DNA of 64,000 nucleotides from a virus. A model generated the notes under the pieces. That model did no database searches and was not told the origin of the DNA. It saw only the letters and a program-made list of their open reading frames with translations. Below, piece by piece: positions 1 to 64,000 of the stretch. The translations under genes and the position numbers were made by a program. The DNA lies in IMG/VR virus record IMGVR_UViG_3300045974_000462, positions 2,974 to 66,973 of that record; one strand, 5' to 3'. How positions within the stretch are numbered: position 1 is the stretch's first letter; each line of letters starts with the position of its first letter.

Positions 1-3000
1 GAATGGGTTGTAGGTGGTCTACAATTATGGTTGCCGTAGCTACGACCGGTCCTGTGGTTCGTCTCAGCTCTACGGTGATCTTTCCGTCTCCGGCCCCTTC
101 CAGTGCCTGCATTCTGGCTTTGATTATGCTGCGTCCCGGTTCAAAGCGGGAGTATTCGTTTCTGTCTGTCGTGACGTCGATGTGCGCTTTTATGAAAACG
201 TCAACGACCGAAACTCCAACCGATGAGTCGGATGTAACCATATCGTTTGTGGTTTGGGTCTCCCTGACTTCTGCTTTTGCCGTGATTGTTGTAATGAAGT
301 CTTGCAGGTATGCTGCAATGTCTACCGCCTGAGCTCCTGCCGTAGCCATCGCAGTTATAGTGTCGGCGAAATTGTTGATTTCAGTGACGCTGGTGGTGCT
401 GCTGGCTATCGCCGAGACGTTTTCTGCGCTGGTTTTGACTTCGTTGGCTTCTGTATTTGCCGTGATTGTTGTAATGAAGTCTTGCAGGTATGCTGCAATG
501 TCTACCGCCTGAGCTCCTGTCGTAGCCATCGCAGTTATAGTGTCGGCGAAATTTTGGACTTCCCTGGCTTCTGTATTTGCCGTGATTGTTGTAATGAAGT
601 CTTGCAGGTATGCTGCAATGTCTACCGCCTGAGTTCCTGCTGTAGCCATCGCAGTTATAGTGTCGACTAAATTATTGATTTCAGAGACGCTGGTGGTGCT
701 ATTGGCTGTTGCCGAGACGTTTTCGACTATGGAGCTTGGTGGTGCTGCTTGAACAAAAACGTCAACTGTTGCTGTTACCGCATTTGCTGTTGCCGAGACG
801 TTTTCGACTATGGTGTTTGGTGGTACGGCTTGAACAAAAACGTCAACTGTCGATGTTACCGCATTTGCTTCTGCCGAGACGTTTTCAGAAGTAATGACAG
901 CAGGAAGACCTGCAAAAACAGCTATTTGTGGAAATGAAATAAAATTATTAACATCTTTTGCAAAAATAAATAATTGTGAATTGGCGACTCCTAAAGTATT
1001 GTAAGTCGTTGGAAGGACAGAGTTCCAACGTGAATCTGTGGCTAAAGGAGTGACTGCATCTAAAGAGAGAAGATAGGCAGATACGTTTGAGCTACCATTT
1101 GTTACTGAAGCGAAAACACGAACAGAATCATCCGTTATTCTTTCAGCTATAAATTGATTTATTACAGGGGGTAATTCTATAGTCAATGCAGGGTCAACTG
1201 CTCCAGCAAAAGTTCCGGATTCACCGTAAGTAGCTACGGCTGTGTTTCTGGGTGAGTATCCTTTACGTACCCAATCTATCAAATCCTGGACTCTGTAAGT
1301 GTTTTCTCTAAGACGATATGAACTGGAATATTCCCAATAAGTACGCCATGAAGTTCCTGTGCCGGGTCTTGAGTCAACTCCAGCTACATGTGCCGTCAAG
1401 CAACGATAGTTTATAGTTAAGTTAGAATACATTGTTGAATCTGCCGCAGATACTATATCTCCAACAGAATAACTATTAGAAGAAAGCCATGCTGTGGCTG
1501 TATTGCAAAGACGGTGTGTATCATAGGATACAAAACAACGAGATGAATCTAAAAACTGCGGATCACCCGCTGCGTAGCTACCATTAGGATTAGGGGTACC
1601 TGTAGAAAATTGATTATTTACTCTACGAGAAGGCCATGTATGGAATCCGTTTCCATCAGAACCTGCATCTAAGTTCCAACCCCAGTTGTAATTAGTGTTA
1701 CTAGCAGACAATAAATCCTGCATTGACGATTGTTGTCTTACGGCAAACCAACCTGGTGTTTTTGAAGCAGGTGTCCAGTTCATATTATTCTTAAAAGAAA
1801 CAACCTCATTAACGTGATGCCCTATTGAAGCATCAGTATCACCAGAACCATCAATCAGTTCGCCTAAACCTAATGCGGTTTCAGGACTATCTGAATTTTT
1901 GTACGTTACAGTAGTGCTATTTTTGATTTCGATATTAACATTCGCTATACCCCAATAAAGGGATAGGGGTTTACCCATAGAGCCACCGTGGGCAGATGGT
2001 AATAAAATATTACTTATATAATGATGAGTAGTACCTGCTGCTTTTAATGTTGAATTACCGCAAGGCATAATAAAATCGCCTTCAGCAGAGGTTTTATCCG
2101 AATTGTCTAATACACAATTTTGCATTGTTCTGGCAGAGTTCCATGCTAACCAATTTAACGAACCATAATTAGCTATACCTAAATCACTATTGAAATAGCA
2201 ATTTGTAAGATCGCCTTCAATCTCTCGGCTGTCTGCTCCAGTTACACCCAGATAATTCCTTCTATAAGATTTAAAACCAGCTCCAGTTGTTCCTGTAGCT
2301 ACACCTTGTGTGATCGTTGGAGAACTTTTTGCAAAATAATTATTTTCTACTTCCCACGAATGTGGACCGTTGAATAATACAGTATCCGAGAAAGAATTGA
2401 ATTTACACTCGAGAGTGCCTGTGGAATTTATAGACCCGGTTAGCTGGACTGAATTCGAACCCGGATATGTAGTTCTTGTCGTATTGCAAAAAGTTATTGA
2501 CAGGGATGATGAGGTCGCTGCAATGAAAAATAAAGCACCACACTTATCAAAATTACAGTAATAAAACCGCGTAGTAGGTGTTACTGCAATATCACTTGTA
2601 AACGAACCGGCTTTTATATTACCTGAGCCAAATCCAATATAATCTGTGAATTCCCAATCGTGACCGCTAGTTCTTCCATAGACTATTGCATCTACATATA
2701 CAACTCCCATGTTTGGTAAAACTTGAATAATAGCTCTATTTCTGGGTACTCCTCTGGAATAGACTTGACAATATGGGCCTATTCTCCATATCCAAGATCT
2801 GGCAGATGGAACCGCACATTGGCTTTGATCGAATTGAAAAATACTGCCTTGATTAAGAATTAAGCTACGCTTATAGTTTGCCAGACCACTTGCTCCAGCA
2901 TTATTAGAAAAATTACCTCTAATGGTAACTGAAATATTTGGATTTATAGTTAAAGCGCCTGCTGTGGTTATTGATAATACCATTGTTGTGATATCTTCGG

Positions 3001-3127
3001 GAGATGATCCACAAATTATTGGTGTATTAACAATAACAGCATGACTTATGACAGCATTGTCCCCATCCACCCATCCGGGCATAACTGCTAACCAGTTCCC
3101 TGCTCCTGTACTTGTAACTGTTGCCAT
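1..3127 (-). CDS. Receptor-binding/tail fibre-like protein, at least 1042 aa, 3' end beyond window (absent from ORF track)
   Basis: Manual translation from ATG 3127 (GGAGG RBS) is open to position 2: MATVTSTGAGNWLAVMPGWVDGD... It has an Asn/Gly/Cys-rich beta-helix-like body, a CBM5/12-like motif AWLSSNSYSVGDIV...YRCLTAH...PGTGTSW near 1330-1500, and Thr/Ala-rich repeats. 940-3130 is visibly AT-rich. Confidence 0.8.
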   Translation of the reverse strand, partial: MATVTSTGAGNWLAVMPGWVDGDNAVISHAVIVNTPIICGSSPEDITTMVLSITTAGALTINPNISVTIRGNFSNNAGASGLANYKRSLILNQGSIFQFDQSQCAVPSARSWIWRIGPYCQVYSRGVPRNRAIIQVLPNMGVVYVDAIVYGRTSGHDWEFTDYIGFGSGNIKAGSFTSDIAVTPTTRFYYCNFDKCGALFFIAATSSSLSITFCNTTRTTYPGSNSVQLTGSINSTGTLECKFNSFSDTVLFNGPHSWEVENNYFAKSSPTITQGVATGTTGAGFKSYRRNYLGVTGADSREIEGDLTNCYFNSDLGIANYGSLNWLAWNSARTMQNCVLDNSDKTSAEGDFIMPCGNSTLKAAGTTHHYISNILLPSAHGGSMGKPLSLYWGIANVNIEIKNSTTVTYKNSDSPETALGLGELIDGSGDTDASIGHHVNEVVSFKNNMNWTPASKTPGWFAVRQQSSMQDLLSASNTNYNWGWNLDAGSDGNGFHTWPSRRVNNQFSTGTPNPNGSYAAGDPQFLDSSRCFVSYDTHRLCNTATAWLSSNSYSVGDIVSAADSTMYSNLTINYRCLTAHVAGVDSRPGTGTSWRTYWEYSSSYRLRENTYRVQDLIDWVRKGYSPRNTAVATYGESGTFAGAVDPALTIELPPVINQFIAERITDDSVRVFASVTNGSSNVSAYLLSLDAVTPLATDSRWNSVLPTTYNTLGVANSQLFIFAKDVNNFISFPQIAVFAGLPAVITSENVSAEANAVTSTVDVFVQAVPPNTIVENVSATANAVTATVDVFVQAAPPSSIVENVSATANSTTSVSEINNLVDTITAMATAGTQAVDIAAYLQDFITTITANTEAREVQNFADTITAMATTGAQAVDIAAYLQDFITTITANTEANEVKTSAENVSAIASSTTSVTEINNFADTITAMATAGAQAVDIAAYLQDFITTITAKAEVRETQTTNDMVTSDSSVGVSVVDVFIKAHIDVTTDRNEYSRFEPGRSIIKARMQALEGAGDGKITVELRRTTGPVVATATIIVDHLQPI
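277..666. repeat. Three near-identical ~90-bp coding repeats (starts 277, 457, 577)
   Basis: ttgccgtgattgttgtaatgaagtcttgcaggtatgctgcaatgtctaccgcctgag...gccatcgcagttatagtgtc x3; encodes DTITAMATAGAQAVDIAAYLQDFITTITA on the minus strand. Confidence 0.95.
711..885. repeat. 81-bp period tandem coding repeat
   Basis: gccgagacgttttc at 711, 792, 873; encodes ENVSATANAVTATVDVFVQA(A/V)PP. Confidence 0.9.
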
Positions 3128-3269
3128 ATTACGTCCTCCAACGGGTGCTGATACCGTTGACCGGAGGTCTCACTGTGGTAGCGTGGATGGTGCGGGTATC
3201 GGTGAGGTGTTTTAGGAATTTCATCGGATGACTCCCATGTCGGAGATGATGCTCTTGGTATTCGTCTTG

Positions 3270-3302
3270 AAAAAAGGGGAGATTATTAAACCTCCCCTTT
3301 TC
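3270..3302 (-). terminator. Rho-independent terminator
   Basis: GGGGAG..CTCCCC stem with T-runs downstream of the 203-aa gene. Confidence 0.7.
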
Positions 3303-3323
3303 TTGATCTGGGTATGGGATTTC

Positions 3324-3935
3324 TTACTGTAGTCGTACTTTATAGGTGATCTGTAGGCTGTCACCGGACGACAACGTTCGCGCCTGCGCCAATGCTGCAA
3401 AGGCTATAGGGTACCCGGTGTTGTTGCTACTGGATGCAATAATCGCATACGTGACGGGACCGATTGCCCCCCCGCTGGCGGTAATGGTTGTTGACTTGCT
3501 TTGGATTTCATAGTGTGACGTGGCGATAGATAGTGTCGGCCAGTCGGTACCATTTCGGGCGAGTGTTTGGTTGGCCGGATTGTATCCGTATCCCGTTGTA
3601 GGTTCTGTCGCCATGATTGTTGCCAGTGAATCAGTGGCAGCGGGTATGGTGTTTGTGAGTCTCAAATAAAACGTAGTGGGTGCGGTACCGTTCCTGAAAA
3701 AAACGTCAAGTATGGCTTGTTCTCCGGTCTGCGATAAAGCGTTGGCTCTATCGGTCTCCTGCCATTTCAGGTTGCCGATGGCGTCGTAGCAGGCAAGGGT
3801 GAAATATCCCCGCTCCTGAATCTGGACCTGACCGACTGTTTCTTTCTGGATCTGCGGGGTGGTGCATCCTCCGGCCATCAGGCAAACAGCCAGCAGCACG
3901 AGGGTGACGATAGAACAAATGGAAATGTTACGCAT
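3324..3935 (-). CDS. Phage virion structural protein (tail-associated fold) with N-terminal hydrophobic, lipobox-like leader
   Basis: NALSQTGEQAILDVFF...FYLRL...RTLSSGDSLQITYKVRL resembles common phage structural proteins; GGAG RBS. Confidence 0.55.
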   Translation of the reverse strand: MRNISICSIVTLVLLAVCLMAGGCTTPQIQKETVGQVQIQERGYFTLACYDAIGNLKWQETDRANALSQTGEQAILDVFFRNGTAPTTFYLRLTNTIPAATDSLATIMATEPTTGYGYNPANQTLARNGTDWPTLSIATSHYEIQSKSTTITASGGAIGPVTYAIIASSSNNTGYPIAFAALAQARTLSSGDSLQITYKVRLQ

Positions 3936-3967
3936 ATAGTTGCTCCTTTCTGGTTTGGTGTTGCTGG

Positions 3968-4192
3968 TTACGCGATCTTCTTCGCATCGACGGTGGCAAA
4001 CGCCGGAGTGAATCCGGTACCGGTATTCCCGTCCGGGCCTTTGGTGGCGACGGCGGAGTGGGTATGTGTCTTATATGCGGCTTTCAATTCCTCGACTTCG
4101 TCAACGAGGGCGTTGAATTCGGCACGCATGGCGGCGAGTTCTGCTCCGAAGTTCGCCTTATTGGGAAACGTGCGGGTTGTTCTGGTGGCCAT
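3968..4192 (-). CDS. Small putative virion protein
   Basis: 74 aa, GGAGG RBS, coiled coil, lies in the capsid operon. Confidence 0.6.
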   Translation of the reverse strand: MATRTTRTFPNKANFGAELAAMRAEFNALVDEVEELKAAYKTHTHSAVATKGPDGNTGTGFTPAFATVDAKKIA

Positions 4193-4247
4193 GATATCCT
4201 CCGGCTCCGGGGTTGGTCGCCCCTGAAGCTATGGGGTGGTGGTTGGA

Positions 4248-4586
4248 TTACTGGTTCTGGTTGGCGGTTGCTTCGGCTGCTTCCTTGGCGGCGAGTTCCT
4301 CAGCGGCTTTGGCTGCTTCCTTCGCGGCTTTGGCGGCGGCTTTTTTCTCTTCTGCGGTCAGCGGTTTCTCGGCCTGTTCGTCAACTTCAAATCCCGGCTT
4401 GAAAAACTCCGGAAGACCGATGCATCCGATGAGGATTTCTGCCTCGTCTTCGTCCACGAGGGCTTTGCCGATCCCGTCGCCTCGGTCGGTGAATTCCACC
4501 TTGCGCTGCTCGTCTCGGCGGGTGCAAAGGCTGACTGTCTCGTTGCAGAATTTGGCGCTGTGGACTTCGATTGTTTTGGCACTCAT
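4248..4586 (-). CDS. Hypothetical protein with Ala/Lys/Glu-rich C-terminus
   Basis: 112 aa, directly downstream of the MCP. Confidence 0.6.
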   Translation of the reverse strand: MSAKTIEVHSAKFCNETVSLCTRRDEQRKVEFTDRGDGIGKALVDEDEAEILIGCIGLPEFFKPGFEVDEQAEKPLTAEEKKAAAKAAKEAAKAAEELAAKEAAEATANQNQ

Positions 4587-4662
4587 TTCGATTCTCGCTT
4601 TCTGTGGTGAAGGTTGAGGAGGGGATTGCTCCCCTCCTTATTTTACCTTGCGGACGCTCGGG

Positions 4663-6093
4663 TTATGCCGGGACGTAGGTTCCGCAATTTTTGTAAATCC
4701 GGATACGCTCCAGTGCTTTGGGGACCAGCACGATGTACAGCAAGAGCAAAAACGGGTATGTGGTGTCGACCGCAGGCAGTTCCTTGCGGACGAGGGGTGC
4801 CATCTGGGCGATACAGATGTCTGCGGGGTTCGGTTTGACCTCGATCACGAGACCGTTCCCCTGTTTGCCGTTGGCGTCAAGCGGACGCCATGAGCCATCA
4901 TCGATGAACGTCAGGTTTCCGGATGCCGTCTGGGGTACTCTGGCGATCCATTGGGCATCGCTGAGGTCGGAGGCTTTACCGCGATAGATGCGGTAACCGG
5001 TGGCTCCGGCGAGGCGGGTCACTACAATGGTGACCTTCTGGCCATCAACGACCGCGACCGAGGAGGTCGTGACCGGTACGGATTCGCCGGTATCGTTGAA
5101 GCCGGAAACGCCATAGTAGTAGGTCCCTGCCGGAATATGGACGGTGGCGAGGGTGGCAGCGGCAGGCTGCGTGGTGATCGCCGGGGAGGCCGGTACGTTG
5201 GCCGGAGCGGCGGTCAGAGGTACACCACCAGGGACTTCTTCCAGCAGGATGGAGTGGTCAAACTCAAAGCTGCCGAATTGGGTTTCATATGCCGGTACTT
5301 TGAATCCGGGGGTCATGTTCAGGCTGGCCTTGGCGGTCTTGTCGGCCCGAAGGATGTTACGGTCCTGATATTGCGCGTTGAGTCCGGCCATTACGTGGGG
5401 GGACATCAGGCAGTTGTACCCATCCACCGTGGGCTGCTTGCCGGTGGTGATGAGGGCGAGGGCGTCGGCGTCGAGGTCGGCGTATCCAAAGGCTGCACCG
5501 GCTTTATCGATGACGCTGCCGCCGTTGGCGGACAGGTAGGTCAAGAGGCCATCAAAGTTGACTTCCTCTCCGCCTTCGTCGAGGAGCAGTTTGTTGCCGA
5601 AAATGAGTTCCCTGTCGACGCGCTCCAGCAGTTCCATCGTGCGGTCCCGGTTCTCGCGGGTTTTGGGGTCTTCAAACGATCCGCCGTTGGCGGCTGCGAT
5701 CAGCATCTGGTCGGTGATCCCGCCTCGTGCTCCGAGCCACTTGGTGTAGATGCCCGACCGGGTGAAGCTGGAGGTTCCGCCTTTCGGCCCGCCTCCCTGC
5801 CGGAAGCCGATGCTCCCGCGACTGGAGCCGAATCCGGTGTGTCGGTTCCATTCGTAGTACGGCTGTGCGGACGGGACTTTGGGCAGCATGTTGAACATTT
5901 TGAAGTGGCGCTCGCTGACGAGGACTTCCGTCATGACGGCGTCGAGGTTTTCCAGCATGAGGGGACCGGACTGGATGCCGCCTGCTCCGCTGTTGTTAGT
6001 GGTGAGGGCTTTCCGCAGTTCCTGGACGCGGTCTTCGCCAGTGATCCCGATGTTGTTGCTTTTCAGCAGTTGGTCATAGCTCTGGATTTCCAT
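4663..6093 (-). CDS. Major capsid protein, SPO1/Twort (Herelleviridae)-like
   Basis: GPLMLENLD, ELIFGNKLL...VNFDGLL, Ig-like insertion YYYGVSGFNDTGES, end LVPKALERIRIYKN; architecture matches recalled phage K/SPO1 MCP. Confidence 0.88.
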   Translation of the reverse strand: MEIQSYDQLLKSNNIGITGEDRVQELRKALTTNNSGAGGIQSGPLMLENLDAVMTEVLVSERHFKMFNMLPKVPSAQPYYEWNRHTGFGSSRGSIGFRQGGGPKGGTSSFTRSGIYTKWLGARGGITDQMLIAAANGGSFEDPKTRENRDRTMELLERVDRELIFGNKLLLDEGGEEVNFDGLLTYLSANGGSVIDKAGAAFGYADLDADALALITTGKQPTVDGYNCLMSPHVMAGLNAQYQDRNILRADKTAKASLNMTPGFKVPAYETQFGSFEFDHSILLEEVPGGVPLTAAPANVPASPAITTQPAAATLATVHIPAGTYYYGVSGFNDTGESVPVTTSSVAVVDGQKVTIVVTRLAGATGYRIYRGKASDLSDAQWIARVPQTASGNLTFIDDGSWRPLDANGKQGNGLVIEVKPNPADICIAQMAPLVRKELPAVDTTYPFLLLLYIVLVPKALERIRIYKNCGTYVPA

Positions 6094-6137
6094 CTTGTGT
6101 CTCCTTGTGTCTGTATAAGTGCGGTGTGGTTGTGTGG

Positions 6138-6752
6138 TTATGCGCCGATGACGGTCCTGACGTCTTCCGGGAGCATCTCAAGGTTCTTGTGCGTTCCGTA
6201 AGTGGAGAGCCACTTGGCGGCGACCGTGCCGTCCTGAACAGCTTTGAGCAGGGCGTCGCTGATCTCGCTCTGGCTCTTGGCCATGTCATTCGGGACTAAG
6301 TCTCGGGTAGCGCTGCCTGATCCGATGCGGGTCTCGCTGGTACCGACCGGCATTCTCCCGAGGGCTGCAATGGACTTGGTGAGTCCGACGATGGCCTGCG
6401 CTGTTTTGATGTTCAGGTTCAGATCGGCGGCGAGTGCTTTGGTCAGACCGGCGATTTCGGCGTGGATTCCGCCGATGCCGTCAGTGACCGACTTGGTCAG
6501 AGATTCAAACGCTTCCGATGCTTCCACGAGGGCTGCATCGTCCTGCTGCTGTGACCGGTAGAGGGGTTCGTCGTCGATCACGATTTCCGGGATGATTGCG
6601 CTCCCGGTAAACTCGGCCTCGGCGCTCTTGATGAGTTCGTCGAGTTCGTCGGTGGCGGATTTCTCGATGGGCTCATTTTCAAGAGCGTCGAGTTCGGCCA
6701 TAGCTTTTTTCAACTCCTCGCGTTGCTCTGCGATTTCTTTGGCGGTCTTCAT
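6138..6752 (-). CDS. Capsid scaffolding-like protein
   Basis: Start MKTAKEI at 6752 with GGAGG RBS; acidic coiled coil between protease and MCP; many LxKS/LxKA motifs. Confidence 0.7.
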   Translation of the reverse strand: MKTAKEIAEQREELKKAMAELDALENEPIEKSATDELDELIKSAEAEFTGSAIIPEIVIDDEPLYRSQQQDDAALVEASEAFESLTKSVTDGIGGIHAEIAGLTKALAADLNLNIKTAQAIVGLTKSIAALGRMPVGTSETRIGSGSATRDLVPNDMAKSQSEISDALLKAVQDGTVAAKWLSTYGTHKNLEMLPEDVRTVIGA

Positions 6753-6777
6753 GGGTACTCCTCCGTTCTGGTTTTTG

Positions 6778-7695
6778 TTAGCGGGCGGTAAAGCCTGCAT
6801 GTTTTACGAGTGCTGCTATGTCGGCGCTATTGGTGGCTTTCTCCATCAGTTGGCGCATGAAATTGATGGAGTCCTGCTTCTCGTGACCCTGGCATTTGCA
6901 GAGATGGTCAACGGCTCCGGCGATCCCGTCGCGGAATCTGCCGGTTGATTTGTATATGTGGTCGCAGGTGCCGTCGCCGTACAGAATCCCGCTCATGCCT
7001 CGGTCGAGGTTCTGTTTCAGTATCGGCTTTGCGTTGATGGTGCTCAGGGCATTCGGGGGTGCGGTGAAGGTGGCCGGTTCGGACTTGGCAATCTCGCCGA
7101 CGATCTCCTCGGCGATCTGGTGGACCTCTTGACAGGAAAGGTCGGGACGGGTATGGCACTTCCCGCAGCAGAGGCTCTTGCGGAAAAACTCGACCGTGCA
7201 TTCCTGGTTGACGGGTTTCCATGTCAGAGCGACGGCTCGGGCGACCGACTTGACGATCTTCTTGCCTCGGCGCTCCGTGATGCCTCCTTCGATGCTGTAT
7301 GCGAGGCGGCGGTCGCTGCCGCTCTTCTGGAACTGCTGACCGATCTCCCAGAAATAGTCGGCCAGCTTAAGTTCCTCAGTGGGGGTGCTCTCCGGGTGCG
7401 CCTTGAGTAGCTCTCCCTCGACCCATAGTCCCTTGTCGCGGAGTTCGACGTTTGTCGGGAAACCGATTATTACCGGGACCGTGACTCCGGCTATCTTCCG
7501 GTTCTGATGGTCGGCGTTGATGTATCCGGATTTGACCAACGGCCTGAAGTCGATACCGTTCTGGAGGATGGTCTCGCCGTCTTGGTCGAGTCCTGCCGTG
7601 CTGGCGTATCCCCTGACGATGCGACGGTCTCCCTGCTCGCTCTTTACGAGCACGGTCTCTGCTTCCATTTGAAATAAAACTTGATTCTCTTTCAT
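6778..7695 (-). CDS. Prohead (capsid maturation) protease
   Basis: VRGYAST..DQDGE, YINADH, GLWVEGEL, AYSIEG, VALTWKPVN: HK97-type protease motifs. Confidence 0.88.
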   Translation of the reverse strand: MKENQVLFQMEAETVLVKSEQGDRRIVRGYASTAGLDQDGETILQNGIDFRPLVKSGYINADHQNRKIAGVTVPVIIGFPTNVELRDKGLWVEGELLKAHPESTPTEELKLADYFWEIGQQFQKSGSDRRLAYSIEGGITERRGKKIVKSVARAVALTWKPVNQECTVEFFRKSLCCGKCHTRPDLSCQEVHQIAEEIVGEIAKSEPATFTAPPNALSTINAKPILKQNLDRGMSGILYGDGTCDHIYKSTGRFRDGIAGAVDHLCKCQGHEKQDSINFMRQLMEKATNSADIAALVKHAGFTAR

Positions 7696-7713
7696 GCTGT
7701 GGCCTCTGAATAC

Positions 7714-7752
7714 AAAAAGGCGGAGCTACTCCCGGTGGGAGTGGTTCCGCCT
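7714..7752 (-). terminator. Intrinsic terminator/attenuator just upstream of the protease gene
   Basis: AGGCGGA-ACTCCC-ACC-GGGAGT-TCCGCCTTTTT on the minus strand. Confidence 0.6.
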
Positions 7753-7800
7753 ATAACCGTTGCTTGCAATGTTGGGCTTGCGCGGGTAAGCGTTTTGCTG

Positions 7801-7974
7801 CTATTCGGTTGTAAGCACCAGACCGCCTTTGCGGGTCAGTCTCAGGCTGTATTCCTTTCCTGAGTACTGAAATTTTGCGGGGAAATCTGAAGCATTCATT
7901 ACGGTTACTTTTTCATCTGGCGTCCTCACCGACTTGCGCAGCAGGTATATTCCGGGCGTTATTTTTGGTGCCAT
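7801..7974 (-). CDS. 57-aa HemP-like small protein (below ORF-track cutoff)
   Basis: MAPKITPGIYLLRKSVRTPDEKVTVMNASDFPAKFQYSGKEYSLRLTRKGGLVLTTE; C-terminus resembles the HemP motif YxLRxTRxGKLILTK. Confidence 0.5.
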   Translation of the reverse strand: MAPKITPGIYLLRKSVRTPDEKVTVMNASDFPAKFQYSGKEYSLRLTRKGGLVLTTE

Positions 7975-8047
7975 GTCGCCAACGTATCAGGGGTTAAAGC
8001 TCCGTGTCTATTTTTTTGTTCGCGCTCGTAAAAAAAATGCGGGGCAG

Positions 8048-8120
8048 GGTGTAGCGACCATTCTGTGGCATCTTCTACTGTGTGAGGGCGCTGCTCTCTA
8101 TCCTACTCGGAGGTGTTGTC
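8048..8120 (+). promoter_or_regulatory. Conserved promoter cassette copy 1
   Basis: AGCGAC(8053)-17-TACTGT, GAGGG..CTCTC hairpin, GGAGG RBS. Confidence 0.8.
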
Positions 8121-8423
8121 ATGTTGAAAATTAAACAGGCTGTTCGGCGTCCGCTTATTTCCCGGCTCCATAAAGAGGTCAACTCCCTTTACCATTCCGG
8201 TATCCCCACTGACCAGATCGACGCCATCCTCCGCACTCGCGGCTTCATGCTCTGCTGCGAAGACGGGACGCCTTTCTCGGCCTTCTTCTGCGGCGAGTCC
8301 TCCTGTACGCTGCTGCACTTCGCCGACGTCGCTACCGGCGAGATGGTCGTTAATTGCTACCTGTCGCTGTCCTGGCACCAGATGCCTTCCGGGCGTTATG
8401 AAATCGTGGCCTATTTGACCTAA
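8121..8423 (+). CDS. Early-type hypothetical protein
   Basis: 100 aa after cassette 1; ends WHQMPSGRYEIVAYLT. Confidence 0.75.
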   Translation: MLKIKQAVRRPLISRLHKEVNSLYHSGIPTDQIDAILRTRGFMLCCEDGTPFSAFFCGESSCTLLHFADVATGEMVVNCYLSLSWHQMPSGRYEIVAYLT

Positions 8424-8463
8424 CCGAGCCCGCTGGCTCCTACCCGTTCTCTGGAGGTTTACC

Positions 8464-8655
8464 ATGAACTGTCCGCTCTGTACCGCTCCCATGAAGTTTC
8501 ACCATCGCATCCTGCACGAGTCGGCCCATGTTCCGGGCTACCACGACTCCCTGTCTTGCACTGATTGTTCCTGTGTCGTCAAGCTGGAGGTCAAGCTCCA
8601 CGAAGGCTTGCATAATATCGCCAATGGCTTAACGAGCGAGGGCGAGCCCATCTAG
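8464..8655 (+). CDS. Small Zn-ribbon protein
   Basis: CPLC...CTDC, GGAGG RBS. Confidence 0.6.
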   Translation: MNCPLCTAPMKFHHRILHESAHVPGYHDSLSCTDCSCVVKLEVKLHEGLHNIANGLTSEGEPI

Positions 8656-8677
8656 TATCGCCATTGTCTGTTGCTTC

Positions 8678-8704
8678 GGGGAGCCTTCGGGCTCCCTTTT
8701 TTTT
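8678..8704 (+). terminator. Terminator with TTCG loop
   Basis: gggagcc-ttcg-ggctccc-tttttttt. Confidence 0.85.
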
Positions 8705-8722
8705 CGTTTTTTTTCGTCGGCA

Positions 8723-8796
8723 GGGGTGAGCGACCGTTCTGTGGGATCTTCTATCATGTGAGGGCGCTGCTCTCTATCCCGCTCGGAGGTGTTGTC
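8723..8796 (+). promoter_or_regulatory. Promoter cassette copy 2
   Basis: AGCGAC(8729)-17-TATCAT, hairpin, RBS. Confidence 0.8.
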
Positions 8797-9120
8797 ATGG
8801 CAAATCCCGCAGTTAAATCCCTGAACGTCGTTGTTTCCAAAGGTTCGCAGTCTGTCTCCTACGTCGAGTTGCTGCAGGCTGGCGACTTCAAACTTCGCAT
8901 TGAAATCAAAAGCGACTCGTATGCTGCTCAGTCGTATGCCCGCATTTTGGTTTGGTCTCCGGCTGTCTTGGATTGGCATTTCGTGGAGTGCGTTCCGTCT
9001 TCTCTCATGGCTACTCCGGTTGGCCTTATTTATCTGCCGAGGGAGACCGGCGTCCACAAGTCCCATTTCCTGGCCGACCGTGGTGCTCTTGTTGCTCGGA
9101 TGCAGTTGGTCCTCTTCTAA
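8797..9120 (+). CDS. Hypothetical protein
   Basis: 107 aa from MANPAVKS after cassette 2. Confidence 0.7.
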   Translation: MANPAVKSLNVVVSKGSQSVSYVELLQAGDFKLRIEIKSDSYAAQSYARILVWSPAVLDWHFVECVPSSLMATPVGLIYLPRETGVHKSHFLADRGALVARMQLVLF

Positions 9121-9132
9121 ACCTTTCCGTCG

Positions 9133-9163
9133 CGGGAGTCCTTCGGGGTTCCCGTTATTTTTT
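9133..9163 (+). terminator. Terminator
   Basis: cgggagtcc-ttcg-gggttcccg-ttattttt. Confidence 0.75.
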
Positions 9164-9171
9164 CAATTCAT

Positions 9172-9250
9172 GGTGGTGCGACCATTCTGCGGCATCTTCT
9201 ACTATCTGAGGGCGGTGGCGCTCTCCAACAAAAAACTCGGAGGTTATGTC
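9172..9250 (+). promoter_or_regulatory. Promoter cassette copy 3
   Basis: TGCGAC(9177)-17-TACTAT, GAGGGCG/CGCTCTC hairpin. Confidence 0.8.
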
Positions 9251-9475
9251 ATGGCTATTTCGTCTCTGCAGCTCGGTTTCTTCTTTGCGGTCCCTTCCTC
9301 TAAAAAACACGTTACCGTTCCCGTCACGGCGCTTGAGTATTCCGCCATGATCGGTATGTCTATCCGGACCGCTCGTCGTCGGCTGGTTTCCCTCGCTGCC
9401 GCTGGTAAGGCCGAGTGTGTTCCCGTCACCATCCGGTCGTTGCCGATGATTCGTGAGAATCGCTATCTGCTCTAG
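9251..9475 (+). CDS. Small HTH-like protein
   Basis: LEYSAMIGMSIRTARRRLVSL resembles a winged HTH. Confidence 0.6.
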   Translation: MAISSLQLGFFFAVPSSKKHVTVPVTALEYSAMIGMSIRTARRRLVSLAAAGKAECVPVTIRSLPMIRENRYLL

Positions 9476-9484
9476 GAGGCTGTC

Positions 9485-9664
9485 ATGTCTGGTTATATCT
9501 TTTCTGGCTGTTCTGAGTATGGTGTGCGCTGGACGGAGTTCGGTCGCAATGACCGAGCGGTGTCCAAGGAGAAGTTCTTTTCCTCTCGCGAGGCTCGCGA
9601 CAAGTTCGCGGACAAGGTCCGCACCAAGGATTCCTTTTGGCGGTTCGATTCGTGGTTCAACTGA
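9485..9664 (+). CDS. 59-aa hypothetical protein
   Basis: GGAGG RBS, MSGYIFSGCSEYGVRW... Confidence 0.6.
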   Translation: MSGYIFSGCSEYGVRWTEFGRNDRAVSKEKFFSSREARDKFADKVRTKDSFWRFDSWFN

Positions 9665-9668
9665 AAAA

Positions 9669-9700
9669 ACGGGAGTCCTTCGGGGCTCCCGTTTTTTTTT
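9669..9700 (+). terminator. Terminator
   Basis: acgggagtcc-ttcg-gggctcccgt-tttttttt. Confidence 0.85.
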
Positions 9701-9709
9701 GAGTTGTAG

Positions 9710-9786
9710 GGGTAAGCGACCATTCTGCGGGATCTTCTACTATGTGAGGGGAGCGGTCCTCTCCAACAAATTTCGGAGGTTATGTC
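9710..9786 (+). promoter_or_regulatory. Promoter cassette copy 4
   Basis: AGCGAC(9715)-17-TACTAT, hairpin, RBS. Confidence 0.8.
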
Positions 9787-10095
9787 ATGGGATCGGTATC
9801 TGGTAAAATCTGGACGGCGGCTGAGGTGAAGGAAGAATTGAAAACTAAAAACTCTTGGCTCTGTCACGGCATCGTCGCCATCTATCAGCGGCAGACGGCA
9901 GACGAGCAGGCGGCTGAGACCACCATCGAGAACAACGGCGTCGGGTTCAACGGCTGCGATGGCGAGTTCCTCTCCTCCGTGGCAAAACAGTTGCTTGCTG
10001 GCCGGAAGCTGTCGGAGCGGCAGGTCACGGTGTGCCGAAAGGCCATGCTGAAGTATGCCGGTCAACTCTCCAAAATCGCAAACCATCAACTCTAG
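9787..10095 (+). CDS. Conserved phage early-type hypothetical protein
   Basis: IVAIYQRQTADEQ...ENNGVGFNGCD...LSERQ...KYAGQL. Confidence 0.8.
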   Translation: MGSVSGKIWTAAEVKEELKTKNSWLCHGIVAIYQRQTADEQAAETTIENNGVGFNGCDGEFLSSVAKQLLAGRKLSERQVTVCRKAMLKYAGQLSKIANHQL

Positions 10096-10105
10096 GGGGT
10101 ACGTT

Positions 10106-10372
10106 ATGAAAACGATAGAGCAAATTAAAGCCGACCTCGGCGTGTCCGTTGTCTCCATCCGGGTGCTCGTGATCCTCGCCGAGCAGGCTGGTCACGTTGT
10201 CGATGCTCTCGGGTGTGGTGTGAAAACCCGGCGCGACGGCTCTCAGTACGTTCCCTATGCGCAGCAGTATGGCGCTCGCCGTCCTCGCTCTACTGGCTAC
10301 CGGATCGTCGGTTCCGCTCGGGAGGTTGCCGAGTATCTGTTTTCTGAATCCTTGGAGGTGGAGTCATGTTGA
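10106..10372 (+). CDS. Hypothetical protein
   Basis: 88 aa, GGGGG RBS. Confidence 0.65.
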   Translation: MKTIEQIKADLGVSVVSIRVLVILAEQAGHVVDALGCGVKTRRDGSQYVPYAQQYGARRPRSTGYRIVGSAREVAEYLFSESLEVESC

Positions 10373-10698
10373 CCTTTAAAGAAATGCACGACGCTCGGTT
10401 CGCTCTCGTTGTGGATCAAAAACTTACCGGCGAGGCGCTGCTCTCGGCGCTTCGGTTGCTCACGCCTATCCCGGTGCTGGCCATTGACAACCACGGCCAT
10501 CAGTATCCGGTCTGCTTGGAGTCGACTCCTCGCGGCTTGGTGCTCTACTGCGTCGGCGCTCCGTCCGGGTGGTCGCTTCCTGACCTTCTGGACCGGGAGT
10601 ATTCGGGCTGCGGTCTGGCCTTCGACTACGGTCAGGGCTGGTTCTGGATGAATCCTGCAAACGTGCTGGCGTCGATTCCGGCGTATCTGCTCGGGTAG
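10366..10698 (+). CDS. Hypothetical protein
   Basis: 110 aa, GGAG RBS, followed by a terminator. Confidence 0.7.
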   Translation: MLTFKEMHDARFALVVDQKLTGEALLSALRLLTPIPVLAIDNHGHQYPVCLESTPRGLVLYCVGAPSGWSLPDLLDREYSGCGLAFDYGQGWFWMNPANVLASIPAYLLG

Positions 10699-10702
10699 CA
10701 AT

Positions 10703-10729
10703 GGGGAGCCTTCGGGCTCCCTTTTTTTT
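10703..10729 (+). terminator. Terminator
   Basis: gggagcc-ttcg-ggctccc-tttttttt. Confidence 0.85.
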
Positions 10730-10737
10730 GCGTTCAG

Positions 10738-10810
10738 GGTGGTGCGACCATTCTCCGGGATCTTGTATCCTGTGAGGGGTTTCCTCTCTATCTTACTCGG
10801 AGGTGCTGTT
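10738..10810 (+). promoter_or_regulatory. Promoter cassette copy 5
   Basis: TGCGAC(10743)-17-TATCCT, hairpin, RBS. Confidence 0.8.
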
Positions 10811-11089
10811 ATGTCCCATTCCGTCGCTTCGTCGTTCTTCACCGTTGTCCCTGAAACCAAGACCTTTGTTACTGAAATCAGCGATCTCGGCCTTGAGTTC
10901 CGTACCGGCACTACCTTTGGTCGGCGCTTCTTCGAGATCATTCACGAGGGTTTGACGCTCACCATGCTGTTCGTCTCCACCGACCGGAACGCCGACGAGG
11001 TTGTCGGGTGGCGCTTCGGTATCTCTGGTCTGAGTGCTTCCTGCTATCCCGAGTTCGCTGGCTACTCCGCTCTCATCATCAACGATTAA
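10811..11089 (+). CDS. Hypothetical protein
   Basis: 92 aa after cassette 5. Confidence 0.7.
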   Translation: MSHSVASSFFTVVPETKTFVTEISDLGLEFRTGTTFGRRFFEIIHEGLTLTMLFVSTDRNADEVVGWRFGISGLSASCYPEFAGYSALIIND

Positions 11090-11100
11090 CGGAGGTTGTC

Positions 11101-11271
11101 ATGGCGGTCAAATCTCAAATCCCTGTGCATTTTATCCTCGACCGGGTCGCTCCCTGCGGCAAGACGGCGCTCGGGTTGGCGCTCTCGACTCGGTTCTCTT
11201 CTCTTCCATCTTCCGTTCGCGGCTGTCGGGCGTGCCTGCTGGCTGCGGCAAAATTCAAGGAGGCATCATGA
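11101..11271 (+). CDS. Small Cys-rich protein
   Basis: GGAGG RBS; APCG...CRAC. Confidence 0.55.
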   Translation: MAVKSQIPVHFILDRVAPCGKTALGLALSTRFSSLPSSVRGCRACLLAAAKFKEAS

Positions 11272-11492
11272 TTTATCTGGTTCATTTCGCTCCGGAGGCT
11301 GACGGATCGCTTCCTCCGGAAAAGTGGCAGGAGGTCGAGGCGGCGTCTGAGGAGTTGGCGCTTATCGAGGGCATCAAATTGAATGCCTCGGAGCGTCCGC
11401 TGGTGGCCTATGTTGCCGATGGCGACTTCGACTTCCGGCATCCTACTGGCGCTCCGTGTGTTGTTCGGCAGTTCACCATGACGTGGGGGTAA
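11268..11492 (+). CDS. Hypothetical protein
   Basis: ATGA-coupled, GGAGG RBS. Confidence 0.6.
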   Translation: MIYLVHFAPEADGSLPPEKWQEVEAASEELALIEGIKLNASERPLVAYVADGDFDFRHPTGAPCVVRQFTMTWG

Positions 11493-11494
11493 AA

Positions 11495-11875
11495 ATGGAA
11501 CACTCGGAGGAGTGCGTGCAGGCGTTGGAGGAGTTTCGGGTGGCGCTCGCGGTCTATGTAGATCAGTGGCCGGATTACTGCCGGTCATGCAGCGGTCGTG
11601 GCGAGATCGTATTCTCGCAGTCAGTACCATATGGCTCGACGTCGGCCTCGTTCGATGTGTCCGATGTCTGCAGCGATTGCGTGGAGGAGGATAAATGTCC
11701 GAGGTGCGGCGGTCTCGTTCCGGCTGACGATGCCTGTGGTATCGGCATCCCGTCGCCGTTGTGGGGCGAAAATCCGGAGCGGGCGTGTCCGAATTGCGGA
11801 TGGAAGTGGGGAGCAGGTGGGAGTGATTACGTTCCGGAGTCGCCGGAGTGCTTCTGTTGGTTAAAACTTGACTAG
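11495..11875 (+). CDS. Multi-CxxC Zn-finger protein
   Basis: CRSCSGRG, CSDC, CPRCG, CPNCG. Confidence 0.7.
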   Translation: MEHSEECVQALEEFRVALAVYVDQWPDYCRSCSGRGEIVFSQSVPYGSTSASFDVSDVCSDCVEEDKCPRCGGLVPADDACGIGIPSPLWGENPERACPNCGWKWGAGGSDYVPESPECFCWLKLD

Positions 11876-11888
11876 GAGGGTTCATAAA

Positions 11889-12158
11889 ATGGCAAACGTG
11901 GTGCATGTGGATTTCAGTCGCGGTCGTCGTGCTGGTCGCGACGGGTCCGCAGCGAGGCGTGGCGCTGGTAACGACCGGGGGGGTGATGTCTCTGAAAGGT
12001 TGACGCGGGTCCGGGTGGAGTTGCCGGTCATCGGTATGGAGTTCGTGGTTATGGCTCGATCTGAGAAGGATGCCTTCCATCGGGTCTGGGAGCAGTTGGA
12101 TGCGGAGCAGCGGGCAGCGGTCGAGTCTCTGGAGGTGCTTGACGCGTGCTGTTGTTAA
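11889..12158 (+). CDS. Hypothetical protein
   Basis: GGAGG RBS; ends at bidirectional terminator. Confidence 0.6.
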   Translation: MANVVHVDFSRGRRAGRDGSAARRGAGNDRGGDVSERLTRVRVELPVIGMEFVVMARSEKDAFHRVWEQLDAEQRAAVESLEVLDACCC

Positions 12159-12200
12159 AAAAAGGCCGGACGGGGTTGGTTCCCTGTCCGGCCTTTTTTT
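12157..12200. terminator. Bidirectional terminator between convergent units
   Basis: aaaaaaaggccggacgggg..ccctgtccggccttttttt. Confidence 0.85.
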
Positions 12201-12217
12201 GCGTGCTATCGGTGTTG

Positions 12218-13573
12218 CTATATCCCGGCTCTTCTGTTTCGCTCCTCACGCTCCTTGGCTTGCGCGGCACGTTCGTCTGGCAGCGTGTCGTGTTCGCCTC
12301 TCTGGTAGACCTTGACCTCGTTGTTCGGCGAGTATGAGGACCATGCGGATTGTTCAAAATCTCCACCGACTCGCTGCTTGATGTCGTAGTGGTCCCTGTT
12401 AAACTTGATGTGCCGCTGCTCCGGTTCGTACTTGTCCTCGTTGGTGGTGATCTGGACTCTCGGCTTTCCTCCCGGCCATGCCTGGACGTAGACTCCGGCG
12501 TCGTGCATGCCGTATTCCTTCGCCACTTCGACCAGCTTGGTGGCGATCTCGTGCGCCTTGGCGTGCTGGTTCTTCCGAGCGCTCGCCAGTATTGTGTCGT
12601 AGTTTTTGGTATTCCTTGCGGTCGCGTCGGCGTCGTATCGCTCGGTTAGTCCATTCTGTTGGCCTCTTCCCCATGCGTTCGATAGGTCTCCGCTATGGTG
12701 CGGGTTCTTGTTTGCTCCGTGGCCGAGTATCCCGGCTCGTGTCCCGTTGGCCCATGCTTCGTCTTTGGTGGTGGCTACCGCAGCGGGTACTGGTTTCGGT
12801 GCTGGCGCTGTGGTAGGCATGACCGCGAGCGTTACCCAGACGTCTCCGCCTTTGGTGCTGCTTCCCCTCGGAGTCTTGAAAACTTTTGATGTGGTGTTTT
12901 TGCCGGACCCGGTGACGCGGATGTCGTATCCCTGCTCGGCAAACCAGTTGTGCATATCTCCATCGGGGCTCCATCGTTTTTTCAGGCTGTCATGCCTGTC
13001 GTTTCCTCCGTAGTAGTAGCTGTCATAAACCGTCAGGTTTCCCCCTGGGTCGACGGCGGTCCTACCGTTACCTCCGGCTTCGGTGTATCCGAAGTCTGAG
13101 GAGCGGAGCGCTGCTTGGACGGCGAGTGCCGACCTCTTGTCCGGCTTGACGAAGGCTGGCGTCGGTGAGGGCTCTGGCGTCGGCATGGGAGTAGGGTCTG
13201 GTACCGGGTCGGAGTATTTCGGTGGATGTGCCGTCCACTTCATCTCCCCTTTCTGGTGGCCTTCCAGCATCTCGATCTCGTGGAAGTGTCCGCCGTGCAT
13301 GTTCTCCGTGCGACCGGTGTGGCGGGCAGCGTCGCCGTTGATAAAGACCGTTGTTCCCTTCGGTCTGGCGAGCGGGACGTCCGGTGGCCTCGGGTTCTTC
13401 GCGGCGATAATGCTGCTGGTCCCGCTGCGATTGGTCCGGGTGTATCCGACGTGGTGGGGGTCGGCATTTCCGAAGAGGTCAAGTTGCGCCGGGTTGTGTG
13501 CCGCTCTCGCCTTCAGGAGTGCGACCGTGATGGCAGCGGCGTGGGATATGGCCTTCTGGAGTTGGTCGATCAT
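12218..13573 (-). CDS. Tagged putative internal head protein, 451 aa
   Basis: N-tag QLQKAISHAAAITVALLKA..QLDLFG..HHVGYTRTNRSGTSSI; Pro-rich linkers. Confidence 0.8.
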   Translation of the reverse strand: MIDQLQKAISHAAAITVALLKARAAHNPAQLDLFGNADPHHVGYTRTNRSGTSSIIAAKNPRPPDVPLARPKGTTVFINGDAARHTGRTENMHGGHFHEIEMLEGHQKGEMKWTAHPPKYSDPVPDPTPMPTPEPSPTPAFVKPDKRSALAVQAALRSSDFGYTEAGGNGRTAVDPGGNLTVYDSYYYGGNDRHDSLKKRWSPDGDMHNWFAEQGYDIRVTGSGKNTTSKVFKTPRGSSTKGGDVWVTLAVMPTTAPAPKPVPAAVATTKDEAWANGTRAGILGHGANKNPHHSGDLSNAWGRGQQNGLTERYDADATARNTKNYDTILASARKNQHAKAHEIATKLVEVAKEYGMHDAGVYVQAWPGGKPRVQITTNEDKYEPEQRHIKFNRDHYDIKQRVGGDFEQSAWSSYSPNNEVKVYQRGEHDTLPDERAAQAKEREERNRRAGI

Positions 13574-13597
13574 GGCTTATGGCTCCTCGTACCACGG

Positions 13598-14008
13598 TTA
13601 TTTGTTATTCCTGCGGGTTTCGATGTATTTAGTGCCGTGGTTTTCGCTGATTTCGTCGCGGGTATGCTGTTCTTTCCAATCCATGATGATCTTCTGGTTG
13701 TTTTCAAGCGTGCGCAGTTTCTCTATGACGACCTTGTGTTCTCCGTCGTAGAGCCCGACCTTCTCGTTGATGCTGTCGAGTTTGCCGTTTATCCCGTTGC
13801 CCATCATGACAATTATGGCGACTCCTGCCGCGAAAATCAGACCGTTAGATTTCATCCAGAATTTGTTGGTCTTCAGGGTGCTGATGGTGTCCATGTGATC
13901 TCTGCAGGCCGGGTGACTTGAGACTACATCATCTCCGTGCTCGTAGTTGTAATCGTTGAGGCCATTAGCATTGTCGTTATCGGATTTCCTGCGGTTGTGT
14001 GGCTCCAT
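13598..14008 (-). CDS. Single-TM membrane protein with coiled coil
   Basis: RRKSD N-terminus, TM LIFAAGVAIIVMM, GGAG RBS. Confidence 0.7.
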   Translation of the reverse strand: MEPHNRRKSDNDNANGLNDYNYEHGDDVVSSHPACRDHMDTISTLKTNKFWMKSNGLIFAAGVAIIVMMGNGINGKLDSINEKVGLYDGEHKVVIEKLRTLENNQKIIMDWKEQHTRDEISENHGTKYIETRRNNK

Positions 14009-14025
14009 GTTCGTATCTCCTCTTG

Positions 14026-14538
14026 CTATAGAATAACGGGTTTCCCCGGTGTGGCTTGTATTTTGGCTTTGAATTCCTGAAATGGTACGGTTTTGATGGT
14101 CCCGAAGAATCGCGGGTTATCGTAGTGCTTGTGGAATGCGGAGCGGGCCTCGGCGCTGCTCTGCATCCCCAGAAAGACCTTTTGCTCATCGATGCTCTTG
14201 AAGTCTGGCGCTTGCATGATGGTCACCACGTAGACGTTCGGGGCTTCCCGCCAAGGTCCGACAAAAACGTCTAGTTCGTCGCCGTCCATGCCGGTGACTC
14301 CCCTGATGTATCCGTAGGGTATGTGCATCCGGTGGGTGCCGCTGGTCCCGTCGTGCGGGTTGTGCCAGATTCGGTTCCGGCTGCGACCGACCTCGATGCT
14401 GACCGGGATGCCGTTGAAGTCGAGGCGTCCGTCGAGGGTCTTTGGCTGCACCAGCTTGGTGTCCATGCCGTGGCGGTCGACCTCGGCGGCGGCTCGGAGT
14501 TGTGCCTCGGTGAAAAGTGCCTTGACGAGCAGCTTCAT
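14026..14538 (-). CDS. Tagged inorganic pyrophosphatase-like protein (polyvalent-protein InPase family)
   Basis: MKLLVKA start, ATGA-coupled; PYGYIRGVTGMDGDELDVFVGP...DEQKVFLG. Confidence 0.8.
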   Translation of the reverse strand: MKLLVKALFTEAQLRAAAEVDRHGMDTKLVQPKTLDGRLDFNGIPVSIEVGRSRNRIWHNPHDGTSGTHRMHIPYGYIRGVTGMDGDELDVFVGPWREAPNVYVVTIMQAPDFKSIDEQKVFLGMQSSAEARSAFHKHYDNPRFFGTIKTVPFQEFKAKIQATPGKPVIL

Positions 14539-15047
14539 CGCCTTTGCCGTTTCCCGCCTGCTGACTGTGGATGCGCCTCGTGCTCGACAAGGTCGCGCTG
14601 ACCGTAGACGTCGGCGTAATGGTCGACCGTCCATTTGTCGAGGTGCGCGGCGCTGGCAAACGTCTTGCGCCATCGCTCCGGCTTGAGTCGGCTTCCCTCT
14701 CGTGTGCCGTGTGCCTCGATCCCGTAGTGGTCGTGGGGTATCGCTGGCGCTACCGTCCGGCTGATCTCATCGTACTCGTCATCGTTCAGCAGTCCCTCGT
14801 CGCGGGCGGCGTCGAGTTCCGGGCGGGTCACGTTGCTCCCGATATCGTGCCAGTTCTTCCGGGCGTGGTACTCGTCGTCGTTGAAGAGCCCATCCCTGTG
14901 TGCCTGCTCCAGCTCGCCTCGTGACAGGTTCGTCGGCGTCACCTTGTTGTCGTATTCGCGGCGGGTGACGGCGGTTCCTCTGGCGGTGGTGTAGTTGCTG
15001 CCGTGGACGTGGCTTTTGACCAGCAGGTACAGTCCGTTGCGTTTCAT
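14535..15047 (-). CDS. Tagged putative internal head protein with duplicated helical motif
   Basis: AGGAG RBS; YLLVKSHVHGSNYTTARGTAVTRREYDNK; ELxxAxxDGLxNDDEY occurs twice. Confidence 0.75.
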   Translation of the reverse strand: MKRNGLYLLVKSHVHGSNYTTARGTAVTRREYDNKVTPTNLSRGELEQAHRDGLFNDDEYHARKNWHDIGSNVTRPELDAARDEGLLNDDEYDEISRTVAPAIPHDHYGIEAHGTREGSRLKPERWRKTFASAAHLDKWTVDHYADVYGQRDLVEHEAHPQSAGGKRQRR

Positions 15048-17731
15048 CGTGGGGTCTCCTTGCGGCGTGGGTCCGGCAGGCGTAGCGACCTGAAAAGTGA
15101 GCCTTGAGCCCATCCGGCCCGGTCCGGCTTCTCGGTGAGCCCGGACGCGGCCAGTTCCTTGGTGTCGATATGGCGACCGGCTGCGAGTTCGGCTTTCTGT
15201 CGGGCTCGTGTTCGGGCGCTCAGTCCGTCCTCGATCTGGGCCTTGTCGGTCAGGTATGCATGGACTTGTGCCTCGGCCTCGACTACTTTCTGTCGGGTCG
15301 GCTCGTCCAGCTTGTTCCAGTGGGGCAGGTGTTCAAAGCGGTAGTGGCGGAGTTTGTGGAGGTCGTAGTGGTTGTTGGCGTGGGCGAGTTTATTCCCGTA
15401 TGACCGGACGCGGCTATCCTCGTGCTGCCTGACGAGGGTGACCGCTCCGGACGGGATGTTGCGGTAGAATTCGTGGACTAGGGCTTTCTTAAGTCCTAGT
15501 TTGGTGAGAATCCTTCCGGCAATGCTCCGGGGTCCGGCTCCTTGCTCTTTGGTACTGCGGTCTTGGGTTTTAGGGTAGTAGTCTTGGCCGGTGCAGGTTT
15601 CCCCGCTGGAGCAGGTACCGGTGCGGGTGTCGGGGCGTTGGCAGCATCCTGGAGCGCCATCTGCTTTTCGGAGATAGCTATGGCGTCCATGAGGATGCTG
15701 CGTTTCTTCGCGTAAAGTTCTTTCTGCTTCTGTTCGTCGGCCATATGTGCCTCCTGATTTGATAAGTTGCGTCAGGTATCTTACCGATTTTTCAGCGTTA
15801 TCGCTACTCTTTAATTTCGCAAACGCTCCGGTGACTACCTGCTTCTTGTCCTTTGGCTGGTATGGCGTAGCGAAGAAGTCCTCTTGATCGACTTCCTTGG
15901 TGCGGTTGACGATCTCGTTGTGTATGGCCTGCGCGATGGACCCGAGCATGGTGCCGAGTTTGTCGGCGCTCCCGACGTGCTTCTCGATGGCCAGTGCAAA
16001 TTCCTTACCGTAGTCCGTGGCGAATCCCTGTTGATTGCGGTCCGTTCCGTCTCCTCCCAGACCCATGTCGCTCTGTTGAAACATTTGGGAGATGGTGCTG
16101 TTGCCGTTGCGGGCCCGGATGACGTTGCGTATGGCCTCTGTCATGTCAGGTATCACGTTGAATTCGTCGTTTCCATGAAGTTTGGCAAAATGGCCGACTG
16201 CGTTATTGAGCCCACCGATGATCCGCTTCATCCCGCTGTTGGCGCTCTCGGCCATCTGCTTGATCAGTGGTAAGTCTTGATAAATTTTGGCGAAAATTGC
16301 GGACTGTATCCGTTCTGCGCATTGCTTGTTCGGGGTGCCGTTTTCGTCTACGAGACCATCGGCCTCGTTGCGGCCTATCTTCGCAAAAAATCCCTGAATG
16401 AAGGGCAGGCTCGATTGCGCTTCAACATCAAATTCCCCGTCTTCGTTCGGGTTGAATTTGGCGAGCAGGGCGTCGTCTATCCGTCCTCCGTCCACGACTG
16501 CCTGTTGCGTCGGGCTCTCCTTTTTCTGCATTGGTACGTTGGCCTCGTGGGCGAAATTGGCGCGGTTGACTCCCTCCTGTGGCTCCCTGACCCGGACGAT
16601 CATCGGCATCTTCATGCCTTCGGCGGCTGCGGGGTCGATCCCGAATTCCTGCTGTGCGTTCTCGGTGATCCAGTCCTTGTATTCCTTCGCCTTGTCAGGG
16701 TTGGTCTCGTAGGCCATTTTGATTGCCAGAGACCGACCGTTTCCGCTCTCGACCATTCCGTCCTTGCCGACTATGGGCGATCCGTCTGACGCGAGCGGGT
16801 TCTTGCCAAATAACTCAGGCTCCAGCTTGTTCGCCAGTTTGACAATCTGCATCCGGCTGGCGACAGACGATCGGTCTCGGGGCTGGAGTTCGCTCGGGTA
16901 GTCGGTGTTTTCCGCTCCCTCTGCGCTGTGGCTGGTGGTCAAGCTGTCGCCGTCGACGAGGGCGTACTGCACCGGGTACTTCCCGAGGGTGTGGGTGATC
17001 GCGTTGGCCTTGTGTCCGAAGACGAACGTGGGCGCGGCTTTCTTTCCAGAGGAGAACTGCTCCTTCTTTCGCTCCGTCAGGTCGACGGCTCCCTTGATTT
17101 TGCGGTCCGGGTCGCCTCCTGCGGCCTCGACGGTTCCGTCCTTGCCGAGAATAACTTGGTGGCCGTTCTTCTCCATGACCGTGTGTTGTTCGGAGTCGTC
17201 GGCCTCGTGTCCGAAGTGCTTTAGGAGTTTCGTGCGATAGTCGTCTTCGGCCTGGGTATACAGGTTGCTCCGCGAGGTCTTGAATGCCTTTAGGTGGGCG
17301 ACGGGGTCGTCTCCTCCTGTCGCTGTGTGCATTGCCTTTATCTTGGTATTGGAGGTTTTGCGGGCGTCGTTGGTCTTGTTACGCTCCGTCTCGGGATAAA
17401 GGTTTGACTCAAAGTCTGGCCGGTCCTTGGCTTTACCTTCCGGGAGGTCTTTGTTGCGCTTGATGGCTGACTGCTCGCGCTTCTGCCATCCGGAGTCGGT
17501 CAGGTGCTGGAGGAGTTCGGCGTGGTGCGCCAGCTTATTGCCGGGGGAGACTTCTTCGCCGTGGCGGCGCTCGTGGGCGACGAGGTCAGGGTGCTTTATC
17601 ACCTTATTGTCGTGCTCCCTGACCAGAGTCCCGTCTTGACGGGTGTACTGGTGGATATGGCTTTTGGTCAGGGAATCAAAAAAAAAAGGTGCTTCCCCTG
17701 AAGCGGGCCTCCATTTGTCACGGCTACCCAT
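15044..17731 (-). CDS. Large tagged protein with DdrB-like ParB domain; start uncertain, possibly a frameshift fusion to the upstream sigma-like gene
   Basis: LTKSHIHQYTRQDGTLVREHDNK tag; YALVDGDSLTTSH...ELQPRDRS...DGSPIVGKDGMVESGNGRSLA; second tag LKKALVHEFYRNIPSGAVTLVRQHEDSR. Confidence 0.75.
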   Translation of the reverse strand: MGSRDKWRPASGEAPFFFDSLTKSHIHQYTRQDGTLVREHDNKVIKHPDLVAHERRHGEEVSPGNKLAHHAELLQHLTDSGWQKREQSAIKRNKDLPEGKAKDRPDFESNLYPETERNKTNDARKTSNTKIKAMHTATGGDDPVAHLKAFKTSRSNLYTQAEDDYRTKLLKHFGHEADDSEQHTVMEKNGHQVILGKDGTVEAAGGDPDRKIKGAVDLTERKKEQFSSGKKAAPTFVFGHKANAITHTLGKYPVQYALVDGDSLTTSHSAEGAENTDYPSELQPRDRSSVASRMQIVKLANKLEPELFGKNPLASDGSPIVGKDGMVESGNGRSLAIKMAYETNPDKAKEYKDWITENAQQEFGIDPAAAEGMKMPMIVRVREPQEGVNRANFAHEANVPMQKKESPTQQAVVDGGRIDDALLAKFNPNEDGEFDVEAQSSLPFIQGFFAKIGRNEADGLVDENGTPNKQCAERIQSAIFAKIYQDLPLIKQMAESANSGMKRIIGGLNNAVGHFAKLHGNDEFNVIPDMTEAIRNVIRARNGNSTISQMFQQSDMGLGGDGTDRNQQGFATDYGKEFALAIEKHVGSADKLGTMLGSIAQAIHNEIVNRTKEVDQEDFFATPYQPKDKKQVVTGAFAKLKSSDNAEKSVRYLTQLIKSGGTYGRRTEAERTLREETQHPHGRHSYLRKADGAPGCCQRPDTRTGTCSSGETCTGQDYYPKTQDRSTKEQGAGPRSIAGRILTKLGLKKALVHEFYRNIPSGAVTLVRQHEDSRVRSYGNKLAHANNHYDLHKLRHYRFEHLPHWNKLDEPTRQKVVEAEAQVHAYLTDKAQIEDGLSARTRARQKAELAAGRHIDTKELAASGLTEKPDRAGWAQGSLFRSLRLPDPRRKETPR
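15496..15744 (-). CDS. 82-aa Pro/Ala/Lys-rich ORF nested out of frame in the DdrB-like ORF
   Basis: Strong AGGAGG RBS; MADEQKQKELY... Confidence 0.5.
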   Translation of the reverse strand: MADEQKQKELYAKKRSILMDAIAISEKQMALQDAANAPTPAPVPAPAGKPAPAKTTTLKPKTAVPKSKEPDPGALPEGFSPN

Positions 17732-19029
17732 TGGCCTTCGGGGTGGAGATCATCGAGGCGCTCTCCCTGTCGGCTCTTTCTGAATTCCTCGGTGCAGAGA
17801 AAAACCCGGCGACCGTCGATGGTCTTGACCTGTGGCCGGTTCTTCCGGGCCTTCTGCAGCGTCCGGAGTTCCTGTATCGACCGGAGGAGGTCGTGCAGTT
17901 GCGCGACGCCTTTGTTCTGCCCGAGTTCTTCCAGCAGGTTCATGACGCGGCGGTGGGCGAGGCGGTCGTTCCATTCGTAGTCGTAGTTTTTGGCGGTGAC
18001 GTAGGGTACTCCCATCTCGTTCATGGCGTCGGCCAGTTCCCGGTATGTGTGCTCCTCGTGTGGCGCGAGTCCGAATCTGCGGTATATGATGTCTTGGTTG
18101 ACGGGATCGAGGTCGTCAATGGCGGCATTGATCCGCTCCGCTATCAGCTTCTCTTCCTGTGCCTTCTCGTAGAGGGATTGCGGGGTGTTCTCGTCGGCGA
18201 TGTTGTCGAGGGGGTCGGTGTCGCCGTCATCATCGTCGTGAAGGAGTGGGTCGCGGAGTTCCTTGCGGATATCGGTCAGGCGCTTGACGTCGGCGAGGGC
18301 GACCGTCTTCGCTTCTCGGTTCATGGCGACAAAAATGCGGGAGTTTGGTCGACCTTTGATCGAGACGGCTTCGGGGTCTTTGAGCCATGCGTCGTAATGG
18401 TCGAGGTCTTCTTTAAAGGCGGAGATGTCCTCTTCGGTGGCGGTGGCGGCTTCCCGGCGCAGGGAGTTCATTATTCCGATGGTGGCCTCGGCGTCGAGGT
18501 TGTCCCAATCGTCAGACTCGCGGTCGATGCTGTTGGTCCCGGCGTAGTTGGCGACGACGGCTCGCTTCATGTTCTGGATCTTGGGGTGCATCAAGATAGC
18601 GCCTTCCGTCATCCCCATCCGGACCGGGATGCTCTCGGCTCGCTCGTTGGAGACGGTGGCAGTCAGGCGGCGTCCCTTGGTGCTGGTCGTTTCCATGTTC
18701 GGGTTGGTGGCATATTTGTAGGCTTGGTTCTCGGAGTGTTCCTCTGGTGTCCAGATCATGTCCTCGTGGATATGGTGCTGTGGTCTCTGGCGGGTGCCTC
18801 TGAGCATCTTGCCTTGCACCACGAAGTGCTCCGCCATGTGGCTGTCATGGACAATGGTTCCCCTGCGGGCCTTTGGTGACCCGGCCACTTTATAAAAAAC
18901 GTCTTGGCCGGGGCTAAACTTCTGACCGACGTGGATCATGGCTCCGGTGATCGGATTGCGGCGATTGTATGCGACGTGACCGCGTTCTCCTGTGGTGGCG
19001 AGTGCTCCGGATTTTACCATAAGCAACAT
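17668..19029 (-). CDS. Sigma70-family-like factor carrying the N-terminal head tag
   Basis: MLLMVKS..GHVAYNRRNPITG tag; region 2-like DNLDAEATIGIMNSLRR; region 3-4-like DPLDNIADENTP...AAIDDLDPVNQDIIYRRFGL..EEHTYRELA; GGAGG RBS. Confidence 0.75.
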   Translation of the reverse strand: MLLMVKSGALATTGERGHVAYNRRNPITGAMIHVGQKFSPGQDVFYKVAGSPKARRGTIVHDSHMAEHFVVQGKMLRGTRQRPQHHIHEDMIWTPEEHSENQAYKYATNPNMETTSTKGRRLTATVSNERAESIPVRMGMTEGAILMHPKIQNMKRAVVANYAGTNSIDRESDDWDNLDAEATIGIMNSLRREAATATEEDISAFKEDLDHYDAWLKDPEAVSIKGRPNSRIFVAMNREAKTVALADVKRLTDIRKELRDPLLHDDDDGDTDPLDNIADENTPQSLYEKAQEEKLIAERINAAIDDLDPVNQDIIYRRFGLAPHEEHTYRELADAMNEMGVPYVTAKNYDYEWNDRLAHRRVMNLLEELGQNKGVAQLHDLLRSIQELRTLQKARKNRPQVKTIDGRRVFLCTEEFRKSRQGERLDDLHPEGQWVAVTNGGPLQGKHLFFLIP

Positions 19030-19071
19030 GGGGGGTGTCCTCCGTGGGTGCGTGTGTAGGTTATTGCTCAG

Positions 19072-19099
19072 ACTATATCGGAATGTTTCTTGTGCTCAA
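19072..19099 (-). promoter_or_regulatory. Sigma70-like promoter for the sigma-like gene, back-to-back with cassette 6
   Basis: TTGAGC-16-TATAGT on the minus strand. Confidence 0.4.
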
Positions 19100-19116
19100 A
19101 CTTTTTTGTCATTCTG

Positions 19117-19190
19117 GGTGGTGCGACCGTTCTGCGGGATCTTCTACTCTCTGAGGGGTTTCCCCTCTATCTGCTTTTGGAGGTGTTGTC
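19117..19190 (+). promoter_or_regulatory. Promoter cassette copy 6
   Basis: TGCGAC(19122)-17-TACTCT, GAGGGG-TTT-CCCCTC hairpin, RBS. Confidence 0.8.
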
Positions 19191-19385
19191 ATGGCACAGA
19201 AATTCGTGGCTGTCAGTTTCACTTTTGCTCTCCCTGGTTACTGGTTAGTGAAACCTGACGGAGAGAACGTGTACTCGTATCGCGGCGAAGAGTTGACCGA
19301 GGCTGGTCGGGCGCTGGCTCACCAGTTTCCTTGTAACTGCGACAAACCGTTACTTCCGCATCATCTCGTGGGGGTGGCGTCATGA
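19191..19385 (+). CDS. Hypothetical protein
   Basis: 64 aa after cassette 6. Confidence 0.65.
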   Translation: MAQKFVAVSFTFALPGYWLVKPDGENVYSYRGEELTEAGRALAHQFPCNCDKPLLPHHLVGVAS

Positions 19386-19579
19386 AACGTGCTATTGCTC
19401 GTGTGTTTCGCAAAGACGGAAATAAGCGCTTTGTCTGGGCGTCGGTATCGCGGCTCCATCTGTATCATCCCGAGTGCGCTCCAGTTGGCGAGGGCGTCGA
19501 GAAGTTCGTCTCTACTCAGCGGTCTGCCTGCCATGTCTGTCACGGCAGGCTCGACCGGAATCCGGAGGTGATGTCATGA
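19382..19579 (+). CDS. Hypothetical protein
   Basis: ATGA-coupled on both sides. Confidence 0.6.
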   Translation: MKRAIARVFRKDGNKRFVWASVSRLHLYHPECAPVGEGVEKFVSTQRSACHVCHGRLDRNPEVMS

Positions 19580-19884
19580 CGCCTGCCGATCAAATCGTCC
19601 ACAATCTCGGCGGTCGGCGCTTCTTGGCCATGACCGGTGCTCATTCCCTGCTGTCTGTTGACCGCGACACCTTGCAGTTCAAGCTGCCGAGGTTCTCTGG
19701 CGTCAAGATCAATTGCGTCAGGATTACCCTGAACTGGCGCGACCTGTACGATGTCGAGTTCGGTCGCGTCGCCAAATCTCAGGGCGTCCCGACGTATGTC
19801 ATGCTGTCTCGGTCCGAGAATGTCTTTTGTGAGGATCTGGTTCAGGTGTTTGAATCCGCGACCGGTCTCGCTACTCGTCTGTAG
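19576..19884 (+). CDS. Conserved phage early-type protein
   Basis: IVHNLGGRRFLAMTGA...LQFKL...INCVRITL...DLYDVEF. Confidence 0.8.
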   Translation: MTPADQIVHNLGGRRFLAMTGAHSLLSVDRDTLQFKLPRFSGVKINCVRITLNWRDLYDVEFGRVAKSQGVPTYVMLSRSENVFCEDLVQVFESATGLATRL

Positions 19885-19930
19885 GTCAATCGGGAGGCTT
19901 CGGTCTCCCCTTCTTTCTGGGGGTGTTATT

Positions 19931-20146
19931 ATGGCAATGGGGAAAGTGTTTTTTCACGGTGTCGATCCGTCACAAATCGTGACCCGGTGCATGGATGATG
20001 GTCTGGTTCAGAAATGGGTGGCCTTGTCGGGCGCTCGCTATAATCACGCTCCGGGGTCTCGGGACCAGATTGCTTATGGTCCGACTGAAATCGACGCAGT
20101 CTATAACCTTGGCTATCAAATCCGAAGTTTGGAGGTAGAGAAATGA
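19931..20146 (+). CDS. Hypothetical protein
   Basis: 71 aa, coupled to the next gene. Confidence 0.55.
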   Translation: MAMGKVFFHGVDPSQIVTRCMDDGLVQKWVALSGARYNHAPGSRDQIAYGPTEIDAVYNLGYQIRSLEVEK

Positions 20147-20463
20147 AAAAACCGTATTCTGCTGGTCCGTGGCACGTCGCCGATGCTGATGGTTCCATCG
20201 GGACCGTCGAGTCCTTCGACGGCAAGGTGGTTGCTCAAGCGCAGCAGGTTGTCCCGGTCCGCGATGATCTGCGGCAGGAGGAGCGCCGGTCAAATGCGCA
20301 GCTTATCGCGGCGGCTCCTGAAATGTTGGCGGCGCTCGCTCTCTGTATTCTGGCCTATGAGGAGCACCGGGATGGTCAACCGACCGGGCATCTCTGGGCG
20401 GACCCGAATCACATTTATTTCGCTCGGTTGGCTTTCGCCAAGGCGACGGGAGGTGGTGAATGA
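20143..20463 (+). CDS. Hypothetical phage protein
   Basis: GPWHV...NAQLIAAAPEMLAAL, a common phage motif. Confidence 0.75.
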   Translation: MKKPYSAGPWHVADADGSIGTVESFDGKVVAQAQQVVPVRDDLRQEERRSNAQLIAAAPEMLAALALCILAYEEHRDGQPTGHLWADPNHIYFARLAFAKATGGGE

Positions 20464-20828
20464 AAAACGTAATTTTCACGGTGTGGCTGGCGGTTGTTCT
20501 TGCTGCTGCGATGTTTGCCTTTCACACTTCGGCGCATGGTGCGGAGTGGGTCCGGGTATCTTCTCACCGGGGTCTGACGGTATCGTATCTCTCCGGAACC
20601 GTCCGGCCTCTGCTTCCCGGTTGGATGTCGGTGGTAGTTGGCATCTGGGATCAGGATAAACAGACGGGTCGAGTCTGCCTGTTCAACGTGTCGCATAATG
20701 CTGCCCGCATGGTTGAGTGCTTCGACGGTAATTCTTCGATTCGCAGTGATGAAGTGTCGCCAATCGCTAAGGGTTCGGCGCTTGAAAAGGTGGCGCGAGT
20801 GGTATTCGCTTCGGGAGGTGTCCGGTGA
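20460..20828 (+). CDS. Exported protein
   Basis: Signal peptide ending SAHGA. Confidence 0.65.
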   Translation: MKNVIFTVWLAVVLAAAMFAFHTSAHGAEWVRVSSHRGLTVSYLSGTVRPLLPGWMSVVVGIWDQDKQTGRVCLFNVSHNAARMVECFDGNSSIRSDEVSPIAKGSALEKVARVVFASGGVR

Positions 20829-21070
20829 AAGTTACGGAGCGGACGTTATTTGATCTGGCGCGGCTGGTCACCAAGGCGCATATGCATGACCTTGCGTTTG
20901 GGGTTAAAATCATAACGGTCGAGGTTGGCTGGTATGAGGTCCATCGGCAGTGGCGGCGTCCCGGTCTCGGTTGCGACCAGTTGTCGGACCCGTTACCGGC
21001 TCGGGAATGCTACCGGTGGCTGCAGGGGTTCGCTGTGGCCTGTGCTCATCGTGGGGAGGTGAGGTCGTGA
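20825..21070 (+). CDS. Hypothetical protein
   Basis: GTGA-coupled, GGAGG RBS. Confidence 0.55.
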   Translation: MKVTERTLFDLARLVTKAHMHDLAFGVKIITVEVGWYEVHRQWRRPGLGCDQLSDPLPARECYRWLQGFAVACAHRGEVRS

Positions 21071-21073
21071 AAT

Positions 21074-21102
21074 GGGGCGGGCCTTCGGGTCCGCCTTTTT
21101 TT
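21074..21102 (+). terminator. Terminator
   Basis: ggcgggcc-ttcg-ggtccgcc-ttttttt. Confidence 0.85.
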
Positions 21103-21110
21103 GCTTTCAG

Positions 21111-21181
21111 GGTGGTGCGACCATTCTGCGGGATCTTCTTCTTACTGAGCCAGTGTGCTCCATCAAACTCGGAGGTGGGTT
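21111..21181 (+). promoter_or_regulatory. Promoter cassette copy 7
   Basis: TGCGAC(21116) core, GAGC/GCTC hairpin, RBS. Confidence 0.8.
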
Positions 21182-23707
21182 ATGACCCTGTCAAAAATTA
21201 ACGGTAAGTATGTTGCGGCTACTTCGTATGCGGAAAAAGACGTACCAAAGGCGGCGGGTTTCCGTTGGGACGGCGTCAACAAGTGCTGGTGGACCGACGA
21301 CGTCAAGAAGGCGGCGCGGCTGGCCGAGTTCGCTGCCGACGATATCAAGGCGGAGTTGACCGCCATTTCCGAAAACCGGACCGAGGCGCTGGCTGCGTCG
21401 CGTGCTTCCGACCTCGTGATCGATCTTCCCGTTCCTGACGGGCTCGCCTATCTGCCGTATCAGCGGGCTGGCATCCACTATGCCTCGCAGCGTCCGGCGA
21501 CTCTGATCGGCGACGAGATGGGCCTCGGTAAAACCATCCAGGCTATCGGCGTGATCAATGCCGATGCCTCCATCAAGAACGTGCTCATCATCTGTCCGGC
21601 GTCGCTCCGTCTCAATTGGAAGAAGGAACTGGTCAAGTGGTTAACGTCTCCCATGTCCATCGGCATCGCAAACGGGACGTTTCCCGAGGAGTCGATCTGC
21701 ATCATCAACTACGACATTCTGAAAAAGCACCACGGCGCGATCATGGCTCGCTCGTGGGATCTGCTGGTGGTCGACGAGGCGCACTATCTGAAAAACGGCA
21801 AGGCGCAGCGGACCGAGTACGTGCTCGGGGCGAAGGAGAAAAAGGACAAGGTGACGAAGGAAATCACCAAGGCGGCGATCCCGGCTATCGCTGCTCGGCG
21901 TCGCGTCTTCATGACCGGGACGCCTATCGTGAATCGTCCGGTCGAGTTGTTTCCTCTGGTAAAGTCCCTCGATCCTGACGGGCTCGGTAAAAACTTTATG
22001 ACCTATGCCTATCGGTATTGCGCTGCTCACCAGACTCGGTTCGGGTGGGATTTCACCGGTGCGTCCCATCTCGATGAGTTGCAGGACAAACTCCGCGAGT
22101 CCATTATGGTCAGGCGCTTGAAGTCGCAGGTGCTGGTTGATCTCCCGGCGAAGCGGCGGCAAGTCATAGAAATCCCGGCTTCGGGTGCTATGGCTGTCGC
22201 TATCGATGTCGAGCGTCGGGCGTGGTTGCTCCATGAAGATGCTCTTGATGAACTGCGGGCCAAGGTTGAAATCTCCAAGGCCAGTAGTAATCCCGAGGAC
22301 TACGCGACTGCGGTCCGGAATCTCCGCGAGGCTGCAAAGGTCGCCTTTGAGGAAATCTCCAAGGTCCGCCATGATACTGCTGTTGCGAAAATTCCCGCCG
22401 TGGTCGAGCATGTAAAGCAACTACTTGAAAATGTTGACAAAATTGTCATTTTCTGCCACCATCACGACGTCGTAAATGGTCTTGTAAAGGAGTTTTCAAA
22501 TGGGGAATATGGTAGATTTGACGGGGATGGTATTCGGGAAGTGGACAGTGTTGTCTCGGGCGGAAAACGGGCGGTGTCGGCAGATAATGTGGAGTTGTCG
22601 ATGTCTCTGCGGAGTCGTCAGGGACGTGATGGGGAACTCCCTGAAATCGGGCAGGTCGTTGGGCTGCCTTGCTTGCCGACCTCAAAAACACGGACAAGCT
22701 CGGACGAGGGAGTATCGTTGGATGGTTCAGGTCAAGAAGCGAGCGAAAAATTCCGGGGTTCTGTTCGATCTGAAGTTGTCGGATTTTGTGATGCCGGAGA
22801 AGTGTCCGCTTCTGGGTATTCCGATCTTCTTCACGGACCAGAGGTTTTGCGACAACAATCCGTCGATAGACCGGATCGATCCGGCGTTGGGCTACGTCAG
22901 GGACAACATCTGGGTGATCAGTTGGCGGGCGAATGCCATCAAACACAATGCCTCTCTGGAAGAGTTGGAGATGCTGTCCGCAAACCTACGCTTGAAATTA
23001 AAGGTGGGGTGATGGTTGCGGTCCTGACCGGCGAGACGAAGATGGCCGACCGGCAGGCGGCTGTCGAGCGGTTCCAGTCCGATCCCTCCTGTCGCTTGTT
23101 CATCGGGTCCATCGGCGCTGCCGGTGTCGGCCATACCCTGACCGCTGCCTCCACGGTATTGTTCGCCGAGTTGGATTGGGTTCCGGGTAATGTCTCGCAG
23201 TGCGAGGACCGCTGCCATCGTATCGGGCAGACCGGTTCCGTGCTGGTTCAGCATCTGGTTCTGGAAGGCTCGCTGGATGCGCGGATGGCTGAGATTCTCG
23301 TCTCCAAGCAGTCAGTGATCGATTCTGCTCTTGACCGTGTCCACGGCGACAAGGTGTCGGCGGCGGTTGCTCATGCCGCGAAACTGGCGGCGGATACTCC
23401 GGCTGTTCCAGGTGCCGCTGCTACTACCGGGTCGGTGTCTCGGGAGCAGGTTGAACGCGAGGCGCTGGTGCTCACGGCGGCTCAGGTTGAGGCGATCCAT
23501 TCCGGTCTGCAGATATTGGCCGGGATGTGTGACGGTGCTTCGTCCCATGACGGTATGGGGTTCTCCAAGGTGGACGCCTATATCGGTCGGCAGTTCGCGT
23601 TGCAGGAGTCGCTCTCTGCTCGGCAGGCTGTTGTCGGCCAGAAGATCGTCAACAAGTACCGGCGTCAGCTTCCGTCTGCTCTACTGGAGGCGGCGATGGG
23701 TCGGTGA
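21182..23707 (+). CDS. SNF2/HARP-like (annealing) helicase with DUF5710-like N-terminus and a ~170-codon insertion
   Basis: DEMGLGKTIQA, LVVDEAHYLKN, MTGTPIVNRP, KIVIFCHH, AAGVGHTLT, QCEDRCHRIGQ. Confidence 0.92.
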   Translation: MTLSKINGKYVAATSYAEKDVPKAAGFRWDGVNKCWWTDDVKKAARLAEFAADDIKAELTAISENRTEALAASRASDLVIDLPVPDGLAYLPYQRAGIHYASQRPATLIGDEMGLGKTIQAIGVINADASIKNVLIICPASLRLNWKKELVKWLTSPMSIGIANGTFPEESICIINYDILKKHHGAIMARSWDLLVVDEAHYLKNGKAQRTEYVLGAKEKKDKVTKEITKAAIPAIAARRRVFMTGTPIVNRPVELFPLVKSLDPDGLGKNFMTYAYRYCAAHQTRFGWDFTGASHLDELQDKLRESIMVRRLKSQVLVDLPAKRRQVIEIPASGAMAVAIDVERRAWLLHEDALDELRAKVEISKASSNPEDYATAVRNLREAAKVAFEEISKVRHDTAVAKIPAVVEHVKQLLENVDKIVIFCHHHDVVNGLVKEFSNGEYGRFDGDGIREVDSVVSGGKRAVSADNVELSMSLRSRQGRDGELPEIGQVVGLPCLPTSKTRTSSDEGVSLDGSGQEASEKFRGSVRSEVVGFCDAGEVSASGYSDLLHGPEVLRQQSVDRPDRSGVGLRQGQHLGDQLAGECHQTQCLSGRVGDAVRKPTLEIKGGVMVAVLTGETKMADRQAAVERFQSDPSCRLFIGSIGAAGVGHTLTAASTVLFAELDWVPGNVSQCEDRCHRIGQTGSVLVQHLVLEGSLDARMAEILVSKQSVIDSALDRVHGDKVSAAVAHAAKLAADTPAVPGAAATTGSVSREQVEREALVLTAAQVEAIHSGLQILAGMCDGASSHDGMGFSKVDAYIGRQFALQESLSARQAVVGQKIVNKYRRQLPSALLEAAMGR
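22500..23012 (+). mobile_element. HNH-type homing endonuclease gene overprinted (+1 frame) inside the helicase gene
   Basis: DLTGMVFGKWTV..WSCRCLCG..GCLAC; CPLLG..PSIDRIDPALGYVRDNIWVISWRANAIK; AAGGAG RBS; TGATG overlap with an internal helicase Met. Confidence 0.85.
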
Positions 23708-23711
23708 AATT

Positions 23712-23739
23712 CGGGGAGTCCTTCGGGGCTCCCTTTTTT
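23712..23739 (+). terminator. Terminator
   Basis: gggagtcc-ttcg-gggctccc-tttttt. Confidence 0.85.
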
Positions 23740-23743
23740 CGTC

Positions 23744-23834
23744 ATGCGGTCGTTATGCGGTCGCATACCGGTCGCACTGCGGGAGCTATGCCCCTTCTCC
23801 TACTCCTTCTCCTACTCCTTCTCCTACTCCTTCT
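23744..23834. repeat. Iteron-like TGCGGTCGCA repeats plus CTCCTACTCCTT x3
   Basis: Intergenic; closely resembles 60109-60200 inside the initiator gene. Confidence 0.7.
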
Positions 23835-23864
23835 TATAAACAAAACCGTTTTTTTTGCGTATCA

Positions 23865-23938
23865 GGGTGGTACGACCATTCTCCGGGATCTTGTTCTTAC
23901 CGAGGGCGCTGCTCTCTATCCTGCTCGGAGGTGCTTTA
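23865..23938 (+). promoter_or_regulatory. Promoter cassette copy 8
   Basis: TACGACCATTCTCCGGGATCTT, hairpin, RBS. Confidence 0.8.
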
Positions 23939-24118
23939 ATGAAAACGAATAATGATCCTGTCCACTATTTCAGATTTCTTACTCCTGACGACGGCGACGT
24001 TTCTGCTTGCGGTATCAATCTCACCAGAAATGGTGTCAACCGAGTTAGCTATTCTTTTAATGTCAAAAATGTAACGTGCGCCAAATGTGCCAGAAAATTA
24101 AATGAGGTGCGGTCATGA
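23939..24118 (+). CDS. Small Zn-binding protein
   Basis: HY..ACG..VTCAKC. Confidence 0.65.
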   Translation: MKTNNDPVHYFRFLTPDDGDVSACGINLTRNGVNRVSYSFNVKNVTCAKCARKLNEVRS

Positions 24119-24339
24119 CCTTCGACGAGGCGGCGGTTCGTATTCTGGTTTCGGGCTCCTCTGAAAAGGTAAAGCAGGAGCAGCTTGCGGCTCTGGCTAA
24201 ACAGGCGGCTGCGGCTATACGCGGGGAGTGTCCCGAGTGTGGGTCTTCCGAGGTTGTCGACAATGGTGCGCGGCGGCAGATCGATCTTTCTTTCTGCTGT
24301 CAGGGTTGTGGTCATCAATGGGACATGGTTCCCCTGTGA
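24115..24339 (+). CDS. Zn-ribbon protein
   Basis: CPECGS...CQGCGHQW. Confidence 0.65.
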   Translation: MTFDEAAVRILVSGSSEKVKQEQLAALAKQAAAAIRGECPECGSSEVVDNGARRQIDLSFCCQGCGHQWDMVPL

Positions 24340-24572
24340 GGCGGTATCATGACGGATTCGTGCGGCAGGTCGGTGTCGGTTGCGGAGCGGGACCGGCGCT
24401 TGGATGATCGGGTAAACAGGTTGCTGGCGCTCCGCGTCGGCTCGGTGTTCGTGGCTAAAAATAAATCGGTGGAGGTGCGGCGTGCTGCGTGATTGTCTGG
24501 TCCTGGCGGCGGTGGTATGGGGTATCGGTTTCGTTAACTGGCTGTTGTCGTGGCCGTTCTAGGGGGTGGGGT

Positions 24573-24926
24573 ATGCAGTTCCGTGATCACGAATGTCTGC
24601 GCTCATCGTTTGATTGCGATGGTGTAAAAGTCCTTTTTTTCGCAAACAGGGAAACCGGGGACTTTCAGATTGCTACTCGGTGGTGCGTCCTCTGTACTTG
24701 GCGCTTATCTCTGATCAGTGACCACAACTTCCGGATCACAATGGAGCGGGCCTTGGCAGCGTTTGAGGTCTGTTGCCAGTATGGTGGTGTTGCTGGCGTG
24801 GCCCGACTTGCTAAAAAAGTAGTTGACGGTATTGACCCGTCGCGGATGGCCGATCCTCGTTCGGCTAACTTTGAGCGCATGGTGCTCCATCGCTTTGCTG
24901 ATAAATTTTCGGAGGTTTCACTATGA
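24573..24926 (+). CDS. Hypothetical protein
   Basis: 117 aa, coupled to the next gene. Confidence 0.55.
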   Translation: MQFRDHECLRSSFDCDGVKVLFFANRETGDFQIATRWCVLCTWRLSLISDHNFRITMERALAAFEVCCQYGGVAGVARLAKKVVDGIDPSRMADPRSANFERMVLHRFADKFSEVSL

Positions 24927-25273
24927 CGAAGGCGGAAGAGATCAAAGCGCTGGCGGCGTTCGCTCGTAAACTCGGCCCGGACACCTATCTGGGTCCGGCG
25001 CTGTCAAAGCTGGTGCCGTGGATGGAGTTGGAGGTCCGCTCGGACATCGAGCCCGATATCGTGGGTCAGTTCCGGAAAATGACCGACGATCTGGTCTTGG
25101 TGCGGACGCAGTTGTCGGCGGAGCAGACTCGCTTCCGGGTTCTGGCTACTGAAATTGGCGCTCGGGAGGCGGAAATCAAACGGCTCGACCGGGGCGTCGA
25201 TGCGGCTCGGGAGCGGGCCTCGGAGGCGCTGCGGGAACTGTCGCGGCTGGCTATCTCGGGGGTGGTCCGATGA
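24923..25273 (+). CDS. Coiled-coil hypothetical protein
   Basis: GGAGG RBS, heptad pattern. Confidence 0.7.
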   Translation: MTKAEEIKALAAFARKLGPDTYLGPALSKLVPWMELEVRSDIEPDIVGQFRKMTDDLVLVRTQLSAEQTRFRVLATEIGAREAEIKRLDRGVDAARERASEALRELSRLAISGVVR

Positions 25274-25584
25274 AGCGGGTAGTTATCGAATCTCCCTATG
25301 CCGGTCGCGTGGCCGACCACGTCTCGTATGCCCGTCGCTGCCTGCTGGATTCGCTCCGGCGCGGCGAGGCACCGATTGCCTCCCATCTGCTGCATACGCA
25401 GGTGCTGGATGATACCGTTCCCGAGGACCGTAGCTTGGGTGTCGCGGCTGGCCATGCGTGGATTCCTTTCGCGGATGCCGTGGTGGTCTATGTCGACTAC
25501 GGGTATTCCGTGGGGATGCAGAATGGTATCGATGCTGCCAAATTTTACGGCGTGCCTGTGGAGGTCCGGGTGCTCGACAAGTAG
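25270..25584 (+). CDS. Nucleoside deoxyribosyltransferase-like (flavodoxin-fold) small protein
   Basis: VIESPYAG...GEAPIASHLL...ADAVVVYVDYGYSVGM. Confidence 0.65.
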   Translation: MKRVVIESPYAGRVADHVSYARRCLLDSLRRGEAPIASHLLHTQVLDDTVPEDRSLGVAAGHAWIPFADAVVVYVDYGYSVGMQNGIDAAKFYGVPVEVRVLDK

Positions 25585-25790
25585 CGATTTGCCTCTCGAC
25601 TCTGGTCGGGAGGCTTTTTTTGTCTGGAGGGAGTCGCGGGCTCCGTGGTGGCGATGAGAATTTTCCGGGTAGGCGTCTCGTTCCTGGTCCGGTCCTTATC
25701 CCGGCCTGCCTTGGGAGGTGAAAACGGCTTACAGGTCATTTTTGCTCGTCGCATCTTTTTTTGGCCAGCTTCGCTATTTTTGTCATTTAT

Positions 25791-25845
25791 GGTGAAGCGA
25801 CCATTCTGCGGGATCTTCTACTGTGTGAGGGGCATGGTCCTCTCC
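25791..25845 (+). promoter_or_regulatory. Promoter cassette copy 9
   Basis: AGCGAC(25796)-17-TACTGT, hairpin. Confidence 0.8.
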
Positions 25846-25938
25846 GGTCTGATTGAGGTGCGTGGGTGCGCTTGGATTGCACTCTGGTGCCTGCCGGGTC
25901 CGCTGGTTTCGGCGCTGTCAACTATGGGAGGTGTAGTC

Positions 25939-26127
25939 ATGGCTCGCAAGGAATGTAAGGAATGCGGCGGGATTATGGACGCGACTCGGGACGTGGATTC
26001 TGCTCCTGTTTGGGAGTGCCGTTGCTGCTGGCGGGTGTTTCCTCGTATCGTTCGCGTCTCGGCGAAACGTGCGGCTAGAAATGCTGGTTTCGACCGGCTT
26101 GTTGCCGAGTTGCTGTCTAACCAATAA
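25939..26127 (+). CDS. Zn-ribbon protein
   Basis: CKECGG...WECRCC; GGAGG RBS. Confidence 0.6.
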   Translation: MARKECKECGGIMDATRDVDSAPVWECRCCWRVFPRIVRVSAKRAARNAGFDRLVAELLSNQ

Positions 26128-26140
26128 TGGAGGTGTAGTC

Positions 26141-26347
26141 ATGTTTGAATTGAGCGAGTTCGTGCGGGTAAATGGGGCGCTGGCTACGGTGGTGCGGTGG
26201 GACGAGGATGATTGCTTGCTGCTGGTTTCCTTCTTCGGGACCACCGACGTGGCGGAGGCGGGTTCGGAGTTGTGGCTGGAGTTCACCGACGACAACGAGT
26301 GGGTTTCTGACGGGACCGGGGTGGCTGTCGAACTGGTCCGGCAATAA
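26141..26347 (+). CDS. Small acidic protein
   Basis: GGAGGTGTAGTC leader identical to the previous gene. Confidence 0.6.
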   Translation: MFELSEFVRVNGALATVVRWDEDDCLLLVSFFGTTDVAEAGSELWLEFTDDNEWVSDGTGVAVELVRQ

Positions 26348-26486
26348 AGGGGGGCGTAGTCATGAAACTGACGGATTTTGAGCGGGCGCTCGTGCGGCGA
26401 TGGCAGTGGTGCGGGTGGTCTCAGTGGGAGATCGCCTCGGAGTTGCGGGAGTATCGGTGGCAGCGGGATAACTTGGCGGAGGTGGC

Positions 26487-26723
26487 ATGATGGCGGAGTA
26501 TTCGGTTGGAACTGTGGACGTGGATGGTCCGGGGGGTGTTCGGCGCTATAAGACTCTGAAGCGGGCAGTTGCTCGGTTTCAGGATATGGCCGGGTTCCAT
26601 CCTGACGTGGCGCTGGCCGAGGAGGGGCGCGGGAATCTGGCGGCGCTTGAAAGTTGGGGCGGCAGCTACTCGATTCGGGGTGTGTCGCAGTTCGGCTGCG
26701 TGGTGACGTTGCGCAATCGGTAA
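26487..26723 (+). CDS. Hypothetical protein
   Basis: GGAGG RBS; terminator follows. Confidence 0.6.
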   Translation: MMAEYSVGTVDVDGPGGVRRYKTLKRAVARFQDMAGFHPDVALAEEGRGNLAALESWGGSYSIRGVSQFGCVVTLRNR

Positions 26724-26727
26724 TATT

Positions 26728-26755
26728 GGGGAGCCTTCGGGCTCCTCTTTTTTTT
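26728..26755 (+). terminator. Terminator
   Basis: gggagcc-ttcg-ggctcct-ctttttttt. Confidence 0.8.
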
Positions 26756-26763
26756 CGTCTCCA

Positions 26764-26835
26764 GGGTGGTGCGACCATTCTGCGGCATCTTGTTCTTACC
26801 GAGCCTACGGCTCTATCCCATTTGGAGGTGTCTTC
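26764..26835 (+). promoter_or_regulatory. Promoter cassette copy 10
   Basis: TGCGAC(26770) core, GAGCC-TAC-GGCTC hairpin, RBS. Confidence 0.8.
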
Positions 26836-27216
26836 ATGTTCCGTCCTGCTCTCTCGACTCTCGTTGTTGGCGACAAGGCTTTCTACAGCACTCGTCATGG
26901 TTCTCGCGTCATTGCTCCGGTGATCAAGATCACCAAGACCCAGATCACGGTCGGTTCTGGCAATTCGGTCAAACGCTTTATGCTGGACAACGGTCGCGAG
27001 GTCGGCGGATCGACGTACCACTCGGCTCATCTCTGTGTCCTTACCGCTGAGGACGAGGTCAACGTGGTTGCCGAAATGGAGCGGAATGCGCTGATTCGCA
27101 AGGCGCAGGATCTTGTGGACAAGGTGGCCGGTATCAGTTGCCGTCGCGAAGAGAACGACCGGCTGGAGGCCATCATCGCGGCGCTCTCTCCTCTCTTCTC
27201 GGGGGTGTCTCCGTGA
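26836..27216 (+). CDS. Hypothetical beta-barrel-like protein
   Basis: VVGDKAF..VIKITKTQITV. Confidence 0.75.
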   Translation: MFRPALSTLVVGDKAFYSTRHGSRVIAPVIKITKTQITVGSGNSVKRFMLDNGREVGGSTYHSAHLCVLTAEDEVNVVAEMERNALIRKAQDLVDKVAGISCRREENDRLEAIIAALSPLFSGVSP

Positions 27217-27485
27217 CGCGGGATTTGCACTTTGCGGAGTGGGGAAACGGGACGCAGTACGGTCCCTCGTGGGTCGGTCCTCGGTACCGGTATGGCTATC
27301 GTAACCGGCCATTCGCCTATGCGCATCAACCGGACGGTTTTCTGGGTGGTCCCGGTGCGATTGACAGTAACTTTCGCGATCCGGTGGCGGGCATCCGTCA
27401 CGGCTGGATCGACTATCCGTTTGAACTGACGGAGCGCGAGGTCGATGCGTATGAGTTGGTTCCGATGGGGGAGGTGACGGTATGA
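27213..27485 (+). CDS. Hypothetical protein
   Basis: YGYRNRPFAYAHQPDG...YPFELTEREVDAYEL. Confidence 0.65.
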   Translation: MTRDLHFAEWGNGTQYGPSWVGPRYRYGYRNRPFAYAHQPDGFLGGPGAIDSNFRDPVAGIRHGWIDYPFELTEREVDAYELVPMGEVTV

Positions 27486-27621
27486 GTTTCGACGACGGTA
27501 ATTATAACGACCGGGAGTCTTTTCCCTGTCCGTGCGGCGGCGACGTCGTGTTCTTTGAGGATACCGGACTCTGGATCTGCCAAGAGTGCGGGTGTCTTCC
27601 GGGGATGTTGGAGGCGAAACC

Positions 27622-27888
27622 ATGAGTGAGTTCGACGTAAAATTGCCGGGGTGGAATGTCGCTATGACCGTCGAGAGGGCGCTGGCGGTCCAGTCGGAGC
27701 AGTTGGATTGGTATTGCCGTAATCTGTCGCCGGAGAAAGCGGCGGCGCTGCGGGAGCAGGCAGCGCTCCGTACCTGCGTCCGAGATCTGGTTCCTGGTCA
27801 GGAGTATCCGGTGACGTTCATTAATCGGTTCGTGCCTCGTGGCGGGAGCATCGAGTCGCTGCTTGGTATCGATGGAGGTGGACCATGA
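27622..27888 (+). CDS. Hypothetical protein
   Basis: GGAGG RBS, coupled. Confidence 0.55.
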   Translation: MSEFDVKLPGWNVAMTVERALAVQSEQLDWYCRNLSPEKAAALREQAALRTCVRDLVPGQEYPVTFINRFVPRGGSIESLLGIDGGGP

Positions 27889-28358
27889 CTGGTCATGCTT
27901 CAGAGATGGTGCTGTGTCGCATTCATGCTGCGCTGGATGCTCTTGGTGTCCCTGAACATGGCGGGAAAACAAGGACGGGCAGGTACCGGCTGGTGGCCAC
28001 TAAAACCGGTTACTCGGATGGCCGGATTTCGGACCTGCTCAACGGTAAGGGTGGCATAAGCGTCCGCTTTATTACTGTTTTCTGTAACGCCTTCGGGGTG
28101 CGTCGGGATTTCGTTCTTTATGGGATGGGACCGATACTGGTTGGTGTGGTATCGGCTGCGCCAGACTCGCTGCCGTGGTCGCGGCTGTTCGCTGCCGGGT
28201 GGCGCATCGTCGGCCTGAATCATTACCGGCTCCGGGGGGTGACGTATCTGTTCTGCGCCATGACCAAGGACGATCGCTGCATTGTGGCGGAGCATGCCTG
28301 CGATGCCGAGGTGTTTGCCGAGTTGGAAAAGAAGGCGGGCCTGGGGGGTGGTCCATGA
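27885..28358 (+). CDS. XRE-type HTH protein
   Basis: LVATKTGYSDGRISDLLNGKGGIS...FCNAFGVRRDFVLYG. Confidence 0.7.
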   Translation: MTGHASEMVLCRIHAALDALGVPEHGGKTRTGRYRLVATKTGYSDGRISDLLNGKGGISVRFITVFCNAFGVRRDFVLYGMGPILVGVVSAAPDSLPWSRLFAAGWRIVGLNHYRLRGVTYLFCAMTKDDRCIVAEHACDAEVFAELEKKAGLGGGP

Positions 28359-28630
28359 TCACCAGTAGGGTCGGTTGTCGGACGTGGTCTGCTGAAATCC
28401 GGGAGCAGGGGTATCGAGAAACGCGGACGGTATTCTTTCAGGCGTTCTATCGGGCGTGGTTCTTCTTCGGTGTCCGGGTGTGGTCGTTCGACCTGTTCGC
28501 CGAGGAGGTTCCCATCTGGGCGAAGGCGCAGCTATCCTGTATCGGCTGGACCGATTGGAAGTCGGCGGCTCCGCAGTGGATGCATGACGAGGCAAATAAA
28601 AACGCGAGACCGCGAGGGGGTGGGCTGTGA
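28355..28630 (+). CDS. Hypothetical protein
   Basis: ATGA-coupled. Confidence 0.5.
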   Translation: MITSRVGCRTWSAEIREQGYRETRTVFFQAFYRAWFFFGVRVWSFDLFAEEVPIWAKAQLSCIGWTDWKSAAPQWMHDEANKNARPRGGGL

Positions 28631-28756
28631 GAGACCGTATCGTTATCGCCTGTTTCAATCATCGGTACTGGAGTGGCAATAATCCGGATCGCTTCTATCT
28701 GGTGGTGGATGTGGGGAAAGACGTCTATTTCTACGACAGCATGGAGGGGTGACACC

Positions 28757-29047
28757 ATGACCGATCAGGAAACTCTGCAAAAGCTGACCGCCAAGTACGA
28801 GGCGGTGGAGGCGCGGCGCAGGCTGGCGGAAACTCCCAAGGAAAGGCGCGACCTGTATCGGGAGGCCAGCAGGCTCGACCGGCTGATTGGCAAGCTAAAG
28901 GATAAAATGCGGCCTGGGGATATCCCCATCCCGGTGTTTGTCCGCAATGGGGATATATTTGAAACCGAGAACTGTTACGTGGGTCCGACTCAGTATGGGT
29001 CGTCTCTGGGTGACGGGTGCTATTGGCGGAAGTCGGGGCATCATTGA
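28757..29047 (+). CDS. Hypothetical protein
   Basis: GGAGG RBS; ends at bidirectional terminator. Confidence 0.6.
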   Translation: MTDQETLQKLTAKYEAVEARRRLAETPKERRDLYREASRLDRLIGKLKDKMRPGDIPIPVFVRNGDIFETENCYVGPTQYGSSLGDGCYWRKSGHH

Positions 29048-29051
29048 CAAC

Positions 29052-29088
29052 AAAATGCCGGAGGCGATTGCTCGCTTCCGGCATTTTT
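29052..29088. terminator. Bidirectional terminator
   Basis: AAAATGCCGGAGGCGA-TTGC-TCGCTTCCGGCATTTTT. Confidence 0.85.
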
Positions 29089-29105
29089 GCGTTCTGTGTT
29101 CGGGG

Positions 29106-29756
29106 CTACCTGTTGCTCCACGTCTTGGTGTGGACGTGGTTCTCGCCTCGGTTGCTCCATGTTCCGTATTGGTTGTGCTCGCTGGCGTCGACCTTCTGCC
29201 ATTTGGGTCGGGTGGTCGGCTTTTTGTCAGCTTTTGCGGTATGGTGTTCTGCCATCTTCTGGTGGTATCTTTCCGTTTCCTTGTCCAGTGCCTTCCCCGC
29301 TGCTCGGCGGTGCGCCATCGCTGCGGCGTTGTGGGAGGCGTAGTCGTCGGCCTCTCCGCTGGCGATCTCGGCTTTCTCTCGGCGGTCCTGATAGAGACCG
29401 TGCAGTGCGTTCCTGCTATTGGTATGCGCCGTTGGCGCTCCCTTCGCGGAGACGTTGCTGACGGCTCCGCTCTGGCTGGTCCGGGTGTATGCGCGGTGGT
29501 GCGCGGCCTGCTGTTCGTGGTATTTCTTGGCGCTGCGTTCACCGTGTTGCGCCGACAGGTCCGCTGCGTTCTGGTGCAGGTCGGCAGCGTATTTGTGGGC
29601 TTCCGGTGTCCCGGATTGATTGGCTCCGTGCGAGGCAGATTCCGCTGCGTCGGTTTCCGAGTTCATCTGATGCAGGGCTTGTGCCGAATGTTCCCTGTAT
29701 CCCTTTTTCAGCAGCTCGACCGCTGCTCCGGTTGCCATCGCTATGGCCTTCTCCAT
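29106..29756 (-). CDS. Tagged His/Ala-rich putative internal head protein
   Basis: MEKAIAMATGAAVELLKK...HHRAYTRTSQSGAVSNVSAKG. Confidence 0.75.
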   Translation of the reverse strand: MEKAIAMATGAAVELLKKGYREHSAQALHQMNSETDAAESASHGANQSGTPEAHKYAADLHQNAADLSAQHGERSAKKYHEQQAAHHRAYTRTSQSGAVSNVSAKGAPTAHTNSRNALHGLYQDRREKAEIASGEADDYASHNAAAMAHRRAAGKALDKETERYHQKMAEHHTAKADKKPTTRPKWQKVDASEHNQYGTWSNRGENHVHTKTWSNR

Positions 29757-29773
29757 CCCTTCGATTTATTTCA

Positions 29774-29801
29774 TTGCCGTCTCCTCGTTGTCTGATATAA
29801 T
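29774..29801 (+). promoter_or_regulatory. Sigma70 extended -10 promoter, antisense to the late operon
   Basis: TTGCCG-16-TATAAT with TGn; ATG follows 6 nt after the -10. Confidence 0.55.
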
Positions 29802-29807
29802 CCTGCC

Positions 29808-30059
29808 ATGAATCCTTCCGCTCTCCATCCCCTGCAGAATCCTGACCGCCAGTCGTTCGCGCTCCGCCTTGGGTGGCGCGAGGGTTGCCGGTCCTTCGCT
29901 ACTCGTCCCTGTCATGACCTCGTGTTCGGCGATATCGGCCTGCGCCTCGACTGTCGACAGTTCCCTCACCGGACCGATTGCGTCGGGTGCTCCGTCTGCC
30001 CTAAGTGCGGCGCGAGGGAGTTTACCGACTTCTGCTGGCGCTGCGGGATGTACGGTTAG
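29808..30059 (+). CDS. 83-aa Cys-rich (double Zn-ribbon-like) protein, probably leaderless
   Basis: CVGCSVCPKCGAREFTDFCWRCG. Confidence 0.45.
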   Translation: MNPSALHPLQNPDRQSFALRLGWREGCRSFATRPCHDLVFGDIGLRLDCRQFPHRTDCVGCSVCPKCGAREFTDFCWRCGMYG

Positions 30060-30061
30060 CC

Positions 30062-31075
30062 TTACTGGTTGTCGTAGAGCATCTTCCTGACCTCGTCCAC
30101 TACGGTCTCCGCGCCATCCCGTCCATTAAAAAGCAGTCTTCTCGCGTCGTCGAGGCGTTCCGATCCCTGCGTGAATACCTGTTTATCCTTCCCGCTCATC
30201 GTGGCTGCGGCTTGCTCCATCCTGCGCGAGATGTCGGTGAGTTTCTGTCGTACGGCGTCTGCATCGTGAAACTGCAGGCTCGACAGGTCTCCTCGGATGT
30301 CCCGGTGGATCTGCTCCCTGTTGGCGGTAGTCGTTGGCGTCATCCCTCTCGCCAGTTCATGCATTTTCGCTATGGCGCTGTGGGCCTCCATTTTGTACCG
30401 GTGGCGGTCCGCCGTGGCGTAGTTCCCGGCCATTTCCGCATTGTCGGCCTTATGCTCGTAGACGCTCGACTGTGACCAATGGTGCGCCTCTGCTGCGGCG
30501 TGGTCGGCTTTGTCCCATCCTAGCGATCCGAAATGGTTAGCGACTGCTTGGCCGTGGGCTCTCGTGACGTTGCCTCGGTCGGGGTCGCCGTCTGAGTTGT
30601 GCGTCGACTCGATGTCGTATGCCGAGTGCGAAATCGCGGGCGTGGTATCGGCGGAGAACTTTGCGGGTTGTTCCACTTGCCGGTTGATGGTGGTCCGTGG
30701 TTTCCGTGGCGGCTTCATTCTGCCAGCTATGGCGTAGTGGTGCATCGCGGCTTCGCTATGGGCGTTTGGGTCGCTGGCGTCTCCGCTGTTACCGAATGCT
30801 TTTTGATGGGCTCTGAAGGCGTCGATGTGGTCCTGGTGGGTTCCGCTGTAGTTCGCCTTGCGGGTTGCCTCGTTTGCGGCTGCGGCGTCTGCCGACAGTG
30901 GGGCTCTCCCTCTGGCTGCGACGGTGCTCACGTGACCGCTCTGGTTGGTCCTGGTGTATGCGACGTGGTGGGGCTCGGGCGATCCACCGAATAACGACAG
31001 TTGCTCGCTCTTTTTCAGCAGCTCGACCGCTGCTCCTGCGGCCTGCTGGATTGCCTTGTTTAGTTCCGTGGTCAT
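30062..31075 (-). CDS. Tagged His/Ala-rich putative internal head protein
   Basis: ELNKAIQQAAGAAVELLKKSEQLSLFGG..HHVAYTRTNQSGHVSTVAARG. Confidence 0.8.
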   Translation of the reverse strand: MTTELNKAIQQAAGAAVELLKKSEQLSLFGGSPEPHHVAYTRTNQSGHVSTVAARGRAPLSADAAAANEATRKANYSGTHQDHIDAFRAHQKAFGNSGDASDPNAHSEAAMHHYAIAGRMKPPRKPRTTINRQVEQPAKFSADTTPAISHSAYDIESTHNSDGDPDRGNVTRAHGQAVANHFGSLGWDKADHAAAEAHHWSQSSVYEHKADNAEMAGNYATADRHRYKMEAHSAIAKMHELARGMTPTTTANREQIHRDIRGDLSSLQFHDADAVRQKLTDISRRMEQAAATMSGKDKQVFTQGSERLDDARRLLFNGRDGAETVVDEVRKMLYDNQ

Positions 31076-32262
31076 GGTCCTTTCCTCCTGAGTAGTAGTG
31101 CGGCAAACGCCTTGACCAGCTTGCGCCAGAGCACTCGGTTGCGTTTCGGGTCAAACTTCATTCTGTCCGCGATGTAACCGGTAACCACGGAGTAATAACT
31201 TCCGCTGGCGTCCTTCCTGGCCTCCACGACGTGGATCTTCTGCCTGCCGTCGTGCTCCGAAACGAGCGCGATCCGGTTACCGTCGAGGGCGTATATGACG
31301 TTAAAATTGGCGAGCACGTCGGCGACAAAGGCTTGCTCATCGGGGTATCCTGCGGCCTTGATTTCCGCTCCGTGCTGCTGCCGGATGTGCTCCAGTCCGA
31401 ATCCGCGATGATCGTCGATCTGCTTGCCTTGGGTCAGGCGGATCGTGGTCGCTCCCATCTTCTTGGCGACCTCGGGCGGTATCTGGTAGTCGTGGACCGG
31501 GGCGTCGGGGTTACTGCGGGTCTCTGGCTTTCTGTTGCCTCCCAAGACAACGATCTCGGTTTCGATGATGTTGCCATGTCCTGTTGCCGGGGTGCTGAAG
31601 ATGTAGCGTGCAGGGATGTCTGCCTCGACCACTTCTCCGCCTGCCTCCTGTCTTACCCAGCTATCGTCAAGAGCCCAGCAGGAGAAGGTCTTGTCCTCTG
31701 CCATCCCGCCTTTGCGGTGCGCGTGGACGCTGGTGATGCCTCGCTCCTTGAGCCACTCCTGCGTGGTGTCGTAAATAGTCGATCCTAACGAGTGGAGGCA
31801 GCGGGTGATTCCCTCTTTTCCGTTGTCCTTGCACCATTGTTCGATTCTTGCGGCCTTGTCGTATTCGGGGGTATTGAGTCCGGCGTGTCTGGCGGCGTAG
31901 TTCATTATCACGCTGTTCTCGTTACCTCCGGCGCTTCCGGTGTGCTCTTTAAGCAGTTGGTAGATGACTGCCTCTTTGCGGTATTCGGTGCTCGCTTCCG
32001 GCTTGAATTTATAACCGCTGTATGCGGTGTACTCATCGAGGTCTTTGCGGTCAACGTCCCACCGTGCTGCCACTTTTTGTGCGGTCTTTTCTATGTGTCC
32101 GTACATCGACAGGTCATGTCCGTCCTTCAGGTCGTGCTTGGTGAGGGTGCGCGTCTCGGGTTTTCGCTGGCGGCGGTCGTCGTAGGCGCGGACGGTGCCG
32201 CTGGCTCCGGAGGCGTAGTGGCGCTCGTGCTGGTCGACGTGGGACTTTATAAGCAGGCGCAT
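31072..32262 (-). CDS. Tagged polyvalent protein: ADP-ribosyltransferase-like domain plus PBECR-like RNase
   Basis: MRLLIKSHVDQHERHYASG tag; HR..FSCW..IPARYIFST..TG.G..ETEIVVLG (R-S-E); IRLTQG..GFGLEHIRQQH...YYSVVTGY. Confidence 0.7.
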   Translation of the reverse strand: MRLLIKSHVDQHERHYASGASGTVRAYDDRRQRKPETRTLTKHDLKDGHDLSMYGHIEKTAQKVAARWDVDRKDLDEYTAYSGYKFKPEASTEYRKEAVIYQLLKEHTGSAGGNENSVIMNYAARHAGLNTPEYDKAARIEQWCKDNGKEGITRCLHSLGSTIYDTTQEWLKERGITSVHAHRKGGMAEDKTFSCWALDDSWVRQEAGGEVVEADIPARYIFSTPATGHGNIIETEIVVLGGNRKPETRSNPDAPVHDYQIPPEVAKKMGATTIRLTQGKQIDDHRGFGLEHIRQQHGAEIKAAGYPDEQAFVADVLANFNVIYALDGNRIALVSEHDGRQKIHVVEARKDASGSYYSVVTGYIADRMKFDPKRNRVLWRKLVKAFAALLLRRKGP

Positions 32263-33125
32263 AGGGTTTGCTCCTTCGCGGCTCTTATCTTCCTTCTCCG
32301 TTCGCGGTTGTATTCAACCATTTTCGCGTACTGCTCCGGTTGCTCTATCTTAATTTTCTGGAATGCGACCTTTTTCTTGGCGAGTATGGCGTCCCTTGTC
32401 TTGGCTCGGTACTGCTTTCGGTATTCTGTGAATCGTTCCTTGTTTTGCGAGTCGTACTCTTTTTTCTTGTCGGGATTTTCTTTTCTCCGTTTTTTTGCTC
32501 CATCTCTGTTGCGCTTTTTCCTTCGTTCTTCCCTGAACTGGTCGTCGACCTGCTGGAGTCCTTCTTTCCTGAAACCCGAGACTTGGTTGATTCCGAGTTC
32601 CTTTTCGGTCAAAACTACATAAACGATTCCCTTCTCTTTCAGGTGTTCTCTGGCAACTTCGTATTTTGCTGTATTCGCTGCGTGGTCTCTTGACCATGCT
32701 GGCTTGATTTCTTCTATCGTTATCCCTGTGGACCGGTTGACGGTGAAGTCTGGGATGTACTTCTTCCCGTTCGGCATGGGTATTGGATCGACTGTTCGTG
32801 TCCACGAAATGACGCTTTCGTCGGCGTCCAGTTGCTGCATCCTGACCAATTCGTATGAGGACATTCCATGTTCCCATTTGCCGGTTTTGGTGGATTGCCA
32901 CCATCCTCCGTTTCCGTGGTAGACTCCCGTTGGCCTCTGCTTGTATGTGGGTACGGCTCTTGCTTCGGAGTGGGTTCGCGTTGCTCCGAATTTATCTAAT
33001 CTGGAATAAATGACTCTCTTGGTAACTCCTAGCCTTTGAGAAATTGCTGATGGTGGCATTTTCTCGTCTCGGTATAATCTTATTATTTCTGCGACTACGT
33101 CGTTACTGGTTGTGTTGGTTCCCAT
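32247..33125 (-). mobile_element. Free-standing TnsA-N-like PD-(D/E)XK homing endonuclease with HTH and basic coiled coil
   Basis: SSYELVRMQQLD..YIPDF..IEEIKP; lower GC; overlaps both neighbours. Confidence 0.7.
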
Positions 33126-34321
33126 CCGTGCGCTCCTGCTATGTACTCTCTCACTGGACTACAGCCACACCAAGGGTGCAATGGGCCTGCTGTCGCTTTA
33201 AGTGTTTCTTGGCCGTCCGGTCTTTCTGTTGAGTGTACCTTTCCGCTCCGTGTCGGCATCGGCTTGCGTCCTATGTTATTACCGTTCAATATTAAATCTT
33301 TAAGCCTGAACAGTCTAGGAGTTTGTCCGTCTGCTTCTAACAGTAAATGCTTGCATTGGGCGCAGGCTGTTGGCAGCGGTCTCCTGAAAACTAAGGCGTC
33401 CGGTCCGATGATTCGCATGAGTTCGTGGGCGTGGCCTTGCTTCGTTGCGCTGTTTATTTCAAAAAAAGCCACTCGCTGCCAGTCCCTCGCCTTGTCGTCC
33501 ATCGCGTGGTAAAGTTCGGAGGATAGCTGCTGCCAGTTCGTGATCGGCAGGTCCAGTATCTCCTCGCCGAGTTCCTGCTTCTCTTCCCGGTCAAGGACGC
33601 GGCGGGTCAGGGTCCGCTGGTGGTAGTCGACTGCCATCTGGCGGACGGTGTCGGCCTGCCGTTGAGCCCACTTCTGTCCGACCTCGGTCGCGATGTCATT
33701 GCCGAAGTTCTGAATGTAGAGCCCGGTCTCCCTCTCCGCGACCGCTATGGCGTCGAGGTCCGGCTTCAGTAGCGGCATCTCCTTGCTCAACCGGAGGACG
33801 TCGTGGTATGTCTCCCCTCGCTCGACGGCGTCCCAGAGTCGGCCAAAAATAAACGCGTTCCGGATCAGGTAGGCGTCGGGTCCGGCGACGATCTCCGCAA
33901 AGTTCAGCGGCGTGGTCTCCGGGGGGCATAGTCCCATGTCCTTCCATCGCTGGAGCGTCGGATCGTCCGGCTGGTAGTCCGTCTGCATCTGGCCTGCCAT
34001 GAAGTCGAAGCGGTCCTTGATGGTCTGGAGGACGTCGCGGATCTGGCTGGCGGTCAGGATCACCGACTTCCGCAGGTGGCGACCGGTGCCGACTATCTGG
34101 CGGAGGTCGTCCATTGCTTCCCGGTATCGCTGCTGAAACTGGTAGAAAAGACCGGCGACGGCAGGCTCGCGGGGCTCCTTCGGTTCGTCGTCGCAGGCGC
34201 AGGCTTTGAGGAGTTGACCGGCGACGTCCGGTCCGATGCCGCTGGCGTCAGCGAGTCGGGCGAGTGCCTTGGTCAACTCCTCGGGGCTCAGGTTGTGGTG
34301 TATCGATGCCTTCATGGTCAC
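33095..34321 (-). CDS. MuF/SPP1 gp7-like minor head protein
   Basis: RDWQRVAFFEI, ACAQCKHL, GPLHPWCGC signature. Confidence 0.8.
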   Translation of the reverse strand: MTMKASIHHNLSPEELTKALARLADASGIGPDVAGQLLKACACDDEPKEPREPAVAGLFYQFQQRYREAMDDLRQIVGTGRHLRKSVILTASQIRDVLQTIKDRFDFMAGQMQTDYQPDDPTLQRWKDMGLCPPETTPLNFAEIVAGPDAYLIRNAFIFGRLWDAVERGETYHDVLRLSKEMPLLKPDLDAIAVAERETGLYIQNFGNDIATEVGQKWAQRQADTVRQMAVDYHQRTLTRRVLDREEKQELGEEILDLPITNWQQLSSELYHAMDDKARDWQRVAFFEINSATKQGHAHELMRIIGPDALVFRRPLPTACAQCKHLLLEADGQTPRLFRLKDLILNGNNIGRKPMPTRSGKVHSTERPDGQETLKATAGPLHPWCGCSPVREYIAGAHGWEPTQPVTT

Positions 34322-35397
34322 CTTCTTGCTTGGTGTCGGTGCTGGTTGACCTTCGTTCCGTGGTACTCGTGCTCTTTCTCCAGTCCCTCGTCCTCGGCCA
34401 TCATCCCTGCTTCCTCGTGTGCCGATTCCGCATCCTTATGGTGACCGATCTGCCCGGTCCTGTTCGCCTTGGTAGATAGGGCGTCAGCGGATTTTCTGGC
34501 CGACTGGTATTCCGGTGATCCTGTCTGGCCTTCCTGCTTCGCGATATCCTTTCCGAGCGAGGCGTCCGCCTTGGCCTGATGCTCCTTGGCTTTGACCTTG
34601 TGATCCGCTTCGCCTTCGGAGTCGTAGTCAAGGTGCGCGGCGATGGAGTGCAGGCGGCTGGCCTTTTCGTGGTCGTCCTTTGACCCACTCTTGTTCGCCT
34701 TGGCGCTGGCGGAGTAGGCTTCGTCGCGGGCTTTTGTGGATATCCTGGTGATCCGCTGGACCTCGGCTCCGTGCTCCAGTGCCATCTTGCGGTGGTGTTG
34801 TGCGTGTGTTACCGCTGCGTCAGCCATGTGCTCCGGTCCATCATTGGCGAGTTCCTTGGCGTGATGTTCTGCTCGTTGGTGCTGTTCCATTGCGAGCAGG
34901 TGCATCCCGCTGGCTCTGTTGAGATCCTGTGAGTTATCGAGTTTTTTGTGGCTGGCGTTGTATGCGTGACTGGTCAGGTTGTCTGCGGCAATAGTGGCAC
35001 TGTTGGAATTCTGCACCAGTTTTCCGTCCCTGGCGTAGTTGTGCAGGGACGCGATCGCGCCAAGGTGGCGGCTGGCGGCATGGAGGTGGTTCGATATGTC
35101 ACTGTTGTCTGTTGCCATGTTTGCGGCTTCGACGTGGGAGAATGCGGCGTGGTGGTGCTGTCCTGCTGCTCCCCTTATCTCCTTGCTCGGGGCGTCTCCA
35201 CTGAAAGCGTGGCGGCTGGCGCGGTCGGCGTTTACGGATGCTTCTTGCGATGATTTCCGCTTGTCGTCATAGGCGCGGACCTGGGAGACGGCTCCGGATG
35301 CCGAGTGGCGCTCGTGCTCTTTAACGTGGCTCTTGGCGAGGTTGGCGGAGGCGAATCCCGCGAGGGCAATGGCTTTGACTAGGCTGTCGGTGTTCAT
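34318..35397 (-). CDS. Tagged His/Ala-rich repeat protein
   Basis: LVKAIALAGFASANLAKSHVKEHERHSASGAVSQVRAYDDKR; HxxAxxxHxxA repeats. Confidence 0.8.
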   Translation of the reverse strand: MNTDSLVKAIALAGFASANLAKSHVKEHERHSASGAVSQVRAYDDKRKSSQEASVNADRASRHAFSGDAPSKEIRGAAGQHHHAAFSHVEAANMATDNSDISNHLHAASRHLGAIASLHNYARDGKLVQNSNSATIAADNLTSHAYNASHKKLDNSQDLNRASGMHLLAMEQHQRAEHHAKELANDGPEHMADAAVTHAQHHRKMALEHGAEVQRITRISTKARDEAYSASAKANKSGSKDDHEKASRLHSIAAHLDYDSEGEADHKVKAKEHQAKADASLGKDIAKQEGQTGSPEYQSARKSADALSTKANRTGQIGHHKDAESAHEEAGMMAEDEGLEKEHEYHGTKVNQHRHQARR

Positions 35398-35399
35398 GG

Positions 35400-35855
35400 T
35401 TATCTCCTGTACTTGGTGTTGGCGTGTCGCATCGCATGGTCGTCATGGTGGTCGATCATGTCCTCCATTGCGTCTCTGTCTTCGCCGTGGACATTTTGCA
35501 GGTCGTCCCTGAATGCTTCGGAGGCGTGCGCGTGTATTTTGGACGCGGCGTGGTGCGCTTCTTCCTTGCGTTGCCGGATGGCGTTGTCTGTTGCCTTGTC
35601 GGCCATTTCGCTCATGTTGCCGGAATGGTCCCGCTCGCCGTCCTTGTTGGACTCCATCCGGTCGATGTGCTGGAGTGCTGCGTGGTTGTTGCCTGCGTTG
35701 AGGCAGGCGTTAGCGGCTCTCCGGCTGTCCTCGTATTCCTTGCGGTTGACCGTGGTCCCGCTGGCGTTGGTGTAGGTGGTAGCCTTTACGTGGCTCTTGA
35801 TCAAGCTGGCGGTGGCGCGGGCGGCGTGGTCGATGGCTTTCTGCAGGTCGTTCAT
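35400..35855 (-). CDS. Tagged small His-rich protein
   Basis: DLQKAIDHAARATASLIKSHVKATTYTNASGTTVNRKEYEDSRR. Confidence 0.8.
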   Translation of the reverse strand: MNDLQKAIDHAARATASLIKSHVKATTYTNASGTTVNRKEYEDSRRAANACLNAGNNHAALQHIDRMESNKDGERDHSGNMSEMADKATDNAIRQRKEEAHHAASKIHAHASEAFRDDLQNVHGEDRDAMEDMIDHHDDHAMRHANTKYRR

Positions 35856-35867
35856 GGTGTGGCTCCT

Positions 35868-37067
35868 TTATCGGGGGATCATGTCGTCGGAGACGAAGAA
35901 TATGGTGGTTGGTTCGATGGACGAGTCTTCGATGCGGATGCCGCTCCCGGCGATCTCGTCCATAAGTCCGGGGGCTATTCGTTGGAAGGCTTCCCGCTGC
36001 CGCTGTATGGTGAGCCCGGTCATGGTGGGGCGTCCGCCAATGGAGAGCGCTTCTCCCCTTCCGCCTCGCTCGGCTTTGTAGCCAATGGTGACCATGTTGT
36101 GGTCGTGGCGGACGGTCAGTTGCAGGGGCTCCGTCGATCCGTTCCCGGCTATGAAGGCAAGGGTACCGTATTCCCGCTTGACGATGTCCGCTATCAGTCC
36201 CTTCGGGTCGCCGAGGTGGCGCTGGCCGAGGCTGGTCATTTCGTCAGCCAGATTGGCTCCGGCTCGCTCGGATTCCTCGTTGGCGTTGTGGTATGCGGAG
36301 TCTAGGCAGTCATCGCAAAACTGACCGTAGAAGGTGTCGCCTGCGTTGTCTGCGTCGCTGGCGGTCCTGACCGGGGCGTCGGCTCCGCAGTGCTCGCATT
36401 GCCCGTCTTCGGTCTCGAATTCGTTGTAGTCGAAGTTCCCGTCATTGATGAGGCGGGTCATGGTTGCGAGTTTCGTCTCGCCTCCGTCGTTCACCAGTCC
36501 CTGCCATCGCGGGTTGGTCTTATTGCCAAACTTCGCGATCTCCTTCGGTCCGTGGAGTTCGTACTTTTCCGTGCGCGAGTTGGGGTTCAAGCGGTGGATG
36601 AAGACTCCGCCTTCTTTGCCGGGGAGCAGTTCGTCTCCTGGCTTCATGTTCCTCTTCGCGGTCCCGGCTGACTTGTATGGCTGCATCCCCTTGGCGGCGA
36701 TCTGGCTGACCGCTCCCGATTGCGTCCTGCGGGAGTAGGCGGTGTGGTGAAATGCTGCCTTTTCCCGGTGGTATTCGGCCTCGTTGTGCTGGCCTGCGGA
36801 GACCGCGAGGTCTGCGGCCTTCTGGTGAAGGTCTCGGGCTCGCTTGTGCTCCTCTGCCGGTCGTTCTCCCCTGCGGCCTGTTGCCACCAGCAGATCGCTT
36901 GCCTCTTGCGCGATGTTGCTGGCGTCCTTGGCGGCGCGACCTATTGAGTGGTTCGGGCTATGGATGCTGTCGGTCGGGAATTCAAACCCGAGTTGCGTGC
37001 TTTTCTTCAGCAGTTCGACCGCCGCGTCCGCTGCCTGCTGGATCGCTTTGTTCAGTTCTTCGCTCAT
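35868..37067 (-). CDS. Tagged putative internal head protein with CxxC Zn module
   Basis: ELNKAIQQAADAAVELLKKSTQLGFEF...HHTAYSRRTQSG; CEHC..CDDC. Confidence 0.8.
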   Translation of the reverse strand: MSEELNKAIQQAADAAVELLKKSTQLGFEFPTDSIHSPNHSIGRAAKDASNIAQEASDLLVATGRRGERPAEEHKRARDLHQKAADLAVSAGQHNEAEYHREKAAFHHTAYSRRTQSGAVSQIAAKGMQPYKSAGTAKRNMKPGDELLPGKEGGVFIHRLNPNSRTEKYELHGPKEIAKFGNKTNPRWQGLVNDGGETKLATMTRLINDGNFDYNEFETEDGQCEHCGADAPVRTASDADNAGDTFYGQFCDDCLDSAYHNANEESERAGANLADEMTSLGQRHLGDPKGLIADIVKREYGTLAFIAGNGSTEPLQLTVRHDHNMVTIGYKAERGGRGEALSIGGRPTMTGLTIQRQREAFQRIAPGLMDEIAGSGIRIEDSSIEPTTIFFVSDDMIPR

Positions 37068-37102
37068 CGTTATGTCCTCCTGCTTGGATTTGCTTTCTCT
37101 AT

Positions 37103-37138
37103 GGGATACAAGATGCCGCAGAATGGTCGCTGACCCCT
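37103..37138 (-). promoter_or_regulatory. Promoter cassette core, minus-strand copy (13th)
   Basis: GGGGTCAGCGACCATTCTGCGGCATCTTGTATCCC upstream of 37067. Confidence 0.8.
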
Positions 37139-37157
37139 GCGGCTCTGTTATTTCTGC

Positions 37158-37463
37158 TTAACAGACCGATCCTGCCGGTTGCTGGTCGAGGCCATTGTCG
37201 TATGGCAGGTCCGGGTCGTCTTCGATGTCCACAAACGTGACGTCTGTCTCCGGGCTCTGCTTCAGGTTCATGGCGGCGCAGTGTAAGTCCGAGGGTGCAG
37301 CGTTGTTGCCGATAAGGTGTCCGAAGGCTCCGTATGCCGTGGCGAGCCAGTCGCGGGCGATGTCGGCTCCGGGTCCGGTGATCTCAAACGGTCCGAGTCG
37401 GTTCCATTGCTGGTGGGTATGGACGATCGCTTTTCCTGCGGGGGTGGCGACGGTTATGGTCAT
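37158..37463 (-). CDS. Untagged hypothetical protein, possible immunity/partner
   Basis: ATGA-coupled to the zincin gene; AYGAFGHLIG..PSDLH. Confidence 0.7.
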   Translation of the reverse strand: MTITVATPAGKAIVHTHQQWNRLGPFEITGPGADIARDWLATAYGAFGHLIGNNAAPSDLHCAAMNLKQSPETDVTFVDIEDDPDLPYDNGLDQQPAGSVC

Positions 37464-38662
37464 TTGCGGCTCCTCGTTTTCTTGGGTTTTTTAACCGGCT
37501 TGGTCTGGATGTAGTGGATCATCCCGAGCATGAAGTGGAAGTGTTCCGGGTCGTCTTGGGCGAAGCGGGTCAAACCGTAGCGCGAGGAGAATTGCTGCAT
37601 CCCCATCGAGACGACCTCGCTGTAATGCCTGCCATAATCCTTGCCGACGTATGGGCTCACAAAATTGTCTACCCATGCCGACTCGCCATCCTTGTAATTG
37701 CTGCCGGGGACCAGTTCCTTCAGCGGCTTCAGTTCGATATTGTTTCTGCCGGTGGTCGCCTTGTAGTGACGACGGCAGCGGTCGATTACGAAATCGCAGG
37801 ATGCCTCAGTGATCTCCGGGTGGCTCATCTCGATGTGGTGTCCCATCTCGTGCATGATGGTATTGTCGGCTGTTCTCCGGTTCATGGTAAACCATCCAGC
37901 AGGGTTGGCACTGGCTCGCTCGCCTTCGACAAGGTCGTCCTTGATGAATTTGAGGGTCGGAGTCTTGTCGGTGCCGATGATTTGGTAAAACTTTGTGATG
38001 GCTTGTTCCTGGTTGCTGTCGAGGCCGATCATCATGTCTTTGGTCAGTTGGTCCTTGGCGTCTGCGGCCTCGTAGAATGGCGTCTGTTCCTGCAGGTGCT
38101 TCAGTATGCTGTGGTAGGAGTTGTTTATCTCTTGCTCGACTCTGATCCGTGATGCGGCAGATAGTCGCTCTCTCATGTCCAGTTCGTCGTTGGCGGCGGT
38201 TATTATCCGGTGCGATGCTCCCTTGTCGTACAGTTTTGTAACCTTGGCCTTTGCCGACTCGTAGTCCTTCTTGAATGCCTCATAGGCGTCGAGTGCCGCT
38301 GCGACCTTTGGTGCCATGAATTCCAGCACGGCTTTGCCGTTGTTGACGAGGATCTTGTGCTTGGGCTCCGCGAGTTTGGTCGGCCTTCCGCTCGTTGCGT
38401 CTCGCATCCACTTGGCTGTCGGCAGCGGCGTCAGCTTGAGTTCCGTTATGGTCTTGGGCTTCGGCGGTGGAGGGGGTGGAGGGGGTGGAGGCAGCGGTCG
38501 GGAGAAGTCGAGACCGAGTTGGTGAGCGTGCGGGTTGCCGCGTTGTGCTATCCGGCTGGCGGTGCCTCTCTGGTTGGTCCGGGTGTAGCTGATATGGTTC
38601 GGTCGGCTGGTCCCGAAGTTAAACCCGAGTTGCTCGCTCTTGAGCAGAAGGTAGCGGATCAT
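37460..38662 (-). CDS. Tagged zincin metallopeptidase (MPTase-like)
   Basis: MIRYLLLKSEQLGFNF tag; HEMGH, SPYVGK, SEVVSMG. Confidence 0.85.
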   Translation of the reverse strand: MIRYLLLKSEQLGFNFGTSRPNHISYTRTNQRGTASRIAQRGNPHAHQLGLDFSRPLPPPPPPPPPPKPKTITELKLTPLPTAKWMRDATSGRPTKLAEPKHKILVNNGKAVLEFMAPKVAAALDAYEAFKKDYESAKAKVTKLYDKGASHRIITAANDELDMRERLSAASRIRVEQEINNSYHSILKHLQEQTPFYEAADAKDQLTKDMMIGLDSNQEQAITKFYQIIGTDKTPTLKFIKDDLVEGERASANPAGWFTMNRRTADNTIMHEMGHHIEMSHPEITEASCDFVIDRCRRHYKATTGRNNIELKPLKELVPGSNYKDGESAWVDNFVSPYVGKDYGRHYSEVVSMGMQQFSSRYGLTRFAQDDPEHFHFMLGMIHYIQTKPVKKPKKTRSRK

Positions 38663-38673
38663 GGTGGCCTCTG

Positions 38674-39825
38674 TCAGTATCGGTTGCGCCGGGGTGGTGG
38701 GGCGTCCGGTTTGTTCTTGAGGTGGTGGAGCATCCCGATTATGAAGTGGGCGTGTTCCGGGTCTTTGTCGAGCAGTTTGATAAAGTCGTTATGTTTGCCG
38801 AGGTGCTGCATCCCCATCGAGACGACCTCAGTGCTGCCGTCTGAGTAAAACTTGCCGACGTATGGGCTGACGAATTTGTCCGTCATGGCTCGCTCGTCGG
38901 CATCGTACCTGCTGCCGGGGACTATCTCCTTTAGCGGTTTCAGGCTGGTGCTGCCTCCCTTGCGCTCGCACTTGCTGTACCTGAATTGCGCGGCGGCTCG
39001 CTCGACCTCGGGGTGGGAGAATTCTATGTGGTGCGCTATCTCGTGGATGACCGTGGTGCGGTTGGCCTTCTCGTCCAGCTTGATGTATCCGGTAGGGCTA
39101 GCGCAGGCTCTAAAGTCTTTACCCATGCTCTCGGTCCATCGGTATGTGGGCGTCTTTCCGGTACCGACCATCGCGTAAAAGTCGCCGATGGCCTTCTGCT
39201 GCTCCCTGTTCTTCAGTCCTCCGCCTGTGACCTCTTTCGCCTTCGTGCGGCATCGCTCTATGTCGTTGCCTTCCTGCAGCCATGCGATGACCTTTTCGTA
39301 CTCGTCTTTTCCGGAGTCGCGCTGTGCTTTGAGGTGATCGTCCAGCATTCGGTCGTGTTCCATGCTAAGTCGCTTGACCTCAGGATGTGCCGCCAGGATG
39401 TCCTGGTATCCGGTGTGGTCGGGGTGCTCCTTCGCTGCTTCCTTGTATGCCGTGGAGTACCTCAGGTATGCGTCGTGTCGCTCCTGCTTCAGCTTATCCT
39501 TGTGTGCTTGGCGGTCCTTGGCGGTCCGGCCACCAGTAAGCAGTTCCAGTATGTTTCTGCCGTTGTCGATGAATCCCTGAAAGCTGGAATCCTCGCGGAC
39601 CACGTCGGCGATAGTCTTCTGCTTCGGTGGCGGCGGTGGCGCTGGCCGGGAGAAGTCGAGGCCGAGTTGCTGTGGCTTCGGCGCTCCCCTCTGGGCGACA
39701 ATGGAGACCGTGCCTCGGGAGTTGACGCGGCGGTATCCGACGTGGTGCGGGTTCGGGTTGGTACCTCCGGTGCCGAAGTCGAAGAGTCCCGGTTGCGTGC
39801 TCTTGATGAGCAGAAAGCGGATCAT
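38674..39825 (-). CDS. Tagged zincin metallopeptidase, paralogue of the previous gene
   Basis: MIRFLLIKSTQPGLFDF tag; HEIAH, SPYVGK, TEVVSMG. Confidence 0.85.
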   Translation of the reverse strand: MIRFLLIKSTQPGLFDFGTGGTNPNPHHVGYRRVNSRGTVSIVAQRGAPKPQQLGLDFSRPAPPPPPKQKTIADVVREDSSFQGFIDNGRNILELLTGGRTAKDRQAHKDKLKQERHDAYLRYSTAYKEAAKEHPDHTGYQDILAAHPEVKRLSMEHDRMLDDHLKAQRDSGKDEYEKVIAWLQEGNDIERCRTKAKEVTGGGLKNREQQKAIGDFYAMVGTGKTPTYRWTESMGKDFRACASPTGYIKLDEKANRTTVIHEIAHHIEFSHPEVERAAAQFRYSKCERKGGSTSLKPLKEIVPGSRYDADERAMTDKFVSPYVGKFYSDGSTEVVSMGMQHLGKHNDFIKLLDKDPEHAHFIIGMLHHLKNKPDAPPPRRNRY

Positions 39826-39827
39826 GG

Positions 39828-41573
39828 TCAGTCCTCCAAGGTAATCTGTAAAAACTTGACCGGTGGCGCTCCGTCTCCCTTCGGCCTGCGGGCCTTGCGG
39901 AGCACGCTGCCGTCGACGGCTGATTTCTGGGTGTCGGGCGGACCGTCCTGACCGTCACCTTGGTCCTGGGGCTGGTTCAGCATTTGGAAGGTATTAAGGT
40001 AGTTTGGTATGGGGACGTCACAAGGGAAGTTCCAGGGGTTCTCTGGGTCATCCGGGTCGCCGATGGGCTCCATATCTTCTTCCATCCGGGCCTCGTTCCG
40101 GGTCAGGTATTTGCTGACGCGGGCTCCTCGGATATCGATGGCTTCCTTCTCGTTCTCCGGTTCCAAGTTGACCACGACCAGCTTCAGGTCGTCGTATCGC
40201 GGCTTGATGATGGCGTCTGTCAACCACTCGCAGTTGTCCTGAATGCTCGGCTTGAGCCATCGCTCGTCGCTGCTCTCGATCTCGTAGCTGTTGTCGTGAC
40301 CGAACATCGAGCCACCAGATTGTCCGGAGTCGATGCCAAGGTTCAGGATGCTGGCGTGGGCTCCGTATGCGCTGCACTTGACCATCAAAAGCAGGCGGAT
40401 TAGCGTGTCGAAGAGCATATCTTTCGGGGTGTCCCTTAATTTTATACTCTCGATTTTGAACATATTGGGGTCGCCTGCCGGGATGACGGGCAGTCGCCAG
40501 TTGTTGCCGACTCCTCCGGCTTCGCCGAGTATCTGCTGCTTGAAGGCGGCGAGACCTTCCTTGTCGTAGTCTCCGGCGACGGTCAGTACCTGCTCTGGGT
40601 AGTTCGTCTTGAACATCTCCCGGTTGTAGTTCCATGCGAAAAGCAGGACCGTTGTAACGTCGAGGCTCATCTCCAGTCGGCTGGTTCCGTATCCCCACCT
40701 ATTGAGGCGATCGCTTGGGTTGGTGATGTGGACCGAGATTTCCTTGTCGGTGTAGGCGTTGACGATCATGCCGTCGATCATCTGCACAAAGCTGGCCTGC
40801 GCGATGTCGAATCCGCAGGCGGCGCTCATCCTGTCGATGGTGTGCTGCTGGACTTTCTTGGTGGGCTCGTTCTTGTATGCCCACAGCTTGAGGGTCTCAT
40901 CGACGTTCTTGATGCTGTCGCCGGGTATCCAGTGAAAGCAGGAGTAGCCTTTGCCGTCCGCTCGCTTGTATCTCCGGATTACCTTCCGGTCTATGATCAA
41001 CTCGGACCGGGTCAGGATGCCCATAAGTTCCTTCAGGCGCTGGTGCGGTCGCAGTCCCTCCGGATAAAACCGGTACGGCTGTCCGCTGCCGTCTGTGAAG
41101 ACTCCGGCGTATTCCTCGGGGCTCGGGTCGGATAGGACGTCTTCCATTTCCCGGCAGCGTTCGTCGATCAGCTTGCTGCCTTTGAAGTCCTTGTCGTCGT
41201 GACGTTCGTGGACGACTTTAAATCCGACCTGTTTGGATTTCCCGTTGCTCGCCTTGCCCCATATCTGCTTCATCTGGTCGATGCGGGCTTGGATGATGAT
41301 GGCGTCAATAAAGGATTTTTCGGACGCTTCGTAAAGGATGGATGCCTGCGGCGTGCCGACCGGCTTTTCGCGGGCTCCGAAGACGAGGGAATTGAGGGAG
41401 AATTGGGAGAAAAATTTGGTTTTATTGTCGAGGATGCGCTGCTTGGTGGCTTCGGCCTTGACCAACGACTCCATGCTGCGGCTCGGGACGATTAATCCAG
41501 CAGGGGTCTCAACCGGATTGACGAGGTCGTGCGGGGTGGGTCTCATAGGCGCTCCGTTCCGTTGTTTTACCAT
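39828..41573 (-). CDS. Portal protein
   Basis: LIIDRKV, HWIPGDSI, GYGTSRLE, WRLPVI, PSIQDNCEWLT, YLTRNEAR; alternative start 41546. Confidence 0.88.
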   Translation of the reverse strand: MVKQRNGAPMRPTPHDLVNPVETPAGLIVPSRSMESLVKAEATKQRILDNKTKFFSQFSLNSLVFGAREKPVGTPQASILYEASEKSFIDAIIIQARIDQMKQIWGKASNGKSKQVGFKVVHERHDDKDFKGSKLIDERCREMEDVLSDPSPEEYAGVFTDGSGQPYRFYPEGLRPHQRLKELMGILTRSELIIDRKVIRRYKRADGKGYSCFHWIPGDSIKNVDETLKLWAYKNEPTKKVQQHTIDRMSAACGFDIAQASFVQMIDGMIVNAYTDKEISVHITNPSDRLNRWGYGTSRLEMSLDVTTVLLFAWNYNREMFKTNYPEQVLTVAGDYDKEGLAAFKQQILGEAGGVGNNWRLPVIPAGDPNMFKIESIKLRDTPKDMLFDTLIRLLLMVKCSAYGAHASILNLGIDSGQSGGSMFGHDNSYEIESSDERWLKPSIQDNCEWLTDAIIKPRYDDLKLVVVNLEPENEKEAIDIRGARVSKYLTRNEARMEEDMEPIGDPDDPENPWNFPCDVPIPNYLNTFQMLNQPQDQGDGQDGPPDTQKSAVDGSVLRKARRPKGDGAPPVKFLQITLED

Positions 41574-41618
41574 GCGGAACAGTATTACCTATGTGGGCGG
41601 CGCTCTGCAATTTTTTTG

Positions 41619-41972
41619 CTATCTGCCTAAAATGTGAACTGCGAATGCTACCATAAAAAGCGTGGTAAGCAGCACGAGGATATCAAGGAATGGGTCGTAG
41701 TACCCTTCAGGCATTGGTGGCTTGCTCCTGCGAGCATGCGACGGTGTATTGCGTGGTGGCGGCGGTGGGTTCTTGGCTCGCTCGTACTTGTCCTCGACCT
41801 CTCGCCAGTTGTCGCGGATGGTCTCAAGGTTGGCGATCCGCTCGACCAGTTGCATGGCGTCGCCGATGGACAGGTTTGCTGGAAGGTTGAGGAATTCGGG
41901 GAGATCTTCAAAGTTCGCGGCGGCGCGGTCGTAGCGGGCCTTGATGGAGGTGATGAGTTCTGCGTCGGTCAC
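41619..41972 (-). CDS. Membrane protein (C-terminal TM)
   Basis: GGAG RBS; ILVLLTTLFMVAFAVHIL. Confidence 0.6.
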   Translation of the reverse strand: MTDAELITSIKARYDRAAANFEDLPEFLNLPANLSIGDAMQLVERIANLETIRDNWREVEDKYERAKNPPPPPRNTPSHARRSKPPMPEGYYDPFLDILVLLTTLFMVAFAVHILGR

Positions 41973-42145
41973 GGTGTTCTCCGTCTATCGTTTCGGTTGA
42001 ATATGGTGCTCTGAAAGGTATAGGCTCCAGTCACATCGACTCTCCTTGTTGGTTTCGCAGGTCTTCAGTTTGAGTTGGTTGTTGCGGTAGAATGGTCGAC
42101 GCCAGTCCATGCATACTCCGTGGTGGGGGCAGGGGTGCTTGGCGC

Positions 42146-42376
42146 TCATGCTTTGGTGGCGGCGTCTCGCTCTGACCGGTCGTATCTCTGCTTCAGGTTG
42201 TAGGTTCTGGCTCCGAATGTACCCAGAACTGAGTGTAGGTCGTTCACGATCTGGGCATGCTCTTGGCAGTAACCGGTGGCGTCGCCGATGTCGTTGACTC
42301 TATGGAGCATGACCTCGTTTGCGTCTATGGCGGCTAGGACTCTGACGGCTTTGTCGGATAGGCTTTCGTGGGTCAT
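42146..42376 (-). CDS. Hypothetical protein
   Basis: ATGA-coupled to the GIY-YIG gene. Confidence 0.5.
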   Translation of the reverse strand: MTHESLSDKAVRVLAAIDANEVMLHRVNDIGDATGYCQEHAQIVNDLHSVLGTFGARTYNLKQRYDRSERDAATKA

Positions 42377-43071
42377 GGCGCGACCTCGCTCTGTGCAGAT
42401 TTGGGTTGAAATCCGTTTTTGTGGCGACCTGTTGCGTGTGCGGTCACCATTCCTTGGCGTATCTTGGACTTGTGGTCTTCGGAGAGTTTGTTTCCATAGT
42501 GAGCAATGCTGAGTTTATGCTTTTGCTCATCGCTAAGTGGTCCGTATGTTCTGCTGGCGTTTGCTTTTTTCCCCATCTCTCTCATTGTGTCGATGTTGGT
42601 TCTTAATTTCGCGGATGTGCTCATTTTGGCTCTTGCTTCATCGGTGGACTTTCGGCCTTTGTGTGTTTCGCTTATCTGTGCCTTCTGCTCGTCGGTTATT
42701 GGACCTTTAGGGTTTTTCTTGAATCTTGCTATTTGTGCTTCGGACATTTTCCGTCTTGTCTGCTCTCCGTGTATCATTACTCCTTCTCGGTCAGGTGCCT
42801 GCATGGTGTTAAATGACCGCTCTGTTTTGGATAGTATTGCTCTTTCCCTGTCTCTAAGGCTATTCGGTGGTTCGACGGTTTCAATCAGATTGAAGTTGAA
42901 ATCCGCAGCTCCGTGTTTCGACCATGCTCTTTGTAACCACGGAGCGTGGTGTCTGCCACAGTCGAGGTCGCTTTTGTGTCGCTTCCATCGTCGGCTTATG
43001 TTTGTGGAGCTACCGATATAAGAAATGCCTGTGGTGATCTGGGTGATGGCGTAAATACCGCTTATCTTCAT
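42373..43071 (-). mobile_element. GIY-YIG homing endonuclease with NUMOD3 repeats
   Basis: SGIYAITQITTGISYIGSS...R; RRKMSEAQ, KAQISETHKG, RAKMSTS. Confidence 0.9.
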
Positions 43072-43075
43072 TTCT

Positions 43076-43471
43076 TCACCTTGTCCATCCTACTATGGGT
43101 TCTGGCAGTATCCATAAGTGCCTGAGATTTCCGACGTTGACAATTTCTTTATCTGCCGGGTAAACCTCGACGGCGTAACTGTCGCCGTGGCCTATCTCCC
43201 GCTTGACCTGCATCATCTCGTCCCATGTGATGCGGTCTTCCCACTCCCCGACCTCGTTGAGCATGGTACGGCAAATGGAAACGCGGACGACTCCATTCCC
43301 CTCTTCAAAGACTTGGGCGAGGTAGCGGTTGCTGCGCCAGACCTCGCGTATCTTGCTGTCGCCGTGCTCCGGACATATCTCCGGGGGTACAAAGGCCATT
43401 CTGCTCGGCTGTTTCGCGTTTGCTGCCATCATTTCCCTGCGGGCAATGCGGAGGGCGTTCGGTCGTTTCAT
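43076..43471 (-). CDS. Conserved phage protein
   Basis: ITWDEMMQVKREIG..AVEVYP...VNVGNLRHLW. Confidence 0.8.
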   Translation of the reverse strand: MKRPNALRIARREMMAANAKQPSRMAFVPPEICPEHGDSKIREVWRSNRYLAQVFEEGNGVVRVSICRTMLNEVGEWEDRITWDEMMQVKREIGHGDSYAVEVYPADKEIVNVGNLRHLWILPEPIVGWTR

Positions 43472-43482
43472 GGTTGCTCCTG

Positions 43483-43671
43483 TCAGTATCTGTCGAAGAG
43501 GGTCTGCAGGTACTCTTCCTGTTTCGTGGTCAGGGTGCCGTTGCGGTCGAGGCGGGCCTTGACGTTGCCGATGAAGTCGATGGCGTAGTCGTCGTCGATC
43601 CTTCCGTGATCGGCCTCGATTTTCAGCTTGTTCGCCATCATTTTGTGGCGCTGGTCGGTAACTATGGGCAT
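43483..43671 (-). CDS. Small hypothetical protein
   Basis: DFIGNVKARL..LTTKQEEYLQTLFDRY. Confidence 0.5.
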   Translation of the reverse strand: MPIVTDQRHKMMANKLKIEADHGRIDDDYAIDFIGNVKARLDRNGTLTTKQEEYLQTLFDRY

Positions 43672-43889
43672 GGCACCATCCCGCAGTAACCTTTGCCGGT
43701 GCGCTGGTAGTCGCGCTTCCGTGGTTTGTTCGGCGGTCCGGGGAATGCTTGCGGTGAGTCCGGGATGGCCTTGGACGCTTCCGTCTCTTCCACTTCGTAT
43801 CGCCATGCCATGCAGACGGTGGATGCGCATTGCCGGTTGACGGTGCAGCAGTATTTGTCTCGGGCGTCTCTGGGGTCGATTGCGGTCAT
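43662..43889 (-). CDS. Cys-rich small protein
   Basis: CC...CASTVCMAWRY...GYCG. Confidence 0.65.
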   Translation of the reverse strand: MTAIDPRDARDKYCCTVNRQCASTVCMAWRYEVEETEASKAIPDSPQAFPGPPNKPRKRDYQRTGKGYCGMVPCP

Positions 43890-43894
43890 GGCGG

Positions 43895-44113
43895 TCAGGT
43901 CTCCGGTACTTCGTGGTGGACGCTCTCGATCATGACGTCGTGGCCGATGGCTCCGCAAAAGGTGGATTGTCCTCCGTTGGTATGCATCCAGAGTTCTACG
44001 TCTCCGCCTTCTGCTGCGATAGTCATGAATCTGACGAGCGCCTTGTGCAGCTTGGTCGCTTGGTCGACGTTGCTCATGGTGATCGATACGGTTGTCTGGG
44101 TGTCGTTTATCAT
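43895..44113 (-). CDS. Hypothetical protein
   Basis: ATGA-coupled. Confidence 0.55.
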   Translation of the reverse strand: MINDTQTTVSITMSNVDQATKLHKALVRFMTIAAEGGDVELWMHTNGGQSTFCGAIGHDVMIESVHHEVPET

Positions 44114-44514
44114 ATCGGTAGCCTCAGTTGTCCTTCGTGTTGGCGCTCCCGGATTCCGTGGCGGCGGGTGGCGGCGTCGTATCGGTTATGGCATTGCTGG
44201 CATAATGCCCGGAGGTTGTCGTCGGCGACGTTCTCCGGCTGGTGGTCGAGGTGGGCGATGGTCAGCACGATCATGATCAGTCCGGCAGCGGAGAGCGCCT
44301 GCTGTTTGCTGTGGTGGCTGTGGAGTTTGTCATGGTAGATGTCCCATTGTCCGGGGTATGGGTGGCGAAATGTCCCGGCCTTGTCCCTTGTCCCGATGCT
44401 GTGGTTGTGGAGCCCGCATTCCTCGCAGCGGTTACCGGCACGGCGGAGAATCGCGGAGCGTATCTCCTTCCAGTTCTCCGGGTAGCGCTGGCGGTTCTCG
44501 GGGCGTATCGGCAC
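44110..44514 (-). CDS. HNH endonuclease-like protein
   Basis: RAGNRCEECG..VLTIAHLDH..NLRALCQQCHNRYD. Confidence 0.85.
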   Translation of the reverse strand: MPIRPENRQRYPENWKEIRSAILRRAGNRCEECGLHNHSIGTRDKAGTFRHPYPGQWDIYHDKLHSHHSKQQALSAAGLIMIVLTIAHLDHQPENVADDNLRALCQQCHNRYDAATRRHGIRERQHEGQLRLPI

Positions 44515-44680
44515 GGTCAGGTCTCCCGGCCTATGTCGAACTGGCGCAGCGGCTCGTTCTTAATCTTGACCGACTTGCCGTGGTGCTGGCGGTGCTCCTG
44601 ATATTCCTTGTCGGGGTATCCGGCTCCGTAGCGAATGACGACCTTGTCGGCGGTGAAGCGGCAGCTTGCGGTTTGCTCTC

Positions 44681-44872
44681 TCATTTCTTTTTCCTCCCGA
44701 GCATACCAAACAGTTCGTCTGTAAACTCCCGGTTGAAGTTAGGAGTTGGTCCCGGTCTTGGTGGTTGGCTGCAAGGTCCGCAAACATGGACGATGTCCTT
44801 GCGTAGCTTGGCGTCGCGGATTACTCCGAGGTAGGTCTGGCACTTGTGGCAGTGGATGTCGCGGTCGCTCAT
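44681..44872 (-). CDS. Zn-ribbon protein
   Basis: CHKC...CGPC. Confidence 0.6.
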   Translation of the reverse strand: MSDRDIHCHKCQTYLGVIRDAKLRKDIVHVCGPCSQPPRPGPTPNFNREFTDELFGMLGRKKK

Positions 44873-45054
44873 GGTGTTCCGGTCTCCCCTACTACTGAGA
44901 TTGGTACCTTGCTTACCGTGATGGTTGCCGTGGCGAGTTTGTCAATCTCGCAGGTCCATGCGACGCTCCGTACCAGTTCCAGCTTCTCACCGGTATCGGC
45001 GTTGGTGACGTGGGTTCCCATTGGAGTTCCGTCGCTGATGATCTTGATTTTCAT
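44869..45054 (-). CDS. Small beta protein
   Basis: KIKIISDGTPMGTHV..TGEKL. Confidence 0.65.
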   Translation of the reverse strand: MKIKIISDGTPMGTHVTNADTGEKLELVRSVAWTCEIDKLATATITVSKVPISVVGETGTP

Positions 45055-45226
45055 GCTCTCACCTTCCGGGGTCGTCCCGGCTTGTAGCAGTCCTTGTTTC
45101 CTATTTGCCAGTGGCCTTGGCAGCGGGGTCCGCAGGTGATGCGCTTCTCGAAATGGTCACGGCGCTCGCCTTCGCGACGGACCAGTGGCAGTCCGCAGCG
45201 GATGGAGGCGCAGTGTTTGGTGGCGG

Positions 45227-45517
45227 TCATATCGCTCCCTGTCCATCGAGTGCTTCCCGATACCGGTCGCGCTCGGCTTCGGCGGCTGTTAATCGTTCTC
45301 GCAAGGCGTTGTTGGCTTTGTTTTCGCTTACAATCATCAGCTCTTGCAGATCGATGGTTTCCTGCCGTGCGTCGCGCTCGGCTTCGGCGCGTTGCTGACA
45401 AGATTGTGCGTATTCCAGGTTTTTGGATAATTCGACAACTACCTCCTGCAGTCGCTCTATCTCTTGGGTCAGTCCAGCTTCGGTGTCTTCAACTAGCGCC
45501 AGAATCGCTCTTGTCAT
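45227..45517 (-). CDS. Coiled-coil protein
   Basis: GGAG RBS; AEAERD repeats. Confidence 0.6.
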   Translation of the reverse strand: MTRAILALVEDTEAGLTQEIERLQEVVVELSKNLEYAQSCQQRAEAERDARQETIDLQELMIVSENKANNALRERLTAAEAERDRYREALDGQGAI

Positions 45518-45924
45518 TTCTCCCCCTCCTTGAGTAGGTCGCATGCTATATCGCCATAATCCCCTACCCGACGTTCGTGTTCGGGCAGGTACGGCAATGC
45601 TGCAATTCGCTTCAGTCCTTCCCTGTACTTGTTACACTCGGCTTCGGCGGCTTCTCTCGCTTTGAATTGTTCATCTCGGGCTTTGCGGTCGATTTCTTGG
45701 CGCATTATCCCCAGGTCGACCTCTTCTTGCCGCGAGTCGTATCCGGCCTGAAACGCGACCTTCTGGTCTCCGGGGTAGATACTGCTGGCGAGGAATGGTC
45801 GTTCACCTCTCTTTATCTTCGCTATCTGGCCTGCCCACCATTCGTCAAATGTATCGGTGTCCTTGGTGTCCATTCGCATCCCGTTGGTGGTCAGTTCCGG
45901 CTGGCTACTGTCCTTGGTGTCCAT
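45514..45924 (-). CDS. Hypothetical protein (start uncertain)
   Basis: MDTKD duplicated; coiled coil. Confidence 0.5.
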   Translation of the reverse strand: MDTKDSSQPELTTNGMRMDTKDTDTFDEWWAGQIAKIKRGERPFLASSIYPGDQKVAFQAGYDSRQEEVDLGIMRQEIDRKARDEQFKAREAAEAECNKYREGLKRIAALPYLPEHERRVGDYGDIACDLLKEGEK

Positions 45925-46187
45925 TTCGCCTTCCTTCCATCCTGTTTTGTTGAGAAATCGGACGATTTGTCCCATCCCGATGGATAACCAGACCAGCAGT
46001 ATGGAATGCGACAGCAGTTGAAAAATGATTATTCCGTCGTTTGCTATCATGGTTGCTTCCGGTGGGGGCAAAACGGGCAGGCTGGTGAACCGTTTCTTGC
46101 CGGTGCGCACGGAATCTCACGACATGCCTGCTGGTGGCTGGCGGCTATTTCCGCCTTGGTCATCTTCTTCTCGGTGCTGGCCATCGG

Positions 46188-46367
46188 CTACTGGAGTTCC
46201 TTCAGTTCGACGCGGAGTTCAAGCAGCAGCTTCCGGGCGGTATTGGCGTGTACCCTGGCGCGTGTGGCTGCGGCCTTGTTACCGTCGATTGCCTTGCTCC
46301 GTTCGGCGCTCATGTCGGCGATGGCGGCGTGGACCTTGTCGATGGTGGTCAGGTTGTTGTGGCTCAT
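46188..46367 (-). CDS. Histone H1-like Hc1-family nucleoid protein
   Basis: KAIDGNKAAATRARVHANTARKLLLELR matches the GNKAAGTRAR motif; AGGAG RBS. Confidence 0.7.
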   Translation of the reverse strand: MSHNNLTTIDKVHAAIADMSAERSKAIDGNKAAATRARVHANTARKLLLELRVELKELQ

Positions 46368-47053
46368 GGTGCTGTCTCCTTTTGGTTGGTGGTCAGTAGC
46401 TTCTCGGCGTCGCAGCAGCGGCATCCGTTGCCGTTCTGGTATTTGTGGCTGTCAGAGTCGCAGTCGTAACCGTCGCGGATTCCTTCGGCGAATTCCCGGA
46501 GCGCCTTGTTCTCCGCCTTCAGAGCCTTGATGGTCGCGAGGGCTACCTTGATGTCGGTGGTTCCGAGTTCCTTCTCGACTTCGCGGGCTATGCGTTGACC
46601 GGTTGCTGCCAGTTCCGGTTGGCTACCGTCTTCGGTGGAGCAGTTCGGTTTCGGCATGGTCTGCGTCGGGAACAGTATGGGTTCCCAATGGTCGCGGTCC
46701 ATGCCGAGGGGGTGGTCCGGGTCCGGTGGTCGTTCCGTCCAGGCGCGGCGGTAGTTGAGGGCGGTCTTGACCTCGTAGACGAGACTGCTGTTGTGGCCTC
46801 CTCCGGCGTATCCGTATCCGCTGTTCGGTCCGAGGTCCGGGCAGAGAATCCGCTGGAGGGCGTCGGTGACCTGCGTCAGTCCCTGTTCTCTCTGGCGCTG
46901 CCATTCGTCGCGATCGCCTTCGAAGTGCTCCATGACGATCCGCCATTGCCCCATCTTGGCCCGGTGGAAAACCTCCAGGGCTTCGCTGACGGCTGCGGCG
47001 TGCTCCCGGCTCAACCGGAGCAGGTAGGTCGGTTGCTTCTTGTCACCACTCAT
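46364..47053 (-). CDS. Hypothetical protein
   Basis: 229 aa, coupled on both sides. Confidence 0.7.
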   Translation of the reverse strand: MSGDKKQPTYLLRLSREHAAAVSEALEVFHRAKMGQWRIVMEHFEGDRDEWQRQREQGLTQVTDALQRILCPDLGPNSGYGYAGGGHNSSLVYEVKTALNYRRAWTERPPDPDHPLGMDRDHWEPILFPTQTMPKPNCSTEDGSQPELAATGQRIAREVEKELGTTDIKVALATIKALKAENKALREFAEGIRDGYDCDSDSHKYQNGNGCRCCDAEKLLTTNQKETAP

Positions 47054-47228
47054 CGTCGGCTCCTTCGGTCATCAGGGCGAGGGTCGGTCCGGCGTGCTCC
47101 TCGCAGAGTTCGGAGAATTCCATGAAGGGCGAGCACTGCGTGTCGTTCGGGTCGGCGGGTCCGATGTATGTTCCCGGTCCCGGCAGGAAGGCGCGACCGC
47201 ATCCGGGGTGGGTGCAGGTGAAGGTCAT
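47043..47228 (-). CDS. Small Cys/His protein
   Basis: CTHPGCGR..CEEH. Confidence 0.55.
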   Translation of the reverse strand: MTFTCTHPGCGRAFLPGPGTYIGPADPNDTQCSPFMEFSELCEEHAGPTLALMTEGADDEW

Positions 47229-47905
47229 TTAAGCTCCAGTCTCATGTTGAATTCTGCGAGGACTTCTTTTATTTGGTGGACGCTTTTTCTGCCCATGTGT
47301 GGTATTGCGAGCAGTTCGCTTTCGCTTTTGCTTGTCAGTTCTTCGATGTTTGTTATTCCTGCTTTCAAGAAACAGTTGTTAACTCTAACTGTGAAATAGT
47401 CGTAAAGTTCCCATCTATCAAATTCTTGGCGCAGCTTTTTATTTTGCTCTCGCAGTCTGTCTTGCAATACTTGTGCTGCCCATACCCTTACTTCCAGTAT
47501 CTTGCGTATGGGTTCTAGTCTTGCAATTGTTTCAAGTTCTTTGTTCTTTTCCCTCCGGTTCTTTAGGTCTTCTTTATATTTATCTGTCTGCCTATAATTG
47601 CTCCACCATTCTTTTTTGTGGTTTTTGTATTCTTCCGTCTCCATTAGGCGCTTGCGCTCTGGGCTGTTTCTATATTGCTTTTGCCATTCCTTTCTTGATT
47701 GATCGCTTGGCGTGCTTCGTCTCGGGCTAGGTAGTCCGCTCTTTACTCTCTGAGTGTAGTTTTCATTCCATTTTTTTTGTAGTACGCGGTCCTCTGGGGT
47801 ACTGCGTATCGCTTTTCTGCAAGCGATACAGGCTCCTCCCTTGTTGACGTTGTCCGGCGTTCTCGGGTGGCCTCGTTTGCAAAGTTTGACCTCTGCTGTT
47901 TCCAT
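47225..47905 (-). CDS. Zn-finger/coiled-coil protein with C-terminal RNA polymerase alpha-CTD-like domain
   Basis: CKRGH..CIAC; FTVRVNNCFLKAGITNIEELTSKSESELLAIPHMGRKSVHQIKEVL. Confidence 0.8.
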   Translation of the reverse strand: METAEVKLCKRGHPRTPDNVNKGGACIACRKAIRSTPEDRVLQKKWNENYTQRVKSGLPSPRRSTPSDQSRKEWQKQYRNSPERKRLMETEEYKNHKKEWWSNYRQTDKYKEDLKNRREKNKELETIARLEPIRKILEVRVWAAQVLQDRLREQNKKLRQEFDRWELYDYFTVRVNNCFLKAGITNIEELTSKSESELLAIPHMGRKSVHQIKEVLAEFNMRLELK

Positions 47906-48594
47906 CAGAATCCCTTTCCATTCTTCGGCGGTCGGTGCTGGTTGCGGTCATCGTTGCGGTGAATGGCTGCGACTAGTTCCGTCTCCATCCCGTTTCCTGC
48001 GGCGTAGCTGAAAACGCGGAGGACGATGTCGGCCAGTTCCTCGACTACCGAGTACCGGTCGATGATGGTGCTGTGGTCGTGGTGGTCGGTCGCGGTGCGC
48101 CGATATGCCTCGTGCCGATCTGCTGCCTCCACAATGGCTGTGCAAAAGGAGACCGTTTCTTGCGACGTGACCTGTATCTCGTCTATCCATCCGAGCGTCT
48201 CGGCGACCTCTCCGGCGATCCCGCTGATGCAGGTAGCGTGTTGTGTCAGGTCGATGCCGTTGTCGGTGCTGGTCTTCGCGGCCTTGCGCATCAGGTTGGC
48301 GAGGTGCTGGTCGCCGTAGCGCTGCATGGCTGCTGCTTCAGGGTCGTGCTTCGGGTCCGCTGGCATGAAGTCGGGACGGTTGAGCAGTTCGTTGAGTTGG
48401 TCTCTGGTGGCGAGTGCGGCCTTGCGCATCTCGGGGACGCCTTTCTGCTTACCGGATGCTAAGAGCACGGAACAGAAGACTTGCGCGATGGAGGTTATAT
48501 CTTCGGTGATGGTTGAAGGTGGCGGGATGTTCGGGCTCAGTCCGCGTTGGTGCAGGGCTTCTTCGCTGGCTCGGATGATCTGGTTGTGGTTCAT
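47905..48594 (-). CDS. MazG-like nucleotide pyrophosphohydrolase
   Basis: IAGEVAE...VVEELADIVLRVF. Confidence 0.75.
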   Translation of the reverse strand: MNHNQIIRASEEALHQRGLSPNIPPPSTITEDITSIAQVFCSVLLASGKQKGVPEMRKAALATRDQLNELLNRPDFMPADPKHDPEAAAMQRYGDQHLANLMRKAAKTSTDNGIDLTQHATCISGIAGEVAETLGWIDEIQVTSQETVSFCTAIVEAADRHEAYRRTATDHHDHSTIIDRYSVVEELADIVLRVFSYAAGNGMETELVAAIHRNDDRNQHRPPKNGKGF

Positions 48595-48604
48595 GCGGAC
48601 TCCC

Positions 48605-48979
48605 TTACCATAATACTTTGAAGTTGCGTTTTCTGCAGGCGTTGTACCCTCTTGCTTTTTTCCCACACTCGCTACATCTGGTAGATCTTTTTGTTTCTGT
48701 CATTAGGTTGTTTCTGCGGATCAATGAGTCCCTTCCGCATATCGAGCAGTTGCAAACGTACCAGTATACTCCGGCATCATCCTTCCCGCTGTATTCCAAA
48801 ACGGTGAGCCATCCTATTTTATTGCCAACAATGTCTTGTGGGTCGACTTTTCCGTTAAACACGATGGACTCTTTTTTCGGGTGACATGGCTTATCCTTCC
48901 TATGTTTTGCGTCCGGGTCCGGCTTCCGCTCCATTCGCCATTCGTCTTGGCCTACCCGGTTCTCGTTGGGGTGAATCAC
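48605..48979 (-). CDS. Zn-binding domain typical of HNH/AP2 homing endonucleases, no nuclease domain
   Basis: GNKIGWLTVLE..WYVCNCSICG..RCSEC. Confidence 0.6.
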   Translation of the reverse strand: MIHPNENRVGQDEWRMERKPDPDAKHRKDKPCHPKKESIVFNGKVDPQDIVGNKIGWLTVLEYSGKDDAGVYWYVCNCSICGRDSLIRRNNLMTETKRSTRCSECGKKARGYNACRKRNFKVLW

Positions 48980-49005
48980 GCAGGCGATCCCCTTTGGTAT
49001 TTCTG

Positions 49006-49347
49006 TTAGACTACTGCTGCTTCAAGGTCGGCGGTGGCGTCATCGATGATCGCGTCGATGGCGGCGATGTCGGCGTCGGTGACGGGGACGTTGTTGGCGA
49101 TCTGCGCCTGAAGTTCCGCGACCTGCGCTTTGATAGCGCCGAGGGCGGTGACCACGGTCTGGGCGACGTCGTGATTCTTTTGGGCGGCGTCGAGTACCTG
49201 TTGAAGTCTGATGTCCATGAAGTCCAACCTCCTGATGATTTTGTTGATGCTGTCCGGAATTTCGAGAAACTTCTTTACGGTAGTTCTGAATCCTGAAAAG
49301 CTCACTTCATTCGGTACCTCCTGTGCTTGTTTTTGGCGGTGGTGCAT
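49006..49347 (-). CDS. Small coiled-coil phage protein (start uncertain)
   Basis: LQQVLDAAQK..VAELQAQIAN..DADIAAIDA. Confidence 0.6.
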   Translation of the reverse strand: MHHRQKQAQEVPNEVSFSGFRTTVKKFLEIPDSINKIIRRLDFMDIRLQQVLDAAQKNHDVAQTVVTALGAIKAQVAELQAQIANNVPVTDADIAAIDAIIDDATADLEAAVV

Positions 49348-49546
49348 TTCCGGGGTGCCGGGTCCGGATTATTCGTAAACGTGCCAGACGAATGGTCCTT
49401 GGACAAAACTTCCGAGGTGTTCTACTGTCCCGCTTATTGCAAAACTTACTGGGCAGAGTCGCCTTGCGTAGTGCTTGCGTAATAGCCAAGGTTCCGCCTC
49501 TGCTGGCTGTATTGACTGCACTTCGATCTGGTTCATTTGGTATCTC

Positions 49547-49849
49547 CTATCCCCTTATCGCCTTGCAGTAGCGCACAGCCAGTTCCTGTGTCCAGTTTCG
49601 GCGTCCGTTCTCCAGGTCGCACAGGTAGCTGGCCGATATTCCCATGCTCCGGGCGGCGGCTCGCAGCGTAGCTCCGGCTCCGGCGTGGACGCGTGCGGTG
49701 CGCTCCGCCTTCAGTGTAGCGGCGAGCCATTGCTGGTCGATGATGGCTCCAGTGCCGTGGCAGGCGCGGCAGTGGACGTATCCCTCTTGCTCTATCTCTC
49801 GGCTCAATGGGTGCGGCGGGCAGGTTGCGTGTTCGCTTTGTTCGCTCAT
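49547..49849 (-). CDS. XRE HTH regulator with CxxCxGxG Zn finger
   Basis: CRACHGTG; TLRAAARSMGISASYLCDLENGRR. Confidence 0.8.
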   Translation of the reverse strand: MSEQSEHATCPPHPLSREIEQEGYVHCRACHGTGAIIDQQWLAATLKAERTARVHAGAGATLRAAARSMGISASYLCDLENGRRNWTQELAVRYCKAIRG

Positions 49850-49907
49850 TCTTCTTTTTTACCATGCGGAGCAGTAAAGAGTAAAGCGTTTTCTTCGCTC
49901 CTGTGGG

Positions 49908-51446
49908 CTATTTTGTACATTTCCCCATACTGTGTCCTTCGGCTGCGAGTTGTGCCGTCTGGCCTTCTTTGGTCACGACGGTGATCCCGCATTTGTTGCA
50001 TCCGAAGTGCCGGGGGTTGGCTCCGCTCTGTATCCAGATGTGCTGGCCTTTGCCTGCGTTGGCCTCGGCCTCTTCTCTGTAATCCTGGAATGCCTGACCG
50101 GTCATTTTTCTGACGTGGTTGACAAAAATGGTCAGGGCGTCGACTTGATCGTCGTGGGCTCCGTTCGGGAATGTGGCCAGTTCGTCTATGAAGTCCAACA
50201 ACCACGGAGCGTTCTCCGGCAGGTAGACGCGGCCTGCCTGCACCGTGGGGCTGGCGGCGTTCGCTCGGGAGACCTTGTCGGAGTCGACCTTGATTGGTAT
50301 CACCGGGTGCGGCGTGTCGCGCTTGAGTTCCTGAATCAGCGACTGACCGCTGGCCTTGTCCTCTATCAGCAGTAGGCGAGGGTTCCACTTGTTGGCGATG
50401 GCGTTGGCGGTCGTCTTGAGTCCGTGAAATTCGACTTTCTGTCGCCAGACGTCGAGGATGTAATATCCCGTCTTGGTGACTCCCCAAACTATGAAGACCG
50501 AGTAATCGTTGTCTTCGCCTTTCTTGAAGGCGCTGTCGCAGGTGATGCAGATCCATTGGAAGGCGGGCGCTTCGCGGTAGTATTGCCACCACTCTCGCTT
50601 GAAAATCTCACCGTCTTCTGCCGCTGGTCGCTGCTGGTAGAGTGCCTGGAAACTACCGCGCATTCTTCGGTGGGTCCGGTTGAGCCATGCCTCGTCGTAT
50701 CGCTCGGGGCAGAGCGCTTCTCCCTCGGCTCTCCCCAGGGGGTCGTCCTTCTCCGCGAGCGCCGGGAGGTTGACCACGGTCCATTCTTCGGCTTCTTCGC
50801 TGGCAAGTATGCGACCGGCGAGGTCGTCTTCGTGCCACCGGGTCATGATCAATATGACCTGCCCACCGGGCTCCAGGCGGGTCATCAAGTCGTCGGTGTA
50901 CCACGTCCAGCAGCGTTCTCGGTAGGTCTCGCTGTTGGCCTCTTCGCGGTTCTTCACCGGGTCATCGATGATGACGACGTCTCCGCCCATCCCGGTGATC
51001 CCGCCTCCTACGCCGACCGCTCGCAGTCCTCCGCCTTCGATGGTTTCCCAATCGTCGACGGCGGTCCGGTCGGTGGAGATGGCGACGCGGCCTGCGGCTA
51101 TTCTTCGGGTCTTGCGGGAGAATTTGTTAGCGAGGGTCTGGTTGTATGCGCCGACGATGACTCGTTTGTGGTTCCATCGTTCCAAAAGGTAAGCGGGCAG
51201 CCGGACGGTGACCGTCTCGCTCTTGGTGTGGCGCGGCGGCATGAAGATCATCAACTTCTCGATCTTGCCGTCGATGAACTGCTGCACCTTATCGACGAGA
51301 TAGATCGTGTGCTTCCAGTGCCATGTGTAGGTGGGGCTGACCTCGGGGAGCCATTCGGCGTAGGGCTTGAATGGGGGTTCTACCTTGGCAGGCTCGTTCT
51401 TGGCGAGTTCCTCCCGGCGCTCCTGTTCCTCAAGGTACCGGAGCAT
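49908..51446 (-). CDS. terL: Terminase large subunit
   Basis: MPPRHTKSE Walker A, IIDDP Walker B, MTRWHEDDL, CDSAFK, IEDKASG, HDDQVDA. Confidence 0.95.
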   Translation of the reverse strand: MLRYLEEQERREELAKNEPAKVEPPFKPYAEWLPEVSPTYTWHWKHTIYLVDKVQQFIDGKIEKLMIFMPPRHTKSETVTVRLPAYLLERWNHKRVIVGAYNQTLANKFSRKTRRIAAGRVAISTDRTAVDDWETIEGGGLRAVGVGGGITGMGGDVVIIDDPVKNREEANSETYRERCWTWYTDDLMTRLEPGGQVILIMTRWHEDDLAGRILASEEAEEWTVVNLPALAEKDDPLGRAEGEALCPERYDEAWLNRTHRRMRGSFQALYQQRPAAEDGEIFKREWWQYYREAPAFQWICITCDSAFKKGEDNDYSVFIVWGVTKTGYYILDVWRQKVEFHGLKTTANAIANKWNPRLLLIEDKASGQSLIQELKRDTPHPVIPIKVDSDKVSRANAASPTVQAGRVYLPENAPWLLDFIDELATFPNGAHDDQVDALTIFVNHVRKMTGQAFQDYREEAEANAGKGQHIWIQSGANPRHFGCNKCGITVVTKEGQTAQLAAEGHSMGKCTK

Positions 51447-51477
51447 CTCCTCGACGGCTCCCTTGGATAAAACTCTT

Positions 51478-51849
51478 CTACGACTGCCGGGGAGTGCTCT
51501 CAAGGATTGCCCGTACCTCTGCGGCGCTTTTGCCTTCTAAGTTAATGGTCCCGGCCTCGACGATGGTGGTGGTGACCCATCCTCCCTTGGCCTCAAGGTA
51601 GAATTTAATCAGTTGTGCGTTGCCTACGTTGACCTGCTCCATCAACTTGGACGCGACCAGTTGGACGCCTTTTGCTTGGCCTCTCTCTATGGCCTCTAAA
51701 AATTGTGAGTTATCCCGCTTCCTTTTGTATAGGGTGGCTAGGCAAATTCCAGAGGCTGCTGCTATTTGGGTGTCTGTCATGCCGAGGGCTGCACATTTTT
51801 CGACCATTACGAGGTCGAGTGGTTTCGGCTTTCTGCCTGCGGTTCCCAT
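51478..51849 (-). CDS. terS: Terminase small subunit
   Basis: HTH GMTDTQIAAASGICLATLY; AIERGQAKG; directly upstream of TerL. Confidence 0.8.
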   Translation of the reverse strand: MGTAGRKPKPLDLVMVEKCAALGMTDTQIAAASGICLATLYKRKRDNSQFLEAIERGQAKGVQLVASKLMEQVNVGNAQLIKFYLEAKGGWVTTTIVEAGTINLEGKSAAEVRAILESTPRQS

Positions 51850-51854
51850 TGATG

Positions 51855-52106
51855 TTACCTCTTCCTCCCGGCGAAACAGAGGACGCGGCATGCGCGTGAC
51901 TGGCATTCCTCTCCGGTGGGGGTGCGGAAGTGTCGCGACTTCCGGTTGATGGTTTTAAACGTCCCGAATTTGGCTATGACGACTCGTTCCGTCTCGGCGA
52001 TGGTCTTGATGGCGGTGATGGTGGCGTTTACCGCTTCCGTTGCGGCGCGACGTCCCATCCCTGTTGCCTTGGCTACGGCATCGATGATGCCTTGCTTACC
52101 TCCCAT
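51855..52106 (-). CDS. HU/IHF-like DNA-binding protein
   Basis: KQGIIDAVAKATG..VVIAKFGTFK..RTPTGE. Confidence 0.85.
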   Translation of the reverse strand: MGGKQGIIDAVAKATGMGRRAATEAVNATITAIKTIAETERVVIAKFGTFKTINRKSRHFRTPTGEECQSRACRVLCFAGRKR

Positions 52107-52151
52107 GCTGTTTCTCCTTGTGGTGTATTTTCTCGGGTGCAAGCGGCGAAT

Positions 52152-52565
52152 CTAGCCGTTACGCAGTTCGCCGACGATTCGTTTCGCTCTTGCTCCGACC
52201 TGCTGGTACCATTGCGACTGGCGGGCCTCTTCGGCTGCGGCTATCCAGTCTCCCCTATCGATGGCTGCGTTCATGCGTTTGAATTTGAGAAATGTCGGCG
52301 CTCCCATGTTATAAACCATGTCGGTGAGGGCGTCGGCACGGGTTTCGGTTAAGTCATGGCCTGCAAAGTATCGAACTACAAAGGCGATCGCGTCATCAAG
52401 CGATTCTTCGAGTTCGCGTTCGGCGTTGTCTCTCGTCGTGTTTCCGGGTCCGTCCGTGGCGGTTCCGTATCCCCATGACCACTGCTTGTTGTCCCAGAAG
52501 GCGTGCTCTGAGTACCCTTCCTCCTGCTTGATTCGTTTGATCAGTTTGTCTCGGTTCGGCTGCAT
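52152..52565 (-). CDS. Endolysin, GH24 phage lysozyme
   Basis: IKQEEG..WDNKQWSWGYGT..LTDMVYNMG..QWYQQVGARAKR. Confidence 0.88.
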   Translation of the reverse strand: MQPNRDKLIKRIKQEEGYSEHAFWDNKQWSWGYGTATDGPGNTTRDNAERELEESLDDAIAFVVRYFAGHDLTETRADALTDMVYNMGAPTFLKFKRMNAAIDRGDWIAAAEEARQSQWYQQVGARAKRIVGELRNG

Positions 52566-53050
52566 TGGTGCTCCTCGTGGTATTTTTTCGGGTGCAAGCG
52601 CTATTTTTCAATCAAAAAGGAAGGCGACGTGAGGCATTCCAGTAGTCTCGCGTTCATCTTCAGTATTGTCTCGTTCTGCTCCAGCACTTTGTGCGTCAGG
52701 GCTATTATGTCAGGGTCTGGCTTGATACGCTCGACTTTTGCGCTCAGGATGCTTTGCCAGGGTTCGTTCATGGTTTTCCCCTCTGTATCAGTTGGTAGTC
52801 TCGGCAGAGTTTGTGGACGGTTTTTACATTGTTGTCGACTACAACCATCGTTCGGTTCTGGCTACTCGTGATCTCTTTCCCGCAAATGTGGCACTTCTTC
52901 TTTTTCATTTCTTCGGCTCCTTACAGACGGTCCGTGGGTTCATGCAGATTCGGCATCCCGGCCATTGCTCCTGTGGTATGGCGTATGCGCATGGTCGCTT
53001 GCGACTCACTGGAGTCCGGTGCTTGTTCTGGGCGGTCCATGCCTTGGCTC

Positions 53051-53287
53051 TCATGCGGCGTGCATGGGCGGCTGTTTTGATGGTGGGTTCATCAGGGTGG
53101 CGAGCGTTTCGTGGTCTCCGTCGCGGATCACTATGCAGGTGGTGCGTGCGGCCATGCAGTGCAGTAGTTGGTCCCGTTCGTAGATCACTTTTGCGGCTAT
53201 GTCTGCGAGTCTCCGCTTGGTGCTCTCGGCTTCTTTGATTCGATCTATAAGTTCATCGCGGGTGGCGGTGGTCGTGTCGAACTGCAT
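53051..53287 (-). CDS. Hypothetical protein
   Basis: GGAG RBS, 78 aa. Confidence 0.55.
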   Translation of the reverse strand: MQFDTTTATRDELIDRIKEAESTKRRLADIAAKVIYERDQLLHCMAARTTCIVIRDGDHETLATLMNPPSKQPPMHAA

Positions 53288-53455
53288 GGTCGTTCTCCTT
53301 GTTGGTGATCGTATGCATTTGTCCGTGGCAGGCGACTATGGTCTGCCCGGTGACGTGGTCTGTAAATACTCGGTCGACTGGCCTGCTGCAGACGTTGCAA
53401 TGCGGCCAGTAAGTCAGGTCTGGTTCTACGTGGGTGAAGATGCGTATCGCGGGGC

Positions 53456-54166
53456 TCATGGCTTGTCGCTCTTGATGTTGAGTTCCGTTTTCGCGAGGTT
53501 GACCCACTCTATTGCATGGGGTATGCATCGACCGTGGGTGGGGCATTCCGGCACGGCTTTCAGCAATTCCTCAAGCTGGCGCAGTAGCTGGTCGTCGACT
53601 GTGACCTCTTCCATGAGTTCGGCGTTGCGCTTCTGCGCTGCTTCGCAGAGTCGCATGGCCTCTTCCATCCTTTTCCTTGTCCTGTCGAGTCGGTCCTGCA
53701 GCGTGCGTATTTGCTGTGTCTTGGTCGCGGTGATCTCCCGAAGGCGGGAGATGATGCCGTCCTTGACCGTGTCGTTTTCGGTACTGCGTTTTCTGCTGAA
53801 TCCTCCGAGTGAAGCGTGGACCTCATCCATCGTCATTGGTTCCTTGATGAATCCGGGGATGTGGTCCGCGAGTTCGCTCGGTATTGGTATGCGCAGTGCT
53901 CGCAGCCATTCCATGTTCTTTTTCACTTCGCGGCGTTGCGCATTAAGCCGTGGCAGGTCGTGGTACCATTTCTCCATCCGTTCCTGTTGCTCTTGCGTCG
54001 GGTCCGCTGCGGGGTCGTCTATGATGAAGACGTCGGCGCTCCGGCCTTGGGTAAGTTGGTGGTCGTTCCATGCTTCGCCTCGTATCTTCTTGACGTTCTC
54101 CGGGTCGGATAGCTCCCGCAGGAGTCGTCTAAATCTCTTCTGTTCGCGGCAGTATCTCTTGCTCAT
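53456..54166 (-). CDS. Coiled-coil hypothetical protein
   Basis: ATGA-coupled; C-terminal AVPECPTHGRCIPHA. Confidence 0.7.
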   Translation of the reverse strand: MSKRYCREQKRFRRLLRELSDPENVKKIRGEAWNDHQLTQGRSADVFIIDDPAADPTQEQQERMEKWYHDLPRLNAQRREVKKNMEWLRALRIPIPSELADHIPGFIKEPMTMDEVHASLGGFSRKRSTENDTVKDGIISRLREITATKTQQIRTLQDRLDRTRKRMEEAMRLCEAAQKRNAELMEEVTVDDQLLRQLEELLKAVPECPTHGRCIPHAIEWVNLAKTELNIKSDKP

Positions 54167-55587
54167 GCCTTCCCCCTGACCTGTTTTACCTCGCTGTAGG
54201 GCATCAGTGTGCCGTCCATCTTCTCCAGTTGCGGTTCCGTCCGGCTGTATCCCCAGAATCGTTCAAGGATGACCGTGGCGTACTTCGGGTCGTACTCCAT
54301 GATGCGGGAGCGGCGGAGGTTCTTCTCGGCGGCGATCATCGTGGTTCCGCTGCCTCCAAATAGGTCAAGGATCAACTCCCCCTCTTGGCTGGAGTTCTTC
54401 AGCATGATTTCTACCAGTGCGACGGGCTTCGTCGTGGGGTGGAGTTCGCTCTTGCTCGGCTTGTCGATCCGGATGATGCTCTCCGGTATCCGTGTCCGGA
54501 GTTCCTTGACCATGCCGAGCAGTTGGCGCTTGTCCATCAGTTCGATGTTCGGCTCGTCATCGATGATGGTGGTGTTCGTGAAATCTTGGTTGAAAAAGTG
54601 GGCGGCTCCTGGTTTCCATCCGTACAGGATTGGCTCGTGCTTCCAGTTGTAGTCCTGTCTGCTCATGGGTGCGCTGTTCTTTACCCAGATCAGGCATTGC
54701 TTTGGTAGAAATCCGACCGCCGAGAAAGTCTTGCGGAAAATGGTACCGAGGTCTCCCCCTTCCGCGTGGGCGACGTAGATGCATCCTCCGGCCTTGGTGG
54801 CCTGTATGGCCGACATGAATGCTGCAGTCAGGAATTCCTCAAAGGCTGCGTTGCTCATGTCGTCGTTCTGTATTTTCCCGGCGCTCCCCTCGTAGGCGAC
54901 GTTGTATGGCGGGTCGGTCCAGACCAAGTCCGCGAGTTGTCCCGCCATGAGATGCAGCACTTGCTCCTGCTTGGTGCTGTCTCCGACCATGAGTCGGTGG
55001 CCTCCGCATACCCAGACGTCTCCCATCTCGGCGACGGCGGTATCGACTTCTGGTACCTCATCCGGGTCCGTCTGCTGGCCGGGTGGTGTAATGCCGAGGA
55101 GGGCGTCGATCTCGTCAGTGGTGAAACCGGTTAGGTCGAGGTCGGTACTGCTCTCGTATAACTCTCGTAGGAGTTCCGTCAAGGAATCCAGCACGAATTC
55201 TCCGGATATCCTGTTCAGGGAAATGTTGAGCGCCTTCTCCTGCAGTTCCGTTAAATCGACGCGGACGCAGGGGACCGTCTCCATGCCGATGATCCGTGCG
55301 GCCTTGCATCGTTGGTGGCCTCCGACGAGGACGTTCTCCCTGCCCGGATGGCTGTTCAAAATAACCGGGTCCACGAATCCGAATTCTGTTATTCCCTTGA
55401 CCAGCTTGTTGAGTTGCTCTTGGCTGATATCTCTCGGGTTGTATGGCGCGGCGTTGATTTCGTCGAGGGGTATGTACTCGACCGTCAGGTCCAGCACGCG
55501 GTGTGCCTTGTCGGGTACCTTCAGCGGCTCGTCGTTCTTCGGTTTCTTGCCTCGGTACTTGTCCTTGATTTTGTCGGCTCTGCTCAT
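54163..55587 (-). CDS. ParB-N-fused DNA (N6-A/N4-C) methyltransferase
   Basis: YNPRDI..GFVDPV..GGHQR; DPPY; HPTTKP; LDLFGGSGTT. Confidence 0.93.
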   Translation of the reverse strand: MSRADKIKDKYRGKKPKNDEPLKVPDKAHRVLDLTVEYIPLDEINAAPYNPRDISQEQLNKLVKGITEFGFVDPVILNSHPGRENVLVGGHQRCKAARIIGMETVPCVRVDLTELQEKALNISLNRISGEFVLDSLTELLRELYESSTDLDLTGFTTDEIDALLGITPPGQQTDPDEVPEVDTAVAEMGDVWVCGGHRLMVGDSTKQEQVLHLMAGQLADLVWTDPPYNVAYEGSAGKIQNDDMSNAAFEEFLTAAFMSAIQATKAGGCIYVAHAEGGDLGTIFRKTFSAVGFLPKQCLIWVKNSAPMSRQDYNWKHEPILYGWKPGAAHFFNQDFTNTTIIDDEPNIELMDKRQLLGMVKELRTRIPESIIRIDKPSKSELHPTTKPVALVEIMLKNSSQEGELILDLFGGSGTTMIAAEKNLRRSRIMEYDPKYATVILERFWGYSRTEPQLEKMDGTLMPYSEVKQVRGKA

Positions 55588-55877
55588 CGCTGTTCCTTGT
55601 GCTTCATTTTCTCGCGCATCATTCTCGCGGTCTCGGGGTGCATTACGAGGACTCCGTTGGGTAGCTTGGCTACGTCGCGTCGGGGTACTCTGATAGTGTA
55701 GCTCTCGATGCGGGTCTTGCACCAAGGTTCAAACGGGAGGAGGACCGGGTGCAGCAGCGGGTATAGCCATCGCTCTTTAAATGTTCGCTTTACGGTTTTT
55801 TTGCCGGTGACCTCTTTGGTCATGTGGATGCTCTCAAGGATATGAAATCCGCACAGCTCGCTTAGGTAGGTGGTCAT
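55584..55877 (-). CDS. Hypothetical protein
   Basis: ATGA-coupled. Confidence 0.55.
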   Translation of the reverse strand: MTTYLSELCGFHILESIHMTKEVTGKKTVKRTFKERWLYPLLHPVLLPFEPWCKTRIESYTIRVPRRDVAKLPNGVLVMHPETARMMREKMKHKEQR

Positions 55878-56206
55878 GCGATCTCCCATGTCATAACTAC
55901 GGAAGCGTGCGACTTCCGGTTGGCTGGTCGGGTGTATCCGACGTGGCGAATGAGGCCGGATTTCAGGGCTCCGTTCATGGCGGCTCCCCAGCAGTTACTG
56001 TGGTGGGGCTCCTCAATCAATCCGCTCCGGCGTATCTCCTCGGTGGTGAAGGCACGCCGTGCTTGTCTGCCATACGTGACGATGGCGTCCCGTACCCGGT
56101 CTGACCACTTTCCGGGCGGCGTGCTGTCTTCCTTGTTGAGCGTTGCGGCCATGCCTGCGTCGCGGCCTCGCTCTGCTGCGGCGAAATCAAAGAGGGGCTG
56201 TGTCAT
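55874..56206 (-). CDS. Winged-HTH-like phage protein
   Basis: AERGRDAGM..FTTEEIR..PHHSNCWGAAM. Confidence 0.7.
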   Translation of the reverse strand: MTQPLFDFAAAERGRDAGMAATLNKEDSTPPGKWSDRVRDAIVTYGRQARRAFTTEEIRRSGLIEEPHHSNCWGAAMNGALKSGLIRHVGYTRPANRKSHASVVMTWEIA

Positions 56207-56217
56207 GTCATGTCCTT

Positions 56218-56457
56218 TTATGCGGTCGCATTGCGGTCGCATTCCGCGAGCAGTGCGGTCGCATTCCGCGAGCAGTGCGGTCGTAATGCGTCCGCATTGA
56301 CGGGGATGATGTGGAACTTTCCGAGGAGGTAGTTGGCTTGCATTTGCAGTCCGAGTCTGGTCTCTTCGGAGATGTCTTTCCATAGATGGTTTTGTCCCTC
56401 CTCGCAAAAATTGCTTGCCTCGTGGAGTTCCTTGGCGAGTTCTTCGTTTCCAATCAT
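56218..56457 (-). CDS. Hypothetical protein ending in the repeat
   Basis: GGAG RBS; MIGNEELAKELHE. Confidence 0.6.
   Translation of the reverse strand: MIGNEELAKELHEASNFCEEGQNHLWKDISEETRLGLQMQANYLLGKFHIIPVNADALRPHCSRNATALLAECDRNATA
56219..56296. repeat. Tandem TGCGGTCGCA iteron-like repeats (22-bp unit twice plus partial copies)
   Basis: atgcggtcgcattgcggtcgcattccgcgagcagtgcggtcgcattccgcgagcagtgcggtcgtaatgcgtccgcat. Confidence 0.85.
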
Positions 56458-57023
56458 GTTTGCTCTCCTCTCCGTTTATGGTATCTGGGGTTTTCGATAA
56501 CCTTGCCGAGCAGGATAATTACCGGGCGCTGCTCCTCGGTTTTGTCGGGGTGGTTTTTCCATGTCCGGTACTGCCTAAAGTGTGTTTCACAGACCATTAG
56601 TGGGTGTCCGTCTCCGGCATCAATAAGGCGGTGCTCGTAGGGGGTCCATTTGCATCCGGTGACGGCGCATCTCCCATCCTCTATCTCTGCTGGCCGGGGG
56701 TGGAAGTGGTCACAAAAATAAAAGGCTCCGCATTGCACGCAGGCTTTGGCTTCCTGCACCATTACGCCGTCGCTCCTGAAGTGGACGATGTGGTGGTCGA
56801 TCCTTACGTTGCCTCCGCAGTTCGGGCAGTTGCGGCAGGTGCGGCATTGTGGCGTGGATTGTCTCCTGCGGCAGGAAGGAGTGGGGTCTCCTACAAAATT
56901 GCGGCATCCGGTGAAATACCGACCATCAAAGGCCATTCGCCTCTGTCGGTCGGCAGCGTGGGCTGCGTCCGCCTCCCTTTCCTCAAACGAGCGGGGCATT
57001 GACCCATCCGTTAAAATCGGCAA
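56454..57023 (-). CDS. Cys-rich Zn-finger protein
   Basis: CRTCRNCPNCGG, CVQCG, CAVTGC..CETH. Confidence 0.7.
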   Translation of the reverse strand: MPILTDGSMPRSFEEREADAAHAADRQRRMAFDGRYFTGCRNFVGDPTPSCRRRQSTPQCRTCRNCPNCGGNVRIDHHIVHFRSDGVMVQEAKACVQCGAFYFCDHFHPRPAEIEDGRCAVTGCKWTPYEHRLIDAGDGHPLMVCETHFRQYRTWKNHPDKTEEQRPVIILLGKVIENPRYHKRRGEQT

Positions 57024-57567
57024 GCATGGCAGAGAATTGTTCTGGGCGGATATCCTTCGTGCTCTGTACCCGTAGGTACTCCTTGGTGGCGTGCTTGGTG
57101 CTTTCGGGGCATCCTTCTATTAGCGCTCCGGTCCGGGTGCGGATGAAGGTTTGAAACTTCGGATTGACGAAAAAGGAATGGTGCAGGGCTGCGATCTGCT
57201 TGGCGTCGATGGTTGTCGCTTTTGGTTCCCTCTGCTTGGCGTCTATGGGGCTTATCCGCAGGGAGCAGTTTTGTCCGATCAGTTCCGTGAGTCGGGGTCC
57301 GATGCTTGTCTGGTGGTCGTAGCAGGTCTCTATCAGGAGTAGAAATTTTCCCTTGCGTGGTGAGACATCGACGATGCATGCCGGATTAATGGTGGCGGTG
57401 ACGGTCCCGGTAATGGTGACGGCTACCTGTCGCTCAATGAGTGCCGTCAGCATTACCGGGATGTCGTGGCTGCAGGGTATGGCGAGGGTTAGTCGCCATG
57501 CCTTGGTTCCTCGCAGCCATCGTCGGTCTTCGACAGTGACGGGGATGCTCTCTGGTAGTCCTGTCAT
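56983..57567 (-). CDS. Hypothetical protein
   Basis: 194 aa, ATGA-coupled. Confidence 0.65.
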   Translation of the reverse strand: MTGLPESIPVTVEDRRWLRGTKAWRLTLAIPCSHDIPVMLTALIERQVAVTITGTVTATINPACIVDVSPRKGKFLLLIETCYDHQTSIGPRLTELIGQNCSLRISPIDAKQREPKATTIDAKQIAALHHSFFVNPKFQTFIRTRTGALIEGCPESTKHATKEYLRVQSTKDIRPEQFSAMLADFNGWVNAPLV

Positions 57568-57776
57568 TGCTGCTGGCAGTCTTCTGCTGTGCGCAGCAGA
57601 TCGTCAAGGGCTATCGGGCTCAGGACGTAGCCATCAATTGGGGATGCTTGGCCTTTCGATACAGGGTGGGGCTGGCTGTCTCCCGATAGGTAAACCGTCG
57701 CCTGTTTGGTTGCGCATCCGGTTCCTCCTGATAGCATCAATCCGAGCAGCAAGAGCATCAACGTTAATTTCCGCAT
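57564..57776 (-). CDS. o-spanin (Rz1-like lipoprotein)
   Basis: Signal peptide ending GTGC, overlaps the 3' end of the i-spanin. Confidence 0.7.
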   Translation of the reverse strand: MRKLTLMLLLLGLMLSGGTGCATKQATVYLSGDSQPHPVSKGQASPIDGYVLSPIALDDLLRTAEDCQQQ

Positions 57777-57900
57777 TGTCTTTTCTCCCCTGTTGTATCG
57801 ACTGTTGCCGTGCAGCCTCGGTCCGGGCGGGTTTGCTGTCCTGCCATGCCTTGAGCAGCAGCATGATAATGGTCAAGGCTGACGCTATGATCGCTTCCAT
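57634..57900 (-). CDS. i-spanin (Rz-like)
   Basis: N-terminal TM followed by coiled coil. Confidence 0.6.
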   Translation of the reverse strand: MEAIIASALTIIMLLLKAWQDSKPARTEAARQQSIQQGRKDNAEINVDALAARIDAIRRNRMRNQTGDGLPIGRQPAPPCIERPSIPN

Positions 57901-57901
57901 A

Positions 57902-58588
57902 TCAACTCGTCACTTTCTCACTGGTGTAGTTTGGAATTGTCGGCTTGGTGGGGGTCATGCTGTAGGCTATGCCGTGCAGGAGCCCGCTTATGGCGTCGCT
58001 GGCCATTGCCTGCACGGTGTCTTTCAGGTTTTCGTTTGGCTGTGGCGGACCGACGTCGGTTCCGGGCACTTGCAGCGAATTGGCGGCTGTCTCTGCATAA
58101 ATTGCAGACGTAACGCCGAGCATGCCTGTCGCTCCGATGCCGGGAATCTTCGCGAGGGTGGCATCTACTAGGTTATGTGCTTGTGGGACCGTGATGCCGG
58201 GTATCTTGTCAGTGATGGTGTTTATGGCGTTCATCAACTTGTCAGAGCTCGACCATTTTGTCAGTCCTAGTTTTGCTGCTGCTGCGGCTCGCTCCTCTAC
58301 TGCCATTACGGCAGCGGTGGCGATCTGGTCTATGTGACCTTTAGTGTCGTCACTGATCGCTATTCCGGTCTTGGCTCGTAGAAACTGGACGCCGTATGCG
58401 CAGAGTGCTGAAACCAGAATACCGACCGTGGCTTCGATGAATGGCTGCACAAATTTGTCGAATGCTCCGGGTGCTGTCGCGGCGATGGTGTCGGCTGCGT
58501 GGGCGTAGGTGAAGGCGAGGAGGCTGGCGATAATGATCAGGATGCTGGTTGCAAGTATAGCGCTGGCCTGTTTGATGCATGTCTTCAT
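57902..58588 (-). CDS. Holin (LL-H-like)
   Basis: TM segments; IATAAVMAVEE..DKLMNAI..LVDATL. Confidence 0.65.
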   Translation of the reverse strand: MKTCIKQASAILATSILIIIASLLAFTYAHAADTIAATAPGAFDKFVQPFIEATVGILVSALCAYGVQFLRAKTGIAISDDTKGHIDQIATAAVMAVEERAAAAAKLGLTKWSSSDKLMNAINTITDKIPGITVPQAHNLVDATLAKIPGIGATGMLGVTSAIYAETAANSLQVPGTDVGPPQPNENLKDTVQAMASDAISGLLHGIAYSMTPTKPTIPNYTSEKVTS

Positions 58589-58636
58589 GTTCGTCTCCTG
58601 GTACGTGGGATGTGTGTTACATGTGGAGGTGCTTCT

Positions 58637-58900
58637 GTGTCTGATCGCGATCCGTTATATCGTGACTACGTTCGTGGTCTCTCATGTTGCAAATGTCATG
58701 CCTATTTTCCATCGGTACCGCATCATCAACCGGCTGTGGGTCAGGGCGCTGTTGGCCTGAAGTGTTCCGACTACCGGTGCGTTCCTCTCTGCGCTGTTTG
58801 TCATGATAGTGTTCATCGTGTGGGTCGGGACTCTTTCTGGGGTTCGGTTGACCCCGATGCCATAATAATTCGGCTGGTCGCTGCTTTTTTCTTCGATTAG
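58637..58900 (+). CDS. DUF968/HNH-like Zn nuclease
   Basis: [31 protein letters not shown]. Confidence 0.8.
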
Positions 58901-58964
58901 GGTGGTGCGACCATTCTTCGGAATCTTGTACCGGGTGGAGTCAAATTTATTGTTGGAGGTTTGT
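58901..58964 (+). promoter_or_regulatory. Promoter cassette copy 11
   Basis: GGTGGTGCGACCATTCTTCGGAATCTT, RBS. Confidence 0.75.
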
Positions 58965-59438
58965 ATGGCGTGTTTGAATAAAGTTATGTTGATTGGCCGG
59001 TTGGGGAAAGATCCCGAGGTGCGGTATACCGCTTCGGGTGTTGCGGTGGCGTCCTTCTCGATTGCGACGTCGGAGAAATTCAAAAAAGATGGCGAGTGGG
59101 TTGAAAAGTCCGAATGGCACAACATTGTGCTCTGGGACAAAAAGGCGGAACTGGCGAAAGAATACCTCTCGAAAGGTAAACTCGTCTATATCGAGGGTCG
59201 GCTGCAAACCCGGAAATGGGAGGACCGGGATGGGAAGGACCGCTGGTCTACTGAAATCGTTGGTGACCAGATGCAGTTCCTGTCTCCGAAAGGTGACGGC
59301 GAGGGTGGTGGTTCCGGTCGTGCCTCGGGTCACAACCATGATTCCGGTGCCGATAATTACGACTCGGGTCAATTCAATCCAGACGACGATATCCCGTTTT
59401 TCCAGGCGCGGCGCTTCTTCGATTCTTCCCTCGGTTAG
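58965..59438 (+). CDS. ssb: Single-stranded DNA-binding protein with C-terminal extension
   Basis: [42 protein letters not shown]. Confidence 0.95.
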
Positions 59439-59510
59439 TCCTTATGCCCGGATGGCGTATGTTGTCCGGGCGCTTCTCTCTCCTGGTAAAAAGAAAGGTC
59501 AGGTGTTGTT

Positions 59511-59705
59511 ATGTCTTCTTCTGTTAAACGTTCCCCCCCTGTGAAACTCTCCCCTCTCAATCGTCGCCTGTCGACTCGGGTTACCGATTCGGATTGGATG
59601 GCGGTATTTCATGCTTCCCGTCGTCGTGGCTGCACCGAGGAGCAGATGGTGCGTTTCATCATTCGGCGCTATGTTGATGCCAATCCTCGGGAGGTGTCTC
59701 CATGA
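59511..59705 (+). CDS. Ribbon-helix-helix-like small protein
   Basis: RLSTRVTDSDW..EEQMVRFIIRRYV. Confidence 0.55.
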   Translation: MSSSVKRSPPVKLSPLNRRLSTRVTDSDWMAVFHASRRRGCTEEQMVRFIIRRYVDANPREVSP

Positions 59706-60604
59706 ATACCGATATTCGTATTTCCGTGTCGTTCAAAGGTCACCGTAAAAGAAAACGGCTTAGAGCTCTCCTTGGTCCCGACTCCACCGACTATCTTCTG
59801 GATCTCTGGTTGACCGTGGCGATGGATCGTCCCGAGGGTGTTCTCTCTGGCCTTGACAATCTCGATGTCTCTATCATGAGTGGCTGGCCGGGTGATCCCG
59901 ATGTCTTCGTTTCGGCGCTGCTGCAGACCGGTTTCCTTGACCGCTCCGAGGATGGGGTTCTCTCCCTGCACCAGTGGGACCAGCACAATGGGTACGCATC
60001 CCATGCTGGCAAACGATCTGAATCGGCGCGGCTTGCTGCTTCTGTCAAATGGGACAGAATTCGTGCCGCTCGTGAGCGTCGCTCTGCTGGTGAATCGTGC
60101 GACTCCGATGCGGTCGCATTGCCTTCGGACTCCGGGGGTTATGCCCCTTCTCCTTCTCCTTCTCCTTCTCCTTTACCATCTCCTACTCCTACTCCTACTA
60201 AAAAGAAAAACACGACCCGACCGGCTTCGGGTGTATTGCATCCGGGATTCGATGATTTCTGGGCTGTGTATCCTCGGCGCGATGTTTCTAAATCCTTAGC
60301 GGTGACGGCGTGGAATAAAGCAATGCCTCCGCTCGATGCGGTTCTTGCGGCGTTAGCGTGGCAGACTGTCGGCGATCAATGGACTAGCGAGGATGGTCGC
60401 TTTGTTCCTATGGCTACTACGTATCTCAACCAGAGGAGGTGGGAAGGTGAAAGACCTAAAAATGGAAACGGTGGACCCGGTGGTTCTGGCGGCGCAGGAT
60501 CGGCTCGTGGCGGCTCGGCGCGACGTCCGGCCACCGACGTCACCATCTTTACTGACGCTGCCGCAATTCGCGGTGACTTCCCCGAGCGTCCCGATGCCTA
60601 CTGA
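59702..60604 (+). CDS. Replication initiator (lambda O/DnaD-like)
   Basis: YLLDLWL N-domain; PSPSPSP linker; FDDFWAVYP..VPMATTYLNQRRWE. Confidence 0.85.
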   Translation: MNTDIRISVSFKGHRKRKRLRALLGPDSTDYLLDLWLTVAMDRPEGVLSGLDNLDVSIMSGWPGDPDVFVSALLQTGFLDRSEDGVLSLHQWDQHNGYASHAGKRSESARLAASVKWDRIRAARERRSAGESCDSDAVALPSDSGGYAPSPSPSPSPLPSPTPTPTKKKNTTRPASGVLHPGFDDFWAVYPRRDVSKSLAVTAWNKAMPPLDAVLAALAWQTVGDQWTSEDGRFVPMATTYLNQRRWEGERPKNGNGGPGGSGGAGSARGGSARRPATDVTIFTDAAAIRGDFPERPDAY

Positions 60605-61316
60605 TCCAGTTTCTGACTGCTGGTGCCATGTGCATCCTGCCGAGGGCATTCCCTGCCGGGTCTGTGCTGACCAATCGGCCTATAAGGAGCGGGTCAACCA
60701 GCAGAGGTTGGCAGCGGCTCGTGCTGTTGCAGCGGCTCGTGTGGCCTCGATCGGTATCGGTCTGCGCTATGTAAATTCGTCTTTCGACAATTATGTCACC
60801 AATGGTCGGGCTGATTCGGTCCGGGCTCTTGACTTGTGTCGGCGCTTCGCAGCGACCTTCTCCGACCGGCTGGCGGCAGGGGATTCCCTGTTGCTTCTCG
60901 GCAATCCTGGGACCGGCAAAAATCACCTTGCAGCGGCTGTTTGCCATGAGGTTGCCGGGGCAGGCTTCTCGGTCTGCCATACTCGGGCTCTTAAAATGGT
61001 TAGGCGCATTCGGCAGTCGTGGGGTAAAGGTTCGGGTGGCGAGGATGAACAGGCGGCTATCGATCTGTTTGTGGCTCCGGACCTGCTGGTGCTCGATGAG
61101 GTTGGGGTGGACTATGGCAGCAATGCCGAGCGGGTATTGTTTTTCGAGGTGCTAAACGATCGGTACGAGAATCTAAAACCGACCATCTTAGTTTCTAACC
61201 TCTCAATCTCTGAAATGTCCGTATCGCTCGGTCCGAGAATTATTGAGCGATTCCGCGAGGGAAAGTCGCGGGTTATCGCTTTCACTTGGGAATCGTTCCG
61301 GGGGTCCGGAGCGTGA
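60594..61316 (+). CDS. DnaC/IstB-like helicase loader
   Basis: GNPGTGKNHLA, LLVLDEVG, ERYEN..PTILVSNL. Confidence 0.92.
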   Translation: MPTDPVSDCWCHVHPAEGIPCRVCADQSAYKERVNQQRLAAARAVAAARVASIGIGLRYVNSSFDNYVTNGRADSVRALDLCRRFAATFSDRLAAGDSLLLLGNPGTGKNHLAAAVCHEVAGAGFSVCHTRALKMVRRIRQSWGKGSGGEDEQAAIDLFVAPDLLVLDEVGVDYGSNAERVLFFEVLNDRYENLKPTILVSNLSISEMSVSLGPRIIERFREGKSRVIAFTWESFRGSGA

Positions 61317-61804
61317 GTTGTCCAGTGGGTCGCGCTCGTGATGATGCTCATGCTACCTGCATCTCCTGTCTCCGGCAGGGGCTGGTGGTGTGCGTCAAAC
61401 CGACCAAGGCGAAAACCGGCGAGGGTGTGCGGGTCTGGCACTCTGGCCGGGTGCTGTCAACAACGGCGTATCTGGAGTCTTCTAACTGCTGGCATGGTCG
61501 GCCTCGGGGCGTCTACCTGGGGGAGCGTAAAAAGTGGGACCATGTCTTCCGAGGGACGCTGTTCCTCTGGGGAGCGCAGGGCGCAGGGCGGAGAGTGGTC
61601 GAGGTGCGGCGTTACGTGGCGGCATCTCGGTTTCTGGTCAAAGATCGAGACAATCTCGTCGGGGGCATCAAACCTCTGAAGGATTGCCTCGTGCGTGCCG
61701 GGGTGCTGCGGGACGACCGGGACGTCGACGTGGTGTTTTCGGTGGTGCAGTCGGTGGACCCGGTGGCTCGGGTTGAGGTGGAGGTCTATAATGAGGAGGT
61801 ATGA
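61313..61804 (+). CDS. RusA-like Holliday junction resolvase
   Basis: DRDNLVGGIKPLKDCLVRAGVLRDD. Confidence 0.75.
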   Translation: MSCPVGRARDDAHATCISCLRQGLVVCVKPTKAKTGEGVRVWHSGRVLSTTAYLESSNCWHGRPRGVYLGERKKWDHVFRGTLFLWGAQGAGRRVVEVRRYVAASRFLVKDRDNLVGGIKPLKDCLVRAGVLRDDRDVDVVFSVVQSVDPVARVEVEVYNEEV

Positions 61805-62082
61805 TGGCGGTTATCGTGTGTCTATGGTGTGGCAAGAGGCGAGTAGTATCGGAGTGCCGGACGCATTTGATGTACTGTTGCGTGGCCTGCTTCAGGGCGT
61901 CGCAACAACCGGACCCGGTGGCGGTTGCGTCCCTGGGTCGGCGCGGTCTGACGCAGCGGGAGGCTGCGGAGGTGATCGGTATCAGCTATCCGCAGTTTCG
62001 GCGATGGGTCAAGTCGTTAGGGCTCCGGGATATGTTTCCCGCCAATGGGGCGGCGGCTTCGTTCGCAGTTAGTCTGCGGTAA
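61801..62082 (+). CDS. Zn/HTH protein
   Basis: CLWCG..YCCVAC; LTQREAAEVIGIS. Confidence 0.7.
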   Translation: MMAVIVCLWCGKRRVVSECRTHLMYCCVACFRASQQPDPVAVASLGRRGLTQREAAEVIGISYPQFRRWVKSLGLRDMFPANGAAASFAVSLR

Positions 62083-62117
62083 TTTTTTTCGTTTTTCTTC
62101 AAAAAAAGACGCAGCAG

Positions 62118-62195
62118 GGTGGTGCGACCATTCTGCGGGATCTTGTAACTCGTGGTGGACCCGTCTCGGCGGTTATCTTTTATGTGGAGGTAGGT
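62118..62195 (+). promoter_or_regulatory. Promoter cassette copy 12
   Basis: GGGTGGTGCGACCATTCTGCGGGATCTTGTAACT after a T-tract. Confidence 0.8.
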
Positions 62196-62561
62196 ATGAA
62201 CAAAACGGCTTCTGAGTGTGTGGCCGAGGAGGACCGGACGTCTCTCCTCAATCTTGGGCGTGGCTCGGCCATTGAGCGGTTCGATGATGAGTTGGCGCGG
62301 GTGGTCGACAATATCCTCGACGTCAATACCACGGACGCGGCGCGGACCATTACCCTGACGGTCACGTTCAAACCGGCGAAGGATCGTGGTCGGTGCGACG
62401 TGGGCGTCAAAATCGCCAGCAAGCTGGCACCGGCAGAGCCTTTTGAAACGGTGATTTTCGTCGGTCGCGATGGTCGCGGTCCGATTGCCGTCGAGCACAA
62501 TCCGGATCAGATGAAGATGTCGTTTATGTCTACTGCTCCGCAACTTCGGGAGGTCGTGTAA
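62196..62561 (+). CDS. Conserved phage protein (so-called replication-terminator-like family)
   Basis: AIERFDDELARVVDNILDVNT..RTITLTVTFKP. Confidence 0.75.
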   Translation: MNKTASECVAEEDRTSLLNLGRGSAIERFDDELARVVDNILDVNTTDAARTITLTVTFKPAKDRGRCDVGVKIASKLAPAEPFETVIFVGRDGRGPIAVEHNPDQMKMSFMSTAPQLREVV

Positions 62562-63274
62562 TGCTGAGATCATTTGTTGAGAAAATTCTGGAACTGCGAC
62601 AACCGGTGACCTTGGAGGTTGCCGGTCGTCCCTACTCCACCGTTGGCCTTATGTCGGTGATTCCTCCCTCTCCTGACTGCCTCAAGGTTAACACCTTGAC
62701 CGGTCTGGTGGACTACCTGCGGGAAAACCGCGACGGGCTCCTTGTGGAGCAGTTGATTGTCCATGTCGTTGATCCGGTCACGGTCGTGGTTCGCTCTCCT
62801 ATCATGCCACCGTTCCAGCAGCGGCGGGCGTATCTATCGGCGCACTATGCTCCTCCGGCGTTCCCCTTCGGCCAGTTCATGCCGATGGAGGAGTTCGTGA
62901 TCAATGTGCTCGCCAAGTTCGCGGGGTCCAATAGTCAGACGGAGCTCTTGAAGGTGCTTGGCAATATCACCGGCGAGGCTTCCAAAAACTTAGCCGATGA
63001 CGGGGTGACGCAGATCATAACTGCTCGGACCGGGGTGGCTCGGGTGGGCGAGGTCGCTATCAAGAATCCGGTCATGTTGTCTCCGTTCCGGACCTTCTCC
63101 GAGGTTGACCAACCGTTGTCGCCGTTTATCTACCGGCTCAAGGATTCCGGTGGCGGTAACTTCACCGGTGCGCTGTTTGAGGCCGATGGTGGTCAGTGGC
63201 GGCTCGCTGCCATTGACAATGTCGCGACGTATCTGCGGGATTCTCTGCCGGACGACGTGGCGGTCCTGTCGTAA
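62561..63274 (+). CDS. DUF2303-like conserved phage protein
   Basis: VNTLTGLVDYL..NPVMLSPFRTFSEVDQP..ALFEADGGQW. Confidence 0.75.
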   Translation: MLRSFVEKILELRQPVTLEVAGRPYSTVGLMSVIPPSPDCLKVNTLTGLVDYLRENRDGLLVEQLIVHVVDPVTVVVRSPIMPPFQQRRAYLSAHYAPPAFPFGQFMPMEEFVINVLAKFAGSNSQTELLKVLGNITGEASKNLADDGVTQIITARTGVARVGEVAIKNPVMLSPFRTFSEVDQPLSPFIYRLKDSGGGNFTGALFEADGGQWRLAAIDNVATYLRDSLPDDVAVLS

Positions 63275-63342
63275 CTGTTGGCGCTGTTATCTTTAACCGG
63301 GCGGGGGCGATGGCTCCCGCCTTTTCTCACGGAGGTGGGGTT

Positions 63343-64000
63343 ATGAGTGACAATGAAACGACCGACAATACTACCGGTATTTCGGGGATTATTGAAAACG
63401 GGGACGCCGATGAGGTCCGCATGATTCTCGGCGACCGGACTCGGGTTCGGCATGCTGGTATGGTTCGTCCCGGCATCAAGCGTCCGGTGCAGGCTTGCAC
63501 GGATGCCCAGAAGAAACTCTACCAGCAGATGCTCGACGAGGGTCACGGCTTCCGGGCTATCGATGAGGCAATGCTCAAGCTGGAGGCTAAAGGGTCCAGT
63601 CGTAAGTCCTGCCTGACTCCGCAAAACGCGGACTACTTCACGGTGCGCGGTGAAGACTTCCGGCGTCCGTCCGATGCTGACTTCATCGTCAAAAACTACG
63701 GGGATGCCGATGGAAAGGTCCGGCGCATTCCGATCTGGTTGCCGTCCGGTGACCTCGACGCGGTCATCCCGCATAACTTCCGGGCCTTTGATGGTGCTGG
63801 CAATCTCCGGTGTGTCTCGTTCTACGATGGCGACGTCCTGAAATTCCGCTATCTCAAAAAGGAGACCAAGCTCCCGGCGAAGGAGGCCGATTGGCTTATC
63901 CTGAATACCGACGATGAAGACAAGGCGACCGCTGCCTGCGGTTACAAGGTGCAGTTCGGTGGTGCCTATCGGGTGTTCGTTCCCGGCCTGAAAACGGCGG
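63343..64000 (+). CDS. Recombination-associated (RDF/Gp3-like) protein, truncated by window (absent from ORF track)
   Basis: GGAGG RBS; open to the end; AGMVRPGIK..NADYFTVR..IPIWLP. Confidence 0.6.
   Translation, partial: MSDNETTDNTTGISGIIENGDADEVRMILGDRTRVRHAGMVRPGIKRPVQACTDAQKKLYQQMLDEGHGFRAIDEAMLKLEAKGSSRKSCLTPQNADYFTVRGEDFRRPSDADFIVKNYGDADGKVRRIPIWLPSGDLDAVIPHNFRAFDGAGNLRCVSFYDGDVLKFRYLKKETKLPAKEADWLILNTDDEDKATAACGYKVQFGGAYRVFVPGLKTA

Follow-up and report, generated by a model that had tools for sequence, protein, structure and literature searches.

Why would a phage encode the DNA-binding domain of a polymerase subunit without the part that builds it into a polymerase? This question is raised by a single gene in a 64,000-nucleotide stretch of viral DNA (the window; positions 2,974 to 66,973 of the IMG/VR record IMGVR_UViG_3300045974_000462). 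The gene lies on the minus strand at 47225-47905 and encodes a protein of 226 amino acids, P0001, which is composed of a putative zinc finger, a charged arm, an amphipathic helix and a C-terminal domain like the one that RNA polymerase's alpha subunit carries (alpha-CTD). An earlier note, made from the sequence alone, gave this open reading frame and described a lower-GC gene. Both descriptions are correct: the GC content is 0.44 in the gene against 0.58 in its flanks, with an abrupt fall at the stop-codon end.

The same note aligned the C-terminal residues by eye with the RpoA CTD (the segment that it quoted is residues 172-216), and our searches confirm that this is a true alpha-CTD and a member of PF03118. 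The domain covers residues 166-226 (47228-47410, minus strand). The Pfam profile matches residues 171-218 (47252-47395) with an E-value of 3.2e-14 and 52.8 bits, above the cut-off of 23.8. In a sequence search of solved structures the B. subtilis alpha-CTD 3gfk_B matches P0001 with an E-value of 1.5e-7, and Atlas searches return RpoA-like rows only. Residues 158-226 were modelled from 30 related sequences (pLDDT 86); the input alignment includes RpoA CTDs, so that model and sequence match are not independent lines of evidence. The helix-hairpin-helix fold of an alpha-CTD is present in this model. Foldseek places nothing but RpoA CTDs at the top of its list (for E. coli 1lb2_E the rmsd is 0.6 Å over 54 columns), and with VIA-align the model agrees best with 1z3e_B (Z 9.9, rmsd 1.8 Å over 61 residues). 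In a wide structural search, five alpha-CTD chains (Z 7.8-9.9) outrank the other helix-hairpin-helix and SAM domains (Z 6.5 or below). P0001 is the sole PF03118 match in the whole 69,374-bp virus record, which is 79% complete.

A true alpha-CTD does not make the protein an RpoA. Neither PF01000 nor PF01193, the Pfam families that would indicate the N-terminal domain (alpha-NTD), matches P0001, and the full-length RpoA model TIGR02027 gives 48 bits against a cut-off of 228. RpoA was ruled out on these two grounds. In the absence of the alpha-NTD, the protein is unable to assemble into a polymerase.

What has the domain kept of the surfaces with which an alpha-CTD works? On the DNA face (the 265 determinant) six of seven residues are retained. 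R174, N177, C178, G205, K207 and S208 of P0001 correspond to E. coli R265, N268, C269, G296, K298 and S299, and the position of E. coli N294 is a histidine (H203). R265, N268, N294 and K298 are published alpha-CTD contacts with DNA (PMC5101437; PMC13004042). N294, a minor-groove contact, is retained in most viral copies of the domain but not in P0001. The domain is 42-49% identical to 32 RpoA CTDs from Desulfobacterota, which are 68-100% identical among themselves. This low identity, together with the kept 265 residues, points to an old and diverged copy whose DNA face is largely intact. The case for preferential retention of that face is suggestive only. Of its seven positions six are unchanged, compared with 12 of the 27 other near-invariant RpoA positions; this difference is not significant (Fisher p=0.06), and the DNA-face residues have structural roles too. 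The substitutions in the hydrophobic core are conservative. A tree of alpha-CTDs is mostly unresolved; it places P0001 on a long branch and assigns no donor.

Elsewhere on the domain, the 287 patch, the surface for activator contacts, reads KSESE, with a serine in place of E. coli V287, and recurs unchanged in 4 of the 32 Desulfobacterota RpoA sequences, a comparison that covers the likely host group only. The surface near 291-295 and 300-302 differs from Desulfobacterota RpoA. The 261 region, which contacts sigma region 4, has an indel immediately before position 262, and its register is different in each of three alignments. The idea that the 261 determinant is lost in P0001 was dropped, as the alignment there is ambiguous.

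These surfaces bear on the possibility that the domain is a protein decoy. It would titrate binding partners of the host alpha-CTD (activators or NusA, for example) or an enzyme that modifies it, for instance an ADP-ribosyltransferase (ART) of the T4 Alt/ModA kind, specific for Arg265. The target may possibly be the phage's own ART-like protein, encoded at 31072-32262 on the minus strand. We consider a decoy unlikely. The 287 patch is host-like if the host is among the Desulfobacterota, and the phage SSB gene (58965-59438, plus strand), whose product is 55-58% identical to Desulfuromonadales SSBs, points in that direction; as the sole host clue this likeness is a lead, not proof. R265 is the residue that T4 Alt/ModA ADP-ribosylates (PMC2988020), and the activator DriD also contacts it (PMC13004042). 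In the ORF at 31072-32262 an R-S-E-like pattern is seen, PBECR1 is matched weakly (E=0.013) and an Atlas lead points to an ADP-ribosyltransferase family; the score of this lead, 0.80, is below the Atlas reliability level, and Pfam, NCBIfam and PDB give the assignment no support. The low identity of the domain to Desulfobacterota RpoA CTDs and its different surface at 291-295 and 300-302 speak against a decoy, for which the DNA-binding arm is also superfluous.

That arm belongs to the N-terminal half of the protein, which is of homing-endonuclease type, an origin that the earlier note overlooked. Residues 9-29 (47819-47881, minus strand) form the motif C-x2-G-H-x5-N-x6-C-x2-C. When residues 1-165 were compared with 1.84 billion representative proteins, 38 relatives were found (E<=0.001). 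All of these match via the finger, which is often repeated, and the residues C9, G12, H13, N19, C26 and C29 are conserved over them. The zinc motif that had been read from the sequence is therefore well founded, and the conserved residues would be expected to bind zinc. Downstream of the finger is a helical arm (residues 36-125; 47531-47800, minus strand) that is charged, rich in tyrosine and tryptophan and 19% hydrophobic, and in which the 13-residue repeat of relatives has decayed. It is followed by an amphipathic helix (residues 126-165; 47411-47530, minus strand), which shows no match to the tail module that relatives of the finger carry. The region had been described as a basic coiled coil. 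A heptad-like pattern upholds that description for residues 126-165 only; by family and composition most of the supposed coiled coil is probably an arm of the DNA-binding type.

The relatives show that the finger and arm belong to a mobile phage module, carried elsewhere beside an HNH, EndoVII or GIY-YIG nuclease or a small tail domain. The HNH family phrog_826 is matched by 25 of the 39 family members (P0001 itself does not match) and EndoVII is matched in 5. Several of the proteins that host the module carry HNH, and GIY-YIG-type ORFs, read by eye, carry the module too. The relatives occupy unrelated gene contexts, and the GC content is below that of the surrounding locus in 17 of 25. The finger of I-TevI is of a different type from that of P0001. 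Over the finger and arm (residues 5-133) P0001 is 36% identical to the protein of one locus, L048. In one subfamily of relatives an arm of 13-residue repeats is joined to a conserved LxDxY..ELIELKR tail module. An HMM of 10 members, which scores these at 59-78 bits (its own training set), finds no such module in P0001. This phage family, with finger, repeat arm and tail and without a nuclease (L048:2486-2998; P0002, P0018, P0021, P0024, P0026 and others), is unnamed, and three members that were scanned gave no convincing NCBIfam match.

P0001 itself has no nuclease domain that Pfam or PHROG could find; the finger, arm, helix and alpha-CTD fill all 226 residues. A single-sequence fold of the whole protein (pTM 0.30) gives no usable domain arrangement. 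Without a nuclease domain, a homing endonuclease is ruled out. P0001 is thus neither an RpoA nor a homing endonuclease, as the defining feature of each was tested for and is absent.

Is the same combination of domains found elsewhere? In the sets that we searched, the fusion of the zinc finger with an alpha-CTD is a singleton, a second point that had been overlooked. No full-length relatives were found in 5.8 billion proteins (by a word-based and length-limited search), in viral contigs, metagenome contigs, named phages or an exact look-up, or among 301 genomes of the likely host phylum. Neither the 38 relatives of the finger module nor the 47 distinct ORFs that two contig scans yielded carry an alpha-CTD; these ORFs partly overlap the 38 proteins and are in some cases cut by contig ends. 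L110 was considered as a second fusion and rejected, since its alpha-CTD is a separate gene of 119 aa. This stand-alone alpha-CTD-like gene (L110:429-788) lies in a prophage-like run of small genes. A syntenic phage with an empty site was not found; the upstream neighbour has no relatives, and relatives of the terminase (up to 58%) share no flanking small genes with the P0001 locus.

The alpha-CTD alone recurs in phages. Two scans, with one 8-residue pattern each, found 22 IMG/VR contigs with an alpha-CTD and no alpha-NTD, to which one metagenome contig is added. The proteins at these loci are of 116-265 aa, with no alpha-NTD, S4 or L17 nearby, and the partners of the domain are coiled coils, sigma region 4 or segments of no assigned kind. 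R265 is invariant in an alignment of the viral alpha-CTDs; G296, K298 and S299 are likewise invariant, but are part of the search pattern. A viral structure library contains many phage proteins that are already named for the domain. No functional study of a phage-encoded alpha-CTD was found in the literature, in which subscription journals were thinly covered, and these proteins are apparently unstudied although annotated in databases. Among bacteria, we observed a 773-residue open frame with an alpha-CTD match (L161; G115:C1, 2787856-2788014) that is too long for RpoA; the genome, G115, has three alpha-CTD matches.

In its genomic setting the gene overlaps both neighbours. The start codon shares bases with the stop of the upstream gene (TGATG), and the stop codon shares bases with the downstream start (ATGA). 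A Shine-Dalgarno-like AGGGA, read directly off the sequence at 47911-47915 (minus strand), is 5 nt 5' of the start and within the end of the upstream gene, which encodes a MazG-like pyrophosphatase (47905-48666, minus strand; phrog_3301, E=1.8e-7). Downstream, a high-GC ORF of 61 aa without a known family (47043-47228, minus strand) has its ribosome-binding site, GGAG, in the final codons of the alpha-CTD gene. The frame is unbroken, has a ribosome-binding site and is coupled at both ends. Its minus-strand block also contains the endolysin, terminase and portal genes, a position from which late expression is likely. The gene is a low-GC insert in the terminase-portal block. Further low-GC inserts (0.47-0.48), all on the minus strand, are a GIY-YIG gene with NUMOD3 (42373-43071), an endonuclease-like gene with a basic arm (32247-33125), an HNH N-terminal fragment (48605-48979) and a gene of no assigned kind (13598-14008). 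The arm of P0001 has no similarity to that of the gene at 32247-33125. Also on this strand, ribosome modulation factor (PF04957) is weakly matched within an ORF of 451 aa (12218-13573), with an E-value of 1.7e-4 and a score below the cut-off.

An insert of this kind need not have a function of its own. P0001 could be a near-neutral chimera, in which what was left of a selfish nuclease gene and an alpha-CTD gene of phages were joined by accident, with little selected function. It would be translated through operon coupling, and its conserved residues would date from the domain's earlier life in another gene. That only one fusion is found is in keeping with this, as are the low GC that the gene shares with the GIY-YIG, endonuclease-like and HNH-fragment genes, the unrelated contexts and frequently low GC of the finger's relatives, the long branch in the tree and the decayed repeat of the arm. 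We nevertheless think a neutral chimera somewhat unlikely. A frame of 226 codons has stayed open, with all four putative zinc ligands and a foldable alpha-CTD, and the ribosome-binding site that its final codons provide for the next gene suggests that the gene has been there for a while. With a single copy of the fusion, selection on it is not measurable, which leaves some weight with a neutral chimera.

If the protein does have a function, where on the DNA might it act? The earlier note pointed to T-tracts before cassette promoters. There are 13 copies of a promoter-like 21-bp core in the genome (0 are expected by chance), located between 8054 and 62144: on the plus strand at 8054, 8730, 9178, 9716, 10744, 19123, 21117, 23872, 25797, 26771, 58907 and 62124, and on the minus strand at 37110-37130. 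Each core is followed by a -10-like hexamer, which is less well conserved than the core, and then by a ribosome-binding site. The tracts are indeed there. Every core has an A/T tract at a fixed upstream distance, and 12 of the 13 hold an A5 or T5 run against a background of 2%. If the hexamer is taken as -12 to -7, an inferred numbering, the stretch from -55 to -52 consists of A or T in 13/13, which we take to be approximately the position of the distal UP subsite. About half of the tracts double as terminator U-tails. The tract position nevertheless looks selected, since three tracts are rich in A and the sequence from tract to core is variable. No other viral or genome contig was found to contain the core, and 233 genomes gave 5 single matches at two mismatches.

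The proposal that the alpha-CTD protein acts at these tracts fared less well. We found no link between the two, and the tracts fit use by the alpha-CTD of the host RNA polymerase alone, with no need for a phage copy. Another possibility is a tethered activator, which would be held upstream of a phage promoter by its finger and arm and would stimulate initiation by a contact of its alpha-CTD with sigma region 4. The sigma factor may be that of the host or the product of a sigma-70-like ORF (17668-19029, minus strand), which is a candidate reader of the 13 cores; it matches the RpoS and SigK models with E=2e-5, below their cut-offs, and RpoS in the PDB with E=0.003. The presence of this ORF and of 13 non-consensus cores in one phage agrees with such an activator, and a contact between the alpha-CTD and sigma 4 through the 261 determinant is known (PMC1874639). 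However, the 261 region of P0001 is not alignable without an indel, none of the 13 cores is directly before the P0001 gene and an essential activator is hardly to be expected as a low-GC singleton insert. This makes a tethered activator very doubtful.

The reading that we favour, tentatively and at somewhat less than an even chance, is that P0001 is a nuclease-less, two-handed DNA binder that competes with the polymerase on AT-rich upstream sites. We propose that the gene is a recent insertion, an optional phage gene built by domain shuffling. A DNA-binding half of the homing-endonuclease type would have exchanged the nuclease or tail module that usually forms the C-terminal part for a helix and an alpha-CTD from a pool of NTD-less alpha-CTDs that circulates in phages. 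The product would neither join RNA polymerase nor cut DNA. Anchored by the finger and arm, the weak alpha-CTD could settle in AT-rich, narrow minor grooves and rival the polymerase's own alpha-CTD there, which would dampen UP-element-dependent promoters. These may be the host's or the phage's own 13 tract-bearing promoters, probably late in infection.

Several lines of evidence favour such a DNA binder. The fold, the residues, the origin of the N-terminal module, the insertion character and the recurrence of phage alpha-CTDs are established. With the fold and six of seven contact residues goes the finding that a lone alpha-CTD binds AT-rich DNA in the crystal 9zum (PMC13004042). The finger module is found on nucleases, and there is a precedent in I-TevI for a homing-endonuclease DNA-binding domain that can repress a promoter (PMC2988022). 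The frame is intact and coupled, A/T tracts stand at fixed positions upstream of 13 cores and the gene sits in the endolysin/terminase/portal block. Against these are the singleton status, the change of N294 to histidine, the non-significant enrichment of the DNA face, the weakness of alpha-CTD contacts with DNA (PMC5101437) and the lack of an identifiable site. The expression of P0001 and its timing, its binding of zinc and DNA, its target and its effect on transcription are what we infer. The earlier suggestion, a decoy or tethered alpha-CTD that redirects transcription, is partly supported, by the identity of the domain, its largely intact DNA face and a 287 patch that would be host-like in a Desulfobacterota host; the link to the tracts finds no support.

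Two more ambitious roles can be imagined for the protein. It might be a late-phase switch, the arm tethering the alpha-CTD on the A/T tracts of the 13 phage promoters, which would be shut off as the polymerase's own alpha-CTD is displaced, or its R265 might be a sink for the ART-like protein. That either is right we hold to be distinctly improbable. If true, the widespread phage alpha-CTD proteins would have their first worked example, and it would be one in which the DNA-binding module of a selfish element was turned into a regulator. As to how widespread the class is, a single type of 8-residue pattern drew out 22 viral contigs, and UniProt has many entries. P0001 is small and has candidate targets in its own genome, so that it is directly testable. 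As an example it is weakened by being a singleton fusion, from a phage without a cultured host.

How does P0001 compare with known systems? With the RpoA CTD (approximately residues 249-329; PF03118; 1lb2, 1z3e, 9zum) it has in common the fold, the fold's DNA-face residues R265, N268, C269, G296, K298 and S299, and its 287 patch equals that of 4 of 32 Desulfobacterota RpoA sequences. It differs in its missing alpha-NTD, the histidine at N294, the indel in the 261 region, an identity of just 42-49% and its tether of zinc finger and arm. Annotated phage proteins (UniProt A0A6J5L490, A0A2P1JY10 of Rhodococcus phage Finch and A0A5Q2WLP1 of Mycobacterium phage Mithril) and the 22 IMG/VR loci likewise have an alpha-CTD without the NTD, in 100-270 aa, and often, like P0001, a helical or DNA-binding partner beside the domain. 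None of those examined has the zinc finger of P0001, and upstream of the domain there is no likeness. Free-standing homing endonucleases (PHROG 826 and 1492 HNH; EndoVII PF02945) share with P0001 the zinc-finger module, charged arm, low-GC insertion and varied contexts, but P0001 lacks their nuclease domain and therefore could not home by itself. Finally, T4 Alt/ModA and the phiKMV-like Rac, which cleaves host alpha (PMC7552054), are directed at the function of the host alpha-CTD, as is supposed for P0001. These are enzymes that disable alpha, whereas P0001 copies the domain itself. Brought in with a DNA tether, such a copy would be a different control of host-type promoters than either ADP-ribosylation by T4 or cleavage by Rac.
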